The translations under genes were made by a program, and so were the position numbers. Below, in pieces: positions 1-64,000 of a stretch of 64,000 nucleotides of DNA. This stretch comes from Pyrinomonadaceae bacterium. Its GTDB lineage: Bacteria > Acidobacteriota > Blastocatellia > Pyrinomonadales > Pyrinomonadaceae. Under the pieces are notes generated by a model that made no database searches, was not told the DNA's origin, and saw nothing but the letters and a program-made list of their open reading frames with translations. The stretch is from contig JAGOBH010000007.1 in the NCBI GenBank assembly GCA_017983495.1, positions 59,278 to 123,277 of the forward strand, written 5' to 3'. Every line of letters starts with the position of its first letter. The first letter of the stretch is position 1.

Positions 1-387
1 CGAACCCCGAACAACTTTAGCCTGGGACGCGATCTGCCTCATCCGCGCATCCGCCGGGTCCTCGTCCTCGGGTGCGACGTCGTTGGCGAAACTATTCAAC
101 GTCAAGATCTTTTGGCTCGCGCTTTGGCAAAAATCCACTTCGACCGGTGTGACCTCGCCGTCCGCGATCCCGAAGAAAGGAAAGAGGTGAAACGCCAACG
201 TCTCGATCTGCGCCGGAACGGCACCATGGGAGGCCTCCGACATCTCGTCCGCCGGCCCCGTGCCCATCGCCAGCACCGTCGAGACGAAGAGCTTCTCCGC
301 GTCCACGCGACGGGCAATCTCTTCCAGCTTTTTGACGGCATCGCCGGCATCCGTCTTAAATGTTTCGATCAGGTCGACAAATTCCAT
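1..387 (-). CDS. hypothetical protein, N-terminal 129 codons; 3' end lies beyond the left edge
   Basis: Absent from the ORF track because no stop lies inside the window. ATG at 385-387 (minus) and the frame is open to base 1: MEFVDLIETFKTDAGDAVKKLEEIARRVDAEKLF... Composition is balanced and acidic with GC-rich third positions, unlike the Arg-rich listed ORFs 102-350(-) and 112-399(+). No family recognised. Confidence 0.5.
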   Translation of the reverse strand, partial: MEFVDLIETFKTDAGDAVKKLEEIARRVDAEKLFVSTVLAMGTGPADEMSEASHGAVPAQIETLAFHLFPFFGIADGEVTPVEVDFCQSASQKILTLNSFANDVAPEDEDPADARMRQIASQAKVVRGS

Positions 388-544
388 GGGGGCAGCTAAT
401 TGATCCGCATAACGTCATCATAACAAACTGGCCTTTCACCTCAGGTGATCCCGAACGATAAACAAGCTGAGGGTCAGATTTGCGATATTGTAATCCTCTA
501 ATAAAAATCGCAGAATCGCATTCCTAACCCCGATTCTCCTGATA

Positions 545-1630
545 TTACTCTATGAGGCTTCCATCGAACGGCTGATCCGTTCGCCAAGTGGACGATAGCA
601 TTTCATCGTGACGCCAGAGCGATACCCAAGGAGTATTTTCATAAGCAGGATGCCCGAGTATTTCGCCCAAAGTTCTTCTCGGGGTATTTGAGCCGAGCAT
701 GTCAATGAACACGGCGCTTTTCGCGTCAGTGGGCAACTGCGTGCGAGCCTCCTTGAGTAACCGCACCACAGCTCTACGGTAGGCTTGCGCCATCGAGAAA
801 GTCAGGCTCAAGAATATCGCGTCAGAGAGTCGAGTTGCTACAGGACCGACAGCGGCAGTTCCAACGGTCATCGATTCGCCTCGCGAGGTTCTGTCCGAAC
901 CTCGTTGGCACAGACTGACGGAGATATTGTTGCTGGACGAGGTAGTGCCGATGTAATTACCGGCTTTGACCGTCGCCGCGGCTTCCAAGATTAGCCGCTT
1001 AAAGTCCTTGTCGGCATTATTTGTTGTACCGGACTCGAGGAAAAAGTCGAGTCGTAAATCATCGGGCCACGGCCCGTAGTTTTGATATTCAGTTTGGATC
1101 CTCGCGAATAACCGGTTGGCCAAACGGGGTACCTTGCCACCGTTCACATCCAAGCGTTTGCATTCGCCGTAAAGCTGTCCTAGGTCCGTTTGCCAAAGAA
1201 ACTCGGGATATTTTTTCTTGCCTTTCACTTCAACCTCCGGCGAAAACTCAATATCCCTAAAAACTTTCCTTTCCACGCACCATCCCGCCACGGTGATTTC
1301 GAAAAATGTAGACGGGAATTCGTTCTTCAAGCCTTTGAGCAGCCTGTCATAGCCCTTATATGGGCGAAGCTTCATAATTGTCTTTGTCAGTCTAAGTATT
1401 CTCAAAATATCCGACCCGATCTGAGCTTTTCCATTTGCCCAAACGGTCATCGACCCGGCCCCATAGACCTCGTGGTTTCGTTGATCTGGAAACAGTCGCA
1501 GATAGTCATCCAGATATTCATCAATCAAGCCTCGGAGTTCCGCGTTGCCCTCGGCGGCAGTTTCGAGAAGCTGGACATCAGCGGTATTAGACAGATCGAT
1601 CTTTCTTTCTATGTTTAATTCAGGAATCAT
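545..1630 (-). CDS. hypothetical protein (361 aa, no recognised family)
   Basis: Long ORF with a non-repetitive protein-like sequence, visibly more AT-rich than its neighbours. The ATG at 1628-1630 abuts the T-tract of the groEL terminator and lacks a Shine-Dalgarno, so the start is uncertain. Segment YPEFLWQTDLGQLYGECKRL is only loosely PD-(D/E)xK-like. Confidence 0.6.
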   Translation of the reverse strand: MIPELNIERKIDLSNTADVQLLETAAEGNAELRGLIDEYLDDYLRLFPDQRNHEVYGAGSMTVWANGKAQIGSDILRILRLTKTIMKLRPYKGYDRLLKGLKNEFPSTFFEITVAGWCVERKVFRDIEFSPEVEVKGKKKYPEFLWQTDLGQLYGECKRLDVNGGKVPRLANRLFARIQTEYQNYGPWPDDLRLDFFLESGTTNNADKDFKRLILEAAATVKAGNYIGTTSSSNNISVSLCQRGSDRTSRGESMTVGTAAVGPVATRLSDAIFLSLTFSMAQAYRRAVVRLLKEARTQLPTDAKSAVFIDMLGSNTPRRTLGEILGHPAYENTPWVSLWRHDEMLSSTWRTDQPFDGSLIE

Positions 1631-1664
1631 AAAAGAAAAGGCTCCGCCCTTTCGAGCGAAGCCT
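1631..1664 (-). terminator. rho-independent terminator of groEL
   Basis: On the minus strand: GGCTTCGC-tcgaaag-GGCGGAGCC stem-loop followed by TTTTCTTTT, about 30 nt after the groEL stop. Confidence 0.6.
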
Positions 1665-1695
1665 TTGCACTAGCTAAGAGCTAAGCTCTGAGAAT

Positions 1696-3366
<1,671 letters not shown>

Positions 3367-3369
3367 TTA

Positions 3370-3442
3370 GTGGTCAGTGTTCGGTGGTCAGTGGTCAGAC
3401 TTCGGCCAAACCGGCCACTGTCCACTGACAACTGTCCACTGC
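3370..3442. repeat. REP-like hairpin in the groES-groEL spacer (GTCAGTGG family)
   Basis: GGTCAGTGGTCAG ... CTGTCCACTGAC imperfect inverted repeat around GGCC-aaacc-GGCC. The motif GTCAGTGG(A/T)CAGTGG..GGCCGGTT recurs inside nagA (28901-28937). Confidence 0.55.
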
Positions 3443-3757
3443 TTACGCTGCTGCTCCTGCGCGTGAAATGATGCCGAGGATCTCGTCTTCGCGCATGATG
3501 ATGAACTCGTCACCGTCAAGCTTGATCTCGGAGCCCGAGTATTTGCCGAAAAGAACGCGGTCGCCTGCTTTGACGTCCAACGCCTGACGGGTGCCGTCTT
3601 CTTTATACTTACCTGCGCCAGCGGCGATGACTTCGCCCTCTTGCGGCTTTTCCTTAGCGGTGTCCGGGATGAACAGTCCGCCGGCGGTCTGGTTAACGTT
3701 GTCTTCGATACGCTTGATGATCACTCGATCGTGAAGCGGTGTGATGTTTGTAGCCAT
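3443..3757 (-). CDS. groES: co-chaperonin GroES (Cpn10)
   Basis: ORF 3443-3811 trimmed to [20 protein letters not shown]... (ATG 3755-3757, GGAG about 11 nt upstream). Typical Cpn10 sequence, immediately upstream of groEL. Confidence 0.95.
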
Positions 3758-3832
3758 AACTGATTTACTCCTTTCCAAATAAATTGAGTCTGTTAAAATA
3801 ACTTTTCGCACCTATGGCCCTAAAACGCAGTT

Positions 3833-3859
3833 TTAGCACTCATAGAGCATGAGTGCTAG
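3833..3859 (-). promoter_or_regulatory. CIRCE operator (HrcA binding site)
   Basis: TTAGCACTC-N9-GAGTGCTAG matches the CIRCE consensus TTAGCACTC-N9-GAGTGCTAA at 17 of 18 positions. About 75 nt upstream of groES. Confidence 0.9.
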
Positions 3860-3887
3860 TATAGGCGAATCAAGACATTTGTGTCAA
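3858..3887 (-). promoter_or_regulatory. sigma70-type promoter of groESL
   Basis: Minus strand TTGACA (3882-3887), 18-nt spacer, TATACT (3858-3863). The -10 overlaps the CIRCE arm, which is the classic HrcA-repressed layout. Confidence 0.55.
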
Positions 3888-3913
3888 GTATTATCTCTGC
3901 GTGTTAAGAAAAT

Positions 3914-4219
3914 GTGATGATGGTGTTATCAAGTTTGAAAAGGTTCTTGGATCCGAAAGGTCACGAATTAGAATGCCGCTTATCAGATTTGATCGAGCGA
4001 GCGGTCGAATTTGGGCTACGAAGCGAGGACGCAGCAAGTGCGCGGGAGCTTTTAGAACATAATGAAGGCGGCCTGGCTCTCGATACTGTTTTGACTCAGC
4101 TGTATGAGTATTCTGTTCCCGTCGATAATAACTTCATTGAGGATTCATTAGCAATTGCCGTCTCAATGAAAATTGATCCGATCGCTTACAAGTTTATCTA
4201 CGAGCAATTACCAAAATGA
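3914..4219 (+). CDS. small protein resembling MafI-family immunity proteins
   Basis: 101 aa. ...ARELLEHNEGGLALDTVLTQLYEYSVPV... resembles the HNE-x-GLAL....QLYEY core I associate with MafI-type immunity proteins (recollection, not a search). Stop overlaps the next start (ATGA at 4216). Confidence 0.5.
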   Translation: MMMVLSSLKRFLDPKGHELECRLSDLIERAVEFGLRSEDAASARELLEHNEGGLALDTVLTQLYEYSVPVDNNFIEDSLAIAVSMKIDPIAYKFIYEQLPK

Positions 4220-5094
4220 AAATCTCTGAGATCAATATTTATCCGATCAAATCGCTGAAGGGAATCAGTGTTGATTCGGCCGTCGTCGAGGCTCGTGGGT
4301 TGGAATACGACCGGCGTTGGATGCTGACGGACCGGGCAGGGAAGTTCCTGACGCAGCGTGAGTTTCCGCGGATGGCTCTCGTCTCAGTTTGGATCGAAGA
4401 GGGCGGTATCGGTGCGGCGGCCGAGGGATTTGGCGAAGCGTTCATCCCGCGTTTGCCTGAGATCATGAACCGCCAGCTGGTGACGATCTGGGACAGCGTC
4501 TGCGAAGGCGAGGTGCATTCGCCGGTGTTGAACGAATGGTTCAGCGACGTTATCGGTACCGATTGCCAACTTGTCTATATGCCCGACGGTTCGCGGCGTG
4601 ACGTTAGCTCACGATTTAACCAGGGCTCGGACATTGTGAGCTTTGCCGACGGTTTTCCGCTGCTCCTGATCAGCGAAGCGTCACTGGCGGACCTAAATGA
4701 ACGGATCCTAGCAAACGCAGAAGATGCGGACAATAGTGTCCGCCCTCCGTTGCCGATGAACCGGTTTCGGCCGAATCTTGTAGTTTCCGGGGCCGAGGCG
4801 TTTGCCGAGGACGATTGGAAAACGATCCGCGTCGGCGATGCGTCATTTCGCTCGACCAAACCATGTGCGAGATGTGTGATAACCACTATAGATCAGGCCC
4901 GCGGTGAGTTTGACGGCAAGGAACCGCTCAGGACGCTCGCCACTTATCGAATGGCGAAAGACGTGATCCCCAATCGTTTAGTAGCGCTGGGCATGAACGA
5001 AACTGCGGTGTTGTTCGGCCAGAATCTGATCGGTGAAAGTCCCGGTCAAATTCTTATGGTCGGAGATGAATTGACGGTAACCGCACGTTACTAG
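4216..5094 (+). CDS. MOSC domain-containing protein (YcbX-like, no ferredoxin domain)
   Basis: MKISEINIYPIKSLKGISV...YDRRWMLTD (MOSC N-terminal beta-barrel) and ...FRSTKPCARCVITTIDQ (conserved MOSC cysteine). Confidence 0.85.
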   Translation: MKISEINIYPIKSLKGISVDSAVVEARGLEYDRRWMLTDRAGKFLTQREFPRMALVSVWIEEGGIGAAAEGFGEAFIPRLPEIMNRQLVTIWDSVCEGEVHSPVLNEWFSDVIGTDCQLVYMPDGSRRDVSSRFNQGSDIVSFADGFPLLLISEASLADLNERILANAEDADNSVRPPLPMNRFRPNLVVSGAEAFAEDDWKTIRVGDASFRSTKPCARCVITTIDQARGEFDGKEPLRTLATYRMAKDVIPNRLVALGMNETAVLFGQNLIGESPGQILMVGDELTVTARY

Positions 5095-5990
5095 TCCAGG
5101 CCGCGGCCGGTCAACAGCTCAAGTGCCTTTGTATACCGTTCTGTGGTTGCCTCAGCAACTGCAGCCGGAAGCGGCGGTGCGGGCGGAGTTTTGCCCCAAT
5201 CGAGCGTCTCGAGATATTCGCGGACAAACTGCTTGTCGAATGACGGCTGAGCGTGGCCGGGTTCGTACGTTGAGGCATCCCAAAAACGCGAACTGTCGGG
5301 CGTGAGGGCTTCGTCGATCAGGATAACGTTTCCCTTGGTGTCCGTGCCGAATTCAAATTTGGTATCGGCGATGATGATGCCCTTCGAGAGAGCATACTCA
5401 CTAGCTTTTTTGTAGATCGCAATAGTCCGCGACTTAAGGTCCGCGGCGGTGTCGTGGCCAACGACACGTGCGAATTCGAGCTGTGTGATGTTCTCGTCGT
5501 GCCATGCGGCGGCCTTGGTCGAAGGCGTAAAGATCGGCGAAAGCAGCTTGTCGCACTGCTTCAGGCCGGGCGGGAGTTTGTGTCCGCAGACCATCCCGGT
5601 CGTTTGATAGTCCTTCCAACCGGAGCCCTCAAGATACCCACGGATGACGCATTCGACCGGGAAAACCTTGGTTCGCTTGACCAGCATTGAGCGGCCGCGA
5701 AGCTCTTCGTGCGAACGAATGGGCTCGGGCATCTGATCCAGTTCGGCGGTGATCAGGTGGTTGTCGGTGATGTCTGACAAATAATCGAACCAGAATTTGG
5801 AGAGCGTGGTCAGAACGACGCCCTTATTCCTGATCGGCGTAGGCAGCACACAGTCGAACGCAGAAAGCCGGTCGGTCGCAACCAGCAACAGGCGTTCGTC
5901 GTCGACGACGTACACATCGCGCACCTTGCCGCGATGTAACAATTCGAGTCCTTCAATTTCGGAATTTATGATTATCGGTGAATCAGGCAT
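5091..5990 (-). CDS. purC: phosphoribosylaminoimidazole-succinocarboxamide (SAICAR) synthase
   Basis: ORF 5091-6083 trimmed to MPDSPIIINSEIEGLELLHRGKVRDVY (ATG 5988-5990). Motifs GKVRD, ATDRLSAFD and IIADTKFEFG. Confidence 0.93.
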   Translation of the reverse strand: MPDSPIIINSEIEGLELLHRGKVRDVYVVDDERLLLVATDRLSAFDCVLPTPIRNKGVVLTTLSKFWFDYLSDITDNHLITAELDQMPEPIRSHEELRGRSMLVKRTKVFPVECVIRGYLEGSGWKDYQTTGMVCGHKLPPGLKQCDKLLSPIFTPSTKAAAWHDENITQLEFARVVGHDTAADLKSRTIAIYKKASEYALSKGIIIADTKFEFGTDTKGNVILIDEALTPDSSRFWDASTYEPGHAQPSFDKQFVREYLETLDWGKTPPAPPLPAAVAEATTERYTKALELLTGRGLD

Positions 5991-6249
5991 TTGAGATCCT
6001 ACGTAAAAGCGAAAGTAAATGATAATACTATTAGAAAGAAGGTCGCCATTCCAGAAAGCAGAAAATTGAAAATTCTGGAACAATCAAATTGTTGCAACTG
6101 TTATAACAACGTTGATACTAGTGATGACAATCCCGAAGAAATCGTGCATAATAATGGATGGGTTACGCAGATGCGCAGCCTTCTCTCGTCGGCCACTCTC
6201 ATCTAGCATCTCGCCGAGCCTTGTCTTTCTTCCATTCAAGTATAATCCG

Positions 6250-7491
6250 ATGAATCGTCATATCCCTTTAAGTCGTCGAATTGGTCCGCTAATAGGCTCA
6301 TTTTTATTGTCCGCTGTTTCGGTTTCGGCACAGACCGCTTTGGAAAGGGAGCGTGCTCTGGTTGACTCATCCGGCGACCGTTGGTTCTATACGCTAGTAT
6401 TCGTTGGTGCCGCGTTGTTGGTGGGAGCGTTCATCCTGTGGCGACGAAACAAAAAAGCAGGTGGGGAAAAGCAATTTGAATTTAAGAATCGGCATCAGGA
6501 ACGTTTGTCGACATATGATAGCGGGTATCACGGAGTTGATGGAGACAAAGAGCTTGAATGGTTTCGAAAAAAGAAACGACCTGCTCCAAAATCGGCTTCG
6601 ACACCAGATCTTTCTCCGGTAGCAGCAGCGAGCCGAAATCGACGGGATCGCGACCGAACACCGTTGGTAGTGCCGGTTGATGATAACGGAGCAAGCCTAC
6701 AGGCAGAAACAAAGGCGTTTCAGGAAAGGATGAAACGGCTACAGTTCGCTCAATTACCAATCAATTCTTTTTTGAAGTTGACTGAGGCACGCTCATTTGA
6801 ACAGTTACCGTTGTCACCCGATCCTGCACTTATAAGTGCGATAGAACAAGTCAATGAAGAGTTTGAAGAAGATGAGGCGATTCGCGAGTTGGCCTTGAGA
6901 ATTTTGGCGGCTTTCAAAGCTCGAAATTCGGTCGAGGCCGTTTCGCAAATCGCGTTATATGACCTGTCAGCCAACATCAGATCGAAGGCGGTAGCAACGC
7001 TGACCGATTTTGATCATGAATCGGTTTTTGAGGCTATATTACTGGCATGTGCTGATCCGACTCGTGAAGTTCGCGCCGCTGCGGCTCGCGGACTGTTTCG
7101 TCTCAGTTTTGACCGGGCCGAAGCGTGGAAGCGTTTGATCGCAACTAACGACGATTTTCGCATGAGTCAAGCTGCCCGGGCCGCTGTGGAATCCGGCATC
7201 GTTGTGAAGTCGTTTGATCGACTGTTGCACGAAGATATGCGGATCGCCTACGAGGCATTTGCATTGGTGGGTATGCTGCTCCGTTCGGGCGAGACCGAGC
7301 AAATCTTCGAGGCGATCGAAAATCACCAGGACGAGCGCGTTAAATTCGCGCTGCTGCATGTGATCAAGGTCGTTCGCGACGAGGATGCGGCTAAAACTCT
7401 GACCGAAATGATCAGGGGAGGTAATATCTCGGGTGAGGTTGCGGAGCGTGCTGCCGAGGTCATTACATCTATCGACACCGTTACTGCATAA
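6250..7491 (+). CDS. membrane-anchored HEAT-repeat protein
   Basis: ORF 6112-7491 trimmed to MNRHIPLSRRIGPLIGSFLLSAVSVSAQ (ATG 6250). Signal sequence plus a second TM, a charged linker, then Ala/Leu-rich HEAT-like repeats (IRSKAVATL, VRAAAARGL). Confidence 0.7.
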   Translation: MNRHIPLSRRIGPLIGSFLLSAVSVSAQTALERERALVDSSGDRWFYTLVFVGAALLVGAFILWRRNKKAGGEKQFEFKNRHQERLSTYDSGYHGVDGDKELEWFRKKKRPAPKSASTPDLSPVAAASRNRRDRDRTPLVVPVDDNGASLQAETKAFQERMKRLQFAQLPINSFLKLTEARSFEQLPLSPDPALISAIEQVNEEFEEDEAIRELALRILAAFKARNSVEAVSQIALYDLSANIRSKAVATLTDFDHESVFEAILLACADPTREVRAAAARGLFRLSFDRAEAWKRLIATNDDFRMSQAARAAVESGIVVKSFDRLLHEDMRIAYEAFALVGMLLRSGETEQIFEAIENHQDERVKFALLHVIKVVRDEDAAKTLTEMIRGGNISGEVAERAAEVITSIDTVTA

Positions 7492-7553
7492 AACGCCGCG
7501 ATTCTATCAATCCAGACTTTAAAATATTGCATTCCTTGATCTAAGATTAAGGA

Positions 7554-9542
7554 ATGCAATTTCGTCTCATTTCTGAAAATACCCCGAAAGGCGATCAACC
7601 AGAAGCCATCGAGCAGCTCGTGGCGAACATCGACGCTGGGGTTAAGGATCAGGTGCTGCTCGGCATTACCGGAAGCGGAAAGACATTCACAATTGCCAAT
7701 CTTATCGAGCGTACCCAACGGCCGACTTTAGTTCTCGCTCATAATAAGACGCTGGCCGCCCAGCTTTATCAGGAGTTCAAATCGTTCTTTCCGGAGAACG
7801 CGGTCGAGTATTTTGTTTCCTATTACGATTACTACCAGCCTGAGGCATATGTTCCCGCGGCAGACCTATACATAGAAAAAGAAGCGACTATCAACGAGGA
7901 GATCGACCGGCTCCGGCTCTCGGCAACGAGAGCACTTTTCGAGCGCCGTGATGTGATCGTCGTCGCGTCGGTTTCGTGTATTTATGGTCTTGGTGATCCG
8001 GACGCGTATTTCGGGATGCTATTGTTCATCGAGCCTGGAATGAAACTCAAGCGTGAGGAGTTTCTGCAAAAGCTTGTCGAACTGCAATACGAACGCGTCA
8101 ACATCGACTTTGAGCGTGGTGTGTTTCGGGTTCGAGGCGATGTGGTCGAATTGTATCCAAGCTATCAGGATATGGCTTATCGGATCGAGTTTTGGGGAGA
8201 CGAGATCGACGCGATCTACACGATAGATCCGCTTCTTGGCGAAGTCGTCAAGAAACACGATTCTCGTTTGCCGATCTACCCAAAGACACACTATGTGATG
8301 TCGAAACCCGTGATCAAGCGGGCGGTGCAGACGATCCGTGCCGAACTGGATAAGCACGAAGAGTTTCTCGTATCTGAGGGAAAGATCGTTGAAGCTCAGC
8401 GATTGCACCAGCGAACGATGTACGACCTTGAGATGATCAAGGAAATGGGATTTTGCCGCGGTATCGAAAACTATTCGAGGCATCTGACGGGTAAGGCTCC
8501 CGGCGAACCGCCGCCGACGCTGCTCGACTATCTGCCGTCGAACGCTCTGATGGTGATCGACGAATCGCACCAAACGATCCCGCAGTTAGGAGCGATGTTC
8601 AAGGGCGATCAAAGCCGCAAAGGAACGCTTGTCGAATATGGATTTCGGCTTCCAAGTGCGAGGGACAACAGGCCGCTTAATTTTCAGGAGTTTGAAGGCC
8701 GTATCGGCCAGACCATTTACGTCTCAGCTACACCGGGCCCATATGAACTTACCAAGACGGGCGGCGAGGTGATCGAACAGATCATTCGTCCGACCGGACT
8801 GTTAGATCCGGTGGTCGAGGTTCGGCCTGTGAAAGGCCAGATCGATGATCTGCTGGAAGAGTGCCGGCTTCGAGCAGAGCGAAACGAACGTGTACTTGTT
8901 ACAACTCTCACCAAACGTATGGCCGAGAATCTGAGCGAGTATTTTGCCGAGGTTGGTGTAAAGGTCAGCTATTTGCACAGCGATATTCACACTCTGGATC
9001 GGATCAAGATCTTGCGCGATCTGCGGCGTGGTGAGTTTGACGTACTGGTCGGCATTAACTTACTTCGTGAAGGGCTCGATTTGCCGGAGGTATCGCTGGT
9101 CGCGATCCTGGATGCTGATAAGGAAGGCTTTCTTCGGTCCGAACGATCTTTGATCCAGACAATGGGCCGGGCGGCACGAAATGCCGGCGGCAAGGCAATA
9201 CTCTACGCGGACAAGATCACAAAATCGATGGAGTACGCCATCAGCGAGACGACTCGCCGCCGCAAGATCCAGGAAGAGTACAACACCGAGCACGGTATTA
9301 CTCCGACGACAATTATCAAATCGATAGACGCCACGTTGGTCACTGCGTACGAGGCTGATTATTTCAAGATCCCGCTCGATCTCGACGCGTTCGAAGAATA
9401 CTCGCCAAAGCAGCTAAAAGAGACGATGCAGCAGATCGAGGCAGATATGCGTAATGCAGCCAAGGAAATGAAATTTGAGCAGGCGGCGGAGTTGCGTGAC
9501 AAGCTCAAGTACCTTCGCGAACGCGAACTCACCGTTCGCTAG
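7554..9542 (+). CDS. uvrB: excinuclease ABC subunit B
   Basis: 662 aa. Walker [11 protein letters not shown], helicase motifs, and a C-terminal UVR domain ([16 protein letters not shown]). Confidence 0.98.
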
Positions 9543-9585
9543 GCGGCGTTTCAAACGACAATGATCATCCTGTATAATCGAGGGC

Positions 9586-11076
9586 ATGCAAGTTAAGACG
9601 CAGCCCGAAGATCTGCAGGACTACATTACCGATGCGAGCAACCTTCAGGGCGGGCACGCCGAAAAGCTATTTATCCCCGACACGACGGAAGAAGTCTCGA
9701 AAATTCTAAGAGAAGCGAATAGTGCAAAGATCCCGGTTACAATCGCCGGGGCACGAACCGGAACGGTCGGTGGGGCGATCCCGTTTGGCGGAATAGTGAT
9801 CTCCCTTGAACGGTTCAATAAGATCGGCGCGGTCGATAGATCGGAAAGCCGGATCACTGTTGGGGCGGGTGTTTTGCTTGCGGATCTTCAAAAAGCAGTC
9901 GATGCCGAAGGTTTGTTCTACCCGCCGGATCCGACCGAATGGAGTTGTCAGATCGGCGGCACTGTGGCGACGAATGCATCCGGAGCTCGAAGCTTTAAGT
10001 ACGGTGCGACGCGATCATTTGTAGCACGACTGAAGATCGTGCTGCCAAGCGGCAGTATACTCGATATTCGCCGAGGTGAATGCGTCGCGACTGACGATAC
10101 CCTGAGGCTGCCTAACGGAGCGGGAAGCGAACATGTTGTCAAAGTACCTACCTATTCCCGCCCGAATGTACGAAAGAACGTCAGCGGTTATTTCAACGAA
10201 CAGCCGCTCGATGCGATCGATCTGTTTATTGGGAGCGAAGGCACGCTCGGCGTGGTCACTGAGATCGAACTGACCTTGCTTAAAAAGCCCGAAGGATTTT
10301 TTAGCGGTATAGTTTTTTTCGGTGAGGAAAGTGATCTCTTGGCGTTTGTGGATGAGGCAAAGGCCGGGTCATTTGAGTCTCGCAGGCAGGCCTCAGGAGT
10401 TCCGTCCATTGACGCCTCATTGATCGAGTATTTTGACGACCGTGCTTTGAAATTTATCTCAGAGAAGTTTCCGGATACGCCAGTCGACGCGGCCGGTGCA
10501 GTATTTTTTGAGCAGGACACCACCCCGCAAAACGAGGATGCTTTGCTGGAGGCCTGGAATGCACTATTTGAAAAGCACAAAGCCGATCTTGAACGTTCGT
10601 GGTTTACGACGAATGAGCAGGACATGGAGAAAATGCGGGAGTTTCGTCATGCATTGCCGGTGAGCGTTAACGAACGGATCACAAAATACAAGCAGCGAAA
10701 GGTTGGTACGGATATGGCCGTGCCGGACGAGAATTTCTCTGCGTTCCTGACGTTTTATAAACAAACTCTGGATGCCAGTGGGCTTGACTACGTGATCTTC
10801 GGACACATCGGCGATTGCCATCTGCACGCCAATATGCTGCCCAAGGACGATGCCGAAGCCGAAAAGGCACGGCACATATACGGTCGGTGCGTTGCGCAGG
10901 CGATAATGCTCGGCGGCACAGTTTCGGCGGAACACGGCATCGGGAAGCTAAAGCGAAAATATCTGTCTGCGATGATGGGAGAGCGTTATCTGAATGAAAT
11001 GGCTGAGCTAAAGCGTGCATTTGACCCCAACGGCATTTTGAGCCGCGGGAATATGTTCGACGAAAGCTATCTATAA
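9586..11076 (+). CDS. FAD-linked oxidase (GlcD / D-lactate dehydrogenase family)
   Basis: FAD-binding PCMH-type N-terminus (IPVTIAGARTGTVGGAIP) and C-terminal FGHIGDCHLH and SAEHGIGKLK motifs. Confidence 0.85.
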   Translation: MQVKTQPEDLQDYITDASNLQGGHAEKLFIPDTTEEVSKILREANSAKIPVTIAGARTGTVGGAIPFGGIVISLERFNKIGAVDRSESRITVGAGVLLADLQKAVDAEGLFYPPDPTEWSCQIGGTVATNASGARSFKYGATRSFVARLKIVLPSGSILDIRRGECVATDDTLRLPNGAGSEHVVKVPTYSRPNVRKNVSGYFNEQPLDAIDLFIGSEGTLGVVTEIELTLLKKPEGFFSGIVFFGEESDLLAFVDEAKAGSFESRRQASGVPSIDASLIEYFDDRALKFISEKFPDTPVDAAGAVFFEQDTTPQNEDALLEAWNALFEKHKADLERSWFTTNEQDMEKMREFRHALPVSVNERITKYKQRKVGTDMAVPDENFSAFLTFYKQTLDASGLDYVIFGHIGDCHLHANMLPKDDAEAEKARHIYGRCVAQAIMLGGTVSAEHGIGKLKRKYLSAMMGERYLNEMAELKRAFDPNGILSRGNMFDESYL

Positions 11077-11089
11077 ATAAAGGCAAAAT

Positions 11090-11782
11090 ATGATCAAAGC
11101 AATATTAATGGACTTTAACGGCGTCATCATAAACGATGAACCGATTCAAATGCGAGCGTATCAGGAAGTGTTAAAGGCTGATGGGATAGACCTGTCTGAA
11201 GAAGACTACTTTGCTTCGCTTGGGATGGACGACGTAACCTTTGTTAATGCCGCATTCGAACGAGCAGGTAAGACTGCGGAAAGCTCACGTGTCGGCGAGA
11301 TCGTGAAAGCGAAATCGGCAAAATGGGAAGAAATGGTCAAGGATGACCTGCCCCTATTCGACGGCGTCAGCGATTTCATAGAAAAGATGTCTCGCGAGTT
11401 TTCGCTCGGTATCGTAAGCATGGCCGGACGGCACGAGATAGATCTTGTGCTTGAGAGAAGCGGGTTGGCTAAGCATTTTGATGCGATAGTAAGTGCGGAA
11501 GACGTCACAAAATGTAAGCCGGATCCCGAGTGTTTCCGGATCGGATTTCGCCAGCTCGACGCGATTCGCACAGGTCAAGGGCATCTGCCGATGACCCATT
11601 CGGAGTGTCTCGTCATCGAAGATTCGCCTCCGGGCGTTGTCGGAGCCCGTGGAGCTGACCTGCCGGCGTTGGGCGTGACCAACACGGTGAATGCGGAGGC
11701 GTTGCGAAACGCGGGCGCCGCTGCGGTTGCAAAAGACCTAAATGACTGGATGCCTGATTCGATCCGGCGTATCTTCGTTTAA
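11090..11782 (+). CDS. HAD-IA family hydrolase (beta-phosphoglucomutase-like)
   Basis: MIKAILMDFNGVII (motif I), SMAGR, K...CLVIEDSPPGVVGARGAD (motifs III/IV). Motif I reads D-F-N-G instead of the usual DxDG. Confidence 0.85.
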   Translation: MIKAILMDFNGVIINDEPIQMRAYQEVLKADGIDLSEEDYFASLGMDDVTFVNAAFERAGKTAESSRVGEIVKAKSAKWEEMVKDDLPLFDGVSDFIEKMSREFSLGIVSMAGRHEIDLVLERSGLAKHFDAIVSAEDVTKCKPDPECFRIGFRQLDAIRTGQGHLPMTHSECLVIEDSPPGVVGARGADLPALGVTNTVNAEALRNAGAAAVAKDLNDWMPDSIRRIFV

Positions 11783-11858
11783 GTGAGTCAGGTTTTAGCT
11801 TAGAGTCGTTTCACCTCTAAATTGGCGGTTTGCATAAGTTCGATCGCAGAATATTTCT

Positions 11859-13358
11859 ATGTCAGATGTATTTATTTCCAGAGACAGTGCAGTCTCCGAT
11901 CTGTTGTCCGCAGCGGCCTATCTGGGCGAACGCATCCGAAGCGGCGACGGTCGTGCGGAAGCTATGAATGCCGTGGTTCCGCGGTTTTTGGCGAAGGGAG
12001 AAGTAGATCTTACGGCGGAACTGGCGAATTCCGTCGATGATCCTTACTCAAGGGACAAATTGCTGACGATGGTTGCCGAAAAATGTGCATCGATCGACGA
12101 TGATGAGTACGCCATCCAACTGGCCGACGCCATTGAGGATCATGGACTTCGTGCCCAAGCATTTGAACGGATCGGGCTAATAAAGGCCGGAAAGGGCGAT
12201 CTGGAAAAAGCGGCCGAAGTGGCGGCCTCAATGGAGCACCCTGATTTTGTACTGTCGGCGATCGCAGTATTTCAGGCATCTAGTGCAGACGATACGGCCG
12301 CCAGAGCAACGCTTGAAGAAATTGAATTTGCGACGGCTCGAGTATCGGCTTGCCTGCATATTGCAGGCGACAGGATCCAGAAGGGCGATATTGCCGGTGC
12401 CGTTGCCTGGCTCGATGATGCGGTCGAGTCCGCAAATGACATTGAGCACATTGAAGAGAAGATCAGGGCATTGTGCGATATCGGAAACATATACATAGAG
12501 TCGGGCAGGAACGACAAGTCGATCGAGACATTCGAAACAGCTCGCCAATTTGCCGAAACTCTCGAAAATGTTCACCGGGACCTTTTCCTCGCCACATGTG
12601 CTCTTGGGTTTTTGAACGCAGGCAGTCAGGACCTTGCCGATCGGGCACTTGACCTTGTGTCGGACAAGACGCAAATGGCGTCGGCAATGCTGGGGTTTGC
12701 AAGGCATTCGTGGAAAGCTGAAAAGAAAGAAGACGCCGTGGAGGAGCTTGAAGAAGCCTATTCGATCCTCAAATCACAAGGCGAACGAGAGATCCGTGAC
12801 AGTCGTGCGAGGAATGCTCTGCTTGGATCGGTCGCCGCACAGTTTGCAGGATTTGGGAAAACGGAAAGAGGTGTTGAGGTAGCTTTCGAAAATCCGGATC
12901 CGAGCGAACAGGTTGGGGCTATCACACAAATTGCGCAGGTACTCACTATCCAAGGCGAAGACGTTCTTGCTCGCGAAACCGTAAATGAGATCGATGACGA
13001 TTCTGGCCGGATCGCTGCATTGGTCAGCGTGGCTGATGTACGGATCGACAGGGGAAACCCCGAAGGGGCGACAGATCTACTTAATGAAGCGGCTGCGATG
13101 TCCGATGAGCTGCAGCAACTCGCTTCACGCTCCGAGCTGTTGAATCAGATCGCAAATCGGTTCGCTATACTGGGCCAAACCGATCTGGCAGGTGAGCTTG
13201 CGAGTTCCAATTTAGCTCTGATCTCGGACGTGCGTGACGAAAGCAGCCGATCCGTCCTGCTCGCCACGCTGGCTGATATTTACGAACAGGCAAATATTCC
13301 TATCTCCGATCCGGATCGGGAGCGGCTCAACCTTTTCGTGCGGAAGGCCGATCTTTGA
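11859..13358 (+). CDS. alpha-helical repeat protein (TPR/HEAT-like), unassigned
   Basis: 499-aa clean ORF. Acidic, Ala/Leu-rich, with periodic helical-repeat texture. No family recognised. Confidence 0.65.
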   Translation: MSDVFISRDSAVSDLLSAAAYLGERIRSGDGRAEAMNAVVPRFLAKGEVDLTAELANSVDDPYSRDKLLTMVAEKCASIDDDEYAIQLADAIEDHGLRAQAFERIGLIKAGKGDLEKAAEVAASMEHPDFVLSAIAVFQASSADDTAARATLEEIEFATARVSACLHIAGDRIQKGDIAGAVAWLDDAVESANDIEHIEEKIRALCDIGNIYIESGRNDKSIETFETARQFAETLENVHRDLFLATCALGFLNAGSQDLADRALDLVSDKTQMASAMLGFARHSWKAEKKEDAVEELEEAYSILKSQGEREIRDSRARNALLGSVAAQFAGFGKTERGVEVAFENPDPSEQVGAITQIAQVLTIQGEDVLARETVNEIDDDSGRIAALVSVADVRIDRGNPEGATDLLNEAAAMSDELQQLASRSELLNQIANRFAILGQTDLAGELASSNLALISDVRDESSRSVLLATLADIYEQANIPISDPDRERLNLFVRKADL

Positions 13359-13359
13359 T

Positions 13360-14796
13360 CTAATAGATGTCCTGGGCAACTAAGTCTGAGAATTCGTCTC
13401 TTCGCCTGATCAATTTAGCCTCGCCATCGGCGGTTATCAAGATCACCGACGGGAGTCCGCGGCCGTTATACTGCGAGCCTTGCGCCAGCGAATACGCTCC
13501 ACAGTTTAGCAATGCCAGCACCTCACCGGGGCGGATATTTGCCGGCAACAGCCGGCGGTCCGGCAGGCGGTCTTCACCCTCAATATCAAAATAGACATCA
13601 CCACCGTCACATAACGGCCCGGCGACCTTGTATGCTGAATCATGAGGTTCTGAGGTACGCGCCGCAGAGATCAGTTGGTAGTACCATTTATAGGTAGCCA
13701 TCGAAAGCAGAATGTTAAATCCGGCGTCAGTCATCAGCCAATGCTCAAGGCCGGCCTCAGCCCGCACGTCATTCGTTCCGGAAGACTGGATCGGCCGGCT
13801 CTTGTGGTTTCGCACGGTCGTCAGACAGATCGCTGCGTCCGAAATAATGCTCCGGCCCGGCTCGAGCAGAAGTGTAAGGCCGTCCAGCAGGTTGATGGCA
13901 CCGGCAGCTTTCGCGGCGGCACGCACCGTGTCCCAGGCGTCACGGATCGCGTCGATCGGTTCGAAATCGGCCTGAAACATAGCCCGCTGCTCCGCGGGGA
14001 TCGCCTCAACCATCGAACTATCACGCAGGTAATTTACAGGAAAGCCCCCGCCTAGATTTATGTGCTTGAGCCTAATACCGGTTTCGCGGTAGATCCGAAG
14101 CATGCTCTCAAAAAGCATGGCGAACGCCTGCGAATACGGCGTGGCTTCAGGGTTTTGCGATCCGATATGGAGATGCACGCCGCAAAGATCGAGGTGCGCC
14201 GAGTCCTTGTATTGGTGAAATGCAGCAAATGCCTCATCCGGCATCATCCCGAATTTTGAAGTGAGCAGTGCGGTTTGGAGCCCCGAGTGTGTGCCGGTCT
14301 CGATCTCGGGGACGAGGCGGAGACTGACATTTGCTCGTTTGCCGAGGCGTTCGGCGGTTTTCTCGATCAGCGAAAGTTCATATAGCGAATCGACCTGGAT
14401 CGCGTAAATGTCTGCATTTATTGCAGCTTCCAGCTCCCAGACCTCCTTGCTGGTGCCGTTAAAAATGATCTGGTTGCCGGTAAATCCGACCTCGAGAGCC
14501 TTCCACAATTCGCCGCCTGAATTTACCTCGATATCGCTTCCGGCGTCCTTGATGACGCGCAAAATGCCCATCGTCGACATCGCTTTTGCCGCGTAACAGA
14601 TCTTGAGCGGGCAGTCGATCACCTTGGCGGCGAGCTTTACGCGGCTGAGATTGTGACGAATTCGCGATTCGCTGTAGACGAACAGCGGCGTTCCGTATTC
14701 GCGGGCAAGCTCGACCGCCGAGACACCGTCAATGTGCATTTGACCGTCGCGAACGTCGAGAAAATTTTCTATCTCCCAGGGTTGTGGCATATTCAA
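13360..14796 (-). CDS. PLP-dependent decarboxylase, Orn/DAP/Arg family (LysA-like)
   Basis: PLP-lysine context ICYAAKAMS, then HLHIGSQ, GGGFPV and CGAYS motifs. At 478 aa it is longer than a typical LysA, so the substrate is left open. Confidence 0.85.
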   Translation of the reverse strand: MNMPQPWEIENFLDVRDGQMHIDGVSAVELAREYGTPLFVYSESRIRHNLSRVKLAAKVIDCPLKICYAAKAMSTMGILRVIKDAGSDIEVNSGGELWKALEVGFTGNQIIFNGTSKEVWELEAAINADIYAIQVDSLYELSLIEKTAERLGKRANVSLRLVPEIETGTHSGLQTALLTSKFGMMPDEAFAAFHQYKDSAHLDLCGVHLHIGSQNPEATPYSQAFAMLFESMLRIYRETGIRLKHINLGGGFPVNYLRDSSMVEAIPAEQRAMFQADFEPIDAIRDAWDTVRAAAKAAGAINLLDGLTLLLEPGRSIISDAAICLTTVRNHKSRPIQSSGTNDVRAEAGLEHWLMTDAGFNILLSMATYKWYYQLISAARTSEPHDSAYKVAGPLCDGGDVYFDIEGEDRLPDRRLLPANIRPGEVLALLNCGAYSLAQGSQYNGRGLPSVILITADGEAKLIRRRDEFSDLVAQDIY

Positions 14797-14807
14797 AACA
14801 CTTTTTT

Positions 14808-14875
14808 GCCGCGGATCTGCGCGGATGACGCAGACAGATCAAAATTGGATCCGCGTCATCCGCGAAAATCTGCGG
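14808..14875. repeat. REP-like palindrome (GCGGATGACGC family)
   Basis: Perfect 11-bp arms GCGGATGACGC / GCGTCATCCGC nested in GCCGC.GAT ... ATC.GCGGC. Lies between two co-directional genes. Confidence 0.65.
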
Positions 14876-16753
14876 CTATTTATTCTGAACAAAGTTCAGC
14901 TGAATTCCAGTGCCCCGCGGATACAGGCCCGGCAGCGAGATCGGCAGGCGGCCGGTGACGTCTTGCTGCCCTAAGAGCACCCGGGCGGTGGCTCGCTGGA
15001 GGCTCGCCATATCGCCATAGGAAACCACGTAGGTCCTGAGTTCGGGGAACGAACTCAGGATATACGGGTTACCAAAACTCACGCCGATCACTTTCTTGCC
15101 GGCGGCGAGGGCTTCGCGAATGATCGCGGCCCCGGCTTCGGGAATTCCGACGCTGTTACGTGCACCTGAGCGAACACGACCGTACATTCCTACTACAACT
15201 ATGTCCGCGGACATCACGCCGCGTCGGGCCGCTGCAAACTGTTCAGGAAGCGAGTTTTCCTGCAAATAAAAAGACGAAACGCCGCCTGACGAACCGTTAT
15301 CTGTTCCCGGAGCCATGCTTCGGCCGTTCGACATCGACGAGCGGAACGCGGCCATTGTATTCGGGCCGTCGAATCCGTTTGAGATACCGAGCACAACCGT
15401 TTTTTTCGATCGATCGAGCGGGATCGCACCTTCGTCGTTGCGGACGAGCGTGATGGCCTTTGCCGCGATCTCATCGGATAGCTTCGCTGAATCCGCTCCG
15501 GCGATCGTTCTGTCCATCGAGTCGATATTTGCCATCCGATCGTTGAAAAGGCCGAGTTCGTGCTTCCAGGCAAGCTGGCGGCGGACCGATTCGTTTAGGC
15601 GTTCAGTCGTAATGCGGCCGCTCTTTACCGCGGCGAGCAGGCCCTTGAGCATCGGATCGGGGTCGGTCGGTTTTTCGAGGATATCCGTGCCGGCGAGAAA
15701 CGCCCGGACGCCCGACTCTTCTTGAGTGAAATAAATCGTCAGGCCGCTCATCGACATCGCGTCCGAGACGATCAGGCCGTCGAATTTCATATCTTTGCGC
15801 AAGATGCCGGTCTGCACTTTTTCCGACAGCGTGGCCGGAATGGTCGCTTTTGCCGTTACGATCTCGGCTCCTGCCTCGGCGTCACCGCCACGATAGTTTG
15901 CCAGCGGCGTGATCTCTTCGCCGTCGATCTGCGGCAGGGCGATGTGAGCGATCATGATCGAACCTATTCCGACTTCGACCGCCTTTTTGAAAGGGAAAAG
16001 CTCGGTTTTCTCGAGGCTCTCGCGTGAATGGTCGATAATCGGCAGGCCGCGGTGCGAATCGATATTGGTGTCGCCGTGGCCGGGAAAGTGTTTGGCGGTC
16101 GCAATGACGCACTGGCTCTGGACGCCCAGTGCAAACGGTACGCCAAACTTGGCGACGTCATGCGGATCTTCGCCAAATGAGCGCACGTTGATGACCGGAT
16201 TTCCGGCGTTGTTGTTGACGTCGAGCACCGGAGCATAGACGTGGCGAATGCCCATCGAGCGGGCTTCGCGGCCGGTGATGACGCCCATTCGGCGTGCGAA
16301 ATCGGGTTCGCCGGTTGCGGTGACTGCCATTGCCCAGGGGAAATTTGTCGCGTCCTCAAACCGCATTCCGATACCGGTCTCGGCGTCGAGCGACAGCAGC
16401 AAAGGCGTTTTGGCTAACGCCTGCATACGGTTGCCGAGGATCGCGGTCTCATACATCGGCGCACCGAAAAAGATGATGCCGCCAAGTTTGTTGTCGACGA
16501 CGTGTCGCTGCAGGTCCTTGAAATACGGGCTGTCCTGATTGGCAAATTTCGCGTTGATGCCGACGTGGACGAGCTGGCCGACCTTTTCCTCGACCGTCAT
16601 TTTCTTGAGGAGTTTGTCGGCAAAATCGTACGACTTCTTCGACGGCCAAAGGCCATTGCCCTTGACCGAAGCACACGGCTGAGCTGCGACGGCCGCAAAC
16701 TGGCCAACGAGCAAAACGAAAACAAATGCGGAGCTAAACAGATACTTCATCAT
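14876..16753 (-). CDS. nagZ: secreted two-domain GH3 beta-N-acetylhexosaminidase (B. subtilis NagZ/YbbD type)
   Basis: Signal peptide MMKYLFSSAFVFVLLVGQFAAVAAQ, GH3 motif KHFPGHGDT, 625-aa two-domain length. Start overlaps the symporter stop by 20 nt. Confidence 0.85.
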   Translation of the reverse strand: MMKYLFSSAFVFVLLVGQFAAVAAQPCASVKGNGLWPSKKSYDFADKLLKKMTVEEKVGQLVHVGINAKFANQDSPYFKDLQRHVVDNKLGGIIFFGAPMYETAILGNRMQALAKTPLLLSLDAETGIGMRFEDATNFPWAMAVTATGEPDFARRMGVITGREARSMGIRHVYAPVLDVNNNAGNPVINVRSFGEDPHDVAKFGVPFALGVQSQCVIATAKHFPGHGDTNIDSHRGLPIIDHSRESLEKTELFPFKKAVEVGIGSIMIAHIALPQIDGEEITPLANYRGGDAEAGAEIVTAKATIPATLSEKVQTGILRKDMKFDGLIVSDAMSMSGLTIYFTQEESGVRAFLAGTDILEKPTDPDPMLKGLLAAVKSGRITTERLNESVRRQLAWKHELGLFNDRMANIDSMDRTIAGADSAKLSDEIAAKAITLVRNDEGAIPLDRSKKTVVLGISNGFDGPNTMAAFRSSMSNGRSMAPGTDNGSSGGVSSFYLQENSLPEQFAAARRGVMSADIVVVGMYGRVRSGARNSVGIPEAGAAIIREALAAGKKVIGVSFGNPYILSSFPELRTYVVSYGDMASLQRATARVLLGQQDVTGRLPISLPGLYPRGTGIQLNFVQNK

Positions 16754-18269
16754 TTTTTGTCGGAATAACCAGGGTCGCGATGAACGCGACCGAAAATGTA
16801 ATAACGCTGCCGATCAGGGCATACCAGGTCCAGGCGATGATCGGGCCGTCGATGACCTTATTTGTTGCCAACATTATATATGTCATCACCATAATGCTGA
16901 CGATCATCCCGATCAGAGCGTGAATTTCCTTAGCTCGCTTCATAAATGAACCGACGAGAAATACGCCGAGGACCGGGCCGTTTATGAGTGAGGCGACCGC
17001 GAGTGCGAGGCCGAGAGCTGATTCGCCGGAGTTCATGAACGCGATGGCCACAAGGATCTGGATGATGCCGATGATCACCGTCAGAATACCGGCAAGACGG
17101 ACGAGCTGCTTGTCGGTGATGTTCTTCTTGAACGGTTTATAGAGATCATTGATCGCTGTAGCGGCAATCGAATTGAGCGACGACGACAGGGCAGCCGCAA
17201 AGATCGCAGCGACGACGAGGCCCGAAAGGCCCGGCGGCATGTGTTCGGTAATGAAATTAGGGAAGACCTGATCGCCTTTTAAGAAAGGGAAGTTCGCCGA
17301 AATGCCCGAACCCAGGACGCCGGCGTTGGCATAATCAGGTGAATTGAACGGTGCATAGAACGCGAACAGCAGCACGCCGATGAACAAAAATCCGATGAAC
17401 TGCCCGAGCACGACCGCACCTGAGGACAGCAGAGCCAGCGACGCTGCCGCCGGTTTCTTGGTGCACAGATATCTCTGCACCAGATACTGATCGGTGCCGT
17501 GCGTCGACATTGTCAGAAAGCAGCCGCCGAACAGACCCGCCCAGAACGTGTAGGTTTTCGCCATATCCCAGCCGAAATCAAACACGCTGAACTTATTGAA
17601 TTGTTCGCCGAGTGTCATTGCAGTCGACACGCCGCCCTCGATATTTTGTATCAGGATGATCGCCGCTGCGATCGCTCCGCCGATATAGATGACGAGTTGG
17701 ACGACCTCGACCCAGATGACCGCTTCCATTCCGCCGTAGAACGTGAAGACGATCATCACGATCCCGAGCAATACGATCGAGCCGATAATGATCGTCGAAG
17801 CGTTGCTGCCAGGATAAAACGATGTGTAAACCGCGGCAAGGACGATAGCTGTGAGCAGAAGTCGGACGCCGTCGGCGATGTTGCGCATTATGACGAAAAG
17901 AGCCGACGCGAGCATCTTGACGCGATTGCCAAAACGATCGCCCAATAGCTGATAGACGGTCTGCAGCTCGCCCTTGAAATACATCGGGATAAAGATCAGC
18001 GATATCACGATGCGGCCGAGCATGTAGCCGAAAACAAGCTGGAGAAACTGGAAATTGCCGTTTTTCGCAAAGGCGATACCGGGGACGGAAACGAACGTGA
18101 TCGTGCTTGTTTCGGTCGCGACGATCGACATCGCGATCGCCCACCAGGGCACCGACCGGTCGCCGACGAAGTAATCTTCCGTCGTCTCTTGCTTACCTGA
18201 AAACAGTATCCCGAACGCGGTAATGCCGATCAGGTAGCCGAAGATGATGATCAGGTCGAGTGTTTGCAT
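16734..18269 (-). CDS. sodium:solute symporter (SSS family)
   Basis: 511 aa and highly hydrophobic, with about 13 TM segments and an SSS-like sequence texture. First gene of a symporter-nagZ pair. Confidence 0.85.
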   Translation of the reverse strand: MQTLDLIIIFGYLIGITAFGILFSGKQETTEDYFVGDRSVPWWAIAMSIVATETSTITFVSVPGIAFAKNGNFQFLQLVFGYMLGRIVISLIFIPMYFKGELQTVYQLLGDRFGNRVKMLASALFVIMRNIADGVRLLLTAIVLAAVYTSFYPGSNASTIIIGSIVLLGIVMIVFTFYGGMEAVIWVEVVQLVIYIGGAIAAAIILIQNIEGGVSTAMTLGEQFNKFSVFDFGWDMAKTYTFWAGLFGGCFLTMSTHGTDQYLVQRYLCTKKPAAASLALLSSGAVVLGQFIGFLFIGVLLFAFYAPFNSPDYANAGVLGSGISANFPFLKGDQVFPNFITEHMPPGLSGLVVAAIFAAALSSSLNSIAATAINDLYKPFKKNITDKQLVRLAGILTVIIGIIQILVAIAFMNSGESALGLALAVASLINGPVLGVFLVGSFMKRAKEIHALIGMIVSIMVMTYIMLATNKVIDGPIIAWTWYALIGSVITFSVAFIATLVIPTKNDEVSV

Positions 18270-18403
18270 TTGGTTAATAAATGTTGCCGATCAGCGATCG
18301 AAACTCATCAATCGCATTCACCGGTATTTCCAACGCTTGGCAGCAAAAATGTCTGTCCCAGCCGAGCCCGGATTCTCCCGGTTTGTAGTACTTATTATTA
18401 AAC

Positions 18404-18527
18404 TTTCCTACTATTTCCGACTAATTCCTACTAAGTAGGAACGTGTTCTTCGTCCAATCCAGTCTATCTATCTGTAAATACTGCACTTAGCCAGATGCCG
18501 AGATCTTGGACCCTGTCCCGTTGTCCC
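18404..18527. repeat. partial copy (copy 3) of the dispersed iteron/palindrome module
   Basis: TTTCCTACTA, TTTCCGACTA, ATTCCTACTA (10-bp phased) then AGTAGGAA, forming the palindrome TTCCTACT-A-AGTAGGAA (18425-18441). CTGTCCCgtTGTCCC lies at 18513-18527, as in copies 1 and 2. Confidence 0.6.
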
Positions 18528-18709
18528 AGCAAGTTCCCACATCCCGCACACGACATTCGTCCGGCCCGATCAAAGCGGCAAATTTAACGGATCGATGCCG
18601 TAAGCTCCGGACGATCAACCGCGATCAGTATCATAGTATAACACGAACGTTCCATTCGGCGATCATTATTTAAGTGATGAACGCCCGGACAGTTCGTGCC
18701 TTGTTCATT

Positions 18710-19636
18710 TCACAGACTGCGTTCTTTGAGCAATTCGATCGCCTCGGCGATCACGTCGTTTCGCTCTCGAAGTGCAGCTACGGCCGCTTCCGCGTCGACA
18801 CCCGCAAGGAACATTACGAGAGCGACACGCAGATCGCCGTCCGCATCGCCGAGCATCTCACTCGCTGATATCTCGTCAAGCCCCGTTTCGCCCATGAAGA
18901 TACGCAGGCTGCGCTCCCTGAGTTTAGCGTTCGTCGGTTTGACGTTGGTCATGCGGTTACCTTTTACGTAACCGAGCCGGATCATCGACACGGTCGAGAT
19001 CATGTTCAGCACCATTTTTTGAGCGGTGCCCGCTTTCATACGCGTCGAGCCGGTGATCGCCTCGGGGCCGACGACCGGGATGATCGATACTTCGGCGGCG
19101 GCAGTGATCGGCGAATTTTGGACGCAGGTGACACAGGCCGTAAAGCACCCGATCGACCGGGCATATTCGACCGCACCGATCGTGTACGGCGTCCGGCCTG
19201 ATGCCGCAATGCCGATGACCGCATCACCAAATGAAACGTTGCGAGCCTCGAGGTCGGTAACGCCGGAGCCACGGTCGTCCTCGCTTGCTTCGCTGGCGGA
19301 ATATAGTGCGGTATAGCCGCCGGCGATGATGCCCTGGACGAGTTCGTATGAAACGCCAAATGTCGGCGGTATCTCGGACGCGTCGAGCACGCCGAGCCTG
19401 CCGCTCGTTCCGGTACCGACGTAAAACAGACGGCCGCCGCCTTGCAGCCTTTCGACGACACGATCGATAACGGTGGCTATCTCCGGCAATACCGACTCGA
19501 CCGCCAATGCAACGGTCTTGTCTTCGTTATTGATCAGACGCACGGCATCGAGCGTCGAAACGGCGTCGATCGATCCGGTATTTGGATTTTCCTGCTCGGT
19601 GACCTGCAGGATCAGCGTATTAGCGTTTAGATCCAT
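18710..19636 (-). CDS. murQ: N-acetylmuramic acid 6-phosphate etherase
   Basis: SIS-domain etherase sequence: ...GGRLFYVGTGTSGRLGVLDASEIPPTFG..., ...TGSTRMKAGTAQKMVLN... Start overlaps the upstream kinase gene by 17 nt. Confidence 0.93.
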   Translation of the reverse strand: MDLNANTLILQVTEQENPNTGSIDAVSTLDAVRLINNEDKTVALAVESVLPEIATVIDRVVERLQGGGRLFYVGTGTSGRLGVLDASEIPPTFGVSYELVQGIIAGGYTALYSASEASEDDRGSGVTDLEARNVSFGDAVIGIAASGRTPYTIGAVEYARSIGCFTACVTCVQNSPITAAAEVSIIPVVGPEAITGSTRMKAGTAQKMVLNMISTVSMIRLGYVKGNRMTNVKPTNAKLRERSLRIFMGETGLDEISASEMLGDADGDLRVALVMFLAGVDAEAAVAALRERNDVIAEAIELLKERSL

Positions 19637-20597
19637 TAGTAGTAATCTCGCAAGCCATCAGTGCCGCGGCGTGTGCCGGAGGCATTTGCGGGTCTGCCAG
19701 ACGAGCCTTTGGTGCGACCGCCGCGATGATCTTTTTCATCGGATCGGTCAAAAGTTCGCCTGCCTTAAAGACGCTGCCGACACAGCCGATCGGGAATTCA
19801 CTTTTTTCGAGCCCTAATTTCAGAATTACAGCCGTTGCGGCTGTTCCGAGTTCGCGGCCGGCATCATTTAGGATCTCGACGGCTATTTTATCACCATCAT
19901 GAGCGGTTTCAACGACGAGGCGGGCAAATCCGGCGATGCGGCTATTGTCCATCTGCGGTGCGTAGATCGCTCCGATCAGGTTCTCTACATTTGATGCACG
20001 AAAATACTGGGCGGCACGATCGCTCAATTTTGTGCTCTCGCCGCGGCCGTCTGACGCCTTTGCCACGCGGTGAAGAGCCTCACCGGCGATGCCGCGGCCG
20101 CCGCCTTCGTCGCCGGCGACCGGCCCCCAACCGCCCGCGACCGCCTTTTCGCCCTTGTCGTTGATGCCGAGGCAGATCGACCCCGTACCGGCGATAACGA
20201 CCAGGCCCGCTTTCCCGAGCGTGGTGCCGTAAAGAGCAATATCGGCATCGGTCGTAACTTTGACCTTTTTAACACGAGACCGTGAACTGAAACTCTCACG
20301 AATGCGTTCGCGGATGTCGGCACGTCGCACGCCGGCGAGCCCGAGCGTTGCGGCAACGATGTCGCCGCGGGACACGCCGCCGGAGTCACACGCGGCATCG
20401 ATCGCCTTGGCGATATTCGCAACGGCGGTCTCGACACCGACCCTGAGCGGGTTTGAAGGGCCGCTGGTGCCTTCGGCGACGACCTTGTGCGACTCGTCCA
20501 TTAGGGCGACCGTCGTTTTGGTCCCGCCGCCATCAACGCCGAGAAAGAGCTGATAATATCTGCCCTTACGAGATTTTGATTCGGCGGTTTTCGGCAT
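19620..20597 (-). CDS. BadF/BadG/BcrA/BcrD-type sugar kinase (GlcNAc / MurNAc kinase, MurK-like)
   Basis: LGVDGGGTKT phosphate-1 motif and overall ASKHA-fold GlcNAc-kinase-like sequence. Translationally coupled to murQ. Confidence 0.8.
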   Translation of the reverse strand: MPKTAESKSRKGRYYQLFLGVDGGGTKTTVALMDESHKVVAEGTSGPSNPLRVGVETAVANIAKAIDAACDSGGVSRGDIVAATLGLAGVRRADIRERIRESFSSRSRVKKVKVTTDADIALYGTTLGKAGLVVIAGTGSICLGINDKGEKAVAGGWGPVAGDEGGGRGIAGEALHRVAKASDGRGESTKLSDRAAQYFRASNVENLIGAIYAPQMDNSRIAGFARLVVETAHDGDKIAVEILNDAGRELGTAATAVILKLGLEKSEFPIGCVGSVFKAGELLTDPMKKIIAAVAPKARLADPQMPPAHAAALMACEITTNGSKR

Positions 20598-20733
20598 CGT
20601 TGAGACCTCGAAATGCGAAAATATACAGTTCTATTCTTTGGTAAACTTGACATATAATCAAATTTACTAGAGTTTATGTAGTCAATAAGCTAATCTAATC
20701 GCAGTTCCGACACGGTGTGTAATGGTGTGTAAT

Positions 20734-21651
20734 ATGGAGATAAGACAACTTAAGGCATTTTTGGCGATCGCCGAAGCCAAGACTTTTACGGCGGGAGCAC
20801 GCCGCGTAAACGTCACGCAGGCGGCGATCTCGATGCAGATCAGACAACTCGAGGACGAGGTCGGGCTGCCGCTTTTTACGCGCACCCCGCGACGTGTGAT
20901 CATCACCGAGGCGGGCGAATACCTGCTCGACCGTGCCAGAAAGATACTTCGCGAACACGATACCGCACTGTCGGAGATCGCCGAACTTGGCGGCGTCGAG
21001 CACGGGCGTCTGCGGATCGGGTCGGCGTCGGCGATGTTTGCCACGCAGCAGCTGCCGGGAATAATGCAGAAACTGCGTGAAAAATTTCCGAACTCGGAAC
21101 TGAACGTCAGCTCGGGCACGAGTCAGGCGTTGGTCGATAAGATCATGCACGGTGAGATCGACACGGCGTTCGTCAGCCTGCCGGTCGAAAATTCGAGCGT
21201 GACGACCGAACTGCTCTTTAGCGACGAGATCGTCGCGATCGCGCATCCGGAACATCCGCTTGCAAATGAGCGTTTTGTCTCGGCTGCGGCATTGGCGGGC
21301 GAAAAGCTGATCCTCGGCGAACGCGGCGGTAACACGCGGCGAATGATCGACGATTTTTTCAACGCGGCTAATGTCCGGCCGAACGTCGTGATGGAACTGT
21401 CGCGGCAGGAGGCGATCAACCAAATGGTCGAAAACAACCTTGGCGTCGGCATAGCGGGTGCCAAGGCGGTTTCGAAGGAGATAGCCGAGGGCAAACTCGT
21501 GTCGTGGGGCATCGAAGGCGCCGAGATCCAGTGGGAACTGGGCCTTGCCCGTCTGCGAGGCGGATATTTTTCGCCGATCGCACGCGAATTTTCTGCCCTG
21601 TGTAAGCAAAGCTTTGTCGAACGCGAGAAAGAACTGAGAGCGAAGAGATGA
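20734..21651 (+). CDS. LysR-family transcriptional regulator
   Basis: MEIRQLKAFLAIAEAKTFTAGARRVNVTQAAISMQIRQLE (HTH) plus a LysR substrate-binding domain. Divergent from the kinase-murQ operon. A perfect tandem 10-mer GGTGTGTAAT x2 (20714-20733) sits immediately upstream of the start. Confidence 0.9.
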   Translation: MEIRQLKAFLAIAEAKTFTAGARRVNVTQAAISMQIRQLEDEVGLPLFTRTPRRVIITEAGEYLLDRARKILREHDTALSEIAELGGVEHGRLRIGSASAMFATQQLPGIMQKLREKFPNSELNVSSGTSQALVDKIMHGEIDTAFVSLPVENSSVTTELLFSDEIVAIAHPEHPLANERFVSAAALAGEKLILGERGGNTRRMIDDFFNAANVRPNVVMELSRQEAINQMVENNLGVGIAGAKAVSKEIAEGKLVSWGIEGAEIQWELGLARLRGGYFSPIAREFSALCKQSFVEREKELRAKR

Positions 21652-21655
21652 GCTA

Positions 21656-21805
21656 GCCGCAGTTGAGCACAGATAAGAAGTGTTTTTACCGCAGATGGAC
21701 GCAGATGAACACAGATAAGAAGTGATTCAACTACAGAAGGACGTGGCTGGAAACAAGAGGAAGAATTTGGCCGCAGATCGACGCGGATGAACACAGATCT
21801 GAAGA
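21656..21805. repeat. cluster of REP units (CCGCAGAT..GACGCAGATGAACACAGAT family)
   Basis: Three forward units between the LysR stop and the next CDS. Related units occur at 14808-14875 and 37672-37758. Confidence 0.6.
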
Positions 21806-21826
21806 AGATAATAAAAAACTAATAAA

Positions 21827-24544
21827 ATGTTCGTTATGAGATTTCTAGATGTTATAGGATTTCGTTCGAGGAAACGCGGTAGTGGGTTTTTGATCTATCC
21901 GTTTCTTATCTGCGTCTATCTGTGTTTATCTGCGGTAAATATTTCTTCTCAGGGATTACCGGTCGCCGCTCCTCAGACTGTCGGGATGAATGCGGCGAAG
22001 TTGAATCAGATCGACGCACTTGTCGAGGCTGACATCGCGGCCAAAAAGCTGCCCGGGGCGGTTGTGCTGGTCGGGCATAAGGGCAAGATCGTTTTTCGGA
22101 AGGCATACGGCAATCGTTCGCTGGTTCCGACGGTCGAGAAGATGACGGTCGATACGATCTTTGACGTTGCTTCACTCACCAAGCCGATCGCGACCGCGAC
22201 GTCGATCATGATCCTCGTCGAGCAGGGAAAACTGCGGCTCAATGACACCGTCGGGATGTACATCACCGACATCGACGACCCGCAAGCCAAACGCGTCACC
22301 ATCCAGCAGCTGCTCACCCACACATCAGGCTACCGCCCCGACTTCGACCTCGGCGAAAAATGGACCGGCCGCGACGGGATGCTCGCCGCTCTGAAGAAAG
22401 AAAAACTCCGAGCGGCTCCGGGGACGAGGTTTGTTTATTCGGATATTGGGTTTATTGTGTTGGGGGAAATTGTCTTCAGAGTGAGCAAGTCTGGATCGTC
22501 GGAATTTGCGAACTCAGAGATCTTCAGCAGTCTGAGAGTGAACAAGAGTTTTTTCGCGCCTTTGCGCAACGTAGTCTTTGATAACTGGGTCACAATACCG
22601 GGAGGAGTCACGACCGAATATCGTGCTGATTTAAAGGAAATTGCTCCGACCGAAAATATTCGAGGTCAGAACAGCTATCTGGGGGGCAGCTTTGCTGATG
22701 ACGCGAAACGTGGAGAAGAAATTCTTCGCGGCGCGGTACACGACCCGACGGCATTTCGTATGAACGGTGTTGCCGGCCACGCCGGACTTTTCTCGACGGC
22801 TGACGACCTCGCTCGATACTGCCAGATGCTGCTGAATGGCGGCGTCGCTCCTGTCAGAACCGGGAGCGATAGCGACCGGGTTCCGGCGCGGTCGAGCAGG
22901 AAGAACCCAGTCGCTACCGCTCCCGGTTCTGACTTCGGTGTTCGCATTCTGTCTGCTCAGACGGTTGCTCGGATGACGGCGCCGGTTGTGGTTAGCGAGT
23001 CGGGCGATGCTCGCGGGCTTGGGTGGGATATTAATACTTCGTTCTCGTCGAATCGCGGCGATCTGTTTCCGCTTGGGTCGTTTGGGCACACGGGTTTTAC
23101 GGGGACGAGCGTTTGGATCGACCGGGTTTCGCAGACGTTTGTCGTCTTCCTCTCGAACCGCGTTCACCCCGACGGCAAAGGCGACGTCGGGCCGCTCCGG
23201 GCGAAGGTCGCGACGGTTGTCGCTTCGGCGGTCGAGGATACGCCGATCGAGAAATGGAAAGCCGCAGAGGCCGAGTTCAATGCAGCGGTTGCTGCACAGG
23301 TGCCGAGGTTTACGGCCGGAGCTCGGACACTCCTGTCCGCATCGCCGGTTCCTCCGGCGAACGCGGTCACGGCCAACGAAGCGTTGACCGTTGCGGACAA
23401 GAGTGTCCGCGCTCCCGTCTTGAACGGCATCGACGTTTTGGAGCGCGACAAATTTAAGCAGCTTGAGGGGTTGAAGATCGGGCTGGTGACAAATCACACG
23501 GGCCGCAATCTGGCGGGGAAGCAGACGATCGACATTCTCAAGGAAGCTCCGAACGTTCAGCTTGTCGCACTGTTTTCGCCCGAGCACGGCATCCGCGGGC
23601 TGCTCGACGTTGATAAGATCAGCGATTCAAAGGACGAAAAGACTGGCCTGCCGATCTACTCGCTCTACGGCGAGACGCGTCGGCCAAAGCCGGAACAATT
23701 GAAAGACCTCGACGCGATCGTTTACGACATTCAGGACATCGGGGCACGATTTTACACATACACGGCGACGCTCAAGAACGTGATGGAAGAAGCGGCAAAA
23801 TTGGGTAAACCAATTTTTGTGCTCGACCGTCCGAACCCGATAAACGGCGTTTCGGTCGAAGGGCCGCTGGCGGACGAGGACAAACTTTCGTTCATCGCCG
23901 CTCACACAACGCCGGTCCGCTACGGGCTGACGATCGGCGAACTCGGCACGATGATGAACGATGAACGCAAGATCGGTGCCGACCTGCGGGTCATCAAGAT
24001 GGACGGGTGGTCGCGTGCGATGTGGTTCGACGAGACGGGACAGACGTGGATAAATCCAAGCCCGAATATGCGTTCGCTAACGCAGGCAACTCTCTATCCG
24101 GGAATCGGCCTGCTCGAGACGACCAACGTTTCGGTCGGCCGCGGCACGGATACGCCGTTCGAGGTCGTTGGTGCTCCGTGGCTCGACGGCCGAAAGCTTG
24201 CCGCCTATATGAACCAGCGAAATATCAAGGGCGTACGGTTTATTCCCGTTAGATTTAAGCCAAACGCCTCGGTCTTTAAGGACGAGGAATGCGGTGGTAT
24301 CAATATAGTTATCACCGACCGAAGTGCCTTCAATTCCGTCAGAACAGGACTTGAGATAGCGGTTGCGTTACGCAAACTTTATCCCTCAGACTGGCAGGTC
24401 GAAAAGTACGGCCGGCTGCTGGTGAACGGCGAAATTCTGGACATGGTCAAACGCGGTGAATCGGTCGAGGCGATCGAAAAAGCTTCGGCACCCAAAAATG
24501 ACGATTTTGCCAAACGTCGGGCACTATATTTGCTTTACAAGTGA
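21827..24544 (+). CDS. fusion protein: beta-lactamase-fold serine hydrolase (AmiE-like) + DUF1343 / exo-beta-N-acetylmuramidase NamZ-like domain
   Basis: N-terminal half has class-C beta-lactamase-like motifs (FDVASLTKP = SxxK, LLTHTSGY). C-terminal half reads GLVTNHTGRNLAGKQTIDIL...ALFSPEHGIRG..., typical of DUF1343. Alternative start MRF at 21836. The N-terminus is signal-peptide-like. Confidence 0.85.
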   Translation: MFVMRFLDVIGFRSRKRGSGFLIYPFLICVYLCLSAVNISSQGLPVAAPQTVGMNAAKLNQIDALVEADIAAKKLPGAVVLVGHKGKIVFRKAYGNRSLVPTVEKMTVDTIFDVASLTKPIATATSIMILVEQGKLRLNDTVGMYITDIDDPQAKRVTIQQLLTHTSGYRPDFDLGEKWTGRDGMLAALKKEKLRAAPGTRFVYSDIGFIVLGEIVFRVSKSGSSEFANSEIFSSLRVNKSFFAPLRNVVFDNWVTIPGGVTTEYRADLKEIAPTENIRGQNSYLGGSFADDAKRGEEILRGAVHDPTAFRMNGVAGHAGLFSTADDLARYCQMLLNGGVAPVRTGSDSDRVPARSSRKNPVATAPGSDFGVRILSAQTVARMTAPVVVSESGDARGLGWDINTSFSSNRGDLFPLGSFGHTGFTGTSVWIDRVSQTFVVFLSNRVHPDGKGDVGPLRAKVATVVASAVEDTPIEKWKAAEAEFNAAVAAQVPRFTAGARTLLSASPVPPANAVTANEALTVADKSVRAPVLNGIDVLERDKFKQLEGLKIGLVTNHTGRNLAGKQTIDILKEAPNVQLVALFSPEHGIRGLLDVDKISDSKDEKTGLPIYSLYGETRRPKPEQLKDLDAIVYDIQDIGARFYTYTATLKNVMEEAAKLGKPIFVLDRPNPINGVSVEGPLADEDKLSFIAAHTTPVRYGLTIGELGTMMNDERKIGADLRVIKMDGWSRAMWFDETGQTWINPSPNMRSLTQATLYPGIGLLETTNVSVGRGTDTPFEVVGAPWLDGRKLAAYMNQRNIKGVRFIPVRFKPNASVFKDEECGGINIVITDRSAFNSVRTGLEIAVALRKLYPSDWQVEKYGRLLVNGEILDMVKRGESVEAIEKASAPKNDDFAKRRALYLLYK
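21892..21935. repeat. inverted REP unit inside codons about 22-37 of the fusion gene
   Basis: GATCTATCCGTTTCTTATCTGCGTCTATCTGTGTTTATCTGCGG is the reverse-complement type of the units at 21656-21805. It is translated as LIYPFLICVYLCLSAV. Confidence 0.6.
22853..22933. repeat. 81-bp palindromic REP element inserted in-frame in the hydrolase domain
   Basis: The 30-nt arms GTCAGAACCGGGAGCGATAGCGACCGGGTT / AACCCAGTCGCTACCGCTCCCGGTTCTGAC pair at 28 of 30 positions, with a 21-nt loop. Exactly 27 codons, starting on a codon boundary (VRTGSDSDRVPARSSRKNPVATAPGSD). Confidence 0.75.
23325..23408. repeat. 84-bp compound palindromic REP element forming the inter-domain linker
   Basis: Outer arms GGACACTCCTGTCCGCA / TGCGGACAAGAGTGTCC pair at 16 of 17. 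Inner hairpins are CGCCGG-ttcct-CCGGCG and CGGTCA...TGACCG. The length is a multiple of 3, and it encodes ...ARTLLSASPVPPANAVTANEALTVADKSVRAP. Confidence 0.7.
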
Positions 24545-24740
24545 GTGGTTTAGAGTTATAGACATTTCAGAATTCACAGGTTTGTAACAAAATAGCGATT
24601 TTATTACGTTTATAGGATTTACGCGGATGTTTCGTTTCGTAAGTGATAACGAAAATTTGAATAAATTTCCATAAACGTAAATATTCCTTATGGATTGCAA
24701 TCTTGGCTTCGAAAGAAAAATCGAAAAAGGAAAGGAGATT

Positions 24741-27700
24741 ATGAGCAAAAAAGCATTATTTTCAGTTTTTTTTGCGATGGCCTGTTTGATCTCTCTTAGT
24801 GCGATCTCGTTCGCACAGGAGGTCACGGGTTCTATCGTAGGAACGGTACGCGACTCAAACGGAGCCGCGGTTGCCGGAGCAACGGTTACCCTTACCGATC
24901 CGTCAAAGGGCGATCTCGTGGTCCGCACGGGAACAACAAATGAGGAAGGATCATTTTCCTTTCCCAATCTAGGCATCAGCGTCTACAGCGTCACGGTCGA
25001 AGCCGCAAACTTCAAAAAGGCCGTCAGCACCGACATCAAAGTTGACGTCGGCCAGCGTAGATCTGTCGACGTGACACTGACCGCCGGCCGTATCGACGAA
25101 ACCGTTACCGTCACCGCTGACCCGGTTGCGGTCGACCTGACCTCGCCGACCAGCGGTACCGTTATCAACGGCGATCAGGTTCGCGAACTGTCGATCAATA
25201 ACCGTAACTTTACACAGCTGGTAACACTGGCACCGGGCGTCACGAACGACCTTTCGGACCAGGTTTATCAGGGAACGGTCAACCCCGAGGGCCAGGCGAA
25301 TATCGTTTCGATCTCGGTCAACGGTGCACGTTCGAGCCAGAATACATTCACAGTTGACGGTGCCGACATCACCGACCGCGGATCGAACCTGACAATTCAG
25401 GCATATCCGAGCGTTGATTCGATCGGCGAATTCCGCATTCTTCGTTCGCTCTACCCGGCTGAGTCGGGTCGCAGCGGCGGCGGACAGGTCAACGTCGTTA
25501 CCCGCAGCGGTACGAGCGATTTTCGTTTTAGTGCTTTTGAGTTCGTTCGCAACGATGCCTTTAATGCAAATACACCGCTGATCAACAGCCAGACCAGTCC
25601 GGTCCTCGGCCGTGAGAGCAACGGTAAAGCAAGACGTCCGCCATTCCGATACAACAACTACGGTTTCACCATCGGCGGCCCGGTATATTTCCTGAACTTT
25701 GGCGAAAATGACAGGGGTTGGTTCAGAAAGTGGGAAAAGACCTTCTTCTTCTTCTCCGAAGAACAGCGTAAGGATCGACGCCAGCAGACGCTTACGTCGA
25801 CCGTGCCAACCGCACAGCAGAGAGCCGCGTTCTTTACGGTGCCTATCTGCCTCCAGGCAACCGGTACGACCTGTACTTTGACACAGGCGGCGAACAGCAC
25901 ACTGCCCTCGATCAATCCGCTCGCTCAGCAGTATCTGACATACATTTACAGCCAATTGCCGCTGCCGAATACTTCGATAGCCAACCAGTTGATCGCTGTT
26001 GCACCGAACAAAGCTGATTTCCGACAGGAAGTCCTTAAGATCGACCACAGCTTCTCGGACAAATGGTCGATGTACTATCGTTATCAGCAGGACAAGATCC
26101 CAACGATAGACGTCAACTCGCTGTTCTCGTCAGGTTCCGGTTTGCCGGGTGTCTCGACGACATCGACAAATTCGCCGGGCAGAACACACACGTTCCAGTC
26201 CACTTATGCGATCACCCCGAATGTTATCGTCGAAGGCCGTTATACCTTTGGTTACGGTGCTATTTTGAGCGAAAACATCGGGCTGATGTCACGCGATCGT
26301 TCGCCGATCAATCCGCCGCTTGCGTACACGAACCAACGCGACCGCGTTCCGACGATCAGCGGTAACGGTTTCAGTGCACTCCAGGGATTTGGTCCTTATG
26401 ACAACTTCTCTTGGAAATCCAACTTCGCCGGCTCGGTTACCTACATCGCCGGTAACCACACCATGAAGTTTGGAGCAATGTACTCGAAATACCGCAAGAA
26501 CGAAAATGCTCTTGCCGGTAACAACGAAGGCATCTTCTCCGGCTTTAACACGCCGGGTGCGGCCGCAAACGTGATCGCTACGGGCGGTAACACGACTCAG
26601 CAGCTTTGGGCTAACTTCCTGATGGGAACGAACGTATCGTTTACACAGGCAAGTTTTGACTACACGGCTGATCTTCGTCAGAAGGCGTTCGAAGCTTATG
26701 CTCAGGATGAGTGGAAAGTTCGACCCAATCTGACCCTTTATTATGGTGTACGTTATTCGTTCTTTGGTTCGCCATGGGACAAGAACGGCCGCTTGACCAA
26801 CTTCGTTCCGGAATTGTGGAGTGCCGCAGCTGCCCCGGCAGTTACAGGCGCGGGTAACCGCGTCGTTGGCACCGGTAACTTCTGTAATGGTCTGATCAAC
26901 AACGCACAGAACAACGTTGCTTTCCCGAATTGCACGACGACCCAGTCGCCATGGGGCAAATTTATCCTGGATGTTTCCAAAAAGGACTTTGCACCTCGTG
27001 TAGGTATGGCGTGGGATCCGTTCGGAAAAGGCGATACAGCGATCCGTATGGGCTATGGTATCTATCATGAGCAGGTCCTGAACGGTATGGTTCTGCAAAT
27101 GATCGGCCTCAACCCGCCGTTCCAGCAGACCTGTGCCGTTACGGGCGTGAATCTTGCAAATCCGACGCCAGGTGGTTGTACCGCTGTCGTCGCGGGTGCG
27201 GCTGCATCGAATATACGATCGATCGATCCGAATTGGCAGACGCCTTACATGCAGCATTGGTCACTGGATGTTCAGCGTCAGCTGACCAGCAAGACCCTGG
27301 TGACCGTCGGCTATTACGGTTCGAAGGGAACCAATCTGATCGGTGGTTTTGAAAAGAACCTTGTGCAGCCCGGTGCTGCGATCGCTCGCGGAGCGACGGG
27401 TTGTGCGACCGGTGCGACATACCTGGGTGGCCCGGGCGTGACGCTAGGACCGTGTCAGGTTGCCGGAACGGCATTCCTTAGTTCCGCTGCCTCGGCTATC
27501 CTTGACCAGATCCGTCCGTATCGCGGATATCGTTCGATCCAGGCTGTTGAGACCCGTTACAATTCGGATTATCACAGCATGCAGTTCTCAGGTCAGCATC
27601 GTTTCGATGGTGCGTCACAGGTCAATGTCGCTTATACATGGGCAAAAAATATGACGGACGCACAGAACGATCGTTCGACCTCACCGCAGAACACTTACGA

Positions 27701-28358
27701 TATGACACAGGAAAGAGCTCGTGCGGCACTGGACCGCCGTCATGTCCTGACCGTCAACTACATTTACGAGTTGCCGTTCTTCAAGGACCAGAAGGGCGTA
27801 GTTGGTAAGGTTTTGGGCGGATGGCAGGCATCGGGAATCGTTACATTCCAAACCGGTTTGCCGTTTACCCCGACCGCATCTGCTTACGACGCATCGGGTC
27901 TCGGCCTGATCCCGGCACTCGTTGCCGGAGCTCGTCCGAACGTAACTTGCGATCCGAATGCGAACGCTCCGCACACCGTGCAGCAGTGGTTCAATACTGC
28001 GTGTTTCCAGGTCACACCGATCAGCAACACCGATCCGAACTTCCCGATCTCTAATCAGGTCGGAAACGGCGGACGCGGTATTGTTCACGGTCCGGGAACG
28101 AAACGAGTTGACCTGACGCTTTCAAAGAATCTTAGATTCGGCGAGCGTTTCCGTCTGCAGCTTCGCGGTGAAGCGTTCAACATTTTCAACTGGACAAACT
28201 ATCGTGCTCTCAGCACTGTTGTTTGGAATGCTACGACACGACCGGTTAATTTCCCGATCGGTACGAGTACCGGTGGAAACGGTTCGTCGACGTTTGGACA
28301 GGTTACGTCGTATCGTGACCCTCGCGTACTTCAGTTCGGCATCAAGCTTAATTTCTAA
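24741..28358 (+). CDS. TonB-dependent receptor with N-terminal carboxypeptidase-regulatory-like domain (Oar type)
   Basis: ORF 24690-28358 trimmed to MSKKALFSVFFAMACLISLSAISFAQ (ATG 24741, AGGAG upstream). EVTGSIVGTVRDSNGAAVAGATVTL, a long beta-barrel, and a C-terminal ...RVLQFGIKLNF. Confidence 0.9.
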   Translation: MSKKALFSVFFAMACLISLSAISFAQEVTGSIVGTVRDSNGAAVAGATVTLTDPSKGDLVVRTGTTNEEGSFSFPNLGISVYSVTVEAANFKKAVSTDIKVDVGQRRSVDVTLTAGRIDETVTVTADPVAVDLTSPTSGTVINGDQVRELSINNRNFTQLVTLAPGVTNDLSDQVYQGTVNPEGQANIVSISVNGARSSQNTFTVDGADITDRGSNLTIQAYPSVDSIGEFRILRSLYPAESGRSGGGQVNVVTRSGTSDFRFSAFEFVRNDAFNANTPLINSQTSPVLGRESNGKARRPPFRYNNYGFTIGGPVYFLNFGENDRGWFRKWEKTFFFFSEEQRKDRRQQTLTSTVPTAQQRAAFFTVPICLQATGTTCTLTQAANSTLPSINPLAQQYLTYIYSQLPLPNTSIANQLIAVAPNKADFRQEVLKIDHSFSDKWSMYYRYQQDKIPTIDVNSLFSSGSGLPGVSTTSTNSPGRTHTFQSTYAITPNVIVEGRYTFGYGAILSENIGLMSRDRSPINPPLAYTNQRDRVPTISGNGFSALQGFGPYDNFSWKSNFAGSVTYIAGNHTMKFGAMYSKYRKNENALAGNNEGIFSGFNTPGAAANVIATGGNTTQQLWANFLMGTNVSFTQASFDYTADLRQKAFEAYAQDEWKVRPNLTLYYGVRYSFFGSPWDKNGRLTNFVPELWSAAAAPAVTGAGNRVVGTGNFCNGLINNAQNNVAFPNCTTTQSPWGKFILDVSKKDFAPRVGMAWDPFGKGDTAIRMGYGIYHEQVLNGMVLQMIGLNPPFQQTCAVTGVNLANPTPGGCTAVVAGAAASNIRSIDPNWQTPYMQHWSLDVQRQLTSKTLVTVGYYGSKGTNLIGGFEKNLVQPGAAIARGATGCATGATYLGGPGVTLGPCQVAGTAFLSSAASAILDQIRPYRGYRSIQAVETRYNSDYHSMQFSGQHRFDGASQVNVAYTWAKNMTDAQNDRSTSPQNTYDMTQERARAALDRRHVLTVNYIYELPFFKDQKGVVGKVLGGWQASGIVTFQTGLPFTPTASAYDASGLGLIPALVAGARPNVTCDPNANAPHTVQQWFNTACFQVTPISNTDPNFPISNQVGNGGRGIVHGPGTKRVDLTLSKNLRFGERFRLQLRGEAFNIFNWTNYRALSTVVWNATTRPVNFPIGTSTGGNGSSTFGQVTSYRDPRVLQFGIKLNF

Positions 28359-28383
28359 GCTGCTGCCATTTACTTAGCCGGAG

Positions 28384-28423
28384 AGCCCGCGTTGCCGTAA
28401 GGTATCGCGGGCTTTTCGTTTTT
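28384..28423 (+). terminator. rho-independent terminator after the TonB receptor
   Basis: GCCCGCG-ttgccgtaaggtat-CGCGGGC followed by TTTTCGTTTTT. Confidence 0.7.
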
Positions 28424-28448
28424 GGCCGAATTGTGGAAAAATCGTTGT

Positions 28449-29603
28449 ATGTCATCTGTGCTGATCGAAAATGTAAGGCTGCCCGGCGATGGCGCATCGT
28501 TCCATTCCGTTTTGATCGAAGGCGGTCGCATCGAGGACATCGCTCACGCCGGACGATCTATCAAGGCTCACCGGACGATCGACGCCAATGGCGATATGAT
28601 CTTTCCGGGCTTTATCGATATCCATATCCACGGAGCGGTAGGGGTCGACGTCAACGAAGCCGACGCCGAAGGGCTGCTGAAGATCGCGTTTTTTCTCGCG
28701 GCCAACGGCGTAACTTCGTGGGTGCCGACGTTGGTGCCGGATGCGGATAATAACTACAGACGCGTTATCAGCGAGATCGAGAGCCTGATGCGGCTGCAAG
28801 CGGGTGTGCCCGTTGCTCAGGCGGTCGGAGTGCATTACGAGGGCGTCTTTGCGAACGAAAAAATGTGCGGAGCCCTTCGTCCGGAGTTTTTTAAGAGCGG
28901 TAGTCAGTGGTCAGTGGACGGTGGCCGGTTGCCAAAATTAAAGAGCGGCGTGCATATAACGACGCTTGCACCTGAGATCGACGGCGGGGTCGAGATCGTG
29001 AGGGAACTAGTCGAGCAGGGCTGGGTCGTGTCGATCGGCCACACGCGGGCTGACATCGACACGCTCGACGCGGCGTTCGCGGCTGGGGCTTGCCACATGA
29101 CGCATTTCTTTAATGCGATGACGGGTGTCCATCATCGTGAAGTCGGTGTCGCCGGCTGGGGGCTCGGCAATGAGGGTGTATCGTTCGACATCATCGCCGA
29201 CGGGATACATGTGCATCCCAGTATGCTCACCCTTGCATGCCGAACCAAATTGCCCTCGAAGGTCGCGTTGATCAGCGATTCGGTCGCTCCGACCGGGCAG
29301 GGCGATGGTGCATACGAATTATGGGGCGAGACAATAACGGTCGAGAAGGGGCGAACTCAAAATGAACGCGGCAGCATCGCCGGTTCGGTGATCACAATGG
29401 CGGACGCCGTCAAGCGTATGCTCGGCCTTGGTTTTACGCAATCGGAAGTCGCGGCAATGGCTTCCACGAATCCGGCCAGGATCGTTGGTATTGAACATCT
29501 GACCGGCTCCGTCACGGTCGGGATGGAGGCAGACCTGGTGATCGTGAGCGCCGATGGCGATGTCCGGCAAACGATCATAAAAGGCCATATAGTCGAAAAA
29601 TAA
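28449..29603 (+). CDS. nagA: N-acetylglucosamine-6-phosphate deacetylase
   Basis: MSSVLIENVRL... (ATG 28449). Metal-binding IDIHIHGAVG, HYEGVF, TTLAPE, GHTRA, HFFNAM and DGIH motifs of the NagA amidohydrolase family. Confidence 0.9.
   Translation: MSSVLIENVRLPGDGASFHSVLIEGGRIEDIAHAGRSIKAHRTIDANGDMIFPGFIDIHIHGAVGVDVNEADAEGLLKIAFFLAANGVTSWVPTLVPDADNNYRRVISEIESLMRLQAGVPVAQAVGVHYEGVFANEKMCGALRPEFFKSGSQWSVDGGRLPKLKSGVHITTLAPEIDGGVEIVRELVEQGWVVSIGHTRADIDTLDAAFAAGACHMTHFFNAMTGVHHREVGVAGWGLGNEGVSFDIIADGIHVHPSMLTLACRTKLPSKVALISDSVAPTGQGDGAYELWGETITVEKGRTQNERGSIAGSVITMADAVKRMLGLGFTQSEVAAMASTNPARIVGIEHLTGSVTVGMEADLVIVSADGDVRQTIIKGHIVEK
28891..28948. repeat. REP-derived 37-nt segment flanked by a 10/11-bp direct repeat inside nagA
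   Basis: TTAAGAGCGG [tagtcagtggtcagtggacggtggccggttgccaaaa] TTAAAGAGCGG. The core matches the reverse complement of the groES-groEL spacer repeat. Core plus one repeat is 48 nt, or 16 codons (KSG-SQWSVDGGRLPKL-KSG). Confidence 0.5.
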
Positions 29604-29657
29604 AGCGGCCCTGCCGATTTAACAGCAAGGCCGCTCGCTCCCCCTTGATAGTTCGAG

Positions 29658-30164
29658 TTATTCGAACATCTGTCCGCCATGCCTTCCGCCAAAGCCTTTG
29701 CCGTTTTTCATACGGTCCTGGTGCTTGGTGCGAAACTCCGCGGCCTTTGCCTTTTGCTCGTCTGTAAGAAGTGCAAAGATCTGTGCCTTGTGCTTCTCTT
29801 TTTCGACGATCAGCTTGCTCATAATGCCTGACTGTTCTGCTGCGAGAGCCTCGACAGCTGCCTGGTCAAACTTGCCGTCGGTTCCCTGGCCGGCGAGCTT
29901 TGCACGATTGTCACGCATCTGCTGCATCAACGGCTCGATGTTTGTACGGCCGGCTTCCATGATCTCTTTGACCTTGGCTTTCTGTTCGTCCGTAAGGTCG
30001 AGGCCCTTAAGCATCATACCCGCCATCGGGCCGCGTCCGCCATGGCCGAAACCACCCGGGCCGCCCATTCCTTTATTTGTATTTGTTCCTCTCTGTGCAA
30101 CGACAAAGATCGCTCCCGCCGCCAAAACCGTTAACGCGATAATTCCTATGATCACTTTCTTCAT
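29658..30164 (-). CDS. periplasmic Spy/CpxP-family chaperone
   Basis: Signal peptide and two LTxxQ-type motifs (LDLTDEQKAKV, LLTDEQKAKA). Divergent from a CpxRA-like two-component system. Confidence 0.8.
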   Translation of the reverse strand: MKKVIIGIIALTVLAAGAIFVVAQRGTNTNKGMGGPGGFGHGGRGPMAGMMLKGLDLTDEQKAKVKEIMEAGRTNIEPLMQQMRDNRAKLAGQGTDGKFDQAAVEALAAEQSGIMSKLIVEKEKHKAQIFALLTDEQKAKAAEFRTKHQDRMKNGKGFGGRHGGQMFE

Positions 30165-30271
30165 GATGTTCTCCCAATTTATGATTCCAAACTTTGCCGG
30201 CGGGAAATACCGCCTTCAATATGTATGACGAATTAGAATAGGCCGCGAATGTATGGGAATTGTTAGGTTGT

Positions 30272-30286
30272 GTAAAGTTTTGTAAA
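30272..30286 (+). promoter_or_regulatory. GTAAA-N5-GTAAA direct repeat (CpxR-type response-regulator box)
   Basis: GTAAAgttttGTAAA fits the E. coli CpxR consensus GTAAA-N5-GTAAA exactly. It sits in the divergent spy / response-regulator intergenic region, about 30 nt upstream of a TAGAAT -10 (30315-30320). Confidence 0.45.
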
Positions 30287-30330
30287 ACTGCCCCCTTTCC
30301 CCGACGAATTGGCGTAGAATGCAGACTGGG

Positions 30331-31023
30331 ATGAATAAGATACTGATCATCGATGATGACGAAGAGTTGTGCGAGCTGGTCTCGGAATACCTGACCGTAG
30401 AAGGGTTTGAGGTTTCGTCCGTCAATGACGGCAAGAGCGGGCTCGAGGCGGCACTTTCAGGCGCGTATGATATGGCGATCCTGGACGTGATGCTGCCGAA
30501 GATGAACGGCTTTGACGTTCTGCGCAATCTGCGGCTCGAATCGACTCTGCCGGTCATAATGCTAACCGCGCGGGGCGACGACATGGAACGCATCGTCGGG
30601 CTCGAGATCGGGGCGGACGATTATTTACCGAAACCGTTCAATCCAAGGGAACTCGCTGCTCGGCTGCGTGCTATCCTGCGGAGATCTGCGGACGACGAAG
30701 CCGACCCGGAAGCAGTGGTCGAGCGAATTAATATCGACGGCGTTGAGATATCGCCTTCGTCCAGGACGGCAACGCTCGACGGCAAGGACATTAATCTGAC
30801 GTCGGTCGAATTCGAACTGCTGCTCGATCTGCTTCGCGAAGCCGGTTCGATCGTTCGAAAGGAAGATCTCAGCGAGCGTGTGCTCGAACGAAAGCTGTCG
30901 CCGTTCGACCGCAGTCTCGATATGCACATCAGCAATCTGCGCAAAAAACTTGGTGCCCGTGCCGACGGCAGTGACCGGATCAAGACAATACGCTCGGTCG
31001 GCTATATTTACACGGTAGTATGA
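30331..31023 (+). CDS. OmpR-family response regulator (CpxR-like)
   Basis: MNKILIIDDDEELC..., a receiver domain, and a winged-helix C-terminus ...IKTIRSVGYIY. ATG 30331 preferred over 30319. Confidence 0.92.
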   Translation: MNKILIIDDDEELCELVSEYLTVEGFEVSSVNDGKSGLEAALSGAYDMAILDVMLPKMNGFDVLRNLRLESTLPVIMLTARGDDMERIVGLEIGADDYLPKPFNPRELAARLRAILRRSADDEADPEAVVERINIDGVEISPSSRTATLDGKDINLTSVEFELLLDLLREAGSIVRKEDLSERVLERKLSPFDRSLDMHISNLRKKLGARADGSDRIKTIRSVGYIYTVV

Positions 31024-32393
31024 AACTGTTTCTAAAGATCTTTCTGTGGTTCCTGACCGCCATCGCCCTGATGTTCGGCGTTATTATCTTTGTTACGCGA
31101 ACGTTTCAGACCGAGCCGATGATGGGCCGTGTCCAGCGATCGACCCGCAATCAAATGGTCATTTACGCCGGAACGGCGACTCAGATCGTTAATGGCCAGG
31201 GCGAGGCCGGTTTGAAGGCGTTTCTTTCACGCCTCCGCGATCTCGAACCGCCGCGTGAAGTCGACCTTGTCGCCGAAGACGGCAGCGTCTGGTACGGCGA
31301 TTCGACCGACATCACCGATTCGCTCGAACTGATCAATCACACAAGACAAAGCGGCGCGGCCGAGACCGATTTTTCGGCTGAGGATCGTTCGCTCGGGGCC
31401 GCACCGGTGACCTTTCCGGACGGACGCCGCTTTATTCTTGTGCTCCAATGGGAACGCACCGCACCACCGTCATTATTTTTCGGCTCGTGGCTCGGGCTGC
31501 TCCGCTTGGGCGGCCTGCTTCTGACGGCGTTCGTCGTTTGCTCCATACTTGCACTGTATCTGACATCGCCGATCCGAAAGATCCGGCAAGCAACGCGAAG
31601 TCTTGCCGACGGCGATCTGCAAACGCGTGTCGCGACACGGGTCGGTCGTCGGCGTGACGAACTGGCTGATCTCGCACGCGATTTTGACGTTATGGCCGAG
31701 CGCATCGAATCGCTTGTCACGTCGCAGCAGCGTCTGACGCGTGATGTTTCGCACGAGCTCCGTTCGCCGCTGGCGCGCATGAATGTCGCTCTTGAGATCG
31801 CCAAGCAAAAGGCTACGCCTGATTCCGGCCCTCTGCTCGAACGTATTGAAAAGGAGTCTAGCCGTCTTAACGACATGATCTCTCGTATCCTGATCCTGGC
31901 CAAGCTCGAGAGCGGTGCTGACGACCTGGAGCACGAATGGATCGATCTTGGCGAGCTGGTCGAAGACGTAGCGTCCGACGCTGACTTTGAAGCTCGTGCG
32001 AAAGGGAAGTCGGTCGTCGTTTCAAAGGTCGAGCCGTGCAAGGTGCTCGGCAGTGAAAATCTGCTTCGCAGTGCGGTCGAAAACGTACTCCGCAACGCTG
32101 TACGGTATACGGAAGACGGTTCGGCGGTCGACGTTTCGTTAAGTGCAACTAACGGACACGTCTCTATCAAGGTCGTAGACCATGGCGGCGGCGTACCCGA
32201 GACGGAACTCGCAAATCTCTTCCGTCCGTTCTACCGCGTTGGCGAAGACCGAACGCGTAAAACAGGCGGTATAGGGCTCGGGCTGGCGATCGCCGACCGT
32301 GCCATACAGGCGCACAAAGGCAAGATCGCCGCAAGCAATACCGGCGACGGACTTGCGGTCGAGATCACACTCAACCGCAAGTCGGCCGCCTGA
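31020..32393 (+). CDS. sensor histidine kinase (CpxA-like: 2 TM, HAMP, HisKA, HATPase)
   Basis: H-box VSHELRSPL and G-boxes DHGGGV and GGIGLGLAI. Start overlaps the regulator stop (ATGA). Confidence 0.9.
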   Translation: MKLFLKIFLWFLTAIALMFGVIIFVTRTFQTEPMMGRVQRSTRNQMVIYAGTATQIVNGQGEAGLKAFLSRLRDLEPPREVDLVAEDGSVWYGDSTDITDSLELINHTRQSGAAETDFSAEDRSLGAAPVTFPDGRRFILVLQWERTAPPSLFFGSWLGLLRLGGLLLTAFVVCSILALYLTSPIRKIRQATRSLADGDLQTRVATRVGRRRDELADLARDFDVMAERIESLVTSQQRLTRDVSHELRSPLARMNVALEIAKQKATPDSGPLLERIEKESSRLNDMISRILILAKLESGADDLEHEWIDLGELVEDVASDADFEARAKGKSVVVSKVEPCKVLGSENLLRSAVENVLRNAVRYTEDGSAVDVSLSATNGHVSIKVVDHGGGVPETELANLFRPFYRVGEDRTRKTGGIGLGLAIADRAIQAHKGKIAASNTGDGLAVEITLNRKSAA

Positions 32394-32399
32394 AATAGG

Positions 32400-32762
32400 C
32401 TACATATTCTTGCGGGCAGCAGCGAACGAGCGGATCGAGAGGATCACAAAGATCAGACAGATCACCGCCATCGCAACCTGCGAGATCACCGCAGGAGACA
32501 TCGTCAGTTCGCTGAATTTCGAGACCAATCGTCCGGTCGTGAAGATAAACCCGAGGAGAGCTAGTGCCACGGCACCGTGCATGAGATGCTTGCGCAAGCC
32601 CTCATTTGCCTTGGCAATCGCACCGAGCAGGGCGATGACGATGCCGAAAAACGCTGGTATCAGAGCCGTGACGCTCGCCTTTTCGTTCATCATCCCATTC
32701 ACGTAACCGGCAACGCCGACGACGATCAACAAAACTCCAACAATAATTGCATTAACTGGCAT
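32400..32762 (-). CDS. small integral membrane protein (4 TM), unassigned
   Basis: 120 aa with four clear hydrophobic helices. Converges on the kinase gene with a 6-nt gap. Confidence 0.6.
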   Translation of the reverse strand: MPVNAIIVGVLLIVVGVAGYVNGMMNEKASVTALIPAFFGIVIALLGAIAKANEGLRKHLMHGAVALALLGFIFTTGRLVSKFSELTMSPAVISQVAMAVICLIFVILSIRSFAAARKNM

Positions 32763-32783
32763 AATTTCTCTTATATATCCTTA

Positions 32784-34736
32784 CTAACGTTTCTGTATCG
32801 GCAGTATAATAGCCGACTGGTATCTGCCGCCGGTGTAGACACGCTGGGTCGCCTTTTGAAAATCAGCCGCGGTGCCCTGTTTGTAATTGGGCATGAATTT
32901 TTGCGGGCTGCGAGCGACCAGCGGGAACCACGTGCTCTGGATCTGGACCATTATTCGATGTCCTTTCTTAAAGGTATGGACAACGCCCGGCATCGTGAAA
33001 CTCAGCTTTGTCGGCTGGTTCGGCTTTAGAGCCTCGGGCTTTTCAAAGCTATTGCGAAATCGTGCGGGCATCGGTTCGCCGCGGAGCAGCATTTGATAGC
33101 CGCCTGGCTGGAATACCGACCATGCCGAGCTCTGCGGCGGTTTCTGCCCCGCAGGGAAGTTGTACTCGTTCGGAAAAACGTCGATCAGCTTGACGACAAA
33201 ATCCGAGTCGGTGCCCGTTGACGATATAAAGAGCGACGGTTTGATGTCGCCGGCGACCGTTACGTCTTCGGTTAGCGGTTCGGTCTGAAAGACGAGCACG
33301 TCGGGCCGTGTGGACGCGAAACGCTGGTCTTCGGTCATAAAGTCTCGCGGATAGTTGAGCGTGATCTTCTGCGTGTATGGAACCGGATTCCACGGGTCCG
33401 AGACATACTCGGCAAATCCGCCGGTGCTCGCCGGCAGCTCAAAACGAGCGGTTCCGGGTGCGGTCAAATAGAGTGCTGTGTCAGTGCTGTTGGTCGGTTC
33501 GTAATTCTCGAAGGAACGCCACTCGTTGGCTCCGGTATCAAACAGATTGACCTCTTTGAGCTTGGAAATATCGCCCTTATCTTTCAGGAAATGGTTGAAG
33601 AACGGAACCTCTAGATTCTCGCGGTAATATTCGCCGGTCTTGCTGCCAAAATACGCGGTGCCGAGCCAGTCGCCGTCATTGCGTGACCAGCCGCCGTGAT
33701 CCCACGGACCGACGACGAGGATATTGAAGATACCCGGATTCTGCTTTTCAATATGCTGATATGTGCGAAGGGCACCGTAAAGATCTTCGTTGTCGTACCA
33801 CCCGCCGACGGTCATGGTCGCGCAGGTGATGTTCTTGAGTTTGGGCAGGATGTTGCGGTCTTTCCAAAACTGGTCATAGTTTGGATGAGCCATCATCTCG
33901 TCCCAAAACTTGATGCGGACGCCGAGATTCTTTTCGTATAGATCGGAGATCTCCTTGAGGCCGCCGGCGTTCAGAAAATAGTCGTAAGCGTCGACCGGAC
34001 GCGGGCCTGTCCACTGTTTGAGGTACTTAAAATCGTTATTCGGCGTTGGTCGATACTGGCCAAAGCTCGTAAAGAACGAGAAGTTTTGCGTCAGGAAAAG
34101 GGCACCATTATGGTGCGAGTCGTCGCCGTTGAACCAATCGCTGACCGGTGCCTGCGGCGAACACGCCTTTAGTGCCGGGTGCGAATCGATCGAGCCGGCC
34201 GAGGCGTAAAATCCGGGATACGAGATGCCGTAGATGCCGACCTTTCCGTTATTATTGTCGATGTTCTTGATCATCCACTCGATCGAATCGTAAGTGTCGG
34301 TCGATTCGTCGATCTTGGTCTTGTCGGTGTTAGCAATGTCGGGCCGAACATCTTCGAATTCGCCCTCGCTCATCGTCTTGCCGCGAACGTCCTGATAGAC
34401 AAATATGTAACCCTCTTTAGCAAACAGAGCATCAGGGCCGATCGAGCCTTTGAACTTGTCTTCGCCGTACGGGCCGACCGTGTACGGCGTGCGGTTAAGC
34501 AGGATCGGGTACTTTTGCGATTTGTCCTTCGGCTCATAGATCGCCGTAAAGAGCTTGATGCCGTCGCGAACCGGGATCATGACCTCACGCTTGGTGTAAT
34601 TTGCCTTGATGTATGCGGCAAGTTCATTTTGCTGAGATGGAGCCTGCCCATAGGCGGCAACGCTGAAACTGATACTAAAAAGTGCGATAAAAACGAAGAG
34701 AAAAACCGATCTGATACGCATACTGTCTCCTGTCAA
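32784..34736 (-). CDS. CocE/NonD-family serine hydrolase (X-Pro dipeptidyl-peptidase S15 type), secreted
   Basis: Signal peptide, nucleophile elbow GISYPG, and a C-terminal beta-sandwich domain. Start may be MRIRS at 34718. Confidence 0.85.
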   Translation of the reverse strand: MTGDSMRIRSVFLFVFIALFSISFSVAAYGQAPSQQNELAAYIKANYTKREVMIPVRDGIKLFTAIYEPKDKSQKYPILLNRTPYTVGPYGEDKFKGSIGPDALFAKEGYIFVYQDVRGKTMSEGEFEDVRPDIANTDKTKIDESTDTYDSIEWMIKNIDNNNGKVGIYGISYPGFYASAGSIDSHPALKACSPQAPVSDWFNGDDSHHNGALFLTQNFSFFTSFGQYRPTPNNDFKYLKQWTGPRPVDAYDYFLNAGGLKEISDLYEKNLGVRIKFWDEMMAHPNYDQFWKDRNILPKLKNITCATMTVGGWYDNEDLYGALRTYQHIEKQNPGIFNILVVGPWDHGGWSRNDGDWLGTAYFGSKTGEYYRENLEVPFFNHFLKDKGDISKLKEVNLFDTGANEWRSFENYEPTNSTDTALYLTAPGTARFELPASTGGFAEYVSDPWNPVPYTQKITLNYPRDFMTEDQRFASTRPDVLVFQTEPLTEDVTVAGDIKPSLFISSTGTDSDFVVKLIDVFPNEYNFPAGQKPPQSSAWSVFQPGGYQMLLRGEPMPARFRNSFEKPEALKPNQPTKLSFTMPGVVHTFKKGHRIMVQIQSTWFPLVARSPQKFMPNYKQGTAADFQKATQRVYTGGRYQSAIILPIQKR

Positions 34737-34860
34737 AACCGCCCGATTCGGCGGCGAGCTGGTGAATGAAATGTACGCCGAAAACTTACCCCTAATTTTC
34801 GCTTAAATTGGGCGAAAACAAAAGCGACAAAGCCGGCACGTCGCGTTTCAACACTCAGTG

Positions 34861-34897
34861 CAAAAGAAAAGGCGAAGCCGGTTACAGCTTCGCCTTT
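34861..34897 (-). terminator. rho-independent terminator of the prolyl oligopeptidase gene
   Basis: Minus strand AAAGGCGAAGC-tgtaaccg-GCTTCGCCTTT followed by TCTTTTG. Confidence 0.65.
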
Positions 34898-34921
34898 GGA
34901 CAAACACGATCCCGGCGATCG

Positions 34922-37045
34922 CTACTTTACCTTCATATCCAGATTCTTGACGAGAAAGCCGTAGATGTCGGCAAGCTCCTGGATCTGTTTCGATGTCGGC
35001 TTGCCGGCACCGTGGCCGGCTTTGGTCTCGATGCGGATCAGGACCGGAGCCTTGCCTTTCTGGGCATGCTGCATGGCTGCTGTGTACTTAAAGCTGTGAG
35101 CAGGGAATACACGGTCGTCATGGTCTGCCGTGGTAACGAGGGTCGCCGGGTATTTGGTGCCCGGTTTTGCCTGATGATACGGCGAATAAGCGTACATCGC
35201 TTTGAAATCGGTTGCGTCATCCGGCGAACCATAATCGCTCGTCCATGCCCAGCCGATCGTAAACTTCGGAAAGCGGAGCATGTCCATTACACCGACGGCG
35301 GGCAATGCCGCGGCAAAGAGGTCGGGACGCTGATTGAGCACCGCACCGACGAGCAGGCCGCCGTTCGAACCGCCCTGGATGGCGAGCTTTTTGTTCGATG
35401 TGTACTTGCTGTTGATGAGGTATTCGCCGGCGGCGATGAAATCGTCAAAGACGTTCTGCTTTTTGAGACGCGAACCGCCTTCCCACCAGGTCTTGCCGTA
35501 CTCGCTGCCGCCGCGGATACAGGCGACCGCGTAAACGCCGCCCATCTCCATCCAGGCAACCCGCGAGACCGAAAATCCGGGCGTCTGAGCGATGTTGAAA
35601 CCGCCGTAACCATAGAGGATCGTCGGGTTCTTACCGTTCAGCTTGATGCCCTTTTTGTGAACGATGAACATCGGGACCTTGGTGCCGTCCTTGGACGAGT
35701 AGAACACCTGCTTGACCTCGTACTGCGACCCATCGAACTTGACCTTGGCTTCGCGAAACTTGGTGCTCAGGCCGGTCTTCATGTCGTAGCGATAGATGGT
35801 CGGCGGGGCGTTGTAGCTCGAATAGCTGTAAAACGTCTCGGTATCGGTGCGTTTGCCGCCAAATCCGCCGGCGGAACCGATGCCCGGAAGTTCGACATCG
35901 CGGACAAAACGGCCGTCCGTTTCGTAGATCTTGATCTTGGTGTAGGCGTCCTTCATATAGTTGAGGACGAACTGGTTATTAATGAACTGCACGCCGTTGA
36001 GCGTGTCGGCCGTTTCCGGAATGACGTCACGCCAGATCATCGAACGGTCGAGAACGTTGCGGGCGACGACCTTGCCGCGTGACGCGTCCTTGTCCGTGCG
36101 GAAATAAAAGACCGGGCCGTCATTGCCGATGAACGAATAGCTGTTCTTTAGATCGCTAACGAGCGGTATGATCGGGGCGTTTTCCGCGGTCAGGCTCTTA
36201 AAATAGACCATGTTCATTCGCTCGGTGCCCTTGCCGACCGAGATGACCAGCCAATTGCCGTCCTCGCTGACGTTGCCGCCGACAAAATACTCTTTGTTGT
36301 CCGGGCGTTCGTAAACGACCTTGTCCTGCGCCTGCGGCGTACCGAGCTTATGAAAATAGAGCTTCTGAAAGTAGTTCTGGCTCTTGAGCTCGGCACCGGC
36401 TTCGGCGTCGGGGAAACGGCTGTAGAAAAATCCGCTGTTGTCATTGAGCCACGAGATGCCGCCCTGACGGTTTGGCGAAAGCGTGTCGGGCAACAGACGG
36501 CCCGAGGCGACGTCCATGATCTTCCATTCCGTTCGGTCCGAACCGGCGATCGAGACGCCGTATGCCCACAGTTTGCCGTCGTCGGTAAAGGACGAACCGT
36601 TAAGTGCGGCGGTGCCGTCGGCCTTGATCTTGTTCGGGTCGAAGAAAACTTCGCCCTGATCGTTGATCGAACGTGCCTTGTACCAGACGCTCTGATTTTG
36701 CAGGCCGTCGTTCTTGGAGTAAATGTAAAAGCCCTCGGCGATCTTTGACGGAGCCGAGTAACGCTCGTAGTTCCAGATCTCGGTCAGGCGGTTCTTGATC
36801 TTTTCACGCTCTGGGATGGTCGCCAGATACGAATCGGTGAGCTTGTTTTCAGCTTCGATCCAGGCGGTCGTTTCGGCCGACTCGGTCTGTTCCATCCATC
36901 GGTACGGATCGGCGACCTTGGTGCCGTGATATTCGTCAACCTGATCGCCGCGCCGCGGTTTCGGATATTCGAACGTGCCCTGAGCCGGAACGCTCGCCGC
37001 CACAAAGGCGAAAACGAGCAAAAATGCAGATATTCTCTTATACAT
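34922..37045 (-). CDS. prolyl oligopeptidase (S9A), secreted
   Basis: 707 aa. Signal peptide, beta-propeller N-terminal half, catalytic GGSNGGLL, and C-terminal ...HGAGKP. Confidence 0.92.
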   Translation of the reverse strand: MYKRISAFLLVFAFVAASVPAQGTFEYPKPRRGDQVDEYHGTKVADPYRWMEQTESAETTAWIEAENKLTDSYLATIPEREKIKNRLTEIWNYERYSAPSKIAEGFYIYSKNDGLQNQSVWYKARSINDQGEVFFDPNKIKADGTAALNGSSFTDDGKLWAYGVSIAGSDRTEWKIMDVASGRLLPDTLSPNRQGGISWLNDNSGFFYSRFPDAEAGAELKSQNYFQKLYFHKLGTPQAQDKVVYERPDNKEYFVGGNVSEDGNWLVISVGKGTERMNMVYFKSLTAENAPIIPLVSDLKNSYSFIGNDGPVFYFRTDKDASRGKVVARNVLDRSMIWRDVIPETADTLNGVQFINNQFVLNYMKDAYTKIKIYETDGRFVRDVELPGIGSAGGFGGKRTDTETFYSYSSYNAPPTIYRYDMKTGLSTKFREAKVKFDGSQYEVKQVFYSSKDGTKVPMFIVHKKGIKLNGKNPTILYGYGGFNIAQTPGFSVSRVAWMEMGGVYAVACIRGGSEYGKTWWEGGSRLKKQNVFDDFIAAGEYLINSKYTSNKKLAIQGGSNGGLLVGAVLNQRPDLFAAALPAVGVMDMLRFPKFTIGWAWTSDYGSPDDATDFKAMYAYSPYHQAKPGTKYPATLVTTADHDDRVFPAHSFKYTAAMQHAQKGKAPVLIRIETKAGHGAGKPTSKQIQELADIYGFLVKNLDMKVK

Positions 37046-37187
37046 ATGGCGAACTAAACTCCTGATAGAAAAGATTTGCGTTAATTATACGGCGCAAGGT
37101 CATGATTTCAAAAATGGTGTATCAACTAGGTCGCGTCCTTTATCCGCGGCCTTTGCCTTCACGTTAGCGAACTCGGCGTTATAGATC

Positions 37188-37606
37188 GGTTCCACGCAGA
37201 GACCGGAGAGTTTTTCGCAGAGAGTTTTGAGTTCCACCTTTAGTTGGCTCTTCGGTGACTTCGACCCTTCGTTATTCGACATTCGAAACTCGACATTTTC
37301 CTACTCTTTCCCACTATTTCCGACTATTTCCCACTAAGTAGGAATCTTTAATAATCCGAATCGTTATTAACATTTGTTGTATCAATGCTTTACGCATCTG
37401 GGACAGATAAATTAGGTTAGTTGGGACAGGCTAAACGTTCTAATTGCTCGATTTATGCCAACTGTCCCACTGTCCCGCCGATTTTTCAAATTTTTTTCGG
37501 CTTTCCAGTCTGTCTCGCCATTGGCCTTTTCACTTTTCCTCTTTTCCCCTTTTTCACTTTGACCCTGTAACAACTATTATATCATCAGTGTCAACTGTGG
37601 CGATGG
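37188..37606. repeat. dispersed non-coding module, copy 1 (iterons + palindrome + GGGACAG/CTGTCCC motifs)
   Basis: Four perfectly phased 10-mers at 37297-37336 (TTTCCTACTC, TTTCCCACTA, TTTCCGACTA, TTTCCCACTA), then inverted AGTAGGAA. Long runs are identical to 54047-54427, for example GGAATCTTTAATAA and ATCAATGCTTTACGCATCTG.GACAGATAA.TTAGGTTAGTTGGGACAGGCTA. Confidence 0.75.
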
Positions 37607-37671
37607 GTTAAGTCTTGCGCATCAGGGGATGTCTTGGAACAAAAATGCTATCTGATCTCAGTCGATATTTA

Positions 37672-37758
37672 GCCGCAGATTACGCGGATGAAGCAGATCT
37701 TCAGCGGATCTATTTAGAATTATCCGCGTCTATCCGTTTTTTCTGCGTTATCTGCGGT
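37672..37758. repeat. REP palindrome (GCCGCAGAT..ACGCGGAT family)
   Basis: GCCGCAGATTACGCGGATG ... ATCCGCGTCTATCC ... ATCTGCGGT. This element creates the listed ORF 37615-37836. Confidence 0.6.
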
Positions 37759-38190
37759 CAAAATATTCGTTTGTCCACGAACTTAGGATCTTTCAGACCA
37801 CGTCGAACCGACGCCGGCGGCGTCGAATGTCTATAGGACGCGATGCAGGATAAAAGGAAACATACGACCCCGGCCGGGGTCGAACGTTATCGGGTGGTGA
37901 TCGATGTTCTATAAACGTGCGATCCCTCCGGGATCGAAGAGGAGAGTTGTTCACGCCCTACGGCCGACGATCAACGAACAACGATCCGCGAACAGAAATC
38001 CTTTGACACCGATAGCGATATATTTCAAAATAGCCTCATTATGCCCTACGCCTCCCAGCGATACTTAGAAGACACGATCATCTCAAACCGCGCCGCGTTC
38101 GGAGACAGGGCATTTGTCTGATCATCAAAAACACCGAACGTTCAGGTCCGGACAAATTGCAAGTTTGACCCGGTCCTTTTTAATTAAGTT

Positions 38191-38832
38191 ATGACAGCAT
38201 TGAAAGTCGTTAAGCCAAAACTGCTTGCAGCACTTGCAAAGGTGGTAGACGAGCCGCTGAGTTTGCAGGGATATTCGCGCGGGAAGAACGGTCTGATCTA
38301 CAAACGCAAACTCAATGATTCGGTGCAGGAGATCAATTTCATTGCTGATTGGTACCCGAGATATCGACCGGGTGCCGAGGCGTTCATTCACCCTGTGTTT
38401 TTGGTGAGCATGCCGAAGATAAACAAACTAGGGCTTTATCTGGTAAACGGTGACAAATTTCTTCTCGGGGGAGCCAGATACGTAGCGGGTCAACCCATCG
38501 AGTTCACCGTTCCAAAAGAGAAGCGTCCGATTTATTTTGCAACCGGAGAGAAGGGGTTCGTAGAGGTTTGCGGTTCGATCCTGGCATTCCTGCGTCGAAC
38601 GGTGCTGCCTCTGCTCGACGAACTCTCGACACCCGCCGATCTGGTTCGGGTTTACGAATCGAACGACCCACGCGTTTGGAAACAGAAACATTGGCACGTT
38701 TACATTGCAGCGGCATATTGCGAGTTAGGCATGATCGAAAAAGCACGCGAGGTGATAAATGAACAGTTTGCAAGTCTCGGACTGCGGAGACAGTATTCGA
38801 TGGTTTTTGAATCGCTCGCAGCTCTAGAATGA
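38191..38832 (+). CDS. hypothetical protein (213 aa; possibly DUF4304-like)
   Basis: Clean ORF in an AT-richer islet. N-terminal pattern ...LQGYSRGKNGLIYKRKLNDSVQEINF... is reminiscent of DUF4304-type proteins (weak recollection). Confidence 0.6.
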   Translation: MTALKVVKPKLLAALAKVVDEPLSLQGYSRGKNGLIYKRKLNDSVQEINFIADWYPRYRPGAEAFIHPVFLVSMPKINKLGLYLVNGDKFLLGGARYVAGQPIEFTVPKEKRPIYFATGEKGFVEVCGSILAFLRRTVLPLLDELSTPADLVRVYESNDPRVWKQKHWHVYIAAAYCELGMIEKAREVINEQFASLGLRRQYSMVFESLAALE

Positions 38833-39011
38833 AACTGGAGGCGTTGATTCGGCGTATCGGTGATCCGGGAATTACAGACGAATTTTGTATTTCTGCTAAA
38901 ACACCTTTGAATTCTGAGGTCGTGTCATTCTATCTCGAAAATAGAGAACCTGGGGTCTGGCCTAATTTTATGCTCCAGGATACGAAGGGCCATTCCCCTA
39001 CCCTTGGATGA
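38829..39011 (+). CDS. small hypothetical protein (60 aa)
   Basis: Start overlaps the upstream stop (ATGA). No similarity recognised, so this may be non-coding. Confidence 0.3.
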   Translation: MKLEALIRRIGDPGITDEFCISAKTPLNSEVVSFYLENREPGVWPNFMLQDTKGHSPTLG

Positions 39012-39045
39012 ATCAATAGCCATTGTTAAATGATGCAATTAATCT

Positions 39046-39528
39046 ATGATCAACAGCGAAAAAATCGCAGTTCACGATTTCCCTGCGTGGCGAGAAAAGG
39101 CCGACTTTATCATCGCAATCCGTCTTGGAGAAGAGTTAGGCATTGACGACATGTTGGAATGGGAGCAATTGTGGGCACGAAAGGTGGACGGCAGTCGTTT
39201 TGAGCTTTGTTGTATTCCGTTTTTCGCGTATGGACTCGCGCTGGGCGACGTGGTCGAAACCAAACCGTCAGAACAAAGAAAATATGTTGTTGAAGCGGTC
39301 AGAATTCGCAGTGGGCGGAGGACCTATCGAGTGTTTTTTGAGTCATTGGTCCGATGGAATGAAATAATTGATGAAATAATTTCACTTGGTTGCACTGTTG
39401 AGGTTAGGTGGAAGCAAAGTAAGTTAGTCGCAGTTGACGCGGCTCCCGATATCAGGCTCGATCTACTGGAGGCGTATCTTAGAAAACTGGAGCAAAGGTC
39501 CGAAATAAGATGGGAGAATGGAAACTAG
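39046..39528 (+). CDS. DUF4265-like protein (immunity-protein-like)
   Basis: ...EWEQLWARKVDGSRFELCCIPFFAYGLALGDVVET...RTYRVFF... fits the E.LWA....y.l.nIPFfa.g.alGDvVe core I associate with DUF4265. Confidence 0.7.
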   Translation: MINSEKIAVHDFPAWREKADFIIAIRLGEELGIDDMLEWEQLWARKVDGSRFELCCIPFFAYGLALGDVVETKPSEQRKYVVEAVRIRSGRRTYRVFFESLVRWNEIIDEIISLGCTVEVRWKQSKLVAVDAAPDIRLDLLEAYLRKLEQRSEIRWENGN

Positions 39529-39537
39529 TTCTTCTAA

Positions 39538-39792
39538 TGTGTCATTGCCGATGCGACCGGACAGATCACATCACGCCGTGACTTCATGCCATTCGGCGAA
39601 GACCTGAACGTCGGCGTCGGAAACCGCAACGGCGACGCGGGGCTCAAATACTCGATGCCCGGCGACAACATCCGCCAAAAATTCACCGTATACCAAAAAG
39701 ACACCGAAACATCCCTAGACTTTGCCGAGGCTCGGAAAGATTGTGGGCCGGGCACCGCGATTCTGATTGATTTGATTCGTCAGTTGTGTTGA
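39538..39792 (+). pseudogene. remnant of an RHS/YD-repeat core (C-terminal core fragment, no start, no toxin tip)
   Basis: The open frame reads ...RRDFMPFGEDLNVGVGNRNGDAGLKYSMPGDNIRQKFTVYQKDTETSLDFAEAR... This matches the RHS-associated core signature (R.Y.PFGE ... RQKFTG.E.D.ETGLDYF.ARYY). It then decays (KDCGPGTAILIDLIRQLC*) and abuts the GGDEF-EAL gene's 3' end. Confidence 0.65.
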
Positions 39793-39799
39793 GATTCTT

Positions 39800-42040
39800 T
39801 TAGAAGACCGCCATGTTGGGGTCGGCGTAGGTTTCTTGGGCTGGTTCTTCGACCTTGATGAGGGCGACGGGGAGCCAGCTTTTGTGTTCGTATAGGGCTT
39901 TGTCGATGTTTTCGGCGGTCTGCGGACGAGCGAGCAGGTAGCCCTGGCCGTAATCGCAGCCGAGATTTTGGAGCAGATGAAGCTGGGTCTCGGTCTCGAT
40001 GCCCTCGGCGATGACGCGCATCTTGAGGTTTTTGGCGAGCGAGATGATGGTCTGCAGGATCTCGCTGTTCTCGCCGTTCTCACCGACGCTGTAAACGAAC
40101 GAGCGGTCGATCTTGAGGCTGTCGAAGGGCAGCTTATGCAAAATGCTGAGGCTCGAGTAACCGGTGCCGAAATCGTCGATCGAGAGTTTGACGCCGAGCT
40201 GCTTGAGGCGGTTAAGGACGTTGATCGTGTGATCGGCGTTTTCCATCGCCACGCTTTCGGTGATCTCGAGCTTGAGGCACGACGGGTCGAGCTTGGACAT
40301 CCCGATGGCGTGTTCGACGTCGGCGATCAGGTCGCCGTGCATCAGGTGTTTGCCCGAGATGTTGACGCTGACCATCAGGTCGCGATACGACGGATTGATC
40401 TTTTGCCAGAGTGCAAGCTGATTGCACGTCTGCTCGAGTATCCAGATCGTGATCGGGATGATCAGGCCGGAATCTTCGGCGATCGGGATAAATTTGTTTG
40501 GCGGGATATTGCCAAATTCGAAGTGATTCCAGCGGAGCAATGCCTCGAATCCAAGCAGATGTCCGTCCTGCAGATCGACGAGCGGCTGATAGTTCATCGA
40601 CAATTCGCCGCGATCGATGGCTCCGCGAAGGTCATTTTCATACCGGACGCGCTCGATGAACCGGAAACGCAATTCTTTGGTAAATACAGCAACGCCGCGA
40701 TTCATCTCTTTGGCGTAGTGCATCGCGATGTCGGCGTCACGGAGTACCTCTTCGGGTGTGTTGTATTCGGCGTCACACGGGGCGATACCGACGTTGACGC
40801 TGATCGTAATATTGTTGCCGCTCAGGCTAAAGGGCTGCGAAATGCTGTCGTATATTCGCCGCGCCACTTTTTGTGCCTTGCCGACGGTCGACAGGTTGCG
40901 CAGGATGATCGCAAATTCGTCTCCGCCGATGCGGGCGACCGTGTCGGTCGGGTTGAGCATTCGGACAAAGCGTTTGGCGGCGACCATCAGCACCTTGTCG
41001 CCAAACGTGTGGCCAAGACTGTCGTTGATATTTTTGAAACGGCTGATATCGAGGAAAAGCACGTGAAACGTCACGGACGGGTCCTCTTTATACTCGTGGA
41101 TCAGCTCGCGGAGAATGTCGCCCAGCTTTTTGCGGTTAGCGAGATTGGTCAGGGAATCGTGCAGTGCCGCGTGCTGAAAGTCTTTTTCGCTCTTACGCAG
41201 AGCGATGTTGGCCCGCTCTTCCTTATCGAGCGAGATGGCGAGCTGCGACGCGTGGCTCTCGGCCTCGCGGCGAAGGTCGCGTTCGGCCTCGGCCTTTTTG
41301 CGCTCGGCAAGCTCCGCCTGATCGATCGCCTCGTTGATCTCGCCGATCGATTGGCGATAACTCAGATAAGCGATCGCAAGAGCCAAAAACGCAATGCCGC
41401 CCGTGATGATATCGCCGAAACTAATGATCTTGTAGGTTAGTCCGGCAAGGCCGGCGCCGACGATCTGCGTCATCGAACTCGAGAAACAATCTCGCCGCCA
41501 CGTTGCAAATAGATTCGAGCCGTCCTTGAGGGATTGAAAGACCGCGGCCAGGATCGATGAGGTTGCAAACTGAACTAACGCGAGAAATCCGAGGAATCCA
41601 ACGAGAGCCTGAGTGCTGTCAGGGTCGATCGAACGGAAGGCAAAAGTATGGACGAGGTTCCAGGCAAGTAGCGTGACGGTGGTTGAGACCGTCGAGATCG
41701 ACACATTGGTCGGTATCATCAGCCGGCCAAACGGGAAGCCTTTCTGCTTGAGGTAATAGCAATTCGCCAGCGTTTCAGACGCCGCAACAACTATCGCAGC
41801 CGGGCCGCCGAAATAAAGAAAGGTGAGAAATACGAGGGCATCGGAAAAGCTGATCGCAAACTTGGAACGCGGCAACGCAAGACTCATTCTCGGAGCCACA
41901 ATTACCGCAAATGCCAGTACGCAGAGAAACTCCCAGCTAAAAGCCGCCATTGCCATATTGGCAAGGGCGACCGCGAAGCAGAAGATGCCTGCGAGGATAA
42001 TTATACCCTTAGCATAGTTTGATGCTTGTTTACGATCCAT
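39800..42040 (-). CDS. membrane-bound GGDEF-EAL protein (diguanylate cyclase / phosphodiesterase)
   Basis: ORF 39800-42115 trimmed to MDRKQASNYAKG (ATG 42038-42040). About 6-7 TM N-terminal domain, a coiled coil, RIGGDEFAI, EALLRW and DDFGTGYSSL. Confidence 0.9.
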   Translation of the reverse strand: MDRKQASNYAKGIIILAGIFCFAVALANMAMAAFSWEFLCVLAFAVIVAPRMSLALPRSKFAISFSDALVFLTFLYFGGPAAIVVAASETLANCYYLKQKGFPFGRLMIPTNVSISTVSTTVTLLAWNLVHTFAFRSIDPDSTQALVGFLGFLALVQFATSSILAAVFQSLKDGSNLFATWRRDCFSSSMTQIVGAGLAGLTYKIISFGDIITGGIAFLALAIAYLSYRQSIGEINEAIDQAELAERKKAEAERDLRREAESHASQLAISLDKEERANIALRKSEKDFQHAALHDSLTNLANRKKLGDILRELIHEYKEDPSVTFHVLFLDISRFKNINDSLGHTFGDKVLMVAAKRFVRMLNPTDTVARIGGDEFAIILRNLSTVGKAQKVARRIYDSISQPFSLSGNNITISVNVGIAPCDAEYNTPEEVLRDADIAMHYAKEMNRGVAVFTKELRFRFIERVRYENDLRGAIDRGELSMNYQPLVDLQDGHLLGFEALLRWNHFEFGNIPPNKFIPIAEDSGLIIPITIWILEQTCNQLALWQKINPSYRDLMVSVNISGKHLMHGDLIADVEHAIGMSKLDPSCLKLEITESVAMENADHTINVLNRLKQLGVKLSIDDFGTGYSSLSILHKLPFDSLKIDRSFVYSVGENGENSEILQTIISLAKNLKMRVIAEGIETETQLHLLQNLGCDYGQGYLLARPQTAENIDKALYEHKSWLPVALIKVEEPAQETYADPNMAVF

Positions 42041-42363
42041 AAATGGACAAGGGAAATATGTCGACAGAATTGTAAGGAAGGGAGGTGTACATGGGCACAG
42101 CCATGTACTAAACAAAGTTTAACATGTTTGTTCAAGAAAAAGCCAGCAAAATTATCAAGAAAAATCGCGTAACTGTATACCTGTTATACAGATAGCAATT
42201 GGATAGTAAATATCCAAATGTGTAAGTGTTGTGAATGAATGGGTTAAGGGGATGCCGCAATATGTGTGCAAACTTAGTATACAGTTTTGCGATCCGGAAA
42301 TCGACGTCTTGTGAGCGAGTAAATAAGTCTGTAACACATTGTAAATACAGTACTTAGTGTGTA

Positions 42364-42400
42364 TGGCACGGCTGCGGCACAGTCGTGGCACGCGGGTTGT
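42364..42400 (+). promoter_or_regulatory. triple GGCAC direct repeat / sigma54-like -24/-12 elements upstream of the GIIVAG peptide gene
   Basis: GGCAC at 42365, 42376 and 42387, an exact 11-bp period. TGGCACG-gctg-CGGCA (42364-42379) and TGGCACG-cggg-TTGTA (42386-42401) both approximate TGGCACG-N4-TTGCW. The second lies about 68 nt upstream of the ATG. Confidence 0.35.
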
Positions 42401-42468
42401 AATAGAGATGGCATGACGAGGCAATGAGGCTTCGAATCAAAAGCAAACTTTAGGAGAAGATAAACAAA

Positions 42469-42753
42469 ATGAAAAAGCTAATTTCAACATTCGTACTCGC
42501 AGCAGTTCTTACACTCGGATCATCGTTCGCACTTGCCGGAGAGGGCATCATCGTAGCCGGCCTTTCAGATAACACCTGCAGCCAGGCCGCAAACACCAAA
42601 GACGGCATCATCGTCGCCGGCTTGACCGACGGTATCATCGTCGCCGGTTTCACAGGCATCATCGTTGCTGGCCTGACGGGTATCATCGTTGCCGGATTTA
42701 GCGAAGCAAAAGACGAGCCGACCGTCAACTGCGGCATCATCGTCGCCGGTTAA
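42469..42753 (+). CDS. secreted repeat peptide, six exact GIIVAG units (94 aa)
   Basis: AGGAG 12 nt upstream. Signal peptide MKKLISTFVLAAVLTLGSSFALA|GEG. GIIVAG at aa 26, 46, 55, 63, 71 and 89. All 9 nucleotide differences among the six 18-nt units are synonymous. A hairpin terminator follows. Confidence 0.75.
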   Translation: MKKLISTFVLAAVLTLGSSFALAGEGIIVAGLSDNTCSQAANTKDGIIVAGLTDGIIVAGFTGIIVAGLTGIIVAGFSEAKDEPTVNCGIIVAG

Positions 42754-42809
42754 TTGACTACATCTTCTTCTCGAGCCATCGGGGGGTTAGCTTCCTCACA
42801 AAGCAATAT

Positions 42810-42839
42810 GGTCCGCTTCGAAAGAAGCGGGCCTTTTTT
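42810..42839. terminator. bidirectional hairpin terminator shared by the peptide gene and the convergent nifS-like gene
   Basis: GGTCCGCTTC-gaaa-GAAGCGGGCC followed by TTTTT. The T-run overlaps the stop codon of the minus-strand gene. Confidence 0.7.
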
Positions 42840-44028
42840 ATTCTGCAGATCTTGCCTGATAGGCGGGCGAGAGCCGACGGAGATTTTCCACCGCCGCGGG
42901 CAATACTTCGAGAACATGTTCGATCTCTTCGGCCGTGTTAAATTTGCCAAAGCTGAAGCGGATCGCTCCGCGGGCGAGCGAATCGTCGTGCCCGAGAGCC
43001 TTAATGACGCGTGACGGCTCGATCGAACCGGATGAGCACGCTGAGCCGGTTGAGACGGCAATGCCATGCATGTCGAGATTGATCAGCAGTCCTTCGCCCT
43101 CGACGTGGCGGAATGAGATGTTTGAAACATTCGGCACGCGATTGTCCGCACGGCCGTTGAACGACAAGTCCGGGATGATCTCGCCAACGCGGGCCTCAAA
43201 TTTGTCACGTAGGCTGGCCAGACTGGTTGCGGCGGATTCGAGTTCGGCTCCCGCGATCTCGCACGCGGCACCGATGGCGACGATGTTCGGGACAGGTTCG
43301 GTGCCTGCTCGAATGCCGCGTTCCTGCCGCCCGCCGAAACTCTGAGGATGCAAGCGTGTGCCGCGGCGGACGTAAAGTGCACCGGTACCCTTCGGCGCGT
43401 AGATCTTATGTGCGGAGATCGACAGCAGGTCGCAGCCGATCGCCTCGACATCGACCGGGATCTTCCCGATGGCCTGGATGGCGTCGGTGTGGAACCAGAT
43501 CTTTCGGCCCTTTTCACGAAGTCCGCGCACGAGACGGCCGATCTCTTCGACCGGTTGGATCGTGCCGATCTCATTGTTTGCGAACATTATCGAGATCAGG
43601 ATCGTGTCGTCGGAGATCGCGGCTTTGACGTCTTCGACGCGGACGACGCCGTCTTCGTAAACGGGCAAATACGTTACGCGGAACCCGCGTTTTTCAAGGT
43701 CTTCGCAGACGTTCTTGACCGCCGAATGCTCGAAAGACGACGTGATTATATGCCGGCCGTGCTTTTCATTTGCCTCGGCCAAGCCGCGGATCGCAAGATT
43801 ATTGGCTTCGGTGCCGCCGGAAGTGAATACAACCTCGTTCGGACGGGAATTGAGCAGCCCGGCGACCTGATGGCGTGCCTTATCGACCGCGGCACGGGCC
43901 CGCTGGCCGAAGTAATGAATGCTCGACGCGTTGCCGTAATCTTCGGTAAAAAAGGGAAGCATGGCCGCGATCACCGCCGGGTCGGCCGCGGTCGTGGCAC
44001 TGTTGTCTAGGTAGATACGGCGAAACAT
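42838..44028 (-). CDS. cysteine desulfurase (NifS/IscS-type class V aminotransferase)
   Basis: IYLDNSATT, GGTEANN, PLP-lysine SISAHKIYAPKG, and the active-site loop STGSACSSG. Confidence 0.9.
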   Translation of the reverse strand: MFRRIYLDNSATTAADPAVIAAMLPFFTEDYGNASSIHYFGQRARAAVDKARHQVAGLLNSRPNEVVFTSGGTEANNLAIRGLAEANEKHGRHIITSSFEHSAVKNVCEDLEKRGFRVTYLPVYEDGVVRVEDVKAAISDDTILISIMFANNEIGTIQPVEEIGRLVRGLREKGRKIWFHTDAIQAIGKIPVDVEAIGCDLLSISAHKIYAPKGTGALYVRRGTRLHPQSFGGRQERGIRAGTEPVPNIVAIGAACEIAGAELESAATSLASLRDKFEARVGEIIPDLSFNGRADNRVPNVSNISFRHVEGEGLLINLDMHGIAVSTGSACSSGSIEPSRVIKALGHDDSLARGAIRFSFGKFNTAEEIEHVLEVLPAAVENLRRLSPAYQARSAE

Positions 44029-44287
44029 AACCTAAAGATTATCACACCCAAAGAAGAGCGTTATTGCCCCGGGGATTTACACAAATGAACATATCGATTA
44101 TTTAGGGCGGCCGCGACCGATCGAACTATCATCTAAAACTGGCGTATGTACTATCAGCCGAACGCCGGTTTGATAGGCCGTCGAGGAGCGTTACTATTGC
44201 TGATTTGCTGCGTATAGCGTAAATTAGAGGATGGCAAGACGTGTTTGCCCTAGGTGACGGTGTGCCCGTTGGGGAAGAGGAAAAGTA

Positions 44288-45448
44288 ATGGATTTTGCGA
44301 CAAAAGAGATATTTAAACGGTATGCGAGCATTATGGTCGGAAGGCCGATATCGCCCGTATTTTTGAACATACTTGTGACCAGCGTCTGTGATATGCGCTG
44401 CACGCACTGTTTCTTTACGGACGAACTCGACGACCGGCCGCGAAAGAAGCTGCAGATGAAGACCGACGAGATCGCCCGGATATCAGAAACGCTCGGCGGT
44501 AATCTCGGCGTTTTGGTCCTGGCCGGCGGCGAACCATTCACGCGAAAGGACCTGCCGCAGATCGTTCGCGCGTTCTACGAGAACAATAAGCTCGACTCGG
44601 TCTATCTGATGTCTAACGGTCAGATCCACCCGCGAATCTTCCCTGATGTCGCCCAGATCATGGACGAATGTCCGAATCTAAACGTTAGCGTCGCACTAGG
44701 CATCGACGGCATGAAAGATGCCCACGAAAAGATCCGCCGCAAAGAAGGCAGTTGGGACAAGGCGATCCATACCGCCCGCACCCTGCAGCAGATGAAGAAG
44801 GAGCAGTACCCCAGGCTCGACATTCAGACCTGCACCTGCGTGATGCATTCGAATGAGGAAACCATTTTCGACTGGTACGATTTCCTCAAATACGATCTCA
44901 AACCGGACAAGGTAAATATCAACTATATTCGCCCGCCGTCGAACGATCCGATCGAACTGGAGTTTGACCATAAGCGATATCAGCAGCTCTCGAACATGAT
45001 CCTCGAGGATACAAAGAGTGCGGCATTGAAGAACAATTACGGCGGCGATTCGGGCTTTTTCAAGGCCGCCGTCGACATCTACATGCACGACCTGATCGCC
45101 AAGACCAAAGAAGAGAACAAGGCCCAGCTTAAGTGCTACGCCGGCAGTGCCGGTGCCGTGATCTACGATAACGGTGCACTCTCGTCGTGCGAGAATAAGG
45201 CTGACGTGCTCAATCTGCGTGACTACAACTGGGATTTTCAGGCTGCGTGGAACACCGACATGATGGATGCACGCCGAAAAGAGGCCGGAGCCGGCTGCTA
45301 TTGCACGCACGAATCAAACTGTTTCTATCCGTCGCTGCCGTTCAATGCCGGTCATCTGGTCAAGATCAAAAAACTCGAAAGCCAGATGAAAAAGGCGTCG
45401 AAAGACGCCGGATTCCTGGCAGCGAAGGAAGTTGCGATGAAGGTGTGA
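44288..45448 (+). CDS. radical SAM protein with C-terminal SPASM/twitch-like Cys cluster
   Basis: GAGGA Shine-Dalgarno. LVTSVCDMRCTHCF (CxxxCxxC), GGEPF. C-terminal KCYAGSAGAVIYDNGALSSCE ... GAGCYCTHESNCFYPSLPF. Confidence 0.88.
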   Translation: MDFATKEIFKRYASIMVGRPISPVFLNILVTSVCDMRCTHCFFTDELDDRPRKKLQMKTDEIARISETLGGNLGVLVLAGGEPFTRKDLPQIVRAFYENNKLDSVYLMSNGQIHPRIFPDVAQIMDECPNLNVSVALGIDGMKDAHEKIRRKEGSWDKAIHTARTLQQMKKEQYPRLDIQTCTCVMHSNEETIFDWYDFLKYDLKPDKVNINYIRPPSNDPIELEFDHKRYQQLSNMILEDTKSAALKNNYGGDSGFFKAAVDIYMHDLIAKTKEENKAQLKCYAGSAGAVIYDNGALSSCENKADVLNLRDYNWDFQAAWNTDMMDARRKEAGAGCYCTHESNCFYPSLPFNAGHLVKIKKLESQMKKASKDAGFLAAKEVAMKV

Positions 45449-45452
45449 GGAT

Positions 45453-45671
45453 ATGATCCCTAAGGTAAATTACATCGTAAACGGGAGCGGGGAAAGGCTG
45501 TATGTTCAGCTATCGGTCAAGGATTGGGATAAATTGATGTCCGAGCACCAGCGACTGGTTTCCACCGCAAAGTTTCGGGATGGTTTACAGTCTGCTTTTC
45601 AGGAATCTGAGAAGATCGAACGAGGTGAAAAGACGGCAGTAACTTTAGACGAATTCCTCGATGAATTGTAA
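45453..45671 (+). CDS. putative antitoxin (72 aa)
   Basis: Small acidic-tailed ORF (…TLDEFLDEL) that overlaps the downstream RelE/ParE-like gene by 11 nt. The region is AT-richer than its flanks. Confidence 0.55.
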   Translation: MIPKVNYIVNGSGERLYVQLSVKDWDKLMSEHQRLVSTAKFRDGLQSAFQESEKIERGEKTAVTLDEFLDEL

Positions 45672-46014
45672 GATCATCGCGATCGAGAATTTTCGACGTG
45701 AAGCCAAACGACTGCACAAAAAATATGCTTCGCTTAAAGGTGAATTGTCTCGACTCGGAGAAGAACTGTTACAGGATCCCAGACTTGGCAAACCGCTCGG
45801 CAAGAGTGTTTACAAGATACGGTTAGCGGTCAAAAGCAAAGGGCGTGGGAAGAGTGGCGGGTTGCGAATAATCACACGCATTGTTGAAGTTCAGTTCAAA
45901 GTCGTAGATAGCCCTCCGCAGACAAATATCTACCTGCTTTCAATCTATGACAAGGCTGAACAACCCGATATTACGGACAAAAGACTAAAAGAGATCATTG
46001 ACGATATTGCGTGA
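45661..46014 (+). CDS. RelE/ParE-superfamily toxin-like protein
   Basis: ...GKPLGKSVYKIRLAVKSKGRGKSGGLRIITRI...NIYLLSIYDKAEQPDIT... is the typical RelE/HigB-like core (GKSGG.R.I., then LL.IYDK...DI). Confidence 0.7.
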   Translation: MNCKIIAIENFRREAKRLHKKYASLKGELSRLGEELLQDPRLGKPLGKSVYKIRLAVKSKGRGKSGGLRIITRIVEVQFKVVDSPPQTNIYLLSIYDKAEQPDITDKRLKEIIDDIA

Positions 46015-46054
46015 ACGTTATTTGCGATCTAACCGCAAAATTAACAACCAAAGA

Positions 46055-47233
46055 ATGCCACAATCCACCCCAAAGATCCTGATAATTTCCTCTGATACCG
46101 GCGGCGGGCATCGCTCTGCGGCCGCGGCTATATCAGAGGGACTGGAGAAATTTTGGAAAGGTGAATCGTCGGTCGTTCGCGTCATTAAGGCGGTCGAGGA
46201 GTCGCATCACGTTACCGACAAACTGGTAGATCTATACAACTGGACGCTGAAGAACAAGCAGCACTGGATGAAATACCTCTACTGGTTTGTCAACAAGATC
46301 AGGCCGGAGACGCGCGAATTCTTTCACAAACGATGTATCGGTTATGTCCGCGACCAGTTTGAAAAATGGTGCCCGCACGTTGTCGTAAGTGTCCATCCGT
46401 TGACCCAACATATCTTTGCACGCATCCTTAAGGAACTTAACCTATCGGATCAGGTTCCGCTTGTAACTGTTGTAACTGATCCATGTTACGGTTTTTGGAA
46501 AGGATGGGCATGTGAGGACGTTTCGCTATATCTCGTGGCAAATGACGACGCCCGCGACCAGCTGATCGATTACGGTATCGCACCGGAGAAGATCAAGGTC
46601 TCGGGGATGCCGGTGAATCCGAAGTTTCGTGAGGTCGATGAAAAGGACGCTCAGGACGCTCGTCGCGTCTATGGGCTCGACCCAGATAAATTCACGGTAT
46701 TTGTAAACGCCGGTTGGGTCGGCGGCGGAAATATTCCGCAGATATTTCGCGAACTCGTCCGCGGCGAACTGGACGTACAGGCGATATTTCTGGCCGGCAA
46801 AAATGAGGAACTCAGGCTCGAGGCCGAGCAGCTCGCTAAGACGGCGAAGTTTCCCGTCAAGGTCATCGGTTATTCGAACGAGATCGAAAAGCTCATGCAT
46901 TCTGCCAACGTGATGGTCTCGAAGCTCGGCGGACTGACGACCTTCGAGGCCCTCGCTTGCCGTCTTCCGATTATTGCCGACGCGACCACGCCGCCGATGC
47001 CGCAGGAAGCGGGTACGGTTCAGCTGTTAGAACGACGCGGAGCGGGCATTTTGCTGCGAAAAAGCTCCGATATCGTGCCGACGATCCAGAATCTGCTGAT
47101 CGACAACGGCGAGTATTCACGGATGAAAGCGGCAACCGTCGGGATGACGATGCCGAACTCGACCGAGCAGATAATCAAGGAGATAAACGCTCTGCTGCCA
47201 CATCCATTTACGACGTCGCGGGCCGCGGCCTGA
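46055..47233 (+). CDS. MGDG-synthase-family (GT28) glycosyltransferase
   Basis: ORF 45998-47233 trimmed to MPQSTPKILIISSDTGGGHRSAAAAISEGL (ATG 46055). MGDG-synthase-like N-terminal domain plus a GT28 C-terminal domain (...SKLGGLTTFEALACRLPII). Confidence 0.85.
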   Translation: MPQSTPKILIISSDTGGGHRSAAAAISEGLEKFWKGESSVVRVIKAVEESHHVTDKLVDLYNWTLKNKQHWMKYLYWFVNKIRPETREFFHKRCIGYVRDQFEKWCPHVVVSVHPLTQHIFARILKELNLSDQVPLVTVVTDPCYGFWKGWACEDVSLYLVANDDARDQLIDYGIAPEKIKVSGMPVNPKFREVDEKDAQDARRVYGLDPDKFTVFVNAGWVGGGNIPQIFRELVRGELDVQAIFLAGKNEELRLEAEQLAKTAKFPVKVIGYSNEIEKLMHSANVMVSKLGGLTTFEALACRLPIIADATTPPMPQEAGTVQLLERRGAGILLRKSSDIVPTIQNLLIDNGEYSRMKAATVGMTMPNSTEQIIKEINALLPHPFTTSRAAA

Positions 47234-47329
47234 AGGCACCTTTCGGACCTGAGCACTTGTCAGGCACCGCCAATTTCATTAACCTTTTCAATTGGAAACT
47301 GACTCGTTTATTATTCGGAGAAACACGAA

Positions 47330-48079
47330 TTGAGCTTATTACTTGAAGGAAAACGTGCGTTTGTCTCAGGCGGAACGCGCGGGATCGGCGCCGCAATTTG
47401 CGAGGTCTTTGCCCGTGAGGGTGCGGACGTCGCGTTCAATTACCACTCCAGCGATGAACTTGCGGACGAAGTGCGTGCAAAGATCGAGGCACACGGCCGT
47501 CGGGCACTCAGCTTTAAGGTCTCGGTCACGGATCGGTACGGCATGAAGCACATTGCCCGCGAGATCAAAGAGGCTTGGGGTCCGATCAACGTGCTCGTGA
47601 ACAACGCCGCCGTCAACAAAGGTGATAATTTTGCGACGACGACGGACAAATCGTGGGATTGGGTCGTCGACACCAACGTCAACAGCCTTTTTGCGGTCAC
47701 CAAACCGTTTTATAAGCAGATGATCCGTGAGCGTGCGGGTTCGATACTGAATATCACCTCGGTCGGGGCAATCCGCAGCCTGCCGACCTCGGTACACTAT
47801 GCGACCTCAAAGGCTGCTATGATCGGTTTCACCAAGTGTTTGTCGCGCGAAGCGTCGAATTTCGGCATTTCGGTTAACGCCATTGCTGCCGGTATCTTCG
47901 ACACAGACCTTGGCCACACACTGCCCGAACGCCTGCTGCAGATGCACGATTTCTGGGTCGCCAAGGGCCGTGTCGGCCGCCCTGAGGAACTTGCCGAATA
48001 CGCGGCTTTCATGGTCAGCGACCGCAACAGCTTTATGAGCGGCGAGGTCGTAATAGTCGATGGCGGAGCGATCACCTAG
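47330..48079 (+). CDS. short-chain dehydrogenase/reductase (FabG-like)
   Basis: TTG start with GGAG 9 nt upstream. SGGTRGIGAA (TGxxxGxG), NNAA, and the catalytic S...YATSK. Confidence 0.9.
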   Translation: MSLLLEGKRAFVSGGTRGIGAAICEVFAREGADVAFNYHSSDELADEVRAKIEAHGRRALSFKVSVTDRYGMKHIAREIKEAWGPINVLVNNAAVNKGDNFATTTDKSWDWVVDTNVNSLFAVTKPFYKQMIRERAGSILNITSVGAIRSLPTSVHYATSKAAMIGFTKCLSREASNFGISVNAIAAGIFDTDLGHTLPERLLQMHDFWVAKGRVGRPEELAEYAAFMVSDRNSFMSGEVVIVDGGAIT

Positions 48080-48112
48080 GGAGTTATCCGCGATACAAAC
48101 GAAAGATGCGAA

Positions 48113-48137
48113 AGCCGGAGTTTAGCTCCGGTTTTTC
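48113..48137 (+). terminator. rho-independent terminator after the SDR gene
   Basis: CCGGAG-tttag-CTCCGG followed by TTTTT. Confidence 0.65.
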
Positions 48138-48222
48138 GCGTTATTGAGTTAGAATCATTGCGTCATATCTGAAAATCGATCGGCGGGCAATCCGTGGCCC
48201 GAACTGAAAAGGAGCAATTGAA

Positions 48223-50178
48223 ATGAAAGTTCGTTTTGTACGAAGTCTTGTTTTGTCGGCAGTGATCTCGGCACTTTTGACGGCCGGTGTTATTGCACAG
48301 AACCGTCAGGCACCTGATCCGGAACTGATCGCAAAGCGGCACGCAATCGAGAAGGAACTTAACGAGATCGCCGTGATCGACCGCAAGGTGATGGTGCCGA
48401 TGCGCGACGGAAAGCGGATGGCGGCCGATGTTTACAGGCCGAAGGACGCGTCGAAGCAATACCCGATCATCTTTTCGCGAACTCCGTACAATTTTAATTT
48501 CTGGGACATCAGGCTCGGTGCCCCGCGTGATATGACCACGATCCTCGACGCGATCAAACGCGGTTACGCATACGTTGTGATGAACGAACGCGGGCATTTT
48601 TTCTCTGAGGGAAATTGGGACATTCTCGGGCCGCCCACGACCGACGGCGACGACGCCCTGACGTGGATGTCGTCGCAGCCGTGGTCGAACAAAAAGGTCG
48701 GCACGATCGGGTGTTCGTCGACGGCTGAATGGCAGATGGCGGTTGCGGCCCGCGGCAATCCGGCGTTTACCACTATGATCGCACAAGGTTTCGGGGCGGG
48801 CGTCGGGCGTGTCGGGCCGTATTACGAGCAGGGAAACTGGTATCGCGGCGGCGCCGTCCAAATGCTGTTTATCGCCTGGCTACATGGCGAACAGAACCAA
48901 GTTCGGCCGATGTTTCCGGAGAATACATCGCAAGCGGACCTGATACGGGCGTCGAGATCGTTCGATCTGGCTCAGCAGGCTCCGCCGGTCGATTGGTCAA
49001 AGGCCCTACGACATCTGCCTGTGAGAGATATCATCAAGGCGGTGGACGGGCCGAATGGAATATTTGCCGACGAAATGCCGAACACCACCGGCGGGGCGAT
49101 GATCCGGCGAACGCCGAACGATCCGGCGTGGTTCAAGGGCGGGCTGTTTCACGACAACATGAAGATCAACATCCCGGGATTTTGGTTCATGTCATGGTAC
49201 GACGTCTCGGTCGGGCCTAATCTGGCCACGTTCAATCACGTTCGAAAAACGGCAAGCCCCGAGATCGCTGATAAACAGTACGCCGTGATCGCCCCGACGC
49301 TGCATTGCAGTTACACGCGGGCGACCGAGAATACGGTGGTCGGAGAGCGGAGTATGGGCGACGCACGGCTCGATTACAGTGCGTTGACCTACGGCTGGTT
49401 CGATCATTTTCTGAAAGGCGAAAAGAACGACATCCTGAATATGCCGAAGGTTCGCTATTTCACGATGGGCAGCAACAAATGGCAGTCTTCGGAATCGTGG
49501 CCGCCCAAGGGGGCCGAGCCGATGAAGTTCTACCTGTCGAGCAACGGAAAGGCAAACTCGCTGAAAGGCGACGGAGCACTTCTTGCGGCTCCGGCGGCGA
49601 CCGACATCCCGGACAGTTTTGACTACGATCCGATGAATCCTGTTCCGTCGTTCGGCGGAAACGTTTGCTGTACGGGCAACGCGGTCACGGGCGGTTCGTG
49701 GGACCAAAGCAAGATGGAAGAACGGCAGGACATTCTCGTCTATAGTTCGGAAGTATTGAAAGAAGGGATCGAGCTGAGCGGGCCGATCGATCTGACGCTG
49801 TACGTATCATCGAGTGCGAAGGACACGGATTTTACGGTCAAGTTGGTCGACGTCGATGAGAACGGCAAGGCATGGAACCTGGACGAGACGATCCAGCGAA
49901 TGCGTTACCGCGACGGTTACGACAAGCCGTTGGCGTGGATGGACGCTGGAAAGGTCTACAAAGTTATATTTCAACCGATGACTACGAGCAACTATTTCGC
50001 TCCGGGCCATCGCATCAGGATCGAGATATCAAGCAGCAATTTTCCGCGTTTTGACCGCAATATGAACACGGGCGGGAACAATTACGACGAGGTGAAAGGA
50101 GTCATCGCCCGCAATTCGGTGCATCACTCGAAGCAGTATCCGGCCGAATTGACGATATCGGTGGTGAAGAAGAAATAG
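48223..50178 (+). CDS. CocE/NonD-family hydrolase, secreted (second paralogue)
   Basis: Signal peptide [27 protein letters not shown]15/CocE-like N-terminal alpha/beta domain (nucleophile region IGCSSTAEW) and a C-terminal beta-sandwich. Confidence 0.88.
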
Positions 50179-50193
50179 ACACGGGGCGACGAT

Positions 50194-50271
50194 TGCCCGC
50201 GAAACACGCGAAAAGACGCGAAAATTAAGACTGTGCCTGATTTTCGCGTCTTTTCGCGCCTTTCGCGGGCA
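50194..50271. repeat. long REP palindrome / bidirectional terminator between convergent genes
   Basis: TGCCCGCGAAAcaCGCGAAAAGACGCGAAAAT - 14 nt - ATTTTCGCGTCTTTTCGCGccTTTCGCGGGCA, with arms of about 30 nt. Confidence 0.75.
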
Positions 50272-50283
50272 AAAGAGAATTAC

Positions 50284-50769
50284 TCACTTTTCGAGGCGTT
50301 CTTTTGCTTTTGCGATGAAGACCTTGATCATCTCGGCGATGCGTTTGTTCATTTCGGAGCTGATCAGGCTTTCGCCGGCGAGGCCGGCGAGGAAATGCAG
50401 GTCGCGGGCGGTCTTGCGTCGAAGTTCGACCATCTGCGAAAAATGGACGTGCGTGACGTCTTTGGCCTTTTCGAGAAAGTCCGCCGAATACCGCAAAAAG
50501 TTCTCAGCCTCGGTCCGCAGCGGTGACCATTCTATGCGGTCTTCGCTGTCCTCGGCAAGCTCGACGGCAAATTTCTGAAGCATCTGCCCGACGACCGGGA
50601 TCTCGGCCTGTATCTTCCAATGAGCAACGCCCTTGGCGTCGGTGTGGATCTGCGAAACGCCGGGCATGAGGTCGGCAAAGTTCGCGATGTTCGAGAAAAA
50701 CTCCCGCACCTCGTCGATGCCCGACCTGAGCTCAATAACGTCCGAATATCCTGCTTTTACTGTAAACAT
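50284..50769 (-). CDS. SRPBCC-superfamily (START/polyketide-cyclase-like) protein
   Basis: 161 aa. Sequence texture of the SRPBCC ligand-binding fold (…IELRSGIDEVREFFSNIANFADLMPGV…). Assignment by resemblance only. Confidence 0.6.
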   Translation of the reverse strand: MFTVKAGYSDVIELRSGIDEVREFFSNIANFADLMPGVSQIHTDAKGVAHWKIQAEIPVVGQMLQKFAVELAEDSEDRIEWSPLRTEAENFLRYSADFLEKAKDVTHVHFSQMVELRRKTARDLHFLAGLAGESLISSEMNKRIAEMIKVFIAKAKERLEK

Positions 50770-50770
50770 A

Positions 50771-50877
50771 GTGTGAGTTTGTTGAGTCTGTCGAGTCTGT
50801 TGAGTCTATCGGGTCTTTCGAGTCCGTTGGGTCTGTTGACCCGATCGACTCGATCGACTCGATAGACTCCCCAGACT
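50771..50877. repeat. 9-nt periodic tandem array that folds back on itself
   Basis: About 7 units of GAGTCTGTY-type 9-mers, followed by about 4 units of the complementary GACTCGATC type. Example arm pair: GAGTCTATCGGGTC / GACCCGATCGACTC. Confidence 0.65.
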
Positions 50878-50878
50878 C

Positions 50879-53680
50879 TCAAAACACTCCGTTAAAAAGT
50901 ACGGCGTTGAAGAACGGCCGGGTGCTCGAGCGGGTCATGCCGCGGAAGAACGGGTCTTCGGCGAAGAGCACCACGTGGCCGCTGCCAAGCGATTCGTCGA
51001 TCACATACGCCGTTCCCTTGAGCAAACGCTCGGTGTTGCCTTCCCAGACAAATCCTGAGATGGTCAGCGGGCGTTTCGGGTTGGCGTCAAAAACGAGTGC
51101 ATTCGTGCCTTCTTTAGAGTATCTGAAGAAATATCCGCTCGCCAACAGCACGGGCATTTCGTCGCGGTTGACGCCGTAGGTCAGGTAATTGGTCCGGTCG
51201 ACCGTGGCTCGAAATATCGCACCGGGCAGCCCTTCGGGAACCTTGTTGGCGTTTGCCGACGGCGATGCGATCGCAGGCAAGCTATGTGCAATACCGTCTT
51301 TGCGGTCTGTCGGCAACTCGGGCGGGACGGTCTGGCCATCGGATGTCGTCGGCGGATCTTTCTTTTCGTCAGACGATTTGCCCTTTTCTTCGTCGTCATC
51401 ACTGCCGACGAGCTTTGACGTGGTCAGCCCGACGTCCTTGAGAGCGGCAAAGACCGATGCACCGCTGATGGTGACGATCGTGCCGCCATTTGAGGCAAAT
51501 TCTTTCAGTGCGGCGACCCCGCCGCTGCCGAACGAGCTCATATAACGTCCGGCCGAGCCCTCGGGGATGATCAGGACGTTGTAATTCTTTAATCCTCCGC
51601 CGCGAATGGTTCCGATCGTCATCGGCGTAAATTTGACGCCGTGTTTGTCGAATGTCCACCAGATCGAGCCGTAAGATTCCTGTGTGACGCCTTCGTCGGC
51701 GGCAATGGCGATCTTCGGGGCGGTAAGCGAAATGACGGCCTCGCCGCCGACGCTGGTGTCGCCCTCGTCTGAAAATCCTGAGTTTACGGCGGTGATATTG
51801 ACGCCCGATTCGCGTGCGGCCTCGGCGATCGCGTCATGGATCGAATCGGGGTTACGCGACACGCGCACGACAAATGTGCCTGGCCGCCAGTTGCGTCCGC
51901 CGGCATTGAGCTGACGCGTGGCAACGGCGATCTTATAGCCTTTTTGCAGCAGCCGCATGACCATTGCACCGGTCGAGTCGGTCTCGTATGGAATAATGTA
52001 CGAAACCGACGCACGGCCGGTCACGCCGCCGCGCCTTGCGTTTTCGAGATAAGCCGCGTCGACCATGGTGCCGGCGACGTTCGAAGATTCCTCGGTCCAC
52101 CACGCATCGACGCCGAACGACAGCGGCAGCGACCAGGCGGTAATGTCGTAAAATCCGTATTCTTCCTTGGCCTGACCCTTGCCGCGCATCTGGTTGCGGC
52201 GAAAACGTGCCATATTGTCCTCGACGAACGCCTTATCTTGCGGCGTGTCCTGTTCGAGGATCGACTTGATAAAGATCCGCTGCGGTTGGTCTAGATCGAC
52301 TATGTACGAGCCCGCGGGGAAGGTCTTGCTGGCCGCCGGAGCGTTCTTTTCCATGTAGGTATGTGCCGTCGGCGAGGTGAATGACGACGTCGCTACCTTG
52401 ACCTCGATGTTCGAGAGCCGCAGTATCTCGACGACCTCGGCGGCCTTGACGCGGTCGCTGGTCGGGTCGATGACGACACGCTTCATTTTCGAACCGACGC
52501 CCGCAGCCATTCCCTTGGCACGGAAATCGTAAAAATCCCTGATCCGCTCGACCTTGTGTTTGGCGTTGGTCTCGAGCGTTGTCATTGACGCGACGTAGTG
52601 CTTGGCGATCGACGAACGGAACGTGACGATCGTGCCGTCGTCGCGGGTCCAGTTTAGCCCCTTGAAGCCGCCGCCGTCGGTCTCGTAAGTCATGCCGGTC
52701 GCACCGTTGAGCGACGGGTACATATCCCAATAACCCGGATAGAAGGCATCGAAAACGTCGCGGACGTAGTAATCCCACTTATTGCGGTCAAACGCGGCGG
52801 CGTTCGCACGGCCGTAACGCTCTTCCCACTTCGAGGTCACGGGCTGCGGCAGGTTCGGGTTGGTCGGCAGGCCGGTCGGCGGAAAGAAATACTGCGTCGG
52901 CTGGCCGTGATGGTCGACGGCGAGCTGCGGATTCCACTCGACGTACGCCTTCTGCATGTTTCGCGACTCTTTCTGGCTGAACGTCAGAGTGTCTCTATTG
53001 AGGTTAAAGCGATAGTGATTGACGCGGCCCCAGATCGACCACGGTTCGCGGTGCTCGATGGCGTTGCGGTCCGGGCTGCCGACCGCGACGGAATTGTACC
53101 AGGTGGCAAATCGTTCGTGGCCGTCCGGATTTTCGCCTGTCAGGATCAGGACGACGGTGTTTTTTAGAATATCGAGCGTGGCCGGTTCGTTTGACGCGGC
53201 AAGCTGGTACATGACCTGCATGAACGCCTCGAACGACGAAGATTCGTTGCCGTGGATGGTGTATGCCATCCAGGCGATCGTCGGATTGCTATTGGCGATC
53301 TGGTCGGCCTCGGCGGCGGACGTTTTTCGGGGATCGATGAGCCGTGCGTTATTTGCCCTGATCTCGTCGAGCCTGGCGATATTCTCGGGAGCCGAAATGG
53401 CAACGAGATACTGCATCCGATGCTCGTTGGTCGTGCCGATCTCAAAGACCTTGACGCGGTCCTTTGCCGCACCGGCGATGGCGTTCATGACATGCTCCAT
53501 CTGGGCGTAGGTTGTGTGGTGTTCGCCGACATCGTAACGCAAGATGCTCTGCGGCCGCGGTACGTTCGAGCGGTATTCGCCGCGGTTGTAGAAATCGAAT
53601 TTCTCTTCGGTCTGGGCAAATGTGAGCCCGGCAAAAAGCGAGCAAATAAACGCAGCGATCAGCAATGCACTTTTTTTCAT
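50879..53680 (-). CDS. M14-family zinc carboxypeptidase, large secreted multidomain protein
   Basis: ORF 50879-53989 trimmed to MKKSALLIAAFICSLFAGLTFAQ (ATG 53678-53680). Zn motif IHGNESS (HxxE). The 103-codon upstream extension is Arg-rich junk and overlaps the opposite-strand gene. Confidence 0.85.
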   Translation of the reverse strand: MKKSALLIAAFICSLFAGLTFAQTEEKFDFYNRGEYRSNVPRPQSILRYDVGEHHTTYAQMEHVMNAIAGAAKDRVKVFEIGTTNEHRMQYLVAISAPENIARLDEIRANNARLIDPRKTSAAEADQIANSNPTIAWMAYTIHGNESSSFEAFMQVMYQLAASNEPATLDILKNTVVLILTGENPDGHERFATWYNSVAVGSPDRNAIEHREPWSIWGRVNHYRFNLNRDTLTFSQKESRNMQKAYVEWNPQLAVDHHGQPTQYFFPPTGLPTNPNLPQPVTSKWEERYGRANAAAFDRNKWDYYVRDVFDAFYPGYWDMYPSLNGATGMTYETDGGGFKGLNWTRDDGTIVTFRSSIAKHYVASMTTLETNAKHKVERIRDFYDFRAKGMAAGVGSKMKRVVIDPTSDRVKAAEVVEILRLSNIEVKVATSSFTSPTAHTYMEKNAPAASKTFPAGSYIVDLDQPQRIFIKSILEQDTPQDKAFVEDNMARFRRNQMRGKGQAKEEYGFYDITAWSLPLSFGVDAWWTEESSNVAGTMVDAAYLENARRGGVTGRASVSYIIPYETDSTGAMVMRLLQKGYKIAVATRQLNAGGRNWRPGTFVVRVSRNPDSIHDAIAEAARESGVNITAVNSGFSDEGDTSVGGEAVISLTAPKIAIAADEGVTQESYGSIWWTFDKHGVKFTPMTIGTIRGGGLKNYNVLIIPEGSAGRYMSSFGSGGVAALKEFASNGGTIVTISGASVFAALKDVGLTTSKLVGSDDDEEKGKSSDEKKDPPTTSDGQTVPPELPTDRKDGIAHSLPAIASPSANANKVPEGLPGAIFRATVDRTNYLTYGVNRDEMPVLLASGYFFRYSKEGTNALVFDANPKRPLTISGFVWEGNTERLLKGTAYVIDESLGSGHVVLFAEDPFFRGMTRSSTRPFFNAVLFNGVF

Positions 53681-53763
53681 CACAATAAGTAGATCAGATT
53701 GATAGAATATGGTTCTGGACAGGTTAGATATTAAACCGTACAGGGTTAAACGCAAAAAACACC

Positions 53764-53967
53764 ATGAATGTTTTCGAAACAGATGACCGATGCCCGAAGT
53801 GCCACGAACCGAATATGAAGTCGTGGGACGAACTGACGTCGGACGAAAAGATGGTCGCCCAACGCCTGCCCGCCGCCGCCGCCTACCCACCAAGCGAACG
53901 TAAAAAACACCGCATCTGTACACGATGCTGGTTTGAGGAGACCGTCCAAAAGACAACAGTGGCCTAG
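53764..53967 (+). CDS. small zinc-ribbon protein (67 aa)
   Basis: Two CxxC pairs (CPKC ... CTRC). No Shine-Dalgarno, so coding status is moderate. Confidence 0.45.
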   Translation: MNVFETDDRCPKCHEPNMKSWDELTSDEKMVAQRLPAAAAYPPSERKKHRICTRCWFEETVQKTTVA

Positions 53968-54046
53968 GTGCGCGGCGGACTTCCGTCACTTCTTTCTCCG
54001 TTTTGCGAACTTTGCGTCCACCTCAGCGGACTTTGCGTTAACGATC

Positions 54047-54427
54047 AGTTCCACGCCGAGGCCGGAGAGTTTTTCGCAGAGAGCTTGGAGTACCAACTTT
54101 AGATGCCTATTGGGCGAATTCGAATATTCACAATTCGTCGCTTTCCTACTATTTCCTACTAAGTGGGAATCTTTAATAACGCGAATCGCTATGAACATTT
54201 GTTCTATCAATGCTTTACGCATCTGAGACAGATAACTTAGGTTAGTTGGGACAGGCTAATCGTTCCGACTGTTTGATTTAGGCCAAATGTCACACTGTCC
54301 CAGCGATTTGTCAAGTTCTTCGGCGTTTCAGCCTGTCTCGCCTTTAACCTTTTCGCTTTTTCACTCTCCCCCTTTTCACTTTGAACCTGTAACAAATGTA
54401 GTATCATAAGTGTCAAATGTGACGATG
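54047..54427. repeat. dispersed non-coding module, copy 2
   Basis: TTTCCTACTA x2 (54142-54161), then inverted AGTGGGAA, then the same downstream blocks as copy 1 through ...TTTCACTTTGAACCTGTAACAA...GTGTCAAATGTGACGATG. Lies between two convergent 3' ends. Confidence 0.75.
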
Positions 54428-54584
54428 CGTATCGAACGTAAGATATGAGTTTTTGCTTTACAGACGATCAACGATTCACCTTTCATTATTCACAATGGTC
54501 AAACCCTAACGTCTGAGCGGACCGTAAAAGGGCGAAAATGGTGACGTCGAAGTTCCGGCCCCGACATACTTCGCTTCGAAGAGC

Positions 54585-56135
54585 TCATTTTAAGCGCGTT
54601 GTGAAGTATTTGCTGACGATAGAATTCCATGGCTCCGGGATTTTCATAGCGCTTAGGTTTGCTTTAACGAGAGCTTGGCAGTCGCTATCGACGCCGCGGT
54701 CCATTTCACTCACAAACAAATTGATCTCTCGTGGAGAGCCCAGTGCCCCCAATCGAGCGGCTTCTAGCATAAACCGTTGGCCTTGCGTCTGTAGCGTATG
54801 GATACGGTCGACCACCTTGTATATGCCTCCAACTGAGGACATAGACTTTTCAGTTAATCCGAAAATGTTCCGTTTGCCCGCATCATAAAATTCGCGCACC
54901 TTAATTTCCGAAATATCGGTGTACTTTGCTCCCATCGTGGGAGCGACTGCAAGACGCTTAACCTCGGATTTTATCTGCCGCACGGCCTCAGATCGAGCGT
55001 TCTTCCAGATCCATGCGTCCGCTGCATGGTATAGGAATGATTGCTTGGCGGCTGTTAGTTCGTCTTGAGCCCGAGGTATGGACGACTTCACGAGTATTCT
55101 TAACCGCTGCGAACCGGAGGTGACCTCCGCGTCCAACTCACTTTTGATCCCGGCCGCTTTATACATTTCCTGAGCGATCTTCCCAGCTGTTGCACGCTCC
55201 TTCCCCTCTGCGTTGGCCAGGTCCCACGTATTTGAACTCCGTGCACTTCGAACTTCATCTGAGTCGGCTTCGAGTTGCGCTGCGACATCTTCGGGCGCAG
55301 CATTTAGCCGTGGCGGATTTATCTCGCCAGGTGGCGACTTTGGTATTTCCGGCCTAACGGGAATTGGTGTCACAGGTTGAGGCGTCCATGGTTCTTGATA
55401 AGGCTCAGGAATAGAAGGGCCCCATTCCAACGCGGACTCGTACGGCCCCGGAATAGCTTTTCTTGCGGTCTTTGGCGGGAGCAACACGCTGAGCAACATT
55501 ATTATGGCTTGCCTGTCTCGCTTGGAGTCGCTATCGTACGCGGCCGTCCGCTCGGCAAGCTGCCTGGCAGCCCGTTCGGTTAGTTCGAGTTGTTTTTCGG
55601 CGGCTTTCAGTTCCTCAACCAGCTTTTCACGCTCCGATTCGCGCCTAGTTATGTCCGCAATGTATCCTGCGGTGCGTGCCGGATATGTCCGGATTATGGT
55701 CTCCGACAAGGCGAGCGACGAACGTAGCTCTTCTACGCGGTAGCGGTTTCTGGCGGCATCGTTTACCAGCAATTTGTGTAGTTGGTTGGCCGCGTCCAAA
55801 AATTGCGATTCCGTATTGTGGGGAAGGTTCAGCCAGCCTTGCTTATCAAGCAGGTTATATTTATCCGACAGGGCTACCACGACCGCTCGATAACGCGAGA
55901 TGGCATTTTGCAAGGCGATCTGACGAGGATCAGGCGGCGCAGGTCGTCGCGTATTCTGATTGCCTGACGTGCAGGCGTCAGCCCCGGGCGACTGACAATT
56001 TACAAATACCTTTCTTCCATCGGGACACGTATATGAGCAACTCGTCGGCAAAGGTTGAGAAACAGTAATTTCAGCAGGGGCCGCCACAAAAATCACGATA
56101 CTGAACAGCAATTTCCAAACTCTCTTATTCAACAT
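54585..56135 (-). CDS. secreted hypothetical protein (516 aa; Cys-rich N-terminus, coiled coil, Pro-rich linker)
   Basis: Signal peptide MLNKRVWKLLFSIVIFVAAPA. No family recognised. AT-richer than the surrounding genes. Confidence 0.65.
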   Translation of the reverse strand: MLNKRVWKLLFSIVIFVAAPAEITVSQPLPTSCSYTCPDGRKVFVNCQSPGADACTSGNQNTRRPAPPDPRQIALQNAISRYRAVVVALSDKYNLLDKQGWLNLPHNTESQFLDAANQLHKLLVNDAARNRYRVEELRSSLALSETIIRTYPARTAGYIADITRRESEREKLVEELKAAEKQLELTERAARQLAERTAAYDSDSKRDRQAIIMLLSVLLPPKTARKAIPGPYESALEWGPSIPEPYQEPWTPQPVTPIPVRPEIPKSPPGEINPPRLNAAPEDVAAQLEADSDEVRSARSSNTWDLANAEGKERATAGKIAQEMYKAAGIKSELDAEVTSGSQRLRILVKSSIPRAQDELTAAKQSFLYHAADAWIWKNARSEAVRQIKSEVKRLAVAPTMGAKYTDISEIKVREFYDAGKRNIFGLTEKSMSSVGGIYKVVDRIHTLQTQGQRFMLEAARLGALGSPREINLFVSEMDRGVDSDCQALVKANLSAMKIPEPWNSIVSKYFTTRLK

Positions 56136-56544
56136 ATTCCACGCACTCCCTCATGAAATGGTCTGTCAAAGTTATAATGAAACTGTTCCGAATATACTGC
56201 GGTGGTCTTTCGAGATTAGAATGTTGACGAGTTGGGACACCCAAACCTAATACCCAACTACGTCCGTAATATTTGCCAAAAACCAAAGAGTAAACATTCT
56301 CACTAACATCTACGCCTTTCAGCAAGCCATGTCAAGAGAGAAAATCGGTGTAGAGCCTGCATACCTGCGGCACGTGCAGACGTAACATTGGCACTCGGAT
56401 CTCGCGGCGTGTGTTGCAACGGTGAGTGATACTCTGGTTAAAACCTGAAGGTACATAATGTGGCAGACCACTAGCTAAAACTAGTGGCAACTTATATCGA
56501 ATGCCTTAGATTTTATTGAAACCCCGGTGGTATCGAGATTAATG

Positions 56545-56581
56545 AAAAAAGCTGCCAGGAAATTAATCCGGGCAGCTTTTT
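56545..56581. terminator. bidirectional rho-independent terminator
   Basis: AAAAAAGCTGCC-aggaaattaatccg-GGCAGCTTTTT, 25 nt after the stop of the minus-strand gene 56606-57487. Confidence 0.7.
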
Positions 56582-56605
56582 GGGGTTTAACGATCGTCGG
56601 TGCGG

Positions 56606-57487
56606 TTACGGGGTCATCATTACGCCGAAGTCGAAGAATTTGGCGCCGATGCCGGCTCCGGTGTTGGCGTTTCCGGAGTTCATGAGCATAAATCCGTATT
56701 CGCCTTTCTTGAGGTCGCTCGATGCGGTTACCTTAAAGATGCCGTTGCCGAGGTCTTCGGCTTTGAGTCCGACGACGTATTCGTCGGAAAGGCCGCCTTT
56801 GGCTCCCCACGAATTGCTCTTCGCGATGGTGACTTCGCGGTTGTCGCTACGTTGATTGAACCGGACAAGCGTAAATTCATTTGGGGTCGAGGGAACTCCG
56901 CTCGAGGTGTTCATGCCGCCGCTCGAGACGTCCAGGTAAAAGTAAAATACCGGAGCGGTCGACTGAAGCTGCAGCTTTGCACTGCGGCCAGGAAGGTTCG
57001 TCTTTGTTTTGACCTTGCCGAGTCCGAAAGGCGTCATCGACGCTGTGAACTGGCCGCCCGTGCGGTTCTGGCCCGAAACATTGGGGTCGAGACGCGTCAT
57101 TTTGCGAACGCCATCTTTTTCTTCGTAAAGATAGATGCCATAACCGTGTTTCGACATCGGGTCGTTCGGGTCGCCGGCGGCCTCGGTCGAGGCTGCACCG
57201 GATGACGTGGTCGTTGAGCCAAGCGGACGGCCGCTCTTGGCCTCGAGCATTGCTCCGACAATGTCGTCGCCGACGCCGGCCTGTTTCAGCTTGATCAGCG
57301 AATCGGTCGAAAGGTCAAAGTTCGTCGTGGACGTCTTGATCTTGCCGATAATGATCGAACTGCTAAGCCCGGCCTTGGTGAGCGAGATGACCTCGTCGTT
57401 GGTCATCGTTTCCTGGGCGACGGCCGCCGCGGACATGACCATCACGAGCGACAGGCACATCGCGAAGATACTCAATTTTCGTTTCAT
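56606..57487 (-). CDS. secreted hypothetical protein (293 aa)
   Basis: Signal peptide. N-terminal MTNDEVISLTKAGLSSSIIIGKIKTS..FDLSTDSLIKLKQAGVGDDIVGAML module, a Ser/Thr linker, and a beta-rich C-terminal domain. Confidence 0.7.
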   Translation of the reverse strand: MKRKLSIFAMCLSLVMVMSAAAVAQETMTNDEVISLTKAGLSSSIIIGKIKTSTTNFDLSTDSLIKLKQAGVGDDIVGAMLEAKSGRPLGSTTTSSGAASTEAAGDPNDPMSKHGYGIYLYEEKDGVRKMTRLDPNVSGQNRTGGQFTASMTPFGLGKVKTKTNLPGRSAKLQLQSTAPVFYFYLDVSSGGMNTSSGVPSTPNEFTLVRFNQRSDNREVTIAKSNSWGAKGGLSDEYVVGLKAEDLGNGIFKVTASSDLKKGEYGFMLMNSGNANTGAGIGAKFFDFGVMMTP

Positions 57488-57556
57488 AGTTACTCCTCCG
57501 TAGTTCGAATTCAGTTGTTTATTTAAAAGTGTTGCTTGCCCCGGACGCGGTTTTCG

Positions 57557-58621
57557 TCATTTTCTCTTTCGCACGGACGTGTAGTTATCACGCGCACGAA
57601 TATCCAGATCTGGACGGTAAACACGGACGCGGATGAAATAGCGTCCTTCGGGCGTTCTTTCGCTGCTAGGATAATAACCCAAACTGTAAGTTTTGCGAAG
57701 CTCTTCGGCGATCTCGGCGAAGGCAGCACTGAGATTGGTAGTTGAGTCGACCCGCTGCACTCGGCCGCCGGAACGGCGAGCGATCTCGCTCAAAAACTCG
57801 CGGGCCGCTGTGTAATCCTCTTCCTTTTCGCCTTTGACGAGCGGAGCTTCGACGACGTAGGGTTTGTCGTCGTCATCGTAGAGTACCTGTGCGTCGTTGC
57901 GGCGGCTCTTTCGGACGTCGTCAAATGTGTCGTACCTGATCGGATAGATCAGGGTGTCCATCTCGTCAATGTCACGCAGAACCGAGCGTGCCGACGCCGT
58001 GACGCTGGTCGTATCGACGCCGTCGCTGAGCAGGACGATGGCTTTGCGGCCCGCAATGCCCCGAAATTTGTCGTTAATTACGGCGTCGAGCGACGAATAC
58101 AGGCTCGTGCCCGAACCGATGCGTGTGCCCTCGACAGCGTAACGCAAGGCTCTGCGGTTATCGGTCGCCTCGCACAAAATGCGGACCTTTTGGTCGAAAG
58201 CCACGATCATCACGCGGTCTTTTGCCTGCAGTTGAGCGATGAATGCCATCGCCGCCGCCTGTATCTCGTGGAGCTTGAAGACGCTCGAATAGCTCATATC
58301 GAGCAGCAGGGCAACGGTGAACGGTTCGTCGCTGTTCGAAAAATAGGCGATCTCCTGTTCCTCGCCGTTCTCAAAAATCTTAAATTCGCCGCGTTTTACA
58401 TCGGTCACTGGCCGGCCTTTGCGGGTATTGACGCGAACGGGAATTGTGACAAGGTCGGTCTCGATACGGACGATGCCGTCGTCGGGTTTGGGCTCGGGCG
58501 TTTTCGCGGGCTTTTCGCTCACCTCGCCGGAGCGGTCACCGCGTGCGACGCTCTCGGAATATTGCTTTGCACGAGCAGACTGGCCCGCGGCGGCGGCAAC
58601 GCACGCGGCGGTCAACAACAA
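57557..58621 (-). CDS. VWA domain protein (VWFA-related acidobacterial type)
   Basis: ...FTVALLLDMSYSS... MIDAS-like motif and the overall layout of acidobacterial VWA proteins. The listed start is TTG. The in-frame upstream codons L-KYRLITI (CTG at 58643-58645) would complete a signal peptide. Confidence 0.8.
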   Translation of the reverse strand: MLLTAACVAAAAGQSARAKQYSESVARGDRSGEVSEKPAKTPEPKPDDGIVRIETDLVTIPVRVNTRKGRPVTDVKRGEFKIFENGEEQEIAYFSNSDEPFTVALLLDMSYSSVFKLHEIQAAAMAFIAQLQAKDRVMIVAFDQKVRILCEATDNRRALRYAVEGTRIGSGTSLYSSLDAVINDKFRGIAGRKAIVLLSDGVDTTSVTASARSVLRDIDEMDTLIYPIRYDTFDDVRKSRRNDAQVLYDDDDKPYVVEAPLVKGEKEEDYTAAREFLSEIARRSGGRVQRVDSTTNLSAAFAEIAEELRKTYSLGYYPSSERTPEGRYFIRVRVYRPDLDIRARDNYTSVRKRK

Positions 58622-58795
58622 TATTGTAATGAGGCGGTACTTCAGAATATCGGAATTATACCCTAACCGCTCGACGCATTGGAAATTTTTGTAAAAGCTG
58701 GAACTGTGCTAACATCTCGAAATCAAATTTGTGGGGCTGCCATCGGCGGCCCATTTTCTAAATTAAACATCTATCGTTTAGGAGAATAAAAGATA

Positions 58796-59437
58796 ATGAA
58801 AAGCATTTCATTTTATCTGATGGTGTATAGTGCGTTAATGCTGACATTCGCGGCCGGAGCTGTCGCTCAGCCGTCCGAAGCACAGATAAAGAAAGATATT
58901 TCAGACGCAAAAACAGTTTCGATCACATTCGGAAAACCGGGCTCGAAACGTTGGGATTCGTCGTATTCGAAATGGATATGGACGCGTGATTATTCAACAA
59001 AGCGAAAGACCGAAGAAACGGGCGTCTTTCAGATCTCGACCGGCTACGCGGCGTACAACGCCAATGGGGCGAGCTATACATTTTGGCGTGTTTTTCCAAA
59101 CTCCAGCCGTTACGAGGGAATCCCAAACCCGACCGCGGCCGAGATCCGGGCACTGATCGACAGGTTTACGGTCAAAGAGATCTTTGGAGGCTTTCATTAC
59201 GGGAATGTTGTAGGAGAGATCGAATCTTTCGGCCCGCCAGCGGACCCGAATTTCGATTGGCACACGATGAACTCGGTTTCATTCGACCTCGTGGGTGTTT
59301 ACACGCAGAAAACGAACGGCATCGGCGGAACAGAACGCGGACAACGGACATTTCGCATCAGGCTCTATCGCGATACGCCCAAATCCGACTGGAAAAAGTT
59401 CCTCACGACGAGTGCAAATACCTGGAAAGCTCTCTAA
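58796..59437 (+). CDS. secreted hypothetical protein (213 aa)
   Basis: AGGAG upstream and signal peptide MKSISFYLMVYSALMLTFAAGAVAQ. No family recognised. Confidence 0.65.
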   Translation: MKSISFYLMVYSALMLTFAAGAVAQPSEAQIKKDISDAKTVSITFGKPGSKRWDSSYSKWIWTRDYSTKRKTEETGVFQISTGYAAYNANGASYTFWRVFPNSSRYEGIPNPTAAEIRALIDRFTVKEIFGGFHYGNVVGEIESFGPPADPNFDWHTMNSVSFDLVGVYTQKTNGIGGTERGQRTFRIRLYRDTPKSDWKKFLTTSANTWKAL

Positions 59438-59796
59438 CGGGCCTCATCGATCCCATGGAGCCTCAGGAACGACAATTTGTCCCAATAGCCGCGTTGGAAG
59501 ACGATGACGCCGTCGCGGATCTGGAAAAAGCCGCAGCCGCGGAGGCCGAGCGGGTCCCGCCATTCGAGGATCGCCCAATCGTGATCCTCGAATATGTTCT
59601 CGGGAATGCAGACCATCTCGGCGGCGGCAAACTCGGCGGCGAACATCGCACGGATAGCCGCTTTCCCGATGACGGGCTCATTGGCTACCTGATGATTGAC
59701 CGCGTCGTCCGCATAAAGAGCCGAAATGGCATCGACGTCGCCCGCGTTGAACGCGTCGATCCATTTCACCAATGTCGCTTTGGGCGTATCGGTCAT
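59434..59796 (-). CDS. NTF2-fold / SnoaL-like protein
   Basis: ...LVKWIDAFNAGDVDAISALYADDAVNHQ... is the typical SnoaL/NTF2-like N-terminus. Last gene of the minus-strand string. Confidence 0.75.
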   Translation of the reverse strand: MTDTPKATLVKWIDAFNAGDVDAISALYADDAVNHQVANEPVIGKAAIRAMFAAEFAAAEMVCIPENIFEDHDWAILEWRDPLGLRGCGFFQIRDGVIVFQRGYWDKLSFLRLHGIDEAR

Positions 59797-59804
59797 TTTC
59801 CCGT

Positions 59805-60470
59805 CTATTTCTTTAGTTCGTCCTCGATCAACGCCCGCAGGTCGGCCTCGTACAAACGTGCGAGACGGCGGCCGTTGACGAAGATAGTCGGTGTCTGGCG
59901 AACGCCGAGGCTCGCGCCGTCGCGTTTGTCACGCTCGAACTTCGGGCCAAAGCGGTTTTCCCTGATAGCCGCTTCGACCTTTGCCTGGTCGAGGCCGAGT
60001 TCCTGCGTAAATTTGGATAACATTGCCTTGGCGTCGGGCTGAGCCGACGGCGGTGCACCGTGCTTTTCGCCCCACTCCGACTGTCTTGCAAAGAGCAACT
60101 CCTGAGCCTGCCAGTACTTGCCTTGCTCGCCTGCCGCCTCAAGGAAATTGCCGGCGGCGACCGAATTGGGGTGAAACGTCATATATCTGATGACAAGACG
60201 CGTTTTGCCGTCAAATTCCTTGAGCAGCTTTTTGACCGACGGGGCAAATTCCGCACAGGATTCGCATTCTGGGTCGAGAAACTCGACGATCGTGACCTTG
60301 GCGTCGGCCGGCCCCAAAGTCGGGCTGTCTTCGCGGATCATGTTTGCGTTTGGCGTGTTAACGGGCTTGCGTTCGTTCTGAACGTTGCCGCGATAATAGA
60401 TCGAACCAAAATACGCCAGAGCCACGACGGCAATGACGATAGCACCTAAAACTAAAAATTCCTTTCGCAT
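59805..60470 (-). CDS. membrane-anchored DsbA/BdbD-family thiol:disulfide oxidoreductase
   Basis: N-terminal TM anchor, a thioredoxin fold with CxxC = CESC (FLDPECESCAEF), and ...RQTPTIFVNG. Confidence 0.85.
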   Translation of the reverse strand: MRKEFLVLGAIVIAVVALAYFGSIYYRGNVQNERKPVNTPNANMIREDSPTLGPADAKVTIVEFLDPECESCAEFAPSVKKLLKEFDGKTRLVIRYMTFHPNSVAAGNFLEAAGEQGKYWQAQELLFARQSEWGEKHGAPPSAQPDAKAMLSKFTQELGLDQAKVEAAIRENRFGPKFERDKRDGASLGVRQTPTIFVNGRRLARLYEADLRALIEDELKK

Positions 60471-60472
60471 AA

Positions 60473-60925
60473 TTACCTTTGTTTTGTTGGTTTATAGAGT
60501 AAAAGACAGATCGTTACGATGACAAATGCCGCGAGGCCCATCAGCGGTATCGTGATAAAGCCGAGCAGCTCAAGCTGGCGTGCATTGCACGGTATGCCCT
60601 CAGTACACGGAGTGATGCCCTCGGGGATCAGACCGTAATAAAGCAGATTGTGATAGATCGAGATGCACAGGCCGACGAGCGTGAGCGGCAGGGCATAGGC
60701 TTTCATACGGCCATCGCGGGTGACGATGCCGGTGCCAACGATCAGCACGAGCGGATAGATCGCGATACGCTGGTACCAGCAGAGATCGCACGCCGGCAAT
60801 TCCATCACGAGGCTGAAAAACAGGCTGCCGACCATCGAGAACAGCGCGATCAGCCAGACCGCGTACGGCAGCAGGTCATTGAAAGCCGATGTTGTGCTTT
60901 TTTCCTGTTTATCAATATCCGTCAT
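60473..60925 (-). CDS. disulfide bond formation protein B (BdbC/DsbB family)
   Basis: Four TM segments, CDLCWYQRIAIYPL (first redox pair), and a second Cys pair in TPCTEGIPC. Confidence 0.85.
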   Translation of the reverse strand: MTDIDKQEKSTTSAFNDLLPYAVWLIALFSMVGSLFFSLVMELPACDLCWYQRIAIYPLVLIVGTGIVTRDGRMKAYALPLTLVGLCISIYHNLLYYGLIPEGITPCTEGIPCNARQLELLGFITIPLMGLAAFVIVTICLLLYKPTKQR

Positions 60926-61412
60926 ATTCTTTTATCAATTCGGCCCTGATCTGATCGGGCGTCATCTTTTGTTCTTTTTGAAGTTTCAGAGCCTTGAGAG
61001 CCGAGTTCATACAGATGCCGCAAGCGGCAGCATGGTCGTCCTCGAAGCAGCTGTAGAGACTCTTGTGCCCGATGCTCTTGTCGCAGCGGCAAAAGCAGGG
61101 AAGCTGAGCGATCGTCTTTGGTATCTCGCGGACCGCGGCGTAGGCGGCACGGGTCTGTCCCTTGTAAAGGTCGGGCGACAATGTCGGCCCGAGCGACGCA
61201 AGGCTCGATTCGCCCTGATAGGCTGGCACGGGCTTTCGCGGCTTTGCCTTGAGATCAGGCTGAGCGGCATGGTCTTTGTGCGGGTCTTTATTCTCGACAC
61301 TCTTTGCGTTGTTGCCGCCGGTCGCGGCGTGATCGCTGTGGGCTGCGCAGCCCGCCATCCCGGCGATCTGGGTCGCTATCAGCGATATCAATATTATTTT
61401 CCTAAACTTCAT
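60912..61412 (-). CDS. PCYCGC-motif family lipoprotein (motif here PCFCRC)
   Basis: Lipobox-like ...IAGMAGC. LPCFCRCDKSIGHKSLYSCFEDDHAAACGICMNSAL matches the PCYCGC-domain pattern (CxCxC...GHKS...C...H...C..C). Confidence 0.75.
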   Translation of the reverse strand: MKFRKIILISLIATQIAGMAGCAAHSDHAATGGNNAKSVENKDPHKDHAAQPDLKAKPRKPVPAYQGESSLASLGPTLSPDLYKGQTRAAYAAVREIPKTIAQLPCFCRCDKSIGHKSLYSCFEDDHAAACGICMNSALKALKLQKEQKMTPDQIRAELIKEYDGY

Positions 61413-61427
61413 AAGGCCTCCTCGTAA

Positions 61428-63602
61428 TTAAAATCTGATCTTGATGCCGCCGTTAAACAGACGGCCCTCGGTATGTGTATAAAGTTCGGCAAACGTCGGT
61501 GTCTGGTGCGGCGGAAACACGACCAGGCCGTATTTGCCCTGGCGAACGTCGGTCAGGTTTTCGGCGTTAAAGAACAGGCTGAACTTGCCGAACATCTTCT
61601 CGACGAACAGCCCGACCTCCGACAAAGCACGCGTTCGCGAACGGTCATCGAGCGTCTGGCTGCTGCCGTAGTAAAATTCAACACCACCCTTAAAACTCTC
61701 GTGTTTTTCGAAGACAAGCGACGAATTCACGGCGTGCCGAGGCAAAAGCGTCAGCTGACGGTCGCCGGGCAGGTATCCTGCCCTGGCGTCGGTGAACGTG
61801 TAACCGACAAAGAGTTTGGCGATGCCGTAGCCGAAACGGGCGTTCGTTTCAAAACCCTTGCTGATGACGGGCGAATCGGAGTTGGCGAAGCGGTAGATGT
61901 TGTTAGCATCGGGACGCAGAATGATCGGGTCAGTGATCTGCGTGTAGAAAAACATCTGATTCAGCGAATATGTGAAATTTTCGCCGGCCTCGCCTTTGTA
62001 GTTGAGGTCGAACGTGCCGCCCGTGCTCCGCTCGGCCTGGAGATCGCTGCCCACAGCGGCGACATCCTTAAACAGACGTATTTCGGCCTCTTCGGTAAAC
62101 ATCGTCGGCGTTTTGTAGCCGAGCCCGAAGCCAACGCGGGTCGTCAGTTTGTCGGTCAGGCGGTACAGGACCGAGACTCGCGGCAGAGCAAACGCACCGT
62201 AATCTTTTGTTGCGTCGAGGCGAAAACCTGCCTCGAGAGAAAATTTGTCGGTAAAGTCGACCGTGTCCTGGACGAAGGCTCCGAGCGTCGTGCGGGTCTC
62301 GTTTCGCGGTATCTGGCCGACGTTTCGCACTTCTTCACGAAACTGATCGTAAACGACGCTGCCGCCGGCGACGACGGCATGTTTGCCGAATGAGCGGGCG
62401 TACGACACGTCGGAGAACGAATTGAACTGGCTGCCCTTGAACTCGTATGAAGGCGTCGTCAGCTCACGGCCAAAGAACGCGAGACTCTGTTTGACCACCA
62501 AACGGCCGCCGTCGGCGAAGACGCGGTCGAAGTTTATGGTCGTGATATTGCGGTATGACCTATTGCGTTCGAAATACTGATGAAAGTCGTCTGCGAAGCC
62601 AACGATGACAAACTTATCGCCGCCTTTGCGGTTCTGAAACGATGTTGAATTGCCAACAACGAGCGTCGTGTCCTTGTCGAGTTCGAAAAAGAATCTGGGA
62701 GTTATGCCGACGGCGGCCGTTCGGGGCAGTTCGGTAAAATCGTCGTCGTCAACGTCGTACTCTTTTTGATAGTTGGCGGAACCGAGCAGCGTGTAGCCAA
62801 ACCGGCTGAGCTTTCTTGAATCGAATACAGAAAAGTCGGTACCGAAAGCCGATGTTTGGTTGAGAACGAGTGTCGTAACAGGCTTGTCGCCGGGGCTTTT
62901 TGTCACAAAATTGACGACGCCGGCGATGGCGTCGCCGCCAAATAGCGTCGCCGACGGGCCTTTGATCACCTCGACCTGCTTGAGGTCGAGCGGCGGTATC
63001 TCGAGAATGCTGAGACTGCCGGAAAAGCCGCCGAAAGCAGGGAAGCCGTCCTTAAGGATCTGCGTATATCGGCCATCGAGGCCTTGAATGCGAACACTCT
63101 GGGTGTTCGATGTGGCCGACGTCTGCTGGACCTGGATGCCGGTGCTTTCGGCAAGCACCATCGACACATCGGCGGGACGCATCGAAATTTTCTCGTCGAT
63201 TTCCTCTTCGTCGATCGCCTCGACGCGTGTCGGTTCGGCCTCGATCTCGCGCCCGGTTCGGGTGGACGTAATGGTGACCTCGCCGACCTCATTGTCGATC
63301 TCGAGATAGACGGTGCGTTCCGCGGCGTCCGAGAGCGGAAATGTCAGTGCGAGTTCGGCCGTGCCGTAACCAAGTGCAGAGACCTCGATGATCTGTTTGC
63401 CGTCTGGCACGCCTTTTAGTTCGGCGATGCCGTCGGCGGCGGTGACCGCGGAGATCCCGGTATCGCGAACGGTCACGGTCGATTCGGCAACCGGGGCTTT
63501 TGTGTCGTTATTGCGAACGACGATCCTTATGGTGTTGCCCATCTGAGCAGTTGCCGTCTGAGCGGCGATCAGCAGCAGAAAGAGCAAAAGTGCTTTGTAC
63601 AT
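61428..63602 (-). CDS. TonB-dependent receptor with CarboxypepD_reg-like N-terminal domain
   Basis: Signal peptide, IRIVVRNNDTKAPVAESTVTV, a plug (…VEVIKGPSATLFGGDAIAGVVNFVTK…), a barrel, and a C-terminal ...GGIKIRF. Confidence 0.9.
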   Translation of the reverse strand: MYKALLLFLLLIAAQTATAQMGNTIRIVVRNNDTKAPVAESTVTVRDTGISAVTAADGIAELKGVPDGKQIIEVSALGYGTAELALTFPLSDAAERTVYLEIDNEVGEVTITSTRTGREIEAEPTRVEAIDEEEIDEKISMRPADVSMVLAESTGIQVQQTSATSNTQSVRIQGLDGRYTQILKDGFPAFGGFSGSLSILEIPPLDLKQVEVIKGPSATLFGGDAIAGVVNFVTKSPGDKPVTTLVLNQTSAFGTDFSVFDSRKLSRFGYTLLGSANYQKEYDVDDDDFTELPRTAAVGITPRFFFELDKDTTLVVGNSTSFQNRKGGDKFVIVGFADDFHQYFERNRSYRNITTINFDRVFADGGRLVVKQSLAFFGRELTTPSYEFKGSQFNSFSDVSYARSFGKHAVVAGGSVVYDQFREEVRNVGQIPRNETRTTLGAFVQDTVDFTDKFSLEAGFRLDATKDYGAFALPRVSVLYRLTDKLTTRVGFGLGYKTPTMFTEEAEIRLFKDVAAVGSDLQAERSTGGTFDLNYKGEAGENFTYSLNQMFFYTQITDPIILRPDANNIYRFANSDSPVISKGFETNARFGYGIAKLFVGYTFTDARAGYLPGDRQLTLLPRHAVNSSLVFEKHESFKGGVEFYYGSSQTLDDRSRTRALSEVGLFVEKMFGKFSLFFNAENLTDVRQGKYGLVVFPPHQTPTFAELYTHTEGRLFNGGIKIRF

Positions 63603-63684
63603 TAAAAAAATCTAACCAAATACTGTGAAAACGCGTGGCGTCGCACGGGCGGCGACGAAAAATGGGCGCGAATGGGCGTGGTGG

Positions 63685-64000
63685 TTAGACTTTTGGCGGC
63701 TGCCAAATCGAATGTCTAAAGGTATCGGTGAATGGTTCGGTGTAAACGGCGACCGCGCCGGTATGAGCGGTTTCGGTACTGATCAGAGGCGAAGCGACAT
63801 TAAACGACCGAGAAACGACGGGATGAGCACAGCACGTGCAGGCACATGTCTGCGGGCATTCGCCGGGGCAGCTTTCGCGATCTGGCGAGTCTTGCAGCGC
63901 CGTCGTTTGAGTAGTGACCTCAGAGCCATCAAGGCACGCCGACATCGTGTCCTGACACAACTGCGTCGAGAACAGCACGAGGTAAACGATAATACTGAGG
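63685..64000 (-). CDS. Cys-rich small membrane protein, 5' end beyond the right edge
   Basis: The frame stays open from the listed GTG (63978) to base 64000 (...LSIIVYLVLFST = TM helix). Contains CPGECPQTCACTCCAHP. First visible gene of the minus-strand operon. Confidence 0.5.
   Translation of the reverse strand, partial: LSIIVYLVLFSTQLCQDTMSACLDGSEVTTQTTALQDSPDRESCPGECPQTCACTCCAHPVVSRSFNVASPLISTETAHTGAVAVYTEPFTDTFRHSIWQPPKV

Follow-up and report, generated by a model that had tools for sequence, protein, structure and literature searches.

A mosaic intergenic repeat of a Pyrinomonadaceae bacterium shares its box array with the upstream region of an AAA_25-HTH gene family

The dispersed non-coding module described here is, on balance, best read as an orphan, amplified copy of the control region of an AAA_25-HTH gene, which probably acts as a protein-binding array on DNA; binding is suggested by the position of the boxes. 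The repeat is real and clearly non-random, and it is ordinary in kind, being a mosaic intergenic repeat. What is unexpected, and testable, is its apparent tie to an uncharacterised family of helicase-like DNA-binding proteins, an association by position.

Architecture of the module

The window is the whole stretch of DNA analysed, 64 kb in length (C19:59278-123277 of a 4.0-Mb, 19-contig assembly; genome coded G000). It contains two copies of the module, here called type A, and a diverged smaller unit. Their features are as follows.

37150..37605, + strand: type A module, copy 1, left arm to right end, by homology to 10 other full and 2 truncated copies
37150..37229, + strand: left arm, with CTTTGCC/CGTTAGCG-type words and then CGCAGAGA twice (37196-37203, 37217-37224)
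37236..37249, unstranded: small palindrome CCACCTTTAGTTGG (consensus CCAACTTTAGTTGG), an independent REP-like hairpin
37297..37336, + strand: four 10-bp iterons TTTCC[T/C/G]ACT[C/A] in exact 10-bp phase, starting at 37297, 37307, 37317 and 37327
37328..37344, unstranded: 17-bp palindrome TTCCCACTAAGTAGGAA, made of the last iteron and an inverted half-site (7 of 8 pairs)
37348..37370, unstranded: AT-rich inverted repeat TTAATAA-N9-TTATTAA, pairs retained, with no compensatory change
37400..37434, - strand: two GGGACAG boxes (37400-37406, 37423-37429), which are TGTCCC boxes on the minus strand, then GCTAA
37462..37476, + strand: tandem box doublet CTGTCCCaCTGTCCC (the CTGTCCC doublet of the original prediction)
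37480..37502, + strand: T-rich tract GATTTTTCAAATTTTTTTCGG, directly 3' of the boxes and kept behind them in all copies
37510..37560, + strand: variable spacer, with degenerate box CTGTCTC (37510-37516) and low-complexity TTTTCACTTT twice
37559-37564: TTGACC
37565..37603, + strand: right end, with CTGTAACAA, TATCAT (37580-37585), GTGTCAA (37588-37594) and CTGTGGCG, a sharp repeat boundary
37610..37835, + strand: separate repeat module R2, with palindromic CGCAGAT/ATCTGCG words, abutting copy 1
53990..54430, + strand: type A module, copy 2, with two iterons (54142, 54152), boxes at 54225, 54248, 54287 and 54295, TATCAT at 54402 and GTGTCAA at 54410
18404..18541, + strand: diverged small unit ('copy 3'), with three iterons and an inverted half-site (18404-18441), then TGTCCCGTTGTCCCAGCAAGTTCCCAC (18515-18541)

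All motifs named in the original prediction (iterons, palindrome, GGGACAG, CTGTCCC doublet, CTGTCTC, TTGACC and TATCAT) lie where they had been placed. The prediction had also located the module correctly, at 37188-37606, but its limits were too narrow, as homology runs slightly wider, over about 37150-37605. Across 37150..37605 the copy-number profile climbs from 1 to up to 27. The GC content of copy 1 is 42.8%, against 54.0% for the window.

Copies 1 and 2 have a mean column identity of 81% over 638 alignment columns, a figure that includes unrelated flanks. No ORF is conserved between them on either strand, because their indels are not multiples of three; similarity without a shared reading frame had been anticipated, as had the variation in iteron number, which is four at 37297, two at 54142 and three at 18404. 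The seven occurrences of the word TTTCCNACTA in the window (0.23 expected) are confined to three loci (18404, 37307 and 54142), and CTGTCCC occurs 12 times (4.7 expected). The boxes of copy 2 include the variants GAGACAG/GGGACAG and ATGTCAC/CTGTCCC. Its GAGACAG is indeed the complement of CTGTCTC, as had been pointed out, but the segment carrying CTGTCTC is confined to copies 1 and 2, which share the spacer at 37510..37560; the remaining copies have another spacer there.

The largest repeat family of the genome

The search of the complete genome that the original prediction had proposed was run with BLAST and returned 79 pieces, extending beyond the copies of the window. Eleven are full type A cores and two more are cut at contig ends; pairwise identity among the cores is 80-95% (median 91%). 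About 17 further elements, type B, have the same left arm (...CGCAGAGACCGGAGAGTTTTTCGCAGAG) and right end (CTGTAACAAnTATTGTATCATCnGTGTCAACTGTGGCG) as type A, and an interior consisting of a long REP-like hairpin, an inverted iteron/palindrome piece, a GCTAAC hairpin and the word TGTCCCGTTGTCCCAACAAGTTCCCAC. The palindrome TTCCCACTAAGTAGGAA is kept in all type A copies, and the type B piece carries it, with the adjoining CTTTAATAA, in inverted orientation. In a comparison of the genome with itself, types A and B together (~30 copies) form its largest repeat family.

A tiling copy-number profile resolves 37170-37960 into a chain of separately repeated words, and each sub-motif has its own copy number and its own taxonomic spread. 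The left arm has about 29 copies in the genome, common to both types, with weak copies in three same-genus genomes (G005, G011 and G021). The CCAACTTTAGTTGG hairpin is found in both orientations in many same-genus genomes and in one of the same class. R2 has 7-10 copies, lies behind the right end at several loci and is outside the type A unit. The right end is absent from the relatives searched. The module is thus an extragenic mosaic with independently distributed sub-motifs, as BIMEs are, and it is also short, non-coding, multi-copy and dispersed, as MITEs are.

The boxes also occur apart from the full module. A genome-wide search for the box doublet found a triple-box word in about 53 occurrences, and there are stand-alone units of ~110 nt composed of a box, two inverted boxes, GCTAA, a spacer of ~35 nt, two boxes and a T-tract. 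Nine of the ten iteron positions match the box CTGTCCCACT; when (c/a)TTTCCCACT is set against cTGTCCCACT, one position differs. Tandem iterons occur 56 times in G000, and 59 of the 60 relatives have none. Of the 39 iteron loci in G000, 36 have a tandem TGTCC(C/T) array within 300 nt; in all, tandem TGTCC(C/T) is present at 72 loci. Similarly, 33 of the 36 TA[TC]CAT-N2-3-GTGTCAA sites in the genome have a box array ≤ 350 nt upstream (chance 0.006 each), although such within-genome counts overstate the support, because repeat copies are not independent observations.

Searches of 24 same-genus species, 16 same-class genomes and the GTDB representatives did not recover the type A core, G021 giving only weak partial matches; an exact-pattern scan of the GTDB representative genomes gave three chance matches, in unrelated phyla. 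One soil-metagenome contig carries a type A copy that is 95.6% identical to the copy at C16:27540, at a non-orthologous locus.

Insertion into compact spacers

The genes on either side of the roughly 28 elements are unrelated housekeeping genes, among them clpX, glyA, feoB, ruvX, asd and purB. Both window copies are within lineage-specific insertions of ~2.6-2.7 kb. At the copy 1 locus, the distance from the end of the GGDEF-EAL gene to the start of the prolyl-oligopeptidase gene is 77-174 bp in 10 of 11 same-genus genomes and 2757 bp here, where the gap is occupied by copy 1, module R2, REP hairpins and an islet of three genes. At the copy 2 locus, a zinc-ribbon gene and a gene for a 293-aa protein are about 15-60 bp apart in three relatives and 2641 bp apart here, with copy 2 and a gene for a 516-aa protein between them. 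The flanking proteins share about 70-84% identity with their counterparts in the closest relatives, and base-exact empty sites are not recoverable because the relatives, at about 75-80% amino-acid identity in the flanking genes, are too diverged.

Boxes upstream of the AAA_25-HTH genes

The same box is arrayed upstream of a gene encoding a protein of ~550 aa, a T7-gp4/DnaB-like ATPase of RecA fold. It matches AAA_25 (E 4e-18) and DnaB_C and has a central HTH, near residues 300-335. The protein has PHROG matches to DNA primase/helicase and weak matches only in PADLOC and NCBIfam. Its AlphaFold model (pLDDT 78) resembles, among PDB structures, the T7 gp4 helicase domain best, then Rad51 and KaiC. 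Homologues come from Pyrinomonadaceae and Chloracidobacterium MAGs and are annotated merely as "AAA family ATPase"; on public contigs the gene is solitary amid housekeeping genes.

There are four paralogs in G000 (on C3, C4, C7 and a partial one on C17). The only repeat of > 1.2 kb in the genome (C3:273951-275749 / C4:188-1994, 94% identical) encodes a paralogue of the same protein. Boxes are present upstream of the C3 and C7 paralogs, and the partial C17 copy is without an array. The C4 paralog (C4:291-1949) is at a contig start and shares the promoter-proximal sequence. Two units of triple box plus left arm precede the promoter of the C3 copy, and one stand-alone unit lies about 150 nt upstream of the 549-aa gene at C7:748434-750083. 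No iterons were seen upstream of the G000 paralogues.

In five public homologues (L144, L145, L146, L147 and L149) the start codon is preceded, at a distance of about 90-250 nt, by 2-8 tandem boxes. These gene-linked boxes, tandem TGTCC(C/T) spaced 8-10 bp apart, are also found upstream of the gene in G049; taking G000, G049 and public MAGs together, the arrays are 100-250 nt from the gene. In several genomes the TGTCCC(A/G)C box forms arrays of 3-8 copies that are direct throughout. At L144 and L145 they are the only tandem boxes in about 17 kb. Outside G000, an array lies within 450 nt upstream at 13 of 34 homologue loci, with only 5 in the other 303 kb, and where homology extends over > 400 aa the array is present at 6 of 7 loci. 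About 20 more distant paralogues are without a TGTCCC array. The gene family occurs in 28 of 36 genomes and the box word in 10 of 36, both being confined to this genus among the 60 relatives sampled. An exact 7-mer count, directed at distinct tandem repeats for each paralogue subfamily, gave no clear signal beyond a few loci (for example, L175).

The similarity extends to layout. Upstream of the gene at L149, which is syntenic with the C7 locus of G000 (ECF sigma operon ... proS), the order is that of the module: a box, two inverted boxes, GCTAA, a spacer, two boxes and a T-tract. The box-box-GCTAA arrangement of 37400..37434 is found there and at G000:C7:748265-748290, in both cases upstream of an AAA_25-HTH gene. 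In relatives, too, a T-rich tract follows the boxes, in the form of TTTTTGAAAAAA-type tracts. The module runs boxes, T-tract, (CAAAGATC), TGTAACA, TATCAT, GTGTCAA; gene-upstream regions run boxes, T-tract, (CAAAGATC in several), -35, TGCAACA, -10, GTGTCAA/GTCAATA, RBS. TGCAACA, -10 and GTGTCAA of the gene's promoter and leader thus have collinear counterparts in the right end, a correspondence of short motifs. As a specific collinear marker CAAAGATC is weakened because the octamer is over-represented genome-wide (577 occurrences, 123 expected).

Since motif order is shared and the parts are tightly coupled in G000, the module is read as an orphan copy of the control region. As the boxes and the right end match that region, it is most likely a protein-binding DNA array and not an RNA gene. 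Among the three candidates originally put forward (structured ncRNA, MITE-like element and protein-binding array), the last is thus the best supported, to judge from the recurrence of the box array upstream of the AAA_25-HTH gene in several genomes. Gene-linked arrays have the tandem direct repeats and adjoining A/T-rich tract of an iteron-type system, the window copies are orphan arrays without the gene, and the link between protein and box is positional.

Alternative explanations

If the GGGACAG boxes paired with CTGTCCC ahead of a U-tract, the elements could be structured small RNA genes or large-hairpin intrinsic terminators. RNAalifold predicts a nested helix (box1:box4 / box2:box3) of -32 to -34 kcal/mol, all copies, and relatives as well, have the T-rich tract directly behind the 3' boxes, some stand-alone units are placed shortly after gene ends, and in two stand-alone elements the loops fold more stably than shuffled sequences (z about -3). 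Loop z-scores, however, are mixed overall, with a mean near zero (about 0 in relatives), so conservation of loop structure was rejected. For the + strand the covariation term is only -0.13 kcal/mol, and for the - strand it is +0.56, with power limited by the 80-95% identity of the copies; double changes affect 2 of 47 and 2 of 44 pairs, none within the box helices. Box pairs are broken without compensation in copy 2, where both helices are affected, and in the copy at C12:213. Rfam gave no match at the gathering score over the whole 64-kb window, and at E ≤ 10 only two chance-level matches (mir-5897 and DUF805b) over 36900-38200; the suggested comparison with Acido-1 and Acido-Lenti-1 likewise produced no covariance-model match. 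As for termination, stem and T-tract are present, but the loop is 32-45 nt, the elements occur in divergent, convergent and tandem gene contexts alike, and a scan did not call them. Finally, the arrays of L144, L145 and L146 consist of direct repeats only and cannot pair; it is therefore the box itself that is conserved and not its GGGACAG:CTGTCCC pairing, which had been noted as possible. An RNA or terminator function is accordingly very improbable, and the ncRNA suggestion is not upheld. The idea of mobile promoter cassettes, in which an outward promoter at the right end rewires downstream expression, draws on the collinearity of that end with the AAA_25-HTH promoter/leader, on the sharp end of the repeat about 18 nt past TATCAT and on the co-orientation of the next gene at 5-6 of the 7 loci where R2 follows. 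By a hand tally the gene ahead of the right end is co-oriented for 18 of 28 elements, not a significant excess, and copy 2 and nine further elements point at the 3' end of a gene that runs towards them. The -35 is poor (GATCAA), and a consensus scan found only weak sites on the + strand (9/12) and a stronger one on the minus strand, where TGATATAAT forms an extended -10-like site. This idea appears improbable.

A selfish, non-autonomous mobile element of MITE or BIME type, moved by an unidentified transposase or by repeat recombination, would have picked up the boxes without any site-specific host function. The dispersal among unrelated housekeeping genes fits such an element, as do the absence of the core from 24 same-genus species, the compact spacers of the closest relatives at both loci and the non-orthologous position of the soil-metagenome copy; contigs also break inside copies, and the genome holds 13 Y1-transposase-like (RAYT/IS200) matches. 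However, no terminal inverted repeats were found between the ends of 37100-37660 (7-nt seed), left arm and right end are unrelated in sequence, and, while the right boundary is sharp (after CTGTGGCG), the left one varies between copies, so that a target duplication is not definable. Self-comparison of the genome revealed no IS with the ends of the module, the only repeat of > 1.2 kb being the AAA_25-HTH gene itself. Mobilisation by RAYT was rejected: the repeat does not flank a cognate RAYT gene, the four clear RAYT genes being flanked by other palindromes of REP type, and TGTCCC/GGGACA boxes are not enriched around the 13 Y1 matches. This explanation also does not account for the box array being conserved ahead of one gene family in genomes that lack the repeat family. 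Of the MITE-like proposal, dispersal, non-coding character and copy number stand, and terminal inverted repeats and an IS with such ends are lacking; we consider a selfish element rather doubtful.

Several further candidates were set aside. Integration linked to tRNA genes was suggested by the right end (...TGGCG) and by one tRNA-like downstream repeat, and ARAGORN found no tRNA at 25 of 27 right ends. Cassettes encoding four-helix-bundle proteins (PF05635) were considered as the source of the left arm, and the six such genes do not adjoin modules. The resolvase and IS110 genes that adjoin the module on the metagenome contig are both absent from G000. A small protein encoded in the left arm or spacer, read from the minus strand, was dismissed, as frames differ among copies. 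A genome-wide word (DUS, Chi or KOPS) was also rejected, GGGACA[GA] occurring 789 times, about chance level by our own estimate.

Comparison with known systems

BIMEs/REP of enterobacteria and BOX of Streptococcus pneumoniae are extragenic, multi-copy, non-coding combinations of sub-motifs with protein-binding sites. The module resembles them in being extragenic, multi-copy and non-coding, in the varied order and orientation of its sub-motifs and in its species-specific repertoire. It differs in that the unit is 450-600 bp (40-150 bp in those systems), in that its key words are direct repeats of 8-10 bp instead of one palindromic unit and, from REP systems, in that no RAYT-type flanking arrangement applies to the TGTCCC boxes.

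In iteron-type replicon control, as in P1 RepA/incC, and in phage P4, where the alpha protein has TGTTCACC octamers in ori and crr, short tandem repeats also accompany an A/T-rich tract directly upstream of the promoter of a replication-type protein gene. Direct and inverted repeats, extra clusters away from the gene and variable repeat number are further points in common. Unlike in P1 and P4, the gene is solitary in the chromosome, with at least one paralogue syntenic across genomes; there is no integrase, primase or partition gene here; the ATPase is SF4/RecA-like with an HTH and not a winged-helix Rep; and there are tens of orphan arrays per chromosome, for which a replication role is a candidate only.

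MITEs with outward promoters, for example the Correia elements of Neisseria, are treated in reviews (PMC3184786, PMC2229807). Correia-type MITEs and the module are alike as small, non-coding, dispersed intergenic repeats with possible promoter-like ends and protein-binding sites; for the module, no terminal inverted repeats, no definable target duplication and no related transposase-bearing IS were found. Beggiatoaceae have intergenic arrays of TAACTGA direct repeats, proposed to act post-transcriptionally (PMC4679880). There, too, direct repeats of one short word occupy many intergenic regions within a single lineage. The word, however, is another one here, and it is tied to the promoter region of one gene family and sits inside a larger mosaic repeat.

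A model for the module and its implications

The native layout would comprise tandem TGTCCC(A/G)C boxes, either all in direct orientation or arranged as inverted pairs on the two sides of a spacer of ~35 nt, followed by the T-rich tract. Downstream of these there would be a sigma-70-like promoter with TGCAACA in its spacer and a GTGTCAA leader element just before the gene. The control region, without the gene, may then have been joined to other repeat words (left arm, small palindrome and low-complexity arrays) and amplified, giving roughly 30 intergenic copies. The 10-bp iterons are presumably a genome-specific variant of the box (TtTCCnACT and TgTCCCACT, respectively). By position, and by analogy with iterons and Rep and with origin-binding helicases, the HTH of the ATPase may bind boxes and iterons as operator, iteron-like or loading sites. 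Orphan copies could act as extra binding sites, and the right end could fire transcription outward.

A bolder reading, which we regard as unlikely, is that TGTCCCAC boxes and iteron variants are loading or origin-like sites for a chromosomal SF4-type helicase with its own HTH, the ~30-70 orphan arrays being assembly sites. If so, copy-number titration, local unwinding or over-replication, or helicase-driven spread of the repeat would be possible, and the Blastocatellia-type Acidobacteria would have an undescribed protein-DNA system.

Dispersed mosaic repeats are common in bacteria, and a tie to a host protein is usually missing. Here the core repeat word is the conserved upstream array of one gene family, giving a concrete and testable pair of protein and site. 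Should the protein not bind these sites, the element would remain an ordinary, lineage-restricted mosaic repeat. If it does bind, an unannotated protein family of soil Acidobacteria, listed as "AAA family ATPase", would gain a DNA target, the genome's largest repeat family would be explained, and the module would be a case of a gene control region amplified as orphan sites.

Insertions and associated repeats

Comparison with same-genus genomes revealed two insertions of ~2.6-2.7 kb in the window (37046-39802 and 53968-56608). Each starts with a copy of the type A module, the dispersed non-coding mosaic repeat, and carries accessory genes: an immunity-like islet of three genes in the first, and the gene for a secreted protein of 516 aa in the second. 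Further repeats are found in the window:

37610-37835: module R2, a separate ~230-bp repeat with CGCAGAT/ATCTGCG-type palindromic words
37860-37925: REP-type hairpins CCCCGGCCGGGGTCGAAC ... GCGATCCCTCCGGGATCG, about 12-14 copies in the genome
50771-50877: 9-nt periodic array, GAGTCTGTY-like, which turns into its own complement

R2 is present in 7-10 copies, often directly after the right end (the TATCAT/GTGTCAA-bearing 3' boundary) of type A elements or of type B elements, which have the same left arm and right end. Together with further REPs (short palindromic repeats), it forms shared blocks of > 1 kb upstream of unrelated genes, two of which are BNR/Ycf48-like. The word of the 9-nt array differs from the tandem TGTCCC boxes of the modules. 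The octamer CAAAGATC was about 4.7-fold in excess genome-wide (577 vs 123 expected) and occurred 13 times in the window (vs 2.7 expected), at positions including 9145, 17198 and 36740; its excess extends to gene interiors.

RAYT genes

The genome has 13 Y1_Tnp matches, among them four RAYT/IS200-like Y1 transposase genes:

C12:12901-13245
C12:114493-114831
C17:308432-308764
C3:1650-1976

Inverted REP doublets (~100 bp) of distinct sequence flank each of the four, and one of these REP types also lies 3' of the right end in some modules.

Repeats outside this genome

A type A module was identified on metagenome contig Ga0138256_10119133 (locus L195). It lies between a serine recombinase/resolvase gene (3' end), the 3' remnant of an IS110-like gene and an IS110-family transposase gene (start); all of these neighbouring genes are absent from the present genome. 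In the related species G051, the ~40-bp unit TGTCCCaTGTCCCACTGTCCCACCGTGTCCCACACGC stands alone at many sites (loci L102-L108) and often abuts gene ends; the copy at L107 is possibly within a coding region.

AAA_25-HTH ATPase paralogues

An AAA_25 (T7 gp4/DnaB-like) ATPase of ~550 aa, which has a centrally placed HTH and an unassigned, beta-rich C-terminal domain, is encoded by four paralogous genes in the genome, all outside the window:

C7:748434-750083
C4:291-1949
C3:273996-275645
C17:400237-401328, with two in-frame stops

Restriction-modification-type genes (EcoRI-like methylase, DUF1829) adjoin the C3 and C4 copies. In a related genome, a distant paralogue (L175; G014:C1, upstream of 1138441) follows a run of about five direct repeats of ~20 bp that resemble AAAGTTGCATATAACA, hinting that other ATPase subfamilies have upstream repeats of their own.
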